32,000 nucleotides of DNA from NCBI RefSeq assembly GCF_018336915.1, contig NZ_CP064923.1:3990001-4022000 (forward strand), written 5' to 3'. The position numbers and the translations under genes were made by a program. The stretch comes from Acaryochloris marina S15 (lineage in GTDB: Bacteria; Cyanobacteriota; Cyanobacteriia; Thermosynechococcales; Thermosynechococcaceae). This document shows, piece by piece, positions 1 through 32,000 of this stretch. Within the stretch, counting starts at the first letter, position 1. Every line of letters starts with the position of its first letter. The notes beneath the pieces are model-generated. The model saw nothing but the letters and a program-made list of their open reading frames with translations. It did no database searches and had not been told where the DNA came from.

Positions 1-1
1 T

Positions 2-721
2 TGGCCCAAAGACTATCCCTGGCTTCGGGATGATCCAGTCCAACTGCTTTTGGTGCAGTCAGGCCCGGAACTCCTCCCTGAATTTCCTCATCCATTGCGA
101 ACTTACACCTATAAAAAGCTCGCTACTTTAGGTGTAAACATTCAGGTGCAGACCAAAGTCGCATCTGTTCATACCACCCATCTAGACCTGGAGAGTGGTG
201 CCTTTATTCCCTGTGCGACCACCCTTTGGACCGCTGGGGTGAAAGCAGTCCACCCTCCCACAGAAACGCTACCCCTGGAGAATCGGGATAAAATCTCGGT
301 TCTGCCTACCTTACAACTGCAGCAGTATCCCGAGGTCTATGCCCTCGGTGATACCGCCCAAGTTCCCGGTCAGACTTTAGCAGGCGTTGCACCCGAAGCC
401 TTACAGCAGGGTGTGTGTACCGCCCGAAATCTGCGCCGTCAACTCAAAGGTCGCTCTCCCCAGCCCTTTCGATATCTCAATAAAGGCCGATTGGCGATCA
501 TTGGCTGCTTTTCTGGAGTAGGCAAGATTGGCCCCTTCCCCATTCGGGGTTTTCTGGGTTGGTTTCTCTGGTTAGCCGTCCACCTGGTCTATACCCCTGG
601 CTATCGCAATCGCCTCATGATCTTGATGACCTGGCTGCAATCCTTTAGCACCCGAGATAAATTAGCGCGGCAATTATTGACAAAGTCTCATGCTAAATCT
701 CCCGTCCAATTTAAGAGGTAG
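2..721 (+). CDS. NAD(P)/FAD-dependent oxidoreductase, type II NADH dehydrogenase-like; C-terminal part only (5' end outside window)
   Basis: The frame of ORF 50..721 stays open back to base 2 (WPKDYPWLRDDPVQLLLVQSGPELLPEF), so the listed TTG start is a window-edge artefact. VYALGDTA motif and a hydrophobic C-terminal tail (GFLGWFLWLAVHLVY) are typical of NDH-2 family proteins. Confidence 0.7.
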   Translation, partial: WPKDYPWLRDDPVQLLLVQSGPELLPEFPHPLRTYTYKKLATLGVNIQVQTKVASVHTTHLDLESGAFIPCATTLWTAGVKAVHPPTETLPLENRDKISVLPTLQLQQYPEVYALGDTAQVPGQTLAGVAPEALQQGVCTARNLRRQLKGRSPQPFRYLNKGRLAIIGCFSGVGKIGPFPIRGFLGWFLWLAVHLVYTPGYRNRLMILMTWLQSFSTRDKLARQLLTKSHAKSPVQFKR

Positions 722-870
722 AGACGTTTTATGGTCCTTCGCGTCCTGTCCCCAGCCCCACATAGAGTTCTGCTAGATCAAGAACTCAGAACATCAACAG
801 CTTTGGCCCCAGCCAGGCTGCTCTACCCAATCAATATCTTTTGCTTTTAACCATCATTTAGAGGATCACC

Positions 871-1278
871 ATGACCCCAACTTCTACGGATTCCAATCTC
901 TCTATGCAACAGTTTGCCTTATTGCTGTTACGCCTAGTGGTGGTATCGATCTTCCTCTACCACGGATTTCCCAAAGCAATTAACTGGGCCATGGCAGGCG
1001 AGAAATTTATTGGCTTTGGCTTACCCGGATTTTTAGGTCCGATTACAGGCATTGTGGAAGTGATTGCCAGTGTTCTGATTCTGATTGGGATTCAGAACTT
1101 CTGGGCCAACTGGGTGTTGGTGGCAATTATGGCAGGTGAGATCGCAACGGTTCAATTCCCCAAAGCCTTCAGCGAAGGTGCTTATATCGCCGGTCTAGAA
1201 CGAGACTTAATGATTTTGGTAGCCTGTGCCGTATCCGCCGCCTTTGGCCCCGGTGCCTTTGCCCTCAAGCAGCGCTAA
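871..1278 (+). CDS. DoxX-family integral membrane protein
   Basis: 135 aa with about four hydrophobic helices. N-terminal LLLLRLVVVSIFLYHGFPK resembles the DoxX signature. A GAGGA Shine-Dalgarno-like element lies a few nt upstream of the ATG. Confidence 0.7.
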   Translation: MTPTSTDSNLSMQQFALLLLRLVVVSIFLYHGFPKAINWAMAGEKFIGFGLPGFLGPITGIVEVIASVLILIGIQNFWANWVLVAIMAGEIATVQFPKAFSEGAYIAGLERDLMILVACAVSAAFGPGAFALKQR

Positions 1279-1290
1279 AACCCTACCCCA

Positions 1291-1719
1291 TTAGAATTGG
1301 GTCCCTGTCCCTTTCTCCACTGGGAAATTAGCCCTACGCCAAGCTTTGATATCTCCCTCCAGATGGTAGATCTGAGCAAAGCCTGCTTTTAGGAGCGCTG
1401 TTTCCGCAATCTGAGCACGAAATCCTCGCTCGCAGTAGATAACAACATCTTGTTCAGCAAAAGTCTGCAGATCTTTAATCCGTGTGGGTACATCCTGGAA
1501 ATAAATCTGAATAGCCCCTGGGATATGCCCTGCCTCATATTCTTCGACCGTACGCACATCCAAAATAACGGGAGGATTACCTGCTTTAATTTGTGTCAAC
1601 AGTTGGGTTGGGGTGATCAGTTCATGGGCATCCCAACTCGGGGCACAGGCGGTTGTCCCCAGTATCACAACGATAGCGGGTACGACTCCACGAATGATGA
1701 TCGAATCTCGGCTTTGCAT
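1291..1719 (-). CDS. Rhodanese-domain sulfurtransferase, probably exported
   Basis: 142 aa. Rhodanese pattern ILDVRTVEEYEAGHIPGAIQI followed by the active-site loop VVIYCERGFRAQ. Hydrophobic N-terminus ending in a Cys (ILGTTAC) suggests a signal or lipoprotein sequence. Confidence 0.8.
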   Translation of the reverse strand: MQSRDSIIIRGVVPAIVVILGTTACAPSWDAHELITPTQLLTQIKAGNPPVILDVRTVEEYEAGHIPGAIQIYFQDVPTRIKDLQTFAEQDVVIYCERGFRAQIAETALLKAGFAQIYHLEGDIKAWRRANFPVEKGTGTQF

Positions 1720-1737
1720 CCTTCAAGTTTGGGTAGA

Positions 1738-2355
1738 TTAAATGAGCTTCAATAGTTCACTAGGGGTATGGATCAGTGCATCAGCACCTGCTTGTTCTAA
1801 CTCCGCTAAACTGCCGTAGCCCCACAAAACCCCTAGACATCTGGTAAATCCTTGCCCCGCTGCCATATCACTAGCACGATCGCCAATCATCCACAGATCT
1901 GTATGCTCCTGCTCTTGAATATCACGTAATAGCTCAGCTTTATTGCGATCCAGTCCACAGCCCCAAACATCTATAAAATAGGGACGCAATGCAAAATAAT
2001 CAATCACTGCTTGAGCAATATCTGTCGGTTTAGCCGTCACAACATATAGGCGATGCCCTTGATTTGTCAGTTCCTTGAGCAGGTCTGGAATCCCAGGATA
2101 TAAGATATTTTCGGTATAGCCGATGGTTCTATATCGTTCTCGATACAGAGCCACCGCTTGGCTAATGACTGCCTCATTTTCAGTATTCAGCAACTGAGCG
2201 AACGTCCTGCTTAGAGGAGGGCCAATATACTGCGTCAAATTATGGGGGGCTATGGTGGAAACCCTGAGATTTTCTAGGGCGTAGTTAATTGAGGTTGTGA
2301 TGCCTTGAGCCGGGTCACTCAAGGTTCCATCCAAGTCAAATGCGAGTACGGTCAT
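1738..2355 (-). CDS. HAD-superfamily hydrolase (phosphoglycolate-phosphatase-like)
   Basis: HAD motif I AFDLDGTLSD right after ATG 2355, and motif IV-like MIGDRASD. The ORF track begins at 2400; I prefer ATG 2355 (MTVLAFDLDG) because motif I normally sits within the first ~10 residues. Confidence 0.8.
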   Translation of the reverse strand: MTVLAFDLDGTLSDPAQGITTSINYALENLRVSTIAPHNLTQYIGPPLSRTFAQLLNTENEAVISQAVALYRERYRTIGYTENILYPGIPDLLKELTNQGHRLYVVTAKPTDIAQAVIDYFALRPYFIDVWGCGLDRNKAELLRDIQEQEHTDLWMIGDRASDMAAGQGFTRCLGVLWGYGSLAELEQAGADALIHTPSELLKLI

Positions 2356-2443
2356 CGATAATATCTGTACTTCAATCTGGACTAACCTTTTGCCCGGCAA
2401 CCCGTTTCATGGAAGCCTGCCCGTCTCTTGAATCGTTAGAACA

Positions 2444-3508
2444 TCAAGGTGCAACAGGCTGCACTTTAACTTCTGAGGGAGCAAGCTTGATGGAGCTGAG
2501 GATGGATCGATTGGTTGCAGCCAATTCATTATAGAAATCTACTTTTTGGGTATAGGTTTCAAATTGCTGATTGAACTGCGAGATCCGAGACTGCAATTGT
2601 TGGGCTTGCCAGTTGAACTCCCCCACTTCAGCATTAAACCGCGATCGGGCCTGCTCGAAATCATTCACTAAACGATCATCTCCCCGACTCAGGGAGGCTT
2701 CAGCCTGCAGTTTCAAGTTACCCAGATTGGCCTTCATGCGCTCCAAATCTCGATAGCTAGCCTTTAAGTCATCTTCTGTGCGCTGAATATAGTCTTTTTC
2801 TTCTTGCAAATTGACTTCCAGACGATTCAATTCAGGTTCTAACTGATCAACCTGGGACTCAATTTCGGATAGGACACTGCGAGAGCGGTCTGAAAAAACC
2901 ACTACTTGTTTGCGATCGCGAAAGTACTGCCGATAATATTTCTCCAATTCTGGATCGCCCAAGTTCGCTAAGCTCGTGCCCAAATGGGAATGTAGCTCAT
3001 TGACATAAAGATCTTGATCACCCGTTTCATACTCTTTAAGCACCGCCAATAAATGTTCATCCTTCACCTGTTTTGCGGCCCGTTTCAATTGGGATGCCAG
3101 TTGCGATCGCTCTTTGTTACCCAGCTTTTGATAAGCCGCATGGAGCATCTCATGGGCCGCCACCATTTCCATCATTCCATCCAGCCGCGGATCGGTGACT
3201 GACTGGATGATGATCGAGCCTTCATAGCCGTTACTGGTAAAACATCCCAGCAGAATGGTTTTCTCCGTATTATGTCCTGCTTTTCTACAGAGCTTATGGA
3301 ATATTTTCTTGGACTCAATTCTTGGCTCTTGTTTATAAAACAACTGCTGAGCCTTTGGCGTCATTGTCGTATCGATCGCCAACTTTTCAATCTTCGGTGA
3401 GGATGGCTTGTAGATTTTTGGCGCTAATTGAGCACAACTACTTAACCATCCACCCCCCACCACAATCCACAGGGAAACGGTGAAAATGGGGTGCCAGGAT
3501 TTCTGCAT
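2444..3508 (-). CDS. Hypothetical lipoprotein with an HExxH motif and a long C-terminal coiled-coil
   Basis: 354 aa. Signal peptide plus lipobox-like LSSC. Single HExxH (AAHEMLHAAY). The last ~150 aa are heptad-like and rich in Q/E/R/L (LEPELNRLEVNLQEEKDYIQRTEDDLKASYRDLERMKANL). I recognise no family. Confidence 0.6.
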   Translation of the reverse strand: MQKSWHPIFTVSLWIVVGGGWLSSCAQLAPKIYKPSSPKIEKLAIDTTMTPKAQQLFYKQEPRIESKKIFHKLCRKAGHNTEKTILLGCFTSNGYEGSIIIQSVTDPRLDGMMEMVAAHEMLHAAYQKLGNKERSQLASQLKRAAKQVKDEHLLAVLKEYETGDQDLYVNELHSHLGTSLANLGDPELEKYYRQYFRDRKQVVVFSDRSRSVLSEIESQVDQLEPELNRLEVNLQEEKDYIQRTEDDLKASYRDLERMKANLGNLKLQAEASLSRGDDRLVNDFEQARSRFNAEVGEFNWQAQQLQSRISQFNQQFETYTQKVDFYNELAATNRSILSSIKLAPSEVKVQPVAP

Positions 3509-3784
3509 CTGATATGGATCGGTGAGGAGTGTCTTAACTCAAGATAGACAAGTTTTTGGGCCAATATGACTCAAAAGTGATTTTGAGTCATCAGCACCAG
3601 GGGGCTATCCTCTCATCAGTGATATAGCTTTTCCCCCACTGCAAAGGTGCTGTTCCCTGCATCACTCTATAACGTGCTGAACATCACCGTTGTATTGAGG
3701 GAGGGATCACGGTGCCAAAGGGTGAAATTGAGGACTATAGCCATAACAAGCTTATTCACAACCGCAACGAACCAGGAGAAAAGC

Positions 3785-4099
3785 ATGAAGCTAACTCACC
3801 GAGCCCTTTCTATCCTCTCGATTTCCTTTATGTCTCTCATGGCAGCTGCCCCTGTCTTCGCAGCTCCCGCCTATTTGGTGGGGCAATCTGGAAGTCGGAT
3901 CAATGTTCGGTCCTCCCCTAGCACTTCAGCTTCTTCTCCTCACTACGGCATCGCGGGCGATCGCGTGCAAGTCATTGACGCAACCTATAGTGATGATGGC
4001 TACCACTGGTATTACGTTGAGTTTACCTCCGGTGCTCGCGGTTGGATCCGAGGCGATTTAGTGAATGTACAGGCTCCTATTGGTTTCAATGGCTTCTAG
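3785..4099 (+). CDS. Secreted bacterial SH3 (SH3b) domain protein
   Basis: ATG 3785 gives MKLTHRALSILSISFMSLMAAAPVFAAPA, a signal peptide with an AxA site. It is followed by an SH3b-like INVRSSPS...GDRVQVID...WYYVEF..GARGWIRGDLV. The 46 codons upstream in the ORF track have no support. Confidence 0.7.
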   Translation: MKLTHRALSILSISFMSLMAAAPVFAAPAYLVGQSGSRINVRSSPSTSASSPHYGIAGDRVQVIDATYSDDGYHWYYVEFTSGARGWIRGDLVNVQAPIGFNGF

Positions 4100-4187
4100 T
4101 CAGTCCGTTGTCACCCAACAATCCGATAGGGGATAGAAAAAGTTTCATAATTTTGCACCCATAAGCTACAAACACTGCACATTGGAT

Positions 4188-4220
4188 AATGCGATGGTTT
4201 TCTGCCATCGCATTTTTATT
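4188..4220 (+). terminator. Rho-independent terminator downstream of the SH3b gene
   Basis: 10-bp stem AATGCGATGG (4188-4197) / CCATCGCATT (4205-4214) with a 7-nt loop, followed by TTTATT. Confidence 0.6.
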
Positions 4221-4337
4221 GCAAACCCTGAAGATCTCTGTAGTCGTTATTAGTTTTGATTCTGTCCCCAGATTCCCTTTCAGATCCCTATCAGAAACGC
4301 CTCTTAGAAGCTCTAAGCTGCTACAGGATTAAAGTTC

Positions 4338-4841
4338 TTAGCTTGATTTAAACCCTACAAAGATCGTTGGCCAAGAGACCAACAACAACATGACTAAGTT
4401 TGCAGCCCAAAACAGAACCACAATGCGAAAGGCAGCCAATGGCAAAGAAGACAATGTTAACCGTCCAAATCCATCCACTAGTTGCCACAAGCGAAAAGCT
4501 GTATAGAAAAAGCCAATGGGGACCACAATACTGGGTACCAACTGTCGGCTCAAGAAACCTTCAGAGAATATTTGAATCACCAATGTCAATAAATATCCAC
4601 CCCAGAATAACCGCGAGGCAGGTTGATTCCAAGCCTGAAGAAGCAGAATAATAGGCAACAAAATTCCAGCAACCCAGGCTAGCAGTAACCACCCTCTTAG
4701 AAATTGCAGTTGGCTGGTACTAAACCCAATTTCTGCCGTGAAGGGTAAGTATTGAGCTTTAACGCCAAAACCATAGCCAATCATTAGGATTGTCGTCAAT
4801 AGGATAAAAAGAGCAATAATCAATCCATTTTTATTTATCAT
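4338..4841 (-). CDS. Hypothetical multi-pass membrane protein
   Basis: 167-aa ORF made almost entirely of hydrophobic helices. No recognisable motif. Confidence 0.55.
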   Translation of the reverse strand: MINKNGLIIALFILLTTILMIGYGFGVKAQYLPFTAEIGFSTSQLQFLRGWLLLAWVAGILLPIILLLQAWNQPASRLFWGGYLLTLVIQIFSEGFLSRQLVPSIVVPIGFFYTAFRLWQLVDGFGRLTLSSLPLAAFRIVVLFWAANLVMLLLVSWPTIFVGFKSS

Positions 4842-5143
4842 CTACTCTAAGATGTGAAAAGTACTTTTCTACAAATACAAGAAATTGATGCTGTTTACAC
4901 ACTATGGGAACATGTCATCTTCTTGAAAGAATATCTAAACTGCGCTCAAACCCATTAAATTGGCAGTGATTGAAGAACGTAAAACTAGAGAAATTATTTT
5001 TTACTTTCAAAATAAAAAATAATTCTTATAGCGCTTTCTTCAGACTTATTTATATAAATTGATTCCTAAATCCACAACAAATGATTATTATTCTACTGGA
5101 ATAGAAATCAAAAAAGTCGGGTTGATTACTAGTAGTGATCAGC

Positions 5144-5209
5144 TAAAAAGACTAAAGAGAAGGGGGTAAGTATAAATTTATACTTACCCCCTTCTCTTTA
5201 GTCTTTTTA
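5144..5209. repeat. 66-bp perfect palindrome (two 33-nt arms, no spacer)
   Basis: TAAAAAGACTAAAGAGAAGGGGGTAAGTATAAA (5144-5176) is the exact reverse complement of 5177-5209. Checked base by base. Complementarity stops at 5143/5210. Confidence 0.95.
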
Positions 5210-5258
5210 AAGAACTATTTGTGAGTCGTCATATAGACAATTTTTTTATTATTACTCA

Positions 5259-5450
5259 CTAACCAAGTGGACGACAAGACAAAGTTCTTAAACTAAAATA
5301 GGCGCTATCGGCATCACAAACTGTGGATGTTTTAACAAGCACTGCAAATATTAGTCCTACGACAAATAAGCTTACAACTGTAACAATAATTGTCGTAATC
5401 GCCGACATATTGCCGTTTTCGATAGCAGCGTTATTTTTTGAACTAGCCAT
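5259..5450 (-). CDS. Possible small single-pass membrane protein (63 aa), speculative
   Basis: The only ORF in the AT-rich gap with protein-like features: one clear TM helix (AITTIIVTVVSLFVVGLIFAVLV). The 66-bp palindrome lies ~50 nt downstream on the same strand. No clear RBS and no homology recognised. Confidence 0.25.
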   Translation of the reverse strand: MASSKNNAAIENGNMSAITTIIVTVVSLFVVGLIFAVLVKTSTVCDADSAYFSLRTLSCRPLG

Positions 5451-6363
5451 AATTAAAATCCCGTAATGATTAAGAGTAAATAGGGGTTTAACAAGTGAAT
5501 TTTCAAAGCTTGCACTTGTCTATCTTTTTGCAAGAGCAACTTAACCATATAATCTGAGGTTAGAGGTTCGCGAACAAGTTGCACAAAAATTAATATTAAT
5601 ATTTGTAAAAGCGTATCTGTCGTTTCTGGACTCTATTCTGTGTATAGAGCTGATTCAAGGAGCAGATTTCTCTGCAACTCACTCCCTATCCGTCATCTCG
5701 TCAAAGCAAATTAAACTGCCTCCAGTCTTTGGTCACCAGACTAAATATGAGAGATCTCTACTCATACTCAGTCCTATAAGTGGATCCCAATATGCTTGCC
5801 CGGTTGAAGGGATGTTTGTGGCCCTATCTAGCAAAGCCCTCAGTCAAAACTCACCTAATATCCAGTATTTAAAAATATTTTGAAGTTTTTGTCCCTAGAA
5901 TACTACTTAAAAAAACTACTCATTAAATAAAATAAGAAGAGATAACCTAATATTAATTTCATTAGTGTTTCCTAGGTCTTGCGGTGCAGGAGTACAGCAC
6001 TGAGTATGAGAGGAAAGCCACTCGTTTTACCCGTGAGACTTGAAGGGCTTTAAGTAATCTGAACAGCTGGTTGGATACAGTTTCAACTTGAGAAAGCAGA
6101 TAAGCTTTCTTGAAGCCGTTCCTATCATTGATGGTGCATAACCTCAATTCTTCAGGGATGACTCAGTATTACCATTACCTACAAGCCATTTTTGAGGCCA
6201 ATCGCTATTTTATGGCAATGTTGATGGCTGAAAAAGATCATACGCCGCAGACACAGGAAACCTCTTACAGTTCTCTCAGCCCCATTGACTAAGAGAGAAC
6301 TTCATATACTGAACCTAATCTAGAGCAACGACAGACGACAGAATGCCAGGACGTACACACCGT

Positions 6364-7626
6364 CTACCCAAAAATACTACCGAAAAATTCCACAGCTTCC
6401 TTAAGTGAAGTAATGAAGGTATCAATCTCTTCACGAGTGTTGTAGAAATAGAGACTCGCCCGCGCTGTAGACTGCACCTTAAGATGTCGATGCAAAGGCT
6501 GAGTGCAGTGATGTCCCGCCCGAATCGCTACGCCCGCTTGATCTAAGATCGTCGAGAGATCGTGGGGATGCACATCCCCTGCGGTAAATGACGCTAGTGC
6601 AGCTCGACCTGTCCCATCTGCTTGGGGTTGAGGACCATAGACTTGCACTTCAGGAACTTCGCGGAGCCGCTTGAATAGATAACCTGTCAGTTCCGCTTCA
6701 TAGGCATGAATTTTATCCATACCCACTTGAGTCAAATAATCAACCGCTGCGCCTAGACCCACAGCTTCACCAATGGCAGGGGTACCCGCCTCAAACTTAT
6801 GGGGTAAATCTGCATAGGTGGCATGGTCTAGGAACACATCAGCAATCATCTCGCCGCCCCCTAAGAAGGGAGGCATACTGCGTAGCAAATCGAGCTTGCC
6901 ATAGAGAAAGCCGATACCCGTAGGGGCACACATTTTGTGGCCGGAAGCAACTAGCCAATCGCAGTCCATCTTTTGAACATCGATGGGCATATGAGGGACG
7001 CTCTGGCAGGCATCGATGAGGACTTTGGCACCGTATTGATGTGCGATCGCAATAATCTCTTCCACCGGATTCACGCAGCCCAAAGTATTAGATACATGCA
7101 CCACACTCACCAGCTTTGTGCGATCATTTACCAGGGTTTTGAACTGCTCTAAGTCAAAAGCTTGATTTGCGTCTAGTTCCACAAACTTCAGCACCGCCCC
7201 CGTCTTCTGGGCTACCAACTGCCAGGGGATTAAATTGCTGTGGTGTTCCATCACCGACAGGATGACTTCATCCCCAGCTTTGAGGGTGCTCAATCCCCAG
7301 CTATAGGCCACCAGGTTAATGCCTTCGCTGGCATTGCGGGTATAGACAATCTCCTGGCGAGAAGCGGCATTTACAAAGGCTGCCACCTTATCCCGTGCCC
7401 CTTCATAGGAATCCGTTGCCCGACCGCTGAGGGTATGAACCCCGCGGTGGACATTGGCATTATCCTGTTCGTAATAAGCCTGTAACGCATCCAACACGGA
7501 CGTCGGCTTCTGAGAGGTCGCCGCACTATCCAAATAGACCAACGGACTATCCTGAATTTGCTGATGCAAAATAGGAAAGTCAGGACGAACCTGAAGGGCT
7601 AGAGACTTTTCTTGGATGGCAATCAT
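6364..7626 (-). CDS. sufS: Cysteine desulfurase SufS (group II)
   Basis: 420 aa. PLP-lysine context [17 protein letters not shown], catalytic Cys loop [11 protein letters not shown]. Last gene of the sufBCDS cluster. Confidence 0.95.
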
Positions 7627-7644
7627 AGGTGCAGAATCACAAAT

Positions 7645-8949
7645 CTAACGTATTTGGGACAATACAGCGTTCAGCAAAGTCTGGCGCTGTTCAGCAATGG
7701 GCAATTTTTCAATAATTTCCGCCGCAAACCCCTCGACCAGCAAATCGCAAGCGCTATTGCGGTCTAACCCCCGGCTTTGTAGATAAAAAACTTCTTCATC
7801 GTCCAGCTGACTCACCGTAGCCCCGTGGGCGCACTTGACATCGTCAGCAATAATTTCTAGCTGTGGCTTCGTGTCCACCCGTGCCTTGGCCGACAGCAAC
7901 AAATTGCGGCTAAGCTGGCTCGCATTGGTCTGCTGGGCCAGTTTGGGCACAAACACTCGGCCATTAAATACCGCTCGGGCACGATTATCAACGATGCACT
8001 TATGCAACTGCTGGGCCGTACAGTGGGGACCTGTAAAGGATAGATCAGAATGGGTATCGGCGACCTGCTGATCCACCGCTAGGGTCAATCCATTTAAGGT
8101 GGTATCCGTCTGTTCCGCCGTAGGCACCACCACGGGGTTATGGCGAGACATCTGTCCCCCCAGACTCAGGCTCGTCAGGGCATAGCGACTATCACGATCC
8201 TGGGAAACCGCCGTTGTACCAATATGAAATGCTGTTTTAGCCTCTCGCTGAATCCGATGGTGATGGATCTGAGCATTTTGCCCCAAGCACACTTCCGTTA
8301 CCGCGTTCGTGAAGTAGGACTCTGCCTTGACCGCCACATATTCTTCAATCAAGGTAGCAGCGCTATTCGCTTCAGCCACCACCAGCCCTCGAGGAGAGGT
8401 GATGATCGGAGTATCCCCTGTCGTCAAATACAAAAGATGAATGGGCGCTTCAACCATCTGATTTTTGGCAATGTGCAAGACCGCACCATCGGCAAAGCTA
8501 GCAGTATTCAGGGCCGTAAAGACTTCCGTCATTCCCGGCTGATGTCCTAGCTCAGCTAGACTATCGGCATTCGCTAAGGTGCTGACCCTCAGGCCCGCAG
8601 GCAAATTATCAACAGCAGATAAATCAGGGGCAAAAAAGCCATTGACAAAGACCAACCGCACGGGGGCATCTGCCAAGATAAAGGCGTCAATCTCTTCTAG
8701 GGATAGCGATGCGGCAGTTGGAGCTGCAAAAGAAGTTTTGTACAGGCCCGACAAATCCGTAAATCGCCAGTCCTCATCTCGATTACTGGGGAGTCCCCGT
8801 TCTTGAACAATACTGAGGGCGCTATCTCGCACCTCTGACAATCCGGTCAGGCTGGGCCGCTGGGCCAAAAGATGGTTTAAATAAGCTTGCCGATCCTGCA
8901 CTGCTGACAAGCTAGGCGCAACAGCTTCTGGGTTTACTTCTACGGTCAT
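7645..8949 (-). CDS. sufD: Fe-S cluster assembly protein SufD
   Basis: 434 aa. C-terminal SufB/SufD-family region (KCAHGATVSQLDDEEVFYLQSRGL). Sits between sufC and sufS. Its ATG overlaps the sufC stop (TAATG at 8947-8951). Confidence 0.9.
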   Translation of the reverse strand: MTVEVNPEAVAPSLSAVQDRQAYLNHLLAQRPSLTGLSEVRDSALSIVQERGLPSNRDEDWRFTDLSGLYKTSFAAPTAASLSLEEIDAFILADAPVRLVFVNGFFAPDLSAVDNLPAGLRVSTLANADSLAELGHQPGMTEVFTALNTASFADGAVLHIAKNQMVEAPIHLLYLTTGDTPIITSPRGLVVAEANSAATLIEEYVAVKAESYFTNAVTEVCLGQNAQIHHHRIQREAKTAFHIGTTAVSQDRDSRYALTSLSLGGQMSRHNPVVVPTAEQTDTTLNGLTLAVDQQVADTHSDLSFTGPHCTAQQLHKCIVDNRARAVFNGRVFVPKLAQQTNASQLSRNLLLSAKARVDTKPQLEIIADDVKCAHGATVSQLDDEEVFYLQSRGLDRNSACDLLVEGFAAEIIEKLPIAEQRQTLLNAVLSQIR

Positions 8950-9728
8950 TAGACTGCCACCTCCTCTTGCTTCACCCAGTCATAGCCTTTGGCTTCCAGC
9001 TCTTGGGCCAGTTCCTTGCCACCCGTAGTCAAGATTTTGCCTTCGGCCATCACATGGACAAAGTCGGGGACAATATAGTCCAGCAACCGCTGATAGTGGG
9101 TAATCATCAGGGTAGCGTTGTCGGGCTTGGCAAGCTGATTCACCCCATTGGCAACAATCTTGAGGGCATCAATATCTAAACCTGAATCTGTTTCATCCAG
9201 AATGGCTAAGGTGGGTTCTAAAAGGGCCATCTGCAAGATTTCATTGCGCTTCTTTTCCCCGCCAGAAAAGCCTTCATTCACACTGCGATCGAGGAAGGCC
9301 GGGTCCATTTTGACCACGTCTAAGCGTTCCCGCACCAAATCATCAAAATCAAAGGCGTCTAGCTCTTCTAGACCTTCATGCTGGCGCTTGGAATTGCAGG
9401 ATACCCGTAGAAAGTCGAGGTTGCTCACTCCAGGAATTTCTAAGGGATATTGAAAGGCCAAAAACACACCTGAGCGGGACCGTTCTTCCGGCTCCAGCTC
9501 CAGCAGATTCTGTCCCTTGTAAATTACCTCACCTCCGGTAACCGTATAGGCGGGATGTCCAGCCAATACCTTAGAAAAGGTGCTTTTCCCAGAGCCGTTC
9601 GGCCCCATAATGGCATGGATTTCTCCCGCCTTAATTTCTAGATTCAACCCCTTCAGAATCGGAGTTCCACCCACATCTGCCGTCAAGTTACGGACGGACA
9701 GAATCACATCGCTATTGTCAATAATCAC
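8949..9728 (-). CDS. sufC: Fe-S cluster assembly ATPase SufC
   Basis: 259 aa. Walker [13 protein letters not shown] signature FSGGEKKR, Walker [14 protein letters not shown]-loop ITHY. Confidence 0.95.
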
Positions 9729-9774
9729 GCCTGAACCTCAAACTGCGTCTAATATTTAATGTCAGTGGGAAATC

Positions 9775-11214
9775 TTATCCCACACTTCCTTCTAACTTCA
9801 GGCTTAAAAGCCGATCGGCTTCTACGGCAAATTCCATCGGCAGTTGATTAAATACATCCTGACAGAAGCCGCTAATCATCATTGACACAGCATCTTCTAC
9901 GGAAATACCCCGCTGGGCAAAGTAGAAGAGCTGGTCTTCCCCAATCTTGGAAGTGGAGGCTTCATGTTCCACCTTCGTTTGGTTGTTTTGCACCTGGATA
10001 TAGGGGAAGGTATTGGCCTCAGCATCACTGCCAATCAGCATGGAATCACACTGGGAGTAATTGCGAGAACCATCGGCCTTCGGCCCCATTCGCACCAAAC
10101 CGCGATAGCTATTTTGGGAGCGGCCGGCGGAAATTCCCTTGGAGATAATCGTGCTGCGGGTGTTTTTGCCCACGTGGATCATCTTGGTGCCTGTATCAGC
10201 CTGCTGCAGATTGTTGGTCAAGGCCACGGAGTAAAACTCACCGACGGAGTTATCCCCCACCAACACACAGCTGGGATATTTCCAGGTGATGGCCGATCCG
10301 GTCTCCACCTGGGTCCAAGAAATCTTGGAGTTCTTACCGGCACAGAGCCCCCGCTTGGTCACAAAGTTATAAATCCCCCCCTTGCCATTTTCATCCCCCG
10401 CAAACCAGTTCTGGACGGTGGAATATTTAATGTCGGCATCATCCAGAGCCACCAGTTCCACCACGGCTGCGTGGAGCTGATTGGTATCGAACATGGGGGC
10501 GGTGCAGCCTTCTAAGTAGCTGACTTGACTACCCTCTTCCGCAATAATTAGGGTGCGCTCAAACTGACCTGCTCCTTCGGTATTAATCCGAAAATAAGTA
10601 GACAGTTCCATGGGGCACTTGACGCCCTTGGGAATATAGACAAACGAGCCATCACTAAACACGGCCGCATTCAGGGCCGAGAAGAAATTATCGTTAATGG
10701 GAACGACGCTGCCCAGATATTTTTCCACGAGATCGGGATAGTCATGGAGGGCCTCGGAAATGGAGCAGAAAATCACCCCTTCCTTGGCTAAGTCTTTGCG
10801 GAAGGTGGTGGCCACGGACACACTATCAAAGACCGCATCCACCGCCACATTGCTCAATCGCTTCTGCTCAGACAGAGGAATGCCTAATTTCTCAAAGGTT
10901 TCTAAAAGAACCGGATCCACCTCATCCAGACTTTGCTTTTTCTCTTCAGGCTCTTTGGGAGCCGAGTAATAGGTGATGTCCTGGTAATCAATCGCCGGAT
11001 AATGAACATGGGGCCAATCGGGTTCACTCATCTTGAGCCATTGACGATAGGCTTTCAGACGAAAATCGAGCATGAACTGTGGCTCATTTTTCTTAGCTGA
11101 GATCAGACGAACAACGTCTTCGCTGAGTCCCTTGGGGATCGTCTCAACTTCAATGTCCGTGACAAAGCCGTATTTATAAGGTTGATTAACCAGATTCTCA
11201 ACGGATGCGGTCAT
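9775..11214 (-). CDS. sufB: Fe-S cluster assembly scaffold SufB
   Basis: Highly conserved SufB sequence ([13 protein letters not shown]..., [22 protein letters not shown]). The ORF track starts at 11268; I prefer ATG 11214 ([17 protein letters not shown], 479 aa) because the 18 extra codons are not SufB-like. Confidence 0.93.
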
Positions 11215-11248
11215 GGGGTGTGTTCTCTCAGGACGGGTAGCGCGCGTG

Positions 11249-11254
11249 TATAAT
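11249..11254 (+). promoter_or_regulatory. -10-like TATAAT hexamer in the sufB/sufR divergent region (candidate sufR promoter element)
   Basis: Exact TATAAT on the + strand, immediately upstream of operator 1. No convincing -35 seen. Confidence 0.3.
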
Positions 11255-11260
11255 CGAAAA

Positions 11261-11278
11261 AACAACAACTGTGTTGTT
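11261..11278. promoter_or_regulatory. Putative SufR operator 1: AACAAC-N6-GTTGTT (core CAAC-N6-GTTG at 11263-11276)
   Basis: Perfect inverted repeat read directly from the sequence. It matches the CAAC-N6-GTTG palindrome that I recall being reported for cyanobacterial SufR binding in the sufR-sufBCDS intergenic region. Confidence 0.6.
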
Positions 11279-11302
11279 CAACTTCATCTTAGAGTACTTT
11301 AG

Positions 11303-11316
11303 CAACAAACATGTTG
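11303..11316. promoter_or_regulatory. Putative SufR operator 2: CAAC-AAACAT-GTTG
   Basis: Second exact CAAC-N6-GTTG, 40 bp from the first, in the same intergenic region. Confidence 0.6.
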
Positions 11317-11381
11317 TCAAAGTCGAGAGAAATTGTTGTAATGGGTTACACCGTGAACTGTTTCGGTTGGGGTTCTGTCAC

Positions 11382-11397
11382 CAACCTGTCAATGTTG
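11382..11397. promoter_or_regulatory. Variant CAAC-N8-GTTG element just upstream of the sufR start
   Basis: CAACCTGTCAATGTTG lies 24 nt before GTG 11421. The spacer is 8 nt rather than 6, so this is weaker. Confidence 0.2.
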
Positions 11398-11420
11398 ATT
11401 TCTGCTTGGGCATCTCAACT

Positions 11421-12068
11421 GTGAACACAGCATCTTCCACAAAACAAGATATCCTTCAGCATTTGCTCAAGCAGGGTCAGGCCAATACCCATGAGTTATC
11501 TGAGCAATTACAGGTCACGCCTCAAGCCATTCGCCGCCATCTCAAGGATCTAGAAACAGAAGGGTTGATTCTGTTTGAAAGCGTCCAATCTGGTACAGGC
11601 CGCCCTCAGCATGTCTATCAACTGAGCCGAGCGGGGCGAGATCGCTTCCCGGATCATCACGATACCTTTGCGATCGATTTACTCGATACCCTCTCTGAAA
11701 CCGTGGGTCAGGAGCAAATGCGGGTTATTCTCCGCAAGCAATGGGAACGCAAAGCCCTTGAATACCAGCAAAAATTAGGCCGGGGCACCTTGGCAGAACG
11801 GGTTGCCAAACTCGTCAAACTCCGGGAAGCAGAAGGCTTTATGGCCGAATATTATCCAATGCCCGAAGATGCCGACCCCATAACAGCAACGCGGTTTATC
11901 CTCACAGAATATAATTGTGCGATTTCTCAAGTGGCAGAGACTTTTCCCAGCGTTTGTGACAATGAGCTGGAAATGTTTGCCATTGCTCTGAAGGACTGCC
12001 AGGTCGAACGGACCCACTGGCTCGTCAATGGCGAACATCGCTGTGGATACTTGATTAAGGCAGATTAG
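11421..12068 (+). CDS. sufR: Iron-sulfur cluster biosynthesis transcriptional repressor SufR
   Basis: Winged-helix N-terminus (STKQDILQHLLKQGQANTHELSEQLQVTPQAIRRHLKDLETEGLI). C-terminal Cys motif C-X12-C-X13-C-X14-C, counted in CAISQVAETFPSVCDNELEMFAIALKDCQVERTHWLVNGEHRC. Divergent from sufBCDS. GTG 11421 (215 aa) is preferred, with TTG 11406 as an alternative. The 265-aa track ORF would read through the operators. Confidence 0.9.
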   Translation: MNTASSTKQDILQHLLKQGQANTHELSEQLQVTPQAIRRHLKDLETEGLILFESVQSGTGRPQHVYQLSRAGRDRFPDHHDTFAIDLLDTLSETVGQEQMRVILRKQWERKALEYQQKLGRGTLAERVAKLVKLREAEGFMAEYYPMPEDADPITATRFILTEYNCAISQVAETFPSVCDNELEMFAIALKDCQVERTHWLVNGEHRCGYLIKAD

Positions 12069-12211
12069 GTCAATCTTGTGGATCTTGTCCTATTTTGCTA
12101 ATCCAATACTAAAGTCCAATACAAAGAATGAAGGTCAGCGTTAGCTGGGCTGCGATAGAAACTGGCAAGCAAACACAAAACATCCCATCGCTGCTCTGAT
12201 GCACCCGATGG

Positions 12212-12655
12212 TTATCCGCCGTCTGGGGAGTAAGGTGGTGCATCGGGAATCAGGCGTTTTCCAAAGCTAAAGACAGGATCACGGGAAAATCCGATAGATT
12301 CGTAGAACGAGATTGCCTCTTCGTTATCGTCGCGAATCTGGAGACTGATCTTCGGACATCCTTTGTGAAGCAACCTGCGCTCAGCTTCTAGCATCAGCTC
12401 GCGTCCAATACCGGAACGCTGGTGATCTGGATCGACAGCGAGGTAATTTATCCAGCCCCGGTGACCATCGTAGCCAACCATCACAGAACCGATAATTGCA
12501 GAAGCATCGACAGCTACGATCAACCAATCAGGCTGACCATCCAGCTTACGTTTAATGTCGAGGATCGGGTTATTCCATGGTCGTGTCAAGCGGCACTTGT
12601 TCCAGAGGCGAATGACGTCGTGTTGGTCAGTCGGCTTGAAATTTCGAATAAGCAT
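12212..12655 (-). CDS. GNAT-family N-acetyltransferase, YpeA-like
   Basis: 147 aa. The pattern WN.C.LTRPWNNP..DI.RK ... GYDGHRGWINYLAV.P..QRSGIGREL ... GCPKI ... FGKRL closely parallels my recollection of E. coli YpeA. The Q/R-x-x-G-x-G/A acetyl-CoA motif is present. Confidence 0.8.
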   Translation of the reverse strand: MLIRNFKPTDQHDVIRLWNKCRLTRPWNNPILDIKRKLDGQPDWLIVAVDASAIIGSVMVGYDGHRGWINYLAVDPDHQRSGIGRELMLEAERRLLHKGCPKISLQIRDDNEEAISFYESIGFSRDPVFSFGKRLIPDAPPYSPDGG

Positions 12656-12779
12656 AGGTTTTGGTCAGGTGAACATTCCGGATAGTCGAGTGAGAAGAGT
12701 TGACTACGTTTACAATAAACACGTGTTTGAGCACTCTGCATTTATCCGGTTGTTATCCAGCGTTGTCTTGGAGTACCAG

Positions 12780-13655
12780 TTAGCCGCCTAATACAAACAC
12801 GCGCACAATGACCGAGCCATCGGGTGTGTACCTTTCACCTTCGAGATCGGCAATTAGTCCCGCCGGATTCTGGATCAATTGTGACGGATCATAAATGACA
12901 CACCAAAGGCGTTCACAATCGGAATGACGTCTGTAATGTTCGATGTCAATTATAAGCTCATCACCAACCCTGCCAGCATGAGCTTTGTCACGAACGCGTT
13001 TCGTTTCGATAACCAATCTATAAGCTGGCAATAGAAAGTCCATTCGAGTGCTAGAACCGCCGTAGCTGGGTGTGAATTCTTCTGGGCGAATGTCAGCAAC
13101 CCAAGGCCGCATAAGTGAATGCAGCAAGTCTTGGATGTCATACTCCGAATTGAATGTTAGTGATTGAGCGTTTATTCGGCGATGAGAGAGTGGGTACATT
13201 GCGCGTGGTAGCCCGCGAACCAAGACTTGCAGCGTTTCTTCAACCGTAGAAGATGTGTTGATTGCTGGAACTTGTGTTCCTGATGTTTCGGATGGAGGTA
13301 TTTCACCAACAGGTAAAACACGACCGCCTCGGTAGTAGCGAAAACCGTTCTCTTCAAGCACAGTAACTATTCGCTCTCGCTTCGCTCGCCAAGTATCAAG
13401 CTCCTCAGATTCTTTGGGTTGTAAATCCATGAATTCCGAGAGCAGGTTTCCAAATATTTTTAGGGCATCAACCTCTGGGTCGTTTGCCATACGAACCAGC
13501 CACGTCTTCCACTTAGCATGATGTGCGCCTTCTGGTGGATCGCCCGGCGCGCCAACGGCTTTGAATAGCGCATCCAGCGTCGCATGAGAGCCGGCGTTCT
13601 CAAATACTTCGGCAACGACAGCGCAGACGGCGGTTGAGATATGAACTGACGGCAT
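12780..13655 (-). CDS. Hypothetical protein with a C-terminal PD-(D/E)XK nuclease-like domain
   Basis: 291 aa. The C-terminal ~125 aa carry E171 (SEYDIQDLL), D206 (TRMDFLLP) and E217-x-K219 (LVIETKR), the canonical E...D...ExK order and spacing of restriction-endonuclease-fold nucleases. The N-terminal ~165 aa are unrecognised. Confidence 0.55.
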   Translation of the reverse strand: MPSVHISTAVCAVVAEVFENAGSHATLDALFKAVGAPGDPPEGAHHAKWKTWLVRMANDPEVDALKIFGNLLSEFMDLQPKESEELDTWRAKRERIVTVLEENGFRYYRGGRVLPVGEIPPSETSGTQVPAINTSSTVEETLQVLVRGLPRAMYPLSHRRINAQSLTFNSEYDIQDLLHSLMRPWVADIRPEEFTPSYGGSSTRMDFLLPAYRLVIETKRVRDKAHAGRVGDELIIDIEHYRRHSDCERLWCVIYDPSQLIQNPAGLIADLEGERYTPDGSVIVRVFVLGG

Positions 13656-13905
13656 GGATTATTCGTTTAGGTCAGATGGATAACTACTAATCATACGGAT
13701 AGCAGATGATAAATCCGGTTCTTGGAGGATTAGCTTTAGGCTTGCAGGAAATTGCTTTCTTTCTTCTCTCAGCTTATACCTGTAAGCTAAAGCATTAACC
13801 TTCTTTAACCCCGTCTACTACATCACCAAAAGTAGCCAAGAATAAATCTTGCATTTATTGCACCTAAAATTTGTTTTCACACCTACAAGTTTCCATACCT
13901 AAACA

Positions 13906-14286
13906 ATGGCAGAACTTCCCCAGTCCTTGAGTGGCCTGCTCACCCTCGAAGAAAATACCCAAATCGACCAAACGCTCCTCCCCACACGAGAGCGGTTTTC
14001 GATTCGACTGACGGTTTACTGCTGGCGATACTTGCAACAACTCAGCGAAAAACTGCAAACTCCCATTGAATCCCTACAGTCTGAACAAATCCATGAGTGG
14101 GTGTCTAAAGATACGCAGCTGCAAGACGGTCAACATGTGGATGCCGACTTTATGGATTGGTTTAGTCATCTGGTGACCTCATCCCTGAAGCCCTTGGGTG
14201 CGATCGCAAAACATTACCAAGTCTCGATCCATGAATTGGCTCTAGAAGATATCACCCAGTGGTACCAACAGTCCTATTCAACCTAG
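13906..14286 (+). CDS. Hypothetical protein (126 aa)
   Basis: Clean ORF with an ATG start and codon usage similar to its neighbours. No motif recognised. Confidence 0.45.
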   Translation: MAELPQSLSGLLTLEENTQIDQTLLPTRERFSIRLTVYCWRYLQQLSEKLQTPIESLQSEQIHEWVSKDTQLQDGQHVDADFMDWFSHLVTSSLKPLGAIAKHYQVSIHELALEDITQWYQQSYST

Positions 14287-14406
14287 ATAAACGCCACTGT
14301 CGTTGACCATTCCAAATATCACCTCAGACAAGTGATAGTCCCTAGTCGCAGATAGCTCCGCCCAGTTCACACTCGGCAGATGGGCGCAAAGCAACTGAAA
14401 ACTTGC

Positions 14407-14997
14407 TTACTGATTCGTCACGCTATCCAGTAATGTGATGGCGGCACTTTTTGCTTCAGCGGCGGCTTGGGGACGGTCTTGCATCATGGCAATCACGATG
14501 GCACCTTGGACCAGCAGCAACAACTGTCGGGCGACCGGTTCGGCAGGTTCTAGTCCCTCAGCTTCAACTAAATCAAAGATATATTGATAGACCGAGAGTT
14601 GATGGTCTAAAGCCGCTTGGCAACCGGGATGATGGGGATTGGCTAATTCAACCGTGGCATTGATAAATGCACAGCCCCGGAAATCAGGGCTTTCAAACCA
14701 TTCTTGCAAGACATCAAACACGATCAGGAGTCGCTGCTTGGGGTCAGCACTTCGTTCTTCAACGCGAGTAACAAACCTGTCTCGCCACTGCTGATCTCGC
14801 TGACGCAAAAACGCTTCGATTAAGGCATCTTTGGACTTGAAATGGTTATAGAGAGACATCTTTGCCACTCCGGACTCAGCAATAATCCGGTCGATGCCAA
14901 CATTTTGAATGCCCTCACGGTAAAACAGTTCGCAGGCCGTCTCTAGAATACGGTCACGAACAGGTTTCCGAGGGGGCTTGGTAGTGGGCATAGACAA
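14407..14997 (-). CDS. TetR/AcrR-family transcriptional regulator
   Basis: 196 aa. N-terminal TetR HTH (RILETACELFYREGIQNVGIDRIIAESGVAKMSLYNHFKSKDAL). Confidence 0.9.
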   Translation of the reverse strand: MSMPTTKPPRKPVRDRILETACELFYREGIQNVGIDRIIAESGVAKMSLYNHFKSKDALIEAFLRQRDQQWRDRFVTRVEERSADPKQRLLIVFDVLQEWFESPDFRGCAFINATVELANPHHPGCQAALDHQLSVYQYIFDLVEAEGLEPAEPVARQLLLLVQGAIVIAMMQDRPQAAAEAKSAAITLLDSVTNQ

Positions 14998-15171
14998 AGA
15001 AGAAGGGGTAATCGGCTTCAGCTTATCATCTGGTTAAGAGCCAGACGTTTAACTATCCCTATTGGTGGGTAATCATTTTCCGGTTTTTTCCGCCAGGTAG
15101 AGGTGGATCATGGTCGACACCTCGCGAGGTGATCCATGGAGACGGATCGAGTGGCATCGCGGTTCAGGCTA

Positions 15172-16137
15172 CTAGACGGTCTTTGGCCAGCTTCCTGTTT
15201 TTTGCAGAAAGGGAGAATACTCTTGAAAGTCAGCCTGAAAGGGTAAGGCAGATTTCAGTAAAAAGCCAGCTTCCAGTTTAATTTGAATCAGTCGCTCTGC
15301 GCCTGCAAAAGACTGCAGATCGTCACCATCCCAAATCACGTCGGCCTTGCCAGTCAAGGTCAGTAAATCTCTCGTTTGAAAGTTGGGAAATAGGAGTCCG
15401 ACCCGTGGATCGAGAATTAGGTTACCGATAGTATTGAAGGCTAAATTGCCCGCAAAGTCTGGGAAAGTCAGGGTCTTGGCATCATCTACCCGGATAAACC
15501 CAGGCTTACCGCCTCGATGGGAGACATCAACGCCATGGGCCAGGTTAGACGTGCTGTCAGCATAGCGCGTGGCAATAAAGAAGGTATCAGCCGATTCAAC
15601 GAAAGCTTGAAGATCTGAATCCAAGGCGTCAACGGCAGTTAATGCAGCTGGGTTCGCTTGTTCAGGTATAAACTGCACGTCGCGGGTCTGGATGTATTGG
15701 GGACAGTTACCAAAGGTTTGTTTCACCTCCACCACAAATCCTGCCGGGGTGATCTGTTGAATCACCCCATTCATCCGATTGCGTCGTCGGGTGGGTAGTT
15801 CTATCCCTAATAACCCCACATCAGCGCCGATGTTTAGGTTTTGTTGAAGTGGATCTCCCGCGATGGGTTGAGCTTGAATGCTCAGGGTTTGCGGATCTGG
15901 GGAGGAGATAAAACCGGGTTGTCCAGCCACAATCGAAGCCCAAGGACGCCCCACCTGATCAACGCTACCCACAAGCAGGAAGGGGAGCTGCGGATAAAAG
16001 GTTCGATGCTGTTCTGGTAGGAAGTCGCGGATGATCCGGCGTCCTTGTTTTTCCATGCGATCGCGAATCCCATACCGTTCTTGAACCGCCTGTTCTCCCG
16101 CATGAAAGGGAGATGTTTCTCTTGTCCAACCTGACAT
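15172..16137 (-). CDS. Pyridoxamine 5'-phosphate oxidase-family (FMN-binding split-barrel) protein
   Basis: 321 aa. The N-terminus SPFHAGEQAVQERYGIRDRMEKQGRRIIRDFLPEQHRTFYPQLPFLLVGSVD is typical of the two-domain PNPOx-like family. A second barrel has SHRGGKPGFIRV. Confidence 0.7.
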   Translation of the reverse strand: MSGWTRETSPFHAGEQAVQERYGIRDRMEKQGRRIIRDFLPEQHRTFYPQLPFLLVGSVDQVGRPWASIVAGQPGFISSPDPQTLSIQAQPIAGDPLQQNLNIGADVGLLGIELPTRRRNRMNGVIQQITPAGFVVEVKQTFGNCPQYIQTRDVQFIPEQANPAALTAVDALDSDLQAFVESADTFFIATRYADSTSNLAHGVDVSHRGGKPGFIRVDDAKTLTFPDFAGNLAFNTIGNLILDPRVGLLFPNFQTRDLLTLTGKADVIWDGDDLQSFAGAERLIQIKLEAGFLLKSALPFQADFQEYSPFLQKTGSWPKTV

Positions 16138-16171
16138 AGGAATGACCTCTTCAATTCACTCTAAAAATCCA

Positions 16172-16579
16172 TTAACCCGCCGCAATCAATTCCATCCGAA
16201 TGCCGCCGGGGATGTAGCACATCATATGGTGCAGGGGCGAACCGCCTAGGGACTCGGGGGCAAACTCAATTTCAACGCCAGGGGTTTGAGTCAGAGTTTG
16301 ATGCAATTCCTTTAACTCGGTCAGGCTTTCCATCTTGAGGGCAAAGTGATGTAAGCCAATCACATTTTTGCGATCAAAAGGGGTGGCTTGTTCTGGATTC
16401 ACGGCTTGCCACAGAGTAATCATAATCGTGCCATCGGAAACAAATACAGCAGGGTAATCCGGTTTTTCACCGACTTGCTTGAATCCAAGAGTGTCAATAA
16501 AGAATGCCCGAGTCTGTTGGAGGTCGGGAACTGTTAATCCAATATGATGAGCGCCTTGAGTGACTGCGGAGTTAGTCAT
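16172..16579 (-). CDS. VOC-family (glyoxalase/bleomycin-resistance/dioxygenase fold) protein
   Basis: 135 aa. HHIGLTVPDL...FF.D.LGF start and a second HHFALKM half-site are typical of VOC paired beta-alpha-beta-beta-beta modules. Confidence 0.75.
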   Translation of the reverse strand: MTNSAVTQGAHHIGLTVPDLQQTRAFFIDTLGFKQVGEKPDYPAVFVSDGTIMITLWQAVNPEQATPFDRKNVIGLHHFALKMESLTELKELHQTLTQTPGVEIEFAPESLGGSPLHHMMCYIPGGIRMELIAAG

Positions 16580-16650
16580 GGTGGATTCCTTAATAGTAAT
16601 TAGAGGTATGTGTTTAGAAGATGGAAACTAATTTTTTTAGTTATCTTAAC

Positions 16651-16670
16651 TATACAGACAGGTCTGTATA
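16651..16670. promoter_or_regulatory. Candidate TetR operator: TATACAGAC-AG-GTCTGTATA
   Basis: 9-bp perfect inverted arms with a 2-nt centre, ~72 nt upstream of the VOC start codon. VOC is the first gene of the co-directional VOC-PNPOx-TetR cluster. Confidence 0.4.
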
Positions 16671-16911
16671 TTATCAACTCAATCAATAAGATTTTTATGG
16701 TAAATTCTTTGCTAGGGCGTTTTAGCAAATATTAAAGGCTAGAAAAGAAAGGCCGTTTTTCTATAGATATCTGGAGAACGAACCAGTTGTTGCCAAGGAG
16801 TTTAACAGTACATTTCCTGCACTATCGATTCGGTTGCCCGTTATCAAAAACTGCTAAACATCAGTATTCGGTGAAAATCATTCAACAAGGTGGGGCATAG
16901 GAATACTGACC

Positions 16912-19281
16912 ATGGCACAAGACAAGCCATATCAAGAGGCTGAACGCAAAATCGCAGAAGCACTTCGGACTGGAGCAACCACACTCAATCTGGAATGTAG
17001 TTGGTTCGCTAATGACTCAGAGAAACTCACCGAGTTGCCGGAGTCGATGGGCCAGCTCTCACAGTTGCAGGAGTTGAACCTCTCCAGCAACCAGCTGACA
17101 ACGCTGCCGGAGTCGATGGGCCAGCTCTCACAGTTGCAGGAGTTGAAACTCTCCAGCAACCAGCTGACAACGCTGCCGGAGTGGTTGGGCCAGCTCTCAC
17201 AGTTGCAGGTGCTGTACCTCGACAGCAACCAGCTGACAACGCTGCCGGAGTGGTTGGGCCAGCTCTCACAGTTGCAGGTGCTGTACCTCGACAGCAACCA
17301 GCTGACAACGCTGCCGGAGTGGTTGGGCCAGCTCTCACAGTTGCAGGTGCTGTACCTCGACAGCAACCAGCTGACAACGCTGCCGGAGTGGTTGGGCCAG
17401 CTCTCACAGTTGCAGGTGCTGTACCTCGACAGCAACCAGCTGACAACGCTGCCGGAGTGGTTGGGCCAGCTCTCACAGTTGCAGGAGCTGTACCTCTCCA
17501 GCAACCAGCTGACAACGCTGCCGGAGTCGATGGGCCAGCTCTCACAGTTGCAGGAGTTGAACCTCTCCAGCAACCAGCTGACAACGCTGCCGGAGTGGTT
17601 GGGCCAGCTCTCACAGTTGCAGGTGCTGTACCTCGACAGCAACCAGCTGACAACGCTGCCGGAGTCGATGGGCCAGCTCTCACAGTTACAGGTGCTGTAC
17701 CTTGAAAATAACCAACTGACAACGCTGCCAGTGTCACTGAAGCACTTGGAACAACTTTTAGGATTGGACTTGCGAGGGAATGCTGACCTCAGCATTCCGA
17801 GCGAGATTGCAGAACAATGGGAAGATTCTGCGCAAGAAATCCTCAACTACTACTTCTCTACACAGGGTGATCGCGGCTCTGCCCTCCGCGAATTAAAACT
17901 CCTAATCGTCGGGCGGGGCGGGGCGGGAAAGACCAGTTTGGTCAAACGCCTCAATCGACAGCCCCTCGATCTGGCGGAAAGCGAGACCCATGGAATCAAC
18001 ATCAGTCCATTGGAATTAGCCTGTCATGACGGGCCAGTAACAGCTCGGGTATGGGACTTTGGCGGCCAGCATGTGCTGCATGCCATGCACGAGTTCTTTC
18101 TCACAGCCCGCAGTCTATATCTATTGGTGCTCGGCGAACGCGAAGACATGGCCGAACGCGATGCTGCTTACTGGCTACAGCTTATCCGTAGCTATGCCGG
18201 GAAAGCTCCGGTTGTTATTGCTGTGAACAAAAATAAGGGTCGGTCCCGCGAGATGGACCGGGAATCGTTAGAACACAACTACGGCCCAATTCTGGCCTGG
18301 GTTTCCACCGAATGCTCAGAGGGGTTTGACGATACGGTCGAAAACTTGCGCACAGCGTTAACCGAAGCGGCCAACGGCATGCAAGAGGTCCGTGATCGAT
18401 TCCCCGCTAAATGGTGGACGATCAAAGAAAGGTTGGAAAGCATGAGAGAGCCGTACCTCAATTTTACCGAGTATCAGCAACTTTGCAACGAACTGGGCGA
18501 GCAGGATCTCCAACAGCAGGAAACGTTGGCTGCATGGCTGAACGATCTGGGTATCGCCATCAACTATGTCGAGGATGAGCGTCTCCACAACACCACGGTA
18601 TTGCGTCCCGACTGGCTGGCCAACGGCATCTATGCCTTGCTGCGTGCCAATGATGCCCATCACGAACAGCCATTTGCGCCGAATGCCGAACTAACGGCCA
18701 ATCAGCTCGGCCCCATCTACGAGGGTTCTCATCAGTTGCAGATGCTCAACGCAGCCGATTATCCCCAGGAGAAGTGGCCCTTTCTGCTGCAACTGATGAA
18801 CCTGTTCCAGCTCGCATTCCCAGTCGACGAGACTGGTCAGACGTTACTGGTCCCTACGTTACTGTCACTCGAACCACCCCCGAACTGCGAGGAGCCAGAT
18901 GCCGAAGACCGCACACGACTGCGCTACGAATTCGCGGTAGTGCCGGGACCACTCTTGCCAAAGTTGTTAGTCCGAACATTCTCCCTAATCGACGGTGAAC
19001 GCCGCTGGCGACGTGGGGCCATCCTCCAATACGGCGAAGCCCATGCCCGAGTCTGGACCACTCAAGATGAACGCTGGATTCGCATTACAGCTGTGGGCGA
19101 TAGGGAGGATCGCAACGAATTACTCACGATGATCCGCGTCACGTTGCAGGAACTCTTTGCCGAATATAAAGACCTGCATGCCGTTGAACAGTGGGAAGAC
19201 GAGGGAGATTGGATTCCCCGCCGTAGACTAGAGCGCGAAGGTAAGTTACCGATAGAAGATGACCAAGAGGAGGTGGACTAA
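16912..19281 (+). CDS. ROCO protein: N-cap + 11 leucine-rich repeats + Roc (Ras-of-complex) GTPase + COR domain, with no fused output domain
   Basis: 789 aa. 11 x 23-aa LRRs (LTTLPEWLGQLSQLQVLYLDSNQ). P-loop GRGGAGKTS (nt 17911-17937), switch II DFGGQ (18055-18069), G4-position NKNK (18226-18237). COR-like hallmarks RFPAKWWTIKERL and VLRPDWLANGIYALL. Confidence 0.88.
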   Translation: MAQDKPYQEAERKIAEALRTGATTLNLECSWFANDSEKLTELPESMGQLSQLQELNLSSNQLTTLPESMGQLSQLQELKLSSNQLTTLPEWLGQLSQLQVLYLDSNQLTTLPEWLGQLSQLQVLYLDSNQLTTLPEWLGQLSQLQVLYLDSNQLTTLPEWLGQLSQLQVLYLDSNQLTTLPEWLGQLSQLQELYLSSNQLTTLPESMGQLSQLQELNLSSNQLTTLPEWLGQLSQLQVLYLDSNQLTTLPESMGQLSQLQVLYLENNQLTTLPVSLKHLEQLLGLDLRGNADLSIPSEIAEQWEDSAQEILNYYFSTQGDRGSALRELKLLIVGRGGAGKTSLVKRLNRQPLDLAESETHGINISPLELACHDGPVTARVWDFGGQHVLHAMHEFFLTARSLYLLVLGEREDMAERDAAYWLQLIRSYAGKAPVVIAVNKNKGRSREMDRESLEHNYGPILAWVSTECSEGFDDTVENLRTALTEAANGMQEVRDRFPAKWWTIKERLESMREPYLNFTEYQQLCNELGEQDLQQQETLAAWLNDLGIAINYVEDERLHNTTVLRPDWLANGIYALLRANDAHHEQPFAPNAELTANQLGPIYEGSHQLQMLNAADYPQEKWPFLLQLMNLFQLAFPVDETGQTLLVPTLLSLEPPPNCEEPDAEDRTRLRYEFAVVPGPLLPKLLVRTFSLIDGERRWRRGAILQYGEAHARVWTTQDERWIRITAVGDREDRNELLTMIRVTLQELFAEYKDLHAVEQWEDEGDWIPRRRLEREGKLPIEDDQEEVD
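17026..17784 (+). repeat. In-frame 69-bp tandem repeat array (11 units) encoding the LRRs
   Basis: Units 1-10 (17026-17715) are near-identical at the DNA level, and units 3-6 read as four identical 69-bp copies. There are two sub-types (ESM...QEL-LSS and EWL...QVLYLDS) plus two chimeric units. Confidence 0.95.
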
Positions 19282-19781
19282 TGCGCCAGCTCAATCTCCT
19301 TGGTCCTGGTCCAGTTAAGTTGTTCGTCAGCTATTCTCATATAAACGCGGCATGGTTCCAAAAGCTCCGCCCGCTGCTAAAGTTCCGAAATCCATCGGCT
19401 AACATCGCTCATGTTTGGCACGATCAGGAACTGCGAGCCGGCGACCGTTGGCATGATGAAATTCAAACGGCACTGGAGCGGATGGATGTGTTTGTCTGTT
19501 TGGTGAGCTACGAGTTCTTGGATTCGGATTACATCATGGATATTGAACTGAAGCATGCACTGGCTCAAGAGCAAAAAGGTAAGGTGGTGATCGTGCCAAT
19601 TCTGCTCTACGACATGAACTTGAAGGATGACTGTCCAGAATTGAATGCGTTTAACCCATTACCCGCCTGGAATAAATGCTGGCGAAACTATGAAAAAGAC
19701 GGCGGACACTACCAAGATGCACACCAACCGATCCGTAAAGGCCTGCAAGATGCAATCAATAAAGTAAAGGCAAAGCATTGA
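19281..19781 (+). CDS. Stand-alone TIR-domain protein (TIR_2-like), translationally coupled to the ROCO gene
   Basis: 166 aa. KLFVSYSHINAAW..., VWHDQELRAGDRWHDEIQTALERMDVFVCLVSYEFLDSDYIMDIELKHAL..KVVIVPILL follows the bacterial TIR pattern (FxSYxxxD/N; D..i..G..w; vlvS..yl.S.w...El). Its ATG overlaps the ROCO stop (TAATG at 19279-19283). Confidence 0.85.
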   Translation: MRQLNLLGPGPVKLFVSYSHINAAWFQKLRPLLKFRNPSANIAHVWHDQELRAGDRWHDEIQTALERMDVFVCLVSYEFLDSDYIMDIELKHALAQEQKGKVVIVPILLYDMNLKDDCPELNAFNPLPAWNKCWRNYEKDGGHYQDAHQPIRKGLQDAINKVKAKH

Positions 19782-19865
19782 TATGCTGCATCGTATCCCT
19801 TAGATCCTCGACTTAATAGAAGACATATCTCACACTTTAGTTGACGCGAATGCAAGACTTACCTG

Positions 19866-20341
19866 CTATTGCTTAGGCTTTAAAGCCAATAAAAACTCAC
19901 TGGTCAACGTGGATGAATCCGTTTGGACATTCACCATGCCAATCCCTTTAATTGAGTTCAGAATTGCCTTCACCTCTGGCGTATTAAACTCACTCTTCGC
20001 CACGTCAGGATAACTAAACAATAGGCGATTCGCCTCTTCCATATTGACGTAGAAATAACCTGTGTCACGGGGTAAAGATTGCGTCACAGATTGGAAATTA
20101 TCGCTCTTATCCAGGGTCTTTTGAGGGCGATTTGCCATGACTTGAGTAATGGGTTGGCCCACGGTGATAAACATAGTGTTGTCATCCAACCACCCCCGCC
20201 CAATGATGTTCTTTCCCACGGATGGGATATGCCAATGGGTGACCTTAACCTTGCCAATTTTGCTGTTGGTAATCTCTATTTTATTTTGCTTGGCAAAGGT
20301 ATCCAGCTTCGCGAATGTGGCGGTAGCTTTTTTGCGATCGC
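19866..20341 (-). pseudogene. Orphan 3' fragment (copy A) of a DUF3352-like gene, paralogous to 22071-22549
   Basis: Encodes DRKKATATFAKLDTFAKQNKIEITNSKIGKVKVTHW...LALKPKQ*, collinear with the C-terminus of ORF 22071..23435. Homology stops abruptly at 20341. The 18 N-terminal codons of track ORF 19866..20396 are unrelated sequence. Confidence 0.85.
20176..20341. repeat. 166-bp direct repeat, copy 1 (165/166 identical to 22384-22549); ends in HIP1 GCGATCGC (20334-20341)
   Basis: Aligned by eye. The single mismatch is at 20229 (A) versus 22437 (T). Confidence 0.9.
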
Positions 20342-20427
20342 ATGTTCTATCTCCTAATTTGACTACCTTCATGATTTTCGAGAAATAAGTAAGCAATGCA
20401 TATAATGTAGGTACATCTCTACATTGG

Positions 20428-20688
20428 GTGAATCAAGTGAATACCTTTTCTAGTCGTGAGTTTAATCAAGATGTGGGTAAGGCTAAACGGGCAGCGGAGG
20501 ATGGACCTGTCTTTATCACGGATCGGGGGGCACTGGCCCATGTGTTATTGACGGTAGAGCAGTATTACAGGCTTGTTCAATCTGCTGACTCTGTCGCCGA
20601 TTTATTGGCGATGCCTGATGCTGCTGAGGTTGAGTTTGAGTCTGCGCGAGATAAAAATATGACGTTAAGACAAGTGGATCTGGCTTAA
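20428..20688 (+). CDS. vapB: Type II antitoxin, Phd/YefM-like (VapB partner of the PIN toxin)
   Basis: 86 aa. FSSREFNQDVGKAKRAAEDGPVFITDRG is typical of prevent-host-death-type antitoxins. Its stop overlaps the toxin ATG (TAATG). The start could also be GTG 20437. Confidence 0.8.
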   Translation: MNQVNTFSSREFNQDVGKAKRAAEDGPVFITDRGALAHVLLTVEQYYRLVQSADSVADLLAMPDAAEVEFESARDKNMTLRQVDLA

Positions 20689-21116
20689 TGTTTTTGCTCG
20701 ATACGAATGTTGTATCGGAACTGCGGAAGGTGGGTTCAAAGAATGCTCATCCCCAGGTGGAACTGTGGGCCAGGAAGACGCCGGGGGAGCAATCCTATAT
20801 TTCAGTCATCTCGATCTTTGAGATTGAACGGGGAGTGCTGCTGACGGAACGGCGTGATGCTAAGCAGGGGGCGCTACTCCGACAGTGGTTTAATGATCAT
20901 GTGCTAGATAACTATGCAGAGCGTATCTTGCCCATTCATTCCCAAGTCGCGCTGCGTTGCGCGAGGCTCCATGTCCCGGATCCGATGCCTGCTTACGATG
21001 CGCTGATTGCGGCTACGGCACTGGTGCATGGTTTGACGCTGGTAACTCGAAATGTCAGTGACTTTGAACGGACTGGGGTGGAGATTATTAATCCTTGGGA
21101 GTTTGGTCGTGGGTAG
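20688..21116 (+). CDS. vapC: Type II toxin VapC (PIN-domain ribonuclease)
   Basis: 142 aa. MFLLDTNVVSELRK start, acidic PIN residues (LDTN, FEIERG, YDALIAATA) and TRNVSDF near the C-terminus. Confidence 0.88.
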   Translation: MFLLDTNVVSELRKVGSKNAHPQVELWARKTPGEQSYISVISIFEIERGVLLTERRDAKQGALLRQWFNDHVLDNYAERILPIHSQVALRCARLHVPDPMPAYDALIAATALVHGLTLVTRNVSDFERTGVEIINPWEFGRG

Positions 21117-21126
21117 AGCCATTCGG

Positions 21127-21162
21127 CTTGGCATAGGTATCCAGCTTGGCAAACGTGGCGGT
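21127..21162 (-). pseudogene. 36-bp relic (copy C) of the same DUF3352-like gene segment
   Basis: The reverse complement encodes TATFAKLDTYAKP, compared with TATFAKLDTFAKQ in copies A and B. 31/36 nt identical to 20289-20324 and 22497-22532. Confidence 0.7.
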
Positions 21163-21404
21163 CAATTGCTTTCATTAATTCATTTATCAAGATGTGAGTT
21201 AACCTTAGTCGCAAGCATCTAGCGACATATTGGAAATCTCTAGAGCGTGTCTGGGATTATACGTCTCTCTTTAATCACCTTCTCGATGTAGAACGTCTCT
21301 CAAATCATTACAATTCAGACAATCAACTTAATTCTTCTCAATCGTCGATATGCCTGTAGCTATAAAATTCATTGAGGTCAAACATCTCATACTCAACCAT
21401 TTTT

Positions 21405-21986
21405 TTAGTCAAGCAGTTCTTCGAAGACGTAACTCATAACCTCACCATCTTCTTCAATAATTTCATCAAAACTAATACCATCATTCAGCTCAATATCTAT
21501 TGCGCTTAAATTCTCGACTTTTACTTGATCCATTTCATAAATATAGAGCTTAGAATAGTCAATTACACTTTGACTTAAGTCAACCTCTCTGAGCTTTAGC
21601 CTCCAACACAAAAGCCTTTTAAGCTGGGTAAATCTAAGACTGGATCTAGAGATTAAAGCTTCTGTAAAGCTTGATTCACTTAAGTTAGCATGATCAAATA
21701 TCGTCTCCTTGAAATGAACTTGATTGAAATTTGATCCTCTCAAGTCAGCATCAGTAAAATCACACTTAGAGATGTCAGTTTTATAGAATCTTGAATTCTG
21801 CAACATCGAACCACGAAAATCTACTCCTCTAATATCTGATTTAACAATTTCCGAATTATTTAGAATGGCACCATTTAGATCTACATTCTGAATTAGTAGC
21901 CTGCTCAATACTAGCCCTTCAAGAAATTCGCCACTAAAGTCTCTATGCCCATCAGCATATCTTTCTATAAATTCATTGCTGTCCAT
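21405..21986 (-). CDS. Pentapeptide-repeat protein
   Basis: 193 aa. Consecutive A(D/N)LxX-type pentads (DLNGAILNNSEIVKSDIRGVDFRGSMLQNSRFYKTDISKCDFTDADLRGSNFNQVHFKETIFDHANLSESSF). The gene is visibly more AT-rich than its surroundings. Confidence 0.8.
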   Translation of the reverse strand: MDSNEFIERYADGHRDFSGEFLEGLVLSRLLIQNVDLNGAILNNSEIVKSDIRGVDFRGSMLQNSRFYKTDISKCDFTDADLRGSNFNQVHFKETIFDHANLSESSFTEALISRSSLRFTQLKRLLCWRLKLREVDLSQSVIDYSKLYIYEMDQVKVENLSAIDIELNDGISFDEIIEEDGEVMSYVFEELLD

Positions 21987-22070
21987 AGCCGTGAAATCTA
22001 TTGAGTCTTATCCTACAAGGCATATCTCAGATTCTTTAGTGCCATTAGAAGCAAAAATTGATTTTTCTGG

Positions 22071-23435
22071 TTATTGCTTAGGCTTTAAGGCCAACAAAAA
22101 CTCACTGGTCAAGGTGGATGAATCCGTTTGGGCATTCGCCATACCAATCCCTTGGATCGAGTTAAGAATAGCTTTCACCTCTGGCGTATTAAACTCACTG
22201 TTGTTCGCCACCTCTGGATAACTAAACAGCAGACGATTTACTTCTTCCATATTGATGTAGAAGTAACCTGAGTCTTGGGGTAAAGATTCTGTCACAGATT
22301 GGAAATTATCGCTCTTATCAAGAGTCTTTTCGGGTCGATTCGCCATGACTTGAGTAATGGGTTGACCAAAGGTCACAAACACCGTGTTGTCATCCAACCA
22401 CCCCCGCCCAATGATGTTCTTTCCCACGGATGGGATTTGCCAATGGGTGACCTTAACCTTGCCAATTTTGCTGTTGGTAATCTCTATTTTATTTTGCTTG
22501 GCAAAGGTATCCAGCTTCGCGAATGTGGCGGTAGCTTTTTTGCGATCGCTCGTATCAAACACCAGCGCTCCCCCAAAGCCAACGGGTTCGAGAATGCCTT
22601 CCTTACTGGGAATTAGGGCAAAACCCACCTCACCATCCATCCAGCTAAAAATGTCTCGCTCCAAATCCAGTCGAGTGGTTTGACGCACATAAATGCGCAT
22701 CGCATCGATGGCAGAGGCAAATTCAGGAATACCCGAGAACTGGTCTACAAAAAGCGGCCACTGTTTCTTGATATTTCCCCCATTAGCAGACAGCCACGTG
22801 TTGGCAGGGAAGCGAGAGATGATCTTGCCGGGAATTGGGTCAAATTGTCCTTTCCAAAGCTGTGGATCGACTTGAGTTACACTTCTGAAGCGAATCCCCT
22901 GATCGTCAATTCCCATGCCCATGGAAACTGATTTCACCTTCTTGAGCTGATCTTTAAGTTCTGGTGGTATCTCAGGCGTATCTGCTTCATCCAAAATATC
23001 CAGTTGCTCAATGACTTCGGCATAGTCCAGAAGATGGAACTGGGTCACTGAATTTTCTAATTTTAGGGACTGAAAGGCTTTAGCCGACTCTCCAGTCGTC
23101 CCTAAAGAAGGAGCCCCTTTCGATGCATCAATGGCTTTTTTGACCGTAGCGACTTGATCCGATGCCGCCAGGTGGTTCTCCAGAATAGCGACATATCCGG
23201 GTTTGTCTGATTTATCAGCCCCTATTTTGACAATCTCCACCCCTTTATACTGCTTGGTTTCTTGGATTTTTAAGCCATCCTCTTTTTTCACCTTGTTATA
23301 GAAATCTGAGGCCGCGAGTTTGTCCTTGATGCCAATCACCACCATAAATCCAGGTGTCCCGCCTGACTTCTCTGCTGGCAAAAATGCCATCATGGCTTTC
23401 CCCAGCCAGGGTTTAAGGTCTTTACTATAGCTCAA
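22071..23435 (-). pseudogene. DUF3352-like protein, C-terminal 454 codons (copy B), separated from its 5' part by an IS insertion
   Basis: The first codon of the track ORF is TTG inside the target-site duplication. The reading frame continues from 24836-25120 once the IS and one TSD copy are removed (...LAEDN|LSYSKDLKPWLGK...). The DUF3352 assignment is from memory of cyanobacterial homologues and is unverified. Confidence 0.75.
22384..22549. repeat. 166-bp direct repeat, copy 2; ends in HIP1 GCGATCGC (22542-22549)
   Basis: See 20176-20341. Confidence 0.9.
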
Positions 23436-23441
23436 ATTATC

Positions 23442-24827
23442 GGCTCTCTGGGAATTAGCGTGGTAGCCGCTAGATATAGTGTTTAGGTCAAGGCAAAAGT
23501 CTGATACCCATTGAGGTCAAGCGAAATCCTTTGGAAGAGCCTTTCAATATCGAAAATACCGTAGCATCGTCTTTTTAGGACCTTAACTCGGTTGTTAAAT
23601 CCTTCGACAAAGCCACTGGTCCATCCCTCCAGAAAATAGTTGGTCATCTCATCCATCCAATTGTTGACAGTGGTCAGGAAACTCTCAAAATCCTTGATGT
23701 CACTTTTGAGGACTCGTTTACACCAAGCCCGGATGGCACATTTAGCTCCGTTTTTGGTGTACCTACCCTCAAATATCTGTGTCAATTCCTCTCGGAGTTT
23801 GTAGGCCTGCTTCATCTCAGGAGAATAAGCAAACACTCGCTCAAGCAACTGTTGTTCTGACTCCTGGAGATTCTCAGGCCGTTTTCGAAAGGCCCACATC
23901 GCACCTTTGATACTGTCATAATCTTGCTTAGAGAGTTCTTGGCGTAGACGTTTGACCTCCCGTTTACGAACTGTATCGGCGCAATTACGATAGGCTTTGG
24001 CCACATGAAAGCGGTCAATGACAACTTTTGTTTGAGGGAGTTGTTCACGGACTGCACTGACAAATCCTTGATACATATCAGTACAAACCCGCTCAATGGT
24101 TTGGCGTAAATGAAGGGGAATCGATTGAAGGAAATTTGCAACGGTCTGTTGTTTACGGTCAGCCAGAACTGCCAATATGTCGACTCCGCCTGTGGTAGGA
24201 ATCGTGATCAAAACTACAAAATCACGGTGGCCTCTTTTCAGAGAAATCTCGTCAATCCCGATGACTTTGAGGTCTAAATATTCGCTCCAGTCAACTGGAC
24301 AGGCAATCCAGCGATCAATAATGCCACTGACGACACCTTCACTAACGCCTAGTTTTCTAGCAACATCTGAGACCGTTGAGTTGATCAGGATACGCAGAAG
24401 CCAATGCTCATAAGCTTTTGTATTGGGACTACGAGGTTCATGCCATTCTAAGCGTTGAGTTGTTGTGGGATGGTCATCGCAATACCCGCATCGATAGCGC
24501 TTGGGCCGAATTTCTAAATACACTGGTACTTCGAACAATGGCAAGTGACGAATTCGAAGAGCCTGATCATGGCAATGAAGGTCAGTAATCTCATGTCCAC
24601 ATTTGTGGCAGGTTGTTCCTTGCAGAGTACTCTCAATTTTGATCAGCCAATCCCCTCGTTCCGTCTTCGATAGCTCTAGAACTTGAACATCGGGAAGGTT
24701 GAGGGGAATGCGAATTGAGTTATCCATGACACTCTCGTTCTGAAGTACCTCCTCAGATCATTCCATAGGGATGACTAAGGAATAAACACTATATGTAGGG
24801 TGTCACCACGCTAATTACCGGAGAGCC
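23442..24827 (-). mobile_element. ISL3-family insertion sequence, 1386 bp, apparently intact
   Basis: Terminal inverted repeats GGCTCTCTGGGAATTAGCGTGGT (23442-) and GGCTCTCCGGTAATTAGCGTGGT (reverse complement of -24827) match at 21/23. 8-bp direct target-site duplication AAATTATC at 23434-23441 and 24828-24835. One uninterrupted transposase ORF. Confidence 0.9.
23483..24727 (-). CDS. ISL3-family transposase
   Basis: 414 aa. N-terminal zinc-finger region (CHKCGHEITDLHCHD...YRCGYCD), HTH (STVSDVARKLGVSEGVV) and a DDE core (IGIDEISLKRGHRDFVVLI...VCTDMYQGF) typical of ISL3 transposases. Confidence 0.9.
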   Translation of the reverse strand: MDNSIRIPLNLPDVQVLELSKTERGDWLIKIESTLQGTTCHKCGHEITDLHCHDQALRIRHLPLFEVPVYLEIRPKRYRCGYCDDHPTTTQRLEWHEPRSPNTKAYEHWLLRILINSTVSDVARKLGVSEGVVSGIIDRWIACPVDWSEYLDLKVIGIDEISLKRGHRDFVVLITIPTTGGVDILAVLADRKQQTVANFLQSIPLHLRQTIERVCTDMYQGFVSAVREQLPQTKVVIDRFHVAKAYRNCADTVRKREVKRLRQELSKQDYDSIKGAMWAFRKRPENLQESEQQLLERVFAYSPEMKQAYKLREELTQIFEGRYTKNGAKCAIRAWCKRVLKSDIKDFESFLTTVNNWMDEMTNYFLEGWTSGFVEGFNNRVKVLKRRCYGIFDIERLFQRISLDLNGYQTFALT

Positions 24828-25120
24828 AAATTATCTTCAGCTAACTCCTGATCCAGTTCCTTGATCAAGGCGTCTAGGCCCTCTCTATAGAGTTTCTGAG
24901 CCTCTGGTGTCCCAAACTGCTCCAGCTTCTGCCAGGCGTCAAAATCGAGGTTAATAGAGGCCGTCATCCATGCTTCATCGGGTACTATTTTTGCGATCGC
25001 TAACGTACTGGTCCCCTGCTGCGCTGGAATCACCTTGAGATACAGGTAGGCTGCCACACCACCAACAGCAAGGGTACCTGCAATCACACCTGGAATAATG
25101 TACTTCCAATGTTTAGCCAT
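24815..25120 (-). pseudogene. DUF3352-like protein, N-terminal ~97 codons, truncated by the IS
   Basis: MAKHWKYIIPGVIAGTLAVGGVAAYLYL (N-terminal TM anchor)...LAEDN. The frame then runs into the IS inverted repeat (LALR*) and stops at 24815. Confidence 0.75.
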
Positions 25121-25199
25121 GATTGCCCCACCAGATTCACAACGTACAGATTCTAGCTTGCTTTATGGCAATGAACCGTTTTGCCAATGGATAAAGGCA

Positions 25200-26708
25200 T
25201 CACAAAGCTTTGCGGTTCAACTTACCCAAAGACGTGTAGGGAAGCGCTTGACGAAACTCAATCACAGCAGGCATTTGGTAGCGAGCCACACGCGGCTTTA
25301 GCCATGCCAATACCGTTGCTTGATCTAATCCCTCATCAGGCTTGGGGATAACAATCGCTTTTAATCGCTGTCCAAATTCTGGATCAGGAATCCCCAAGAC
25401 CACCGCCGCCTCAATCCCTGGATGTTGGAGCAGCACATTTTCCAGTTCCAGGGGATAGACATTCTCACCCCCAGACACAATCATGTCATCCACCCGACCA
25501 CATAAAAAAATAGTCCCTTCCCCAGCTCGATAGGCCAAATCTCCCGTTTCGATCCACCCCTTGGCCCCCGCAGACCAGGCACTGCGGATACAAAGCTGCC
25601 CTTTTAGCGACGGTCCATCCCGCTGAATCTGGACTTGAACCCCGGTAATTGGCAAGCCAATGGACTCTGGTTGCCGCTGCAGTAACTCAGGATCCGCCAA
25701 GATACAAAAACCAGCTTCAGAAGTACCGTACAGGTTAAACAAAACTGGACCGAGCTGCTCTAAGGTAGCTTGGGCCAACGCTGGTCGCAGGGCAGCCCCT
25801 CCCGTCAAAATTCGCTGGAGGGAAGACAACGCCTGGGCATTATGGTTGAGCATCCGCTGCAGCATCAACGGCACCAGGGTAATCACCTCAATCTTCTCCT
25901 GTGCAATCAGGTCACAGGCCCGACCCGCATCAAATCGTCGCGTGAAATACTGTTGTGCCCCCAGGGTCACCCCAATTAGAAGGGCGGCCAGCCCAAAGCC
26001 ATGATAAATAGGCGTCGCAATATACACCGTTCGATATCGATCCAAATGGACCTGAGCCAGCAGGGCAATAAATGGAGGAAGGAAATCAAATAGGGAGGGT
26101 TTACGGCTGGCCGGTTTAGGTTGGCCTGTCGTGCCCCCCGTCATCACCACCACCTTCCCTGTTTTCACCTTCCGCAGCGGGGTCGTCGTTGCCTGAGGCG
26201 TCACCGCCATCTGATCTATAGAATGGCCGGAGGGATGATAGGTGGGAATGGCTTTATGGCCTAGAGAGAGATCCTCTATCAGTGGGGAAATTTCTGGATC
26301 ATGAATGTAATAGTCAAACTGCAGCTGATGTTCCATGGCCCGTATCTGATCCGCACTCATCTCGGGATTGACCAGAAAAACATCCGCCCCTAACCGAGAG
26401 ACAGCAAAGATAGCTTTGATAGCAGCTGCATGGTTTCGAGATGCGATCGCAACCCTCTGCCGAGGCTGAATCCCACATTCCCTCTGCAATCCAACCGCAA
26501 CGGCTTCTGCCTGCTGCCATAGCTTTGCATAGGTTAATTCTTCCTGGTCATCAATCACGGCAATCCGATCAGGATGAAGCTTAGCCGCAATCCGCAACAA
26601 AGCCATTAAGTTAACCCCTGTGGTCAAAATCGCTTCGAGTAAACGATACAAACCGACAAAGGTTAGCAAACGAGTCCGATATAGTTTTCTCAGCAGAGTA
26701 AAAATCAT
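25200..26708 (-). CDS. AMP-dependent synthetase/ligase (acyl-CoA synthetase-like)
   Basis: 502 aa. AMP-binding motif VMTGGTTGQPKP, plus YGTSEAG and TGDLAYR..GTIFLCGRVDDMIVSGGENVYP core motifs. Confidence 0.88.
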   Translation of the reverse strand: MIFTLLRKLYRTRLLTFVGLYRLLEAILTTGVNLMALLRIAAKLHPDRIAVIDDQEELTYAKLWQQAEAVAVGLQRECGIQPRQRVAIASRNHAAAIKAIFAVSRLGADVFLVNPEMSADQIRAMEHQLQFDYYIHDPEISPLIEDLSLGHKAIPTYHPSGHSIDQMAVTPQATTTPLRKVKTGKVVVMTGGTTGQPKPASRKPSLFDFLPPFIALLAQVHLDRYRTVYIATPIYHGFGLAALLIGVTLGAQQYFTRRFDAGRACDLIAQEKIEVITLVPLMLQRMLNHNAQALSSLQRILTGGAALRPALAQATLEQLGPVLFNLYGTSEAGFCILADPELLQRQPESIGLPITGVQVQIQRDGPSLKGQLCIRSAWSAGAKGWIETGDLAYRAGEGTIFLCGRVDDMIVSGGENVYPLELENVLLQHPGIEAAVVLGIPDPEFGQRLKAIVIPKPDEGLDQATVLAWLKPRVARYQMPAVIEFRQALPYTSLGKLNRKAL

Positions 26709-26712
26709 GGCT

Positions 26713-27528
26713 TTATCGTCTCCGCCTCATCACCCCACTCCAAATCACTTCTCCCAGCCATCGCAGCAGGACAGACGCCAGTTGCCCCATCATCAACCAC
26801 CAAGGGGCAATGGTGCGAGGACGAGAAATCATTGCTTTACAAATGAGCTTTGCCACCTGATCAGGACTCAACGCAGGCATATTTTGATAAGCTTTCGTCG
26901 GCGCAATCATCCGAGTTCGCACCAAAGGTAAATAGATAGACGTGGTCTTCACCCCTTGGGCATTCAGCTCAGGGGCAGCACAGCGAAACCATTGGTCAAA
27001 GGCCGTTTTTGAGGCTTGGTAAGCCGCCCATTGAGGAGTAGGCAGGAGCAGCACATTGATTGCCGAGATATTAATCATATGACCCCGCTGAGCCACCAGG
27101 GTCGGCGTCAAGGCCAGCATTAACTGGACGGGACCAAAGTAGTTCAAGTTCATGGTCCGGGTAAAGTCATGGAACCGATCTAGGGAGTCAAACAGGGATC
27201 GCCGAATCGATTTTCCAGCATTGTTCACCAGAATATCAATGCCCTTGGGAAGCTGCTCCAGCAACGCTTCAACTTCGGTAGGCTGTCTCAGGTCACAGGA
27301 AAAAATATCGGCCTGTCCACCACGAGCCTCCACCTGGGCCTGAACAGCCAATAGTTTCTCTTCAGTACGCGCCACCAGAATTAACTGAGTCCTGGGCAAA
27401 GCTAAGCGTAAGGCCAAACATTCCCCGATTCCATAACTCGCTCCGGTAATCAGGACCGTTTTTCCTGCCAGCAACCCTTCGAGTCTACGCAGATCACCCC
27501 TGAGAAAAGGAAAGAATAATAGATCCAT
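26713..27528 (-). CDS. SDR-family NAD(P)-dependent oxidoreductase
   Basis: 271 aa. Cofactor motif TGASYGIG, NNAG, and catalytic YxxxK (YQASK). A 4-nt gap to the downstream ligase gene implies an operon. Confidence 0.88.
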   Translation of the reverse strand: MDLLFFPFLRGDLRRLEGLLAGKTVLITGASYGIGECLALRLALPRTQLILVARTEEKLLAVQAQVEARGGQADIFSCDLRQPTEVEALLEQLPKGIDILVNNAGKSIRRSLFDSLDRFHDFTRTMNLNYFGPVQLMLALTPTLVAQRGHMINISAINVLLLPTPQWAAYQASKTAFDQWFRCAAPELNAQGVKTTSIYLPLVRTRMIAPTKAYQNMPALSPDQVAKLICKAMISRPRTIAPWWLMMGQLASVLLRWLGEVIWSGVMRRRR

Positions 27529-27921
27529 GACATTGCCTTAGCCCAAACACCCATAGTCTGCGGGGAACCAGATGGCAGTAACTGGGGTAGATTGAGGGTC
27601 CACTCCTGTTTCGGCCCACATAATCTTCATAGCCTTCTCAAGTCACCAGCGATACAGGGGCATACTACCTTAAGTCATTCACCCAGGGACCATCGATTAT
27701 CAGGAAAATAAATAGCCCCTACTCTAGATCGGGCGAAAGATGGATTGGCCACAATCTAACTCTGCAATGGTGCTGACAGAACCTGTCTTCTGGGAACTGA
27801 TCGGCTTCTAACCTATCCATTTCAGCCTCTGGCTATCACTTTTTCTGGAATCATTGAATTGCACGAACAGAAAAACAGCCGTCCATAGCCTTCCAATACA
27901 GCTATAAAATAATCTCAAGTG

Positions 27922-29304
27922 ATGAACCCACCTCCAGGAACACCCATGTCGCTAGCCCTAGACTCCAAACCCGATACCGATAAACTGACGACTTATTTTC
28001 GCTGTATTGCCGGCTGCCCTGGCAAGCACTCCATTTTCGACGTCATCTATACCTGTCCCATCTGTGGCAGCTTGCTAGAGGTGCATCATGAGCGGGAACC
28101 TCTGAAAAAGCGAAATGCCCTCCAATGGCAGCAACTACTCAGCTCGCGAGCCAGCACCTCCATCTGGCCTTACGGGAGTGGTGTCTGGGGCATGCGGGAG
28201 TGGGTGGTTCCTTCATTAGCTGACGAAAACGTTGTCAGCATGTTCGAGGGCAACACCAACTTATTTTGGGCTGAACGCTTAGGGAAACAGCTGGGCCTCC
28301 CCGACTTGTGGATTAAACTCTGCGGCAACAGCCATACGGGCAGCTTCAAAGACCTAGGCATGACCGTATTGGTCAGCGTTGTCAAACAAATGATGGCCCA
28401 AGGCAGTTCGGTCAAAGCCGTGGCCTGCGCCAGTACTGGCGACACCAGCGCTGCCCTAGCTGCCTATGCTGCCTATGCAGGCATTCCTGCCGTGATTTTC
28501 TTGCCTGCGGGTAAAGTCAGTACGGCTCAACTGATCCAACCCGTCTGTAATGGCGCTCATGTCTTGGCCCTCGACACAGACTTTGACGGTTGCATGAAAA
28601 TCGTTAAAGAGGTCACCCAAGACAACTCCATTTATCTCGCCAATTCGATGAATAGCCTGCGCATCGAAGGACAAAAAACCGTTGGCATCGAAATTATTCG
28701 CCAGTTTAATTGGCAAGTCCCCGACTGGATCGTGATTCCAGTCGGCAACCTGGGCAACATCAGCGCTCTCTATAAGGGCTTCAAGTTAATGATGGACCTA
28801 GGCATGATCACCCGCATGCCCAGACTCGTCGCCGCCCAAACCCAGAAAGCTAATCCTTTTTATGAGTCCTTTAAAAATGGATTCAAAGAGAAGATTAGCG
28901 TGACAGCCCAAGACACCTTAGCCAACGCCATCAGGATTGGTGACCCAGTCAGCTATGAAAAAGCCGTCACTGCGATCAAGGAAACCAACGGTATTGTCGA
29001 ACAGGCCACGGAAGATGAATTGGCCGCCGCTTCTGCTACGGCTGATTTAACAGGGATGTTCACCTGTCCCCATACGGGTGTTGCCCTAGCTGTACTCACT
29101 AAGCTGATCAAACGGGGTGATATCAAATCCAGTGATAAAACCGTGGTGATTAGCACGGCCCATGGTTTGAAGTTTACCGACTTCAAAGTCGGCTACCATG
29201 AATCGACCCTGGCAGATGTCAACAGCCAACATGCAAACCCTGCCGTTCACCTGCCTGCTAGTGCGGATGCAGTCAAAGCTGAAATTGAAAAACGGCTAGG
29301 TTAA
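27922..29304 (+). CDS. thrC: Threonine synthase
   Basis: N-terminal Cys-rich ribbon ([10 protein letters not shown]...[10 protein letters not shown]), PLP-lysine motif [11 protein letters not shown], and a tryptophan-synthase-beta-like fold pattern. The start is ambiguous (GTG 27919, ATG 27922, ATG 27946). Confidence 0.88.
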
Positions 29305-29313
29305 AAAAGCACA

Positions 29314-29338
29314 AACCCTGCCCTTTATGGGCAGGGTT
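29314..29338. terminator. Bidirectional intrinsic terminator between convergent thrC and the L,D-transpeptidase gene
   Basis: Stem AACCCTGCCC (29314-29323) / GGGCAGGGTT (29329-29338) with loop TTTAT. An A-tract lies upstream on the + strand, which becomes a T-tract after the hairpin on the - strand. Confidence 0.7.
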
Positions 29339-29364
29339 AACGTTCAGAAAATTGATTAGCTCCG

Positions 29365-29907
29365 TTAGCGAATTACCTTTACGGGCGTTCCTACGGCGAC
29401 GAGTTCAAACATCTCTTCGATGTCTTCGTCATACATGCGGACACAACCGTGAGAGGCAGATCTGCCAACAGAATCGCGATTGGGCGTTCCATGAAAACCA
29501 ATCCAGTTATTGCCGTCGGTCCAAAATCCCATCCAACGACGACCGAGGGGGTTTTCAGGATCTCCTCCTGGAATCACATATCCTTTGAAGGGGTGGAGCC
29601 ACGGTGGATTCCGATATTTCGTTTTAACTTCAAACTCACCCGCCGGGGTTGCCCAACCCGCTCGTCCGATGGCAACGGGATACGACTTCACGGCTTGGTC
29701 ATGCTGATATACCGTCACCCGCCGCTTGGACAAATTCAGCTCTAACCGCATGGGGTCAACGGCGGGGGGCAAATGATCCGTCACATTGTCGAGGCCCGGT
29801 AACGGCGGTGCGATCGCAATTTCTTCTGCAGCTCGTACCGGTTGGCCAAGGGTTAGAGCACCTGCCACCAAGCTCAGGGCAATCAGTTTTATCGAAGGAT
29901 GGCGCAT
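29365..29907 (-). CDS. L,D-transpeptidase (YkuD domain), secreted
   Basis: 180 aa. Signal peptide (LIALSLVAGALTLGQPVRA). YkuD signature HGT....VGRSASHGCVRM with the catalytic Cys. Confidence 0.88.
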   Translation of the reverse strand: MRHPSIKLIALSLVAGALTLGQPVRAAEEIAIAPPLPGLDNVTDHLPPAVDPMRLELNLSKRRVTVYQHDQAVKSYPVAIGRAGWATPAGEFEVKTKYRNPPWLHPFKGYVIPGGDPENPLGRRWMGFWTDGNNWIGFHGTPNRDSVGRSASHGCVRMYDEDIEEMFELVAVGTPVKVIR

Positions 29908-30032
29908 GATTCAGATCAGTTATCTTTAGCAAGCCAGGTTTTAGAATGGCTATTCTATTCTAGCGAATAGAAAAAGACCGATTCTGTTCCCCACCTTTAG
30001 ATTTCCCCATCGAAATGGGGTATCGCGCAGGC

Positions 30033-31124
30033 TTAAATTGCTGCTGCTAGCTCTGCTAACTGAGCCTGCTGATCTTGAGCGATACAGGTCTCTAAAATCA
30101 GCTCAATATCACCCACAAGCACCTTTTCTAGGGCAAAGTTTTGATTGAGACGATGATCCGTAGCGCGATTATCTTTGTAATTATAGGTGCGAATTTTTTC
30201 AGATCTGGCCCCCGTGCCCACCTGGGACCGACGCATAGAGGTCACCGAGGCTTGCTGCTCTTGCAGTTCCAGTTCATAGAGCTTAGCTCGCAGAATTTGC
30301 ATGGCCCGCTCTTTGTTTTGCAGTTGAGATCGCTCTTCCGTACAGAAGATCCGAATTCCTGTCGGTTTGTGGACCAGATCAACCGCCGTCTCCACCTTAT
30401 TCACGTTTTGTCCACCCGCACCACCGGATCGGGCCGTCGACATCTCAATATCTTTCGCGTCGATCTCAATTTCAACGTCATCAACTTCTGGCATGACCGC
30501 CACTGTTGCGGTAGAGGTATGCACCCGCCCAGAGGTTTCAGTAGCTGGCACTCGCTGCACCCGATGCACGCCAGCTTCATATTTGAGCTTGCTATAAACG
30601 CGATCGCCTTGAATTTCCAGAATCGCTTCCTTGAAGCCCCCCATTTCTCCGCCGGATTCACTCAGCAACTTGACCCGCCACTTTTGAGTTTCCGCATACT
30701 TTGAGTAAATACGGAATAAATCCCCAGCCCAAATACTGGCTTCATCGCCGCCAGCACCCGCTCTAATCTCCAACATGATGTTTTTCTCATCATTGGGATC
30801 ACGAGGTAGCAGTAGAACCTTGAGGTGATTTTCCAGAGAGTCCAGTTTTTCACTCAGCTCAGCGGCTTCCATCGCCGCCATCTCTTTCAGCTCTGGATCT
30901 TCAGCACTGTCCTTTGCCATCTGCTGAGTATCCGTCAATTCCTGCTGAGTGGCCTTCCAGTCCTCAAAGGTATTGACCGTTTCTTCCAAAGACGCTCGGG
31001 CTTTGGCTACTTCCTGAAACTCAGCCGGATTCGTGGCCACCTCCGGGTCACCGAGGCGGCGAGTCAACTCATGGAACGTTTGCTCAACTGATTTCAGCTT
31101 TTCAAGCAGATAGGCTTCGGCCAT
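30033..31124 (-). CDS. prfA: Peptide chain release factor 1
   Basis: 363 aa. GGQ motif ([16 protein letters not shown]). RF1-type PxT tripeptide (VPATETSGR) rather than the RF2 SPF. Confidence 0.95.
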
Positions 31125-31178
31125 GGATCGGTACTAGGCGAAAGGACAAGAAGAAGGGGAAGCTCAGGTTTAGCTGTC

Positions 31179-31436
31179 CTACTTCTCGTCTTTTTTCTTA
31201 GAGCTGCCTTTACCGCCTGCACCCTGGCTTTCATCCATACCGTACTTGCGCATAAAGCGTTCCACCCGACCTTCGGTGTCAATAATCTTCTGGGTACCCG
31301 TAAAGAAAGGGTGATTCCCAGACCAAACATCAACATGAAGCTCTTCTTGGGTTGACCCCACTGTCATCACGATTTTCCCATCGCAATAGACTTTGGCTTC
31401 GGGGTACCACTTGGGATGAATATCAGGTTTTGCCAT
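31179..31436 (-). CDS. rpmE: 50S ribosomal protein L31
   Basis: 85 aa. MAKPDIHPKWYPEAKVYCDGK...HPFFTG is the L31 signature. Confidence 0.93.
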   Translation of the reverse strand: MAKPDIHPKWYPEAKVYCDGKIVMTVGSTQEELHVDVWSGNHPFFTGTQKIIDTEGRVERFMRKYGMDESQGAGGKGSSKKKDEK

Positions 31437-31481
31437 CGGTATATCTCTAATCTAAATGTCTATGTATTGTGATCCAGCCAA

Positions 31482-31895
31482 TTAACGCTTGGAGTATTGA
31501 GGAGCCTTACGAGCCTTGCGTAAGCCATACTTCTTACGTTCTTTCGCTCTTGGATCTCGGGTTAAATAGCCTTCCAGCTTCAAGGGCTTCCGGTTGTCGG
31601 GATCAAGTTCACACAAGGCCCGAGCGACACCCAACTTAATGGCATCGGCTTGTCCCGTCAAACCACCACCATGGGCATTGACCAACACATCGTAATCATT
31701 CTCTAACCCTAGGGATTCTAGAGGTGCTTTCGCACTGGCAATGTAGCTGGGGTTAAATTGCAAGTACAAATCCCCAGGCTTGCCATTAATGGTCATCACG
31801 CCACTGCCAGGAACCAGTCTGACCCGAACAATAGAGGATTTACGACGGCCCGTGCCTCGGTAAGCGACGGCGTTAGATTGATCAGTGGCTTGCAT
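31482..31895 (-). CDS. rpsI: 30S ribosomal protein S9
   Basis: 137 aa. [14 protein letters not shown]...[19 protein letters not shown]...[25 protein letters not shown] is canonical S9. Confidence 0.95.
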
Positions 31896-32000
31896 TATGA
31901 TTTAGCTCCTGGGATGGTCTGAATAGATAGAATTTCGGGGTTTTGGGCGGCATGGGGATGATCAGGACCCGCATACACTTTGAGGCTTCTGAACAACTGA
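31895..32000 (-). CDS. rplM: 50S ribosomal protein L13, C-terminal 34 codons (5' part outside window)
   Basis: My own translation of the reverse strand from 31999 gives [34 protein letters not shown]. KVYAGxxHPHxAQxP is the conserved L13 C-terminus. The stop overlaps the rpsI ATG (TAATG). Confidence 0.8.

Follow-up and report, generated by a model that had tools for sequence, protein, structure and literature searches.

Organization of the ROCO–TIR Locus

The window, which is the whole 32,000-nucleotide stretch of DNA analysed here (Acaryochloris marina S15, contig NZ_CP064923.1), includes a ROCO gene followed by a gene for a stand-alone TIR protein, and the whole two-gene unit occupies 2.9 kb. 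LRRK2 is a Parkinson's-disease protein with leucine-rich repeats (LRRs) and a GTPase switch, and ROCO is a bacterial relative of this protein. The initial annotation described a 789-aa LRR-Roc-COR ORF and a 166-aa TIR ORF that overlap at TAATG; both ORFs, their Pfam domains and the overlap were confirmed. The features of the locus are as follows.

16646..16674, + strand: weak promoter-like site, based only on a 9/12 consensus match, within the 332-nt intergenic region ahead of ROCO
16912..19281, + strand: ROCO gene (789 aa; N-cap, LRR array, Roc G domain, COR-A, COR-B and a conserved acidic C-terminal tail)
16981..17811, + strand: LRR sensor region, about 11 units of 23 aa (LxxLxLxxNQLTxLPExxGQLxx; tandem-repeat analysis by TRF and unit list)
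17896..18231, + strand: Roc (Ras of complex) G domain, aa 329–440 (Pfam Roc)
18403..19188, + strand: COR-A (aa 498–651) and COR-B (aa 667–759) (Pfam)
19186..19278, + strand: clade-specific, conserved ROCO C-terminal tail (EQWE..G.WVPR.TLE..G.LP, then acidic residues; conserved alignment columns)
19279..19283, + strand: stop/start overlap TAATG, the translational coupling junction (from the sequence)
19281..19781, + strand: stand-alone TIR protein (166 aa), with TIR_2 at aa 15–130 (19323–19670)
19545–19547, + strand: catalytic-type Glu of TIR, E89 (by alignment)
aa 131–166 of the TIR protein, + strand: conserved C-terminal helical extension, part of ORF 19281..19781

The scan for promoters and terminators yielded no more than expected from shuffled sequences, and this also holds for the number of promoter-like sites in the region upstream of ROCO. 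The long ORFs at 16932–17846, 17027–17737 and 17181–17705, which lie in other frames or strands within the LRR array, are artefacts of its 69-nt repeat.

Domains of the ROCO Protein

The ROCO ORF matches Pfam LRR_8 (7e-76), and matches Roc (7.9e-23, aa 329–440), COR-A (2.4e-28, aa 498–651) and COR-B (2.3e-14, aa 667–759) all above the gathering cut-offs. The Roc G domain is directly followed by COR, consisting of COR-A and COR-B, as is characteristic of the ROCO class. Profile-HMM searches thus bore out the Roc/COR assignment, as they did that of TIR, and Pfam detected no kinase or other output domain in the ROCO ORF, in agreement with the initial annotation. The GRGGAGKTS, DFGGQ and NKNK motifs named there were all located, as were the COR hallmarks RFPAKWWTIKERL (aa 496–508) and VLRPDWLANGIYALL (aa 563–577). 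The protein is 100% identical to P0121, a 'COR domain-containing protein [Acaryochloris marina]'. Its Roc-COR region is homologous to that of Methanosarcina barkeri RocCOR-A (PDB 4WNR; sequence match, 2.6e-57) and of Chlorobium tepidum Roco (CtRoco; PDB 3DPU, 6HLU and 8R4B; about 1e-46, best stated E = 4.6e-47), and the LRR-Roc-COR architecture is shared as well; a ROCO fragment (aa 18–457, fragment numbering) aligns with the CtRoco Roc-COR tandem.

The LRR core (17036–17729) consists of a 69-nt unit repeated in tandem 10.1 times with 95% identity (TRF) and is flanked by degenerate first and last units, consistent with the 11 LRRs originally counted. Across the clade, copy number ranges from about 2 to 13, and the entropy maxima within the unit are at positions 3, 5, 7 and 8, which form the concave face. 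Copy number and concave-face residues are therefore the variable parts of the protein, whereas Roc-COR is 48–89% identical across the clade. The arrays are internally homogenised in many clade members; together with the conserved Roc-COR, this does not obviously amount to an arms-race signature.

In Roc, G1 (P-loop GRGGAGKTS, aa 334–342, 17911–17937, including K340) and G3 (switch II DFGGQ, aa 382–386, 18055–18069) are intact, and G4 is non-canonical (NKNK, aa 439–442, 18226–18237). The guanine-specificity Asp of NKxD is absent from all of the approximately 37 clade members, in which G4 reads NK[S/N]x and the fourth residue varies. Outgroup ROCOs retain NK[ICSV]D at this position and, unlike the present clade, CtRoco and 4WNR have the canonical NKID. 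Because the canonical Asp is missing, the label of GTPase switch is not secure and GTP-specific switching is uncertain.

The TIR Protein

The second ORF matches Pfam TIR_2 (5.6e-16, aa 15–130), and its AlphaFold2 model (pLDDT 88, pTM 0.85) has TIR domains as the top structural matches (Foldseek; probability 1.00, TM 0.5–0.6). These matches do not place the protein in a functional subclass, as TLR, SPARTA, MAL, TcpB, ThsB and SARM1 all score at a TM of about 0.5–0.6 (SPARTA TIR, 0.56–0.58). The best PDB sequence match is Cat1 (3e-06). In alignments, E89 coincides with the region of the catalytic Glu in AbTIR (NYEL) and Cat1; it is invariant in 42 homologues, and its conservation across 27 loci is 90% or more. 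The TIR fold and a catalytic-type Glu are thus present, and the protein is a candidate NADase.

Junction and Conservation of the Gene Pair

A Shine-Dalgarno sequence, GGAGG, is located at 19269–19273 inside the ROCO tail, 7 nt ahead of the TIR ATG. An ATGA or TAATG overlap combined with a GGAGG-type site 6–10 nt before the TIR ATG recurs in 30/31 related loci, indicating that the ROCO–TIR arrangement is not due to chance. Judged from these signals, the two genes are arranged for translational coupling.

Loci with a ROCO homologue and this TIR family are found in Planctomycetota, Verrucomicrobiota, Acidobacteriota and other phyla, in free-living aquatic and soil bacteria, and the clade proteins are compact (ROCO, about 570–920 aa; TIR, about 165 aa). 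A ROCO gene is followed by a TIR gene in all close-clade loci with enough downstream DNA (about 28), and conversely all six independent TIR homologues (6/6) are linked to ROCO, so that the linkage on which the initial annotation made its proposal depend holds in both directions. Roc-COR and TIR identities correlate across loci (r = 0.70; Mantel, 0/2000), which indicates co-divergence of the two proteins.

Fusions place TIR in the effector slot after COR. Within the close clade, P0192 is a natural in-frame ROCO–TIR fusion in which the ROCO tail runs directly into the TIR N-terminus, and the outgroup ROCOs have CHAT or TIR fused after COR-B, the nearest of them (Phormidium, Pseudanabaena) being LRR-Roc-COR-CHAT proteins. 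TIR is also fused to ROCO in Myxococcales relatives, and 11 ROCO–TIR fusions are present among the best 149 TIR-profile matches. The ROCO C-terminal tail is a candidate segment for tethering the stand-alone TIR.

The phyletic distribution of the cassette is patchy and scattered across phyla, consistent with horizontal transfer. The Acaryochloris species-representative genomes yielded no match to the cassette, though the search patterns fit the window exactly. The GC content of the ROCO gene is 54–57%, compared with 44–50% in the flanks. One metagenome-assembled genome (MAG) has two ROCO–TIR cassettes (L010 and L013), and the ROCO or TIR ORF is split in some MAG loci (L016, L033 and L035).

Genomic Context

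The neighbours originally reported as vapBC, an IS and gene debris are real: the window contains a Phd/PIN toxin-antitoxin pair (20428–21116), an ISL3 transposase gene (23483–24727) and DUF3352 fragments, and a DpnII-like REase gene is also near the pair. The defence-island-like context attributed to them is local, as defence-type neighbours occur only in this window. In the 30 other loci, the flanks contain diverse housekeeping genes (Pfam), and the anticipated enrichment near defence genes did not appear, as no PADLOC family recurs in more than one of the 102 flanking ORFs, a small sample read with no formal background rate. Secretion-system genes do not recur in these flanks either. No third conserved gene accompanies the cassette among the 102 ORFs, suggesting that TIR is probably the terminal effector.

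Clade members are absent from IMG/VR viral contigs and INPHARED phages, and PLSDB plasmids contain only distant ROCO paralogues (≤33% identity). The PADLOC matches of ROCO are noise (mad8, 0.0077; PtuA/AAA, 0.025), and hence ROCO is not a catalogued defence protein.

Relationship to Known Systems

Bacterial Roco proteins serve as structural models for LRRK2, yet neither a biological function nor an output is known for any of them; CtRoco is likewise not known to have an effector partner or a biological role. Proteins with LRRs, an AP-GTPase (equivalent to Roc) and COR have been predicted computationally to be counter-invader systems, with C-terminal TIR, caspase, GT4 or other domains (Kaur, Iyer, Burroughs and Aravind, eLife 2021; PMC8195603). 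The present pair has the composition of this AP-GTPase-centred class, namely N-terminal variable LRRs, AP-GTPase, COR and an effector after COR, and is a split variant of the predicted kind. In that catalogue, COR+TIR architectures number in the hundreds, fused LRR-AP-GTPase-COR-TIR examples include Nostoc punctiforme Npun_F6039/ACC84329.1 and Fibrisoma limi WP_009282559.1, and a split arrangement, LRR+AP-GTPase+COR followed by a separate GT4 gene, is analogous to the split TIR pair; in the portion of the supplement covered here, TIRs are fused only, with no split COR–TIR arrangement, and the table shows no TIR gene beside CtRoco (WP_010933192.1, 1102 aa) (PMC8195603). The fused proteins share domain logic and order with the present pair, and P0192 bridges the two forms. 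Unlike in those proteins, the TIR here is encoded separately under translational coupling and ends in a conserved helical extension; the clade is also compact, has a non-canonical G4 and shows unusual conservation across phyla.

Work on bacterial gasdermins (Johnson et al.) includes the purification and study of a gasdermin-activating Roc-COR-CHAT protease of Runella zeae, which is encoded in a gasdermin operon. This protein ties a ROCO module to a cell-death effector, as proposed here; there, a caspase-like protease fused to the ROCO module acts on gasdermin, whereas here the effector would be a TIR in trans with no downstream substrate gene. The literature searched contains no experimental report on a ROCO–TIR pair or on AP-GTPase-centred systems, in line with the initial statement that no experimentally characterised defence system of this composition was known. 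The novelty was nevertheless overstated, given the computational prediction (PMC8195603) and the purified Roc-COR-CHAT protease.

Thoeris ThsB, SPARTA TIR-APAZ, Cat1, TIR-STING and TIR-SAVED share the TIR fold and conserved catalytic Glu with the present TIR. The controlling module is Roc-COR NTPase with LRRs here and Argonaute, CARF, STING, SAVED or ThsA in the other systems. Sensor-driven assembly is a common activation theme among TIR-effector defence systems. Plant TIR-NB-LRR proteins, Avs and bNACHT resemble the pair in combining a repeat sensor, an NTP switch and a death effector. The order is reversed relative to plant TIR-NB-LRR/STAND proteins, with the sensor N-terminal and the effector C-terminal or in trans. 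The pair does not belong to STAND (NB-ARC/NACHT) proteins, as a Roc/Ras-type domain is its only P-loop domain (Pfam), and the likeness to STAND/NLR receptors is regarded as analogous, not homologous.

A Model for ROCO–TIR Function

The domain order, conserved linkage, fusions and variable LRRs support well, at the level of architecture, the sensor-switch-effector logic originally suggested for this locus, with the reservation that the GTPase nature of the switch is insecure. We judge it somewhat probable that the pair is a horizontally mobile two-gene conflict module of the abortive-infection type, in which a ROCO switch with an LRR sensor controls a TIR that destroys NAD+. ROCO would be both sensor and switch, with the variable LRR solenoid binding a ligand derived from the invader or induced by infection. 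In CtRoco, GTP drives monomerisation and a hinge swing of the LRR (PMC11052575), which offers a mechanistic template: ligand binding would detach the LRR from the core formed by Roc-COR and, like GTP in CtRoco, alter both the nucleotide state of this core and its oligomerisation. Translational coupling would supply TIR in a fixed proportion to ROCO, and TIR may be held on or near the C-terminal tail of COR-B. Activation would unmask TIR or bring about TIR–TIR contact, and the activated TIR would destroy NAD+ through E89, leading to cell arrest or death.

A bolder form of this model, possible though doubtful, is a true anti-phage (Abi) system in which an LRRK2-type Roc-COR switch, its guanine specificity lost with the change from NKxD to NKSx, would act directly on a TIR NADase bound in trans to license it; by analogy with the G4 of YchF/OLA1-type proteins, such a switch might be gated by ATP or any NTP. 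The non-canonical G4 in any case poses a biochemical question, namely which nucleotide drives the ROCO switch. The pair combines a minimal ROCO with a single assayable enzymatic output, is strictly co-inherited across phyla and is only 2.9 kb long, so that both the immune-switch prediction and the way in which the nucleotide state of Roc-COR reaches an effector are directly testable. Should the bolder form be correct, bacterial Roco proteins would gain a first assigned biological function, and the 2.9-kb unit would serve as a model for the control of an output enzyme by a ROCO switch; if the cassette is validated, a GTPase-based receptor class would join the STAND/NLR-like receptors in bacterial immunity.

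Alternative Explanations

The pair might instead sense an internal signal, such as stress, an envelope cue or a metabolic cue, and tune NAD+, dormancy or programmed death in bacteria of surface-attached or multicellular habit, with no role against phages. The housekeeping rather than defence-rich flanks, the strong conservation of Roc-COR under apparent purifying selection, the lack of mobile-element or virus association outside this window and the precedent of bacterial Roco proteins with no known function are compatible with such a switch. It is rather unlikely in view of the patchy phyletic distribution, including the lack of a match in Acaryochloris species-representative genomes, and of the variable LRR surface and copy number, the paralogues in one genome and the interchangeable CHAT/TIR slot, which are typical of conflict systems.

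Decidedly improbable is a Thoeris-like pathway, in which the ROCO-activated TIR would make a cADPR isomer or another nucleotide signal for an effector encoded elsewhere and NAD+ would not be depleted. Like ThsB, the TIR is a small protein that stands alone, its best PADLOC match is ThsB-like (5.9e-15) and EcThsB is among its Foldseek matches, but the PADLOC match covers only positions 3–101 of the 319-position profile. Neither the scanned ORFs of the window nor the 102 flanking ORFs of the 30 loci include a ThsA-like (SIR2, SLOG or Macro) gene or a recurrent third gene, and a distal effector would be lost when the two-gene cassette moves between phyla. Membership in Thoeris itself was rejected on the partial ThsB match and the lack of an adjacent ThsA.

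It is very improbable that the LRR and TIR proteins are secreted for virulence or symbiosis and disturb eukaryotic TLR/TIR signalling, like TcpB/TirS or LRR type III effectors. TcpB is among the Foldseek matches and the LRRs partially match XopAE, XopAC, SlrP and SspH2 (NCBIfam), but these scores are far under the curated cut-offs and confined to LRRs, such that type III effector identity (XopAE, SlrP and others) was rejected; moreover, the hosts are free-living, secretion-system genes do not recur, and Roc-COR and translational coupling would be senseless for secreted proteins. Accidental fission of a decaying, frameshifted LRR-Roc-COR-TIR gene with no split-system function, as the fused relatives and the split MAG ORFs might suggest, is effectively refuted by the conservation data: the split form, with its own Shine-Dalgarno sequence and ATG, is kept in 30/31 loci of several phyla, neither ORF is disrupted and both are highly conserved, and stand-alone TIRs of 158–176 aa form about 160 distinct clusters.

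Domain Organization of the ROCO and TIR Proteins

Two overlapping genes encode an LRR-Roc-COR-A-COR-B protein (ROCO) and a small TIR protein (TIR), as the initial annotation had proposed:

16912-19281, + strand: ROCO gene (ORF1), 789 aa
19281-19781, + strand: TIR gene (ORF2), 166 aa

The genes share the sequence TAATG at 19279-19283, and a GGAGG Shine-Dalgarno sequence at 19269-19273 precedes the second ATG by 7 nt. Acaryochloris marina entries at NCBI match both proteins with 100% identity. The ROCO motifs quoted in the initial annotation are all located in the sequence, and its Roc/COR and TIR assignments are borne out by Pfam. In ORF1, LRR_8 (7e-76), Roc (7.9e-23, aa 329-440), COR-A (2.4e-28, aa 498-651) and COR-B (2.3e-14, aa 667-759) all exceed the curated cut-offs, and Pfam contains no further domain that matches this protein. 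The Roc-COR part has solved homologues in M. barkeri RocCOR-A (2.6e-57) and C. tepidum Roco (CtRoco; 4.6e-47); across phyla it is 48-89% identical, with long invariant blocks. A PADLOC scan of ROCO gave no meaningful match, and NCBIfam matches of the pair, which were LRR-only and sub-threshold, were set aside.

ORF2 matches TIR_2 (5.6e-16, aa 15-130) and, in PADLOC, has a partial ThsB-like match. The AF2 model of this protein (pLDDT 88, pTM 0.85) resembles TIR domains in the PDB at TM 0.5-0.6, including those of TLR1/2/10, SPARTA TIR-APAZ, MAL, TcpB, EcThsB and SARM1. The catalytic Glu region of AbTIR and Cat1 aligns with E89, which does not vary among 42 homologues. The ORF2 product is a real but divergent TIR. 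An additional C-terminal helical extension (aa 131-166) is also conserved, with invariant W134, G142, A147, I151, R152 and G154.

Conserved Linkage of ROCO and TIR

The linkage between the two genes is conserved whichever of them is taken as the starting point. Metagenomes contain about 160 clusters of stand-alone TIR proteins (158-176 aa, 53-82% identity). Six independently chosen homologues come from Pirellulales, Verrucomicrobiia/Verrucomicrobiales MAGs and unassigned metagenome contigs; each is directly preceded by an LRR-Roc-COR gene, with an overlap of 1, 4 or 11 nt. From the ROCO side, a Roc-COR alignment scan over 185,579 species-representative genomes yielded 79 loci, and local HMM searches of their neighbours reveal a sharp split between a close clade (Roc-COR identity of at least 51%) and distant ROCOs (35% or less). 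The close clade derives from MAGs labelled Planctomycetota, Verrucomicrobiota, Pyrinomonadaceae, 'Deltaproteobacteria' and a few others. A TIR gene of this family lies directly downstream in all of the approximately 28 close-clade loci with enough downstream sequence, and the only loci without it are those cut by contig ends, whereas no distant ROCO in the same scan has such a downstream neighbour. Distant ROCOs are 900-1240 aa long, and their C-terminus is fused to a CHAT protease in Phormidium and Pseudanabaena and to a TIR in Myxococcales.

Conservation of the junction extends to its nucleotides: 30 of 31 loci have an ATGA or TAATG overlap with GGAGG/GAGG 6-10 nt upstream. In one clade member (P0192) the genes are naturally fused in frame, the ROCO tail running directly into the TIR 'VRMFVSYSH...'. 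Eleven ROCO-TIR fusions occur among the 149 best matches to the TIR-family profile in a search of 1.84 billion representatives. Pairwise identities of Roc-COR and TIR are correlated across 27 loci (r=0.70, a value reached by 0 of 2000 Mantel permutations), TIR diverging faster (mean identity 46% vs 62%). No third gene recurs among the flanking ORFs of the related loci; the cassette consists of exactly two genes.

Most (94) of the same 149 best TIR-profile matches (P0241-P0389) are proteins that carry 2-7 TIR domains in tandem and reach about 2000 aa, and some ROCOs bear TIRs at both termini or tandem TIRs after COR (P0273, P0277, P0291, P0294). At three loci a gene is divided into two ORFs that look frameshifted (ROCO at L016 and L033, TIR at L035), which could be pseudogenisation or assembly error.

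LRR Array and G4 Motif

The core of the LRR array is a 69-nt unit present in 10.1 copies with 95% DNA identity, flanked by degenerate units at both ends. Copy number ranges from about 2 to 13 units across the clade. Entropy is highest at positions 3, 5, 7 and 8 of the 23-aa unit, which are exposed concave-face residues, and the scaffold positions are nearly invariant; a variable binding surface classically shows this pattern. Many arrays, however, are homogenised internally, the window array having a mean identity of 0.84 between units. Three further ORFs of 174-304 aa in other frames or on the other strand of the array (16932-17846, −; 17027-17737, −; 17181-17705, +) were rejected as genes, being by-products of the near-perfect 69-nt tandem repeat. 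One MAG (JAGROX01, Verrucomicrobiia HKST-UBA29) contains two separate cassettes, with ROCOs of 562+ aa (L010) and 737 aa (L013), representing paralogous diversification with differing LRR lengths.

The G4 motif of the window ROCO is NKNK (18226-18237). The guanine-specificity Asp of NKxD is absent throughout the clade (about 37 members: L001-L036, L044, L056), where the motif reads NK[S/N]x and its fourth residue is not conserved; G1 and switch II are intact. Outgroup ROCOs of the same scan retain NK[ICSV]D, and those of the CHAT type keep NKxD. Of the ROCO-TIR fusions from the TIR-profile search, eight representatives could be aligned at G4, and five of these also have non-canonical motifs (NEFR, NEKE, NEKG, NQKQ and NIKA). 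Loss of the Asp may alter nucleotide specificity.

Relation to Known Roco Systems

A survey of AP-GTPases (=Roc) described predicted counter-invader systems with rapidly evolving N-terminal LRRs and COR, in which the C-terminal effector domain takes at least 24 alternative forms, among them TIR, caspase, trypsin, DRHyd, GT4 and FGS (Kaur et al., 2021; PMC8195603). Its source data include hundreds of 'COR+TIR' architectures, e.g., Npun_F6039, Fibrisoma limi and Verrucomicrobium spinosum, and a split 'LRR+AP-GTPase+COR-> GT4->' arrangement (PMC8195603). TIR occupies in trans the slot of a C-terminal effector. Because the fused form had already been predicted in silico, the initial annotation overstated the novelty of the idea. 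The new element is the recognition of a clade, tight and widely transferred, that has lost the canonical G4 Asp throughout and in which a conserved coupling junction provides TIR in trans. Full-text literature searches turned up no experimental study of a ROCO-TIR system.

In CtRoco, GTP drives monomerisation and a large LRR hinge movement (PMC11052575). The purified Roc-COR-CHAT protease of a Runella gasdermin operon cleaves its gasdermin, and its LRR-Roc-COR-CHAT architecture is shared by the cyanobacterial outgroup ROCOs nearest the clade (L038 and L040 of Phormidium lacuna, L047 of Pseudanabaena).

Proposed Mechanism and Alternatives

We consider it moderately probable that LRR sensing is converted by a Roc-COR shift into NAD+ hydrolysis by TIR and growth arrest. 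The LRR surface would sense an invader-derived or infection-induced ligand, which would shift the LRR/Roc-COR conformation and the nucleotide or oligomeric state. TIR would be kept stoichiometric by coupling, and the conserved C-terminal tail of ROCO and the C-terminal helices of TIR itself would probably act as the tether; release or assembly of TIR would then allow NAD+ hydrolysis via E89 and arrest growth. In this scheme the architecture, linkage, coupling, fusion, effector-slot equivalence and invariant Glu are observations, and the binding, trigger, enzymology and immune role are inferred. Gene order may matter, as TIR would rarely be made without the ROCO encoded first; this would fit a potentially toxic enzyme in need of its regulator.

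The initial annotation read the pair as a candidate immune sensor-switch-effector module in a defence-island-like context. The architecture and conserved linkage are solid, and the local description is right for the window. The context is not general: among 102 flanking ORFs (two nearest per side) of 30 other loci, no PADLOC family was matched more than once, the Pfam content being sulfatases, DUF1501, ligA, MutS, DXP synthase, RNase PH and the like. The predicted defence role is plausible but lacks backing from neighbourhood statistics, and a non-immune physiological switch is an unlikely alternative. Thoeris-like signalling to a distal effector is distinctly improbable. Secretion of the proteins as host-directed effectors is very improbable, and a meaningless gene fission is essentially refuted because of the conservation data. 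The main value of the ROCO-TIR pair is as a minimal, tractable system in which bacterial Roco proteins could be assigned a function.

Genomic Setting and Probable Horizontal Acquisition

The window is chromosomal, with housekeeping genes including the suf operon, RF and ribosomal S9. The pair lies in a variable stretch of about 12.2 to 25.1 kb, which also contains genes for a GNAT acetyltransferase, a DpnII/MboI-like endonuclease, a TetR regulator, a PNPOx-like protein, a glyoxalase-family protein, a DUF3352 3' fragment, a Phd/PIN toxin-antitoxin pair, a pentapeptide-repeat protein and a DUF3352 protein, the last interrupted by an ISL3 transposase:

12780-13655, − strand: DpnII/MboI-type restriction endonuclease ORF (Pfam 5e-41)
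22071-23435: body of the split DUF3352 gene
23483-24727: ISL3-family transposase, splitting the DUF3352 gene
24815-25120: N-terminal piece of the split DUF3352 gene

GC content is 54-57% in the ROCO gene (17000-19500), compared with 44-50% in its flanks and 38% around the pentapeptide gene, which is consistent with acquisition from a higher-GC donor. Acaryochloris species-representative genomes gave no match in the Roc-COR scan, although the search patterns fit the window exactly. Together with the two cassettes in one MAG, these results suggest that the cassette is accessory and was acquired horizontally. Searches of viral contigs, phage genomes and plasmids found no clade member.

No methyltransferase was detected in the neighbouring ORFs scanned beside the endonuclease ORF (GNAT on one side, an unannotatable 126-aa ORF on the other). 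The endonuclease may represent an R-M orphan or remnant. The last approximately 470 nt of DUF3352 are duplicated (19866-20340, −, and 22071-22545, −; about 92% identical), forming a direct repeat that flanks the Phd/PIN pair and the pentapeptide-repeat gene; homology between the copies begins exactly at a GCGATCGC (HIP1-like) site.
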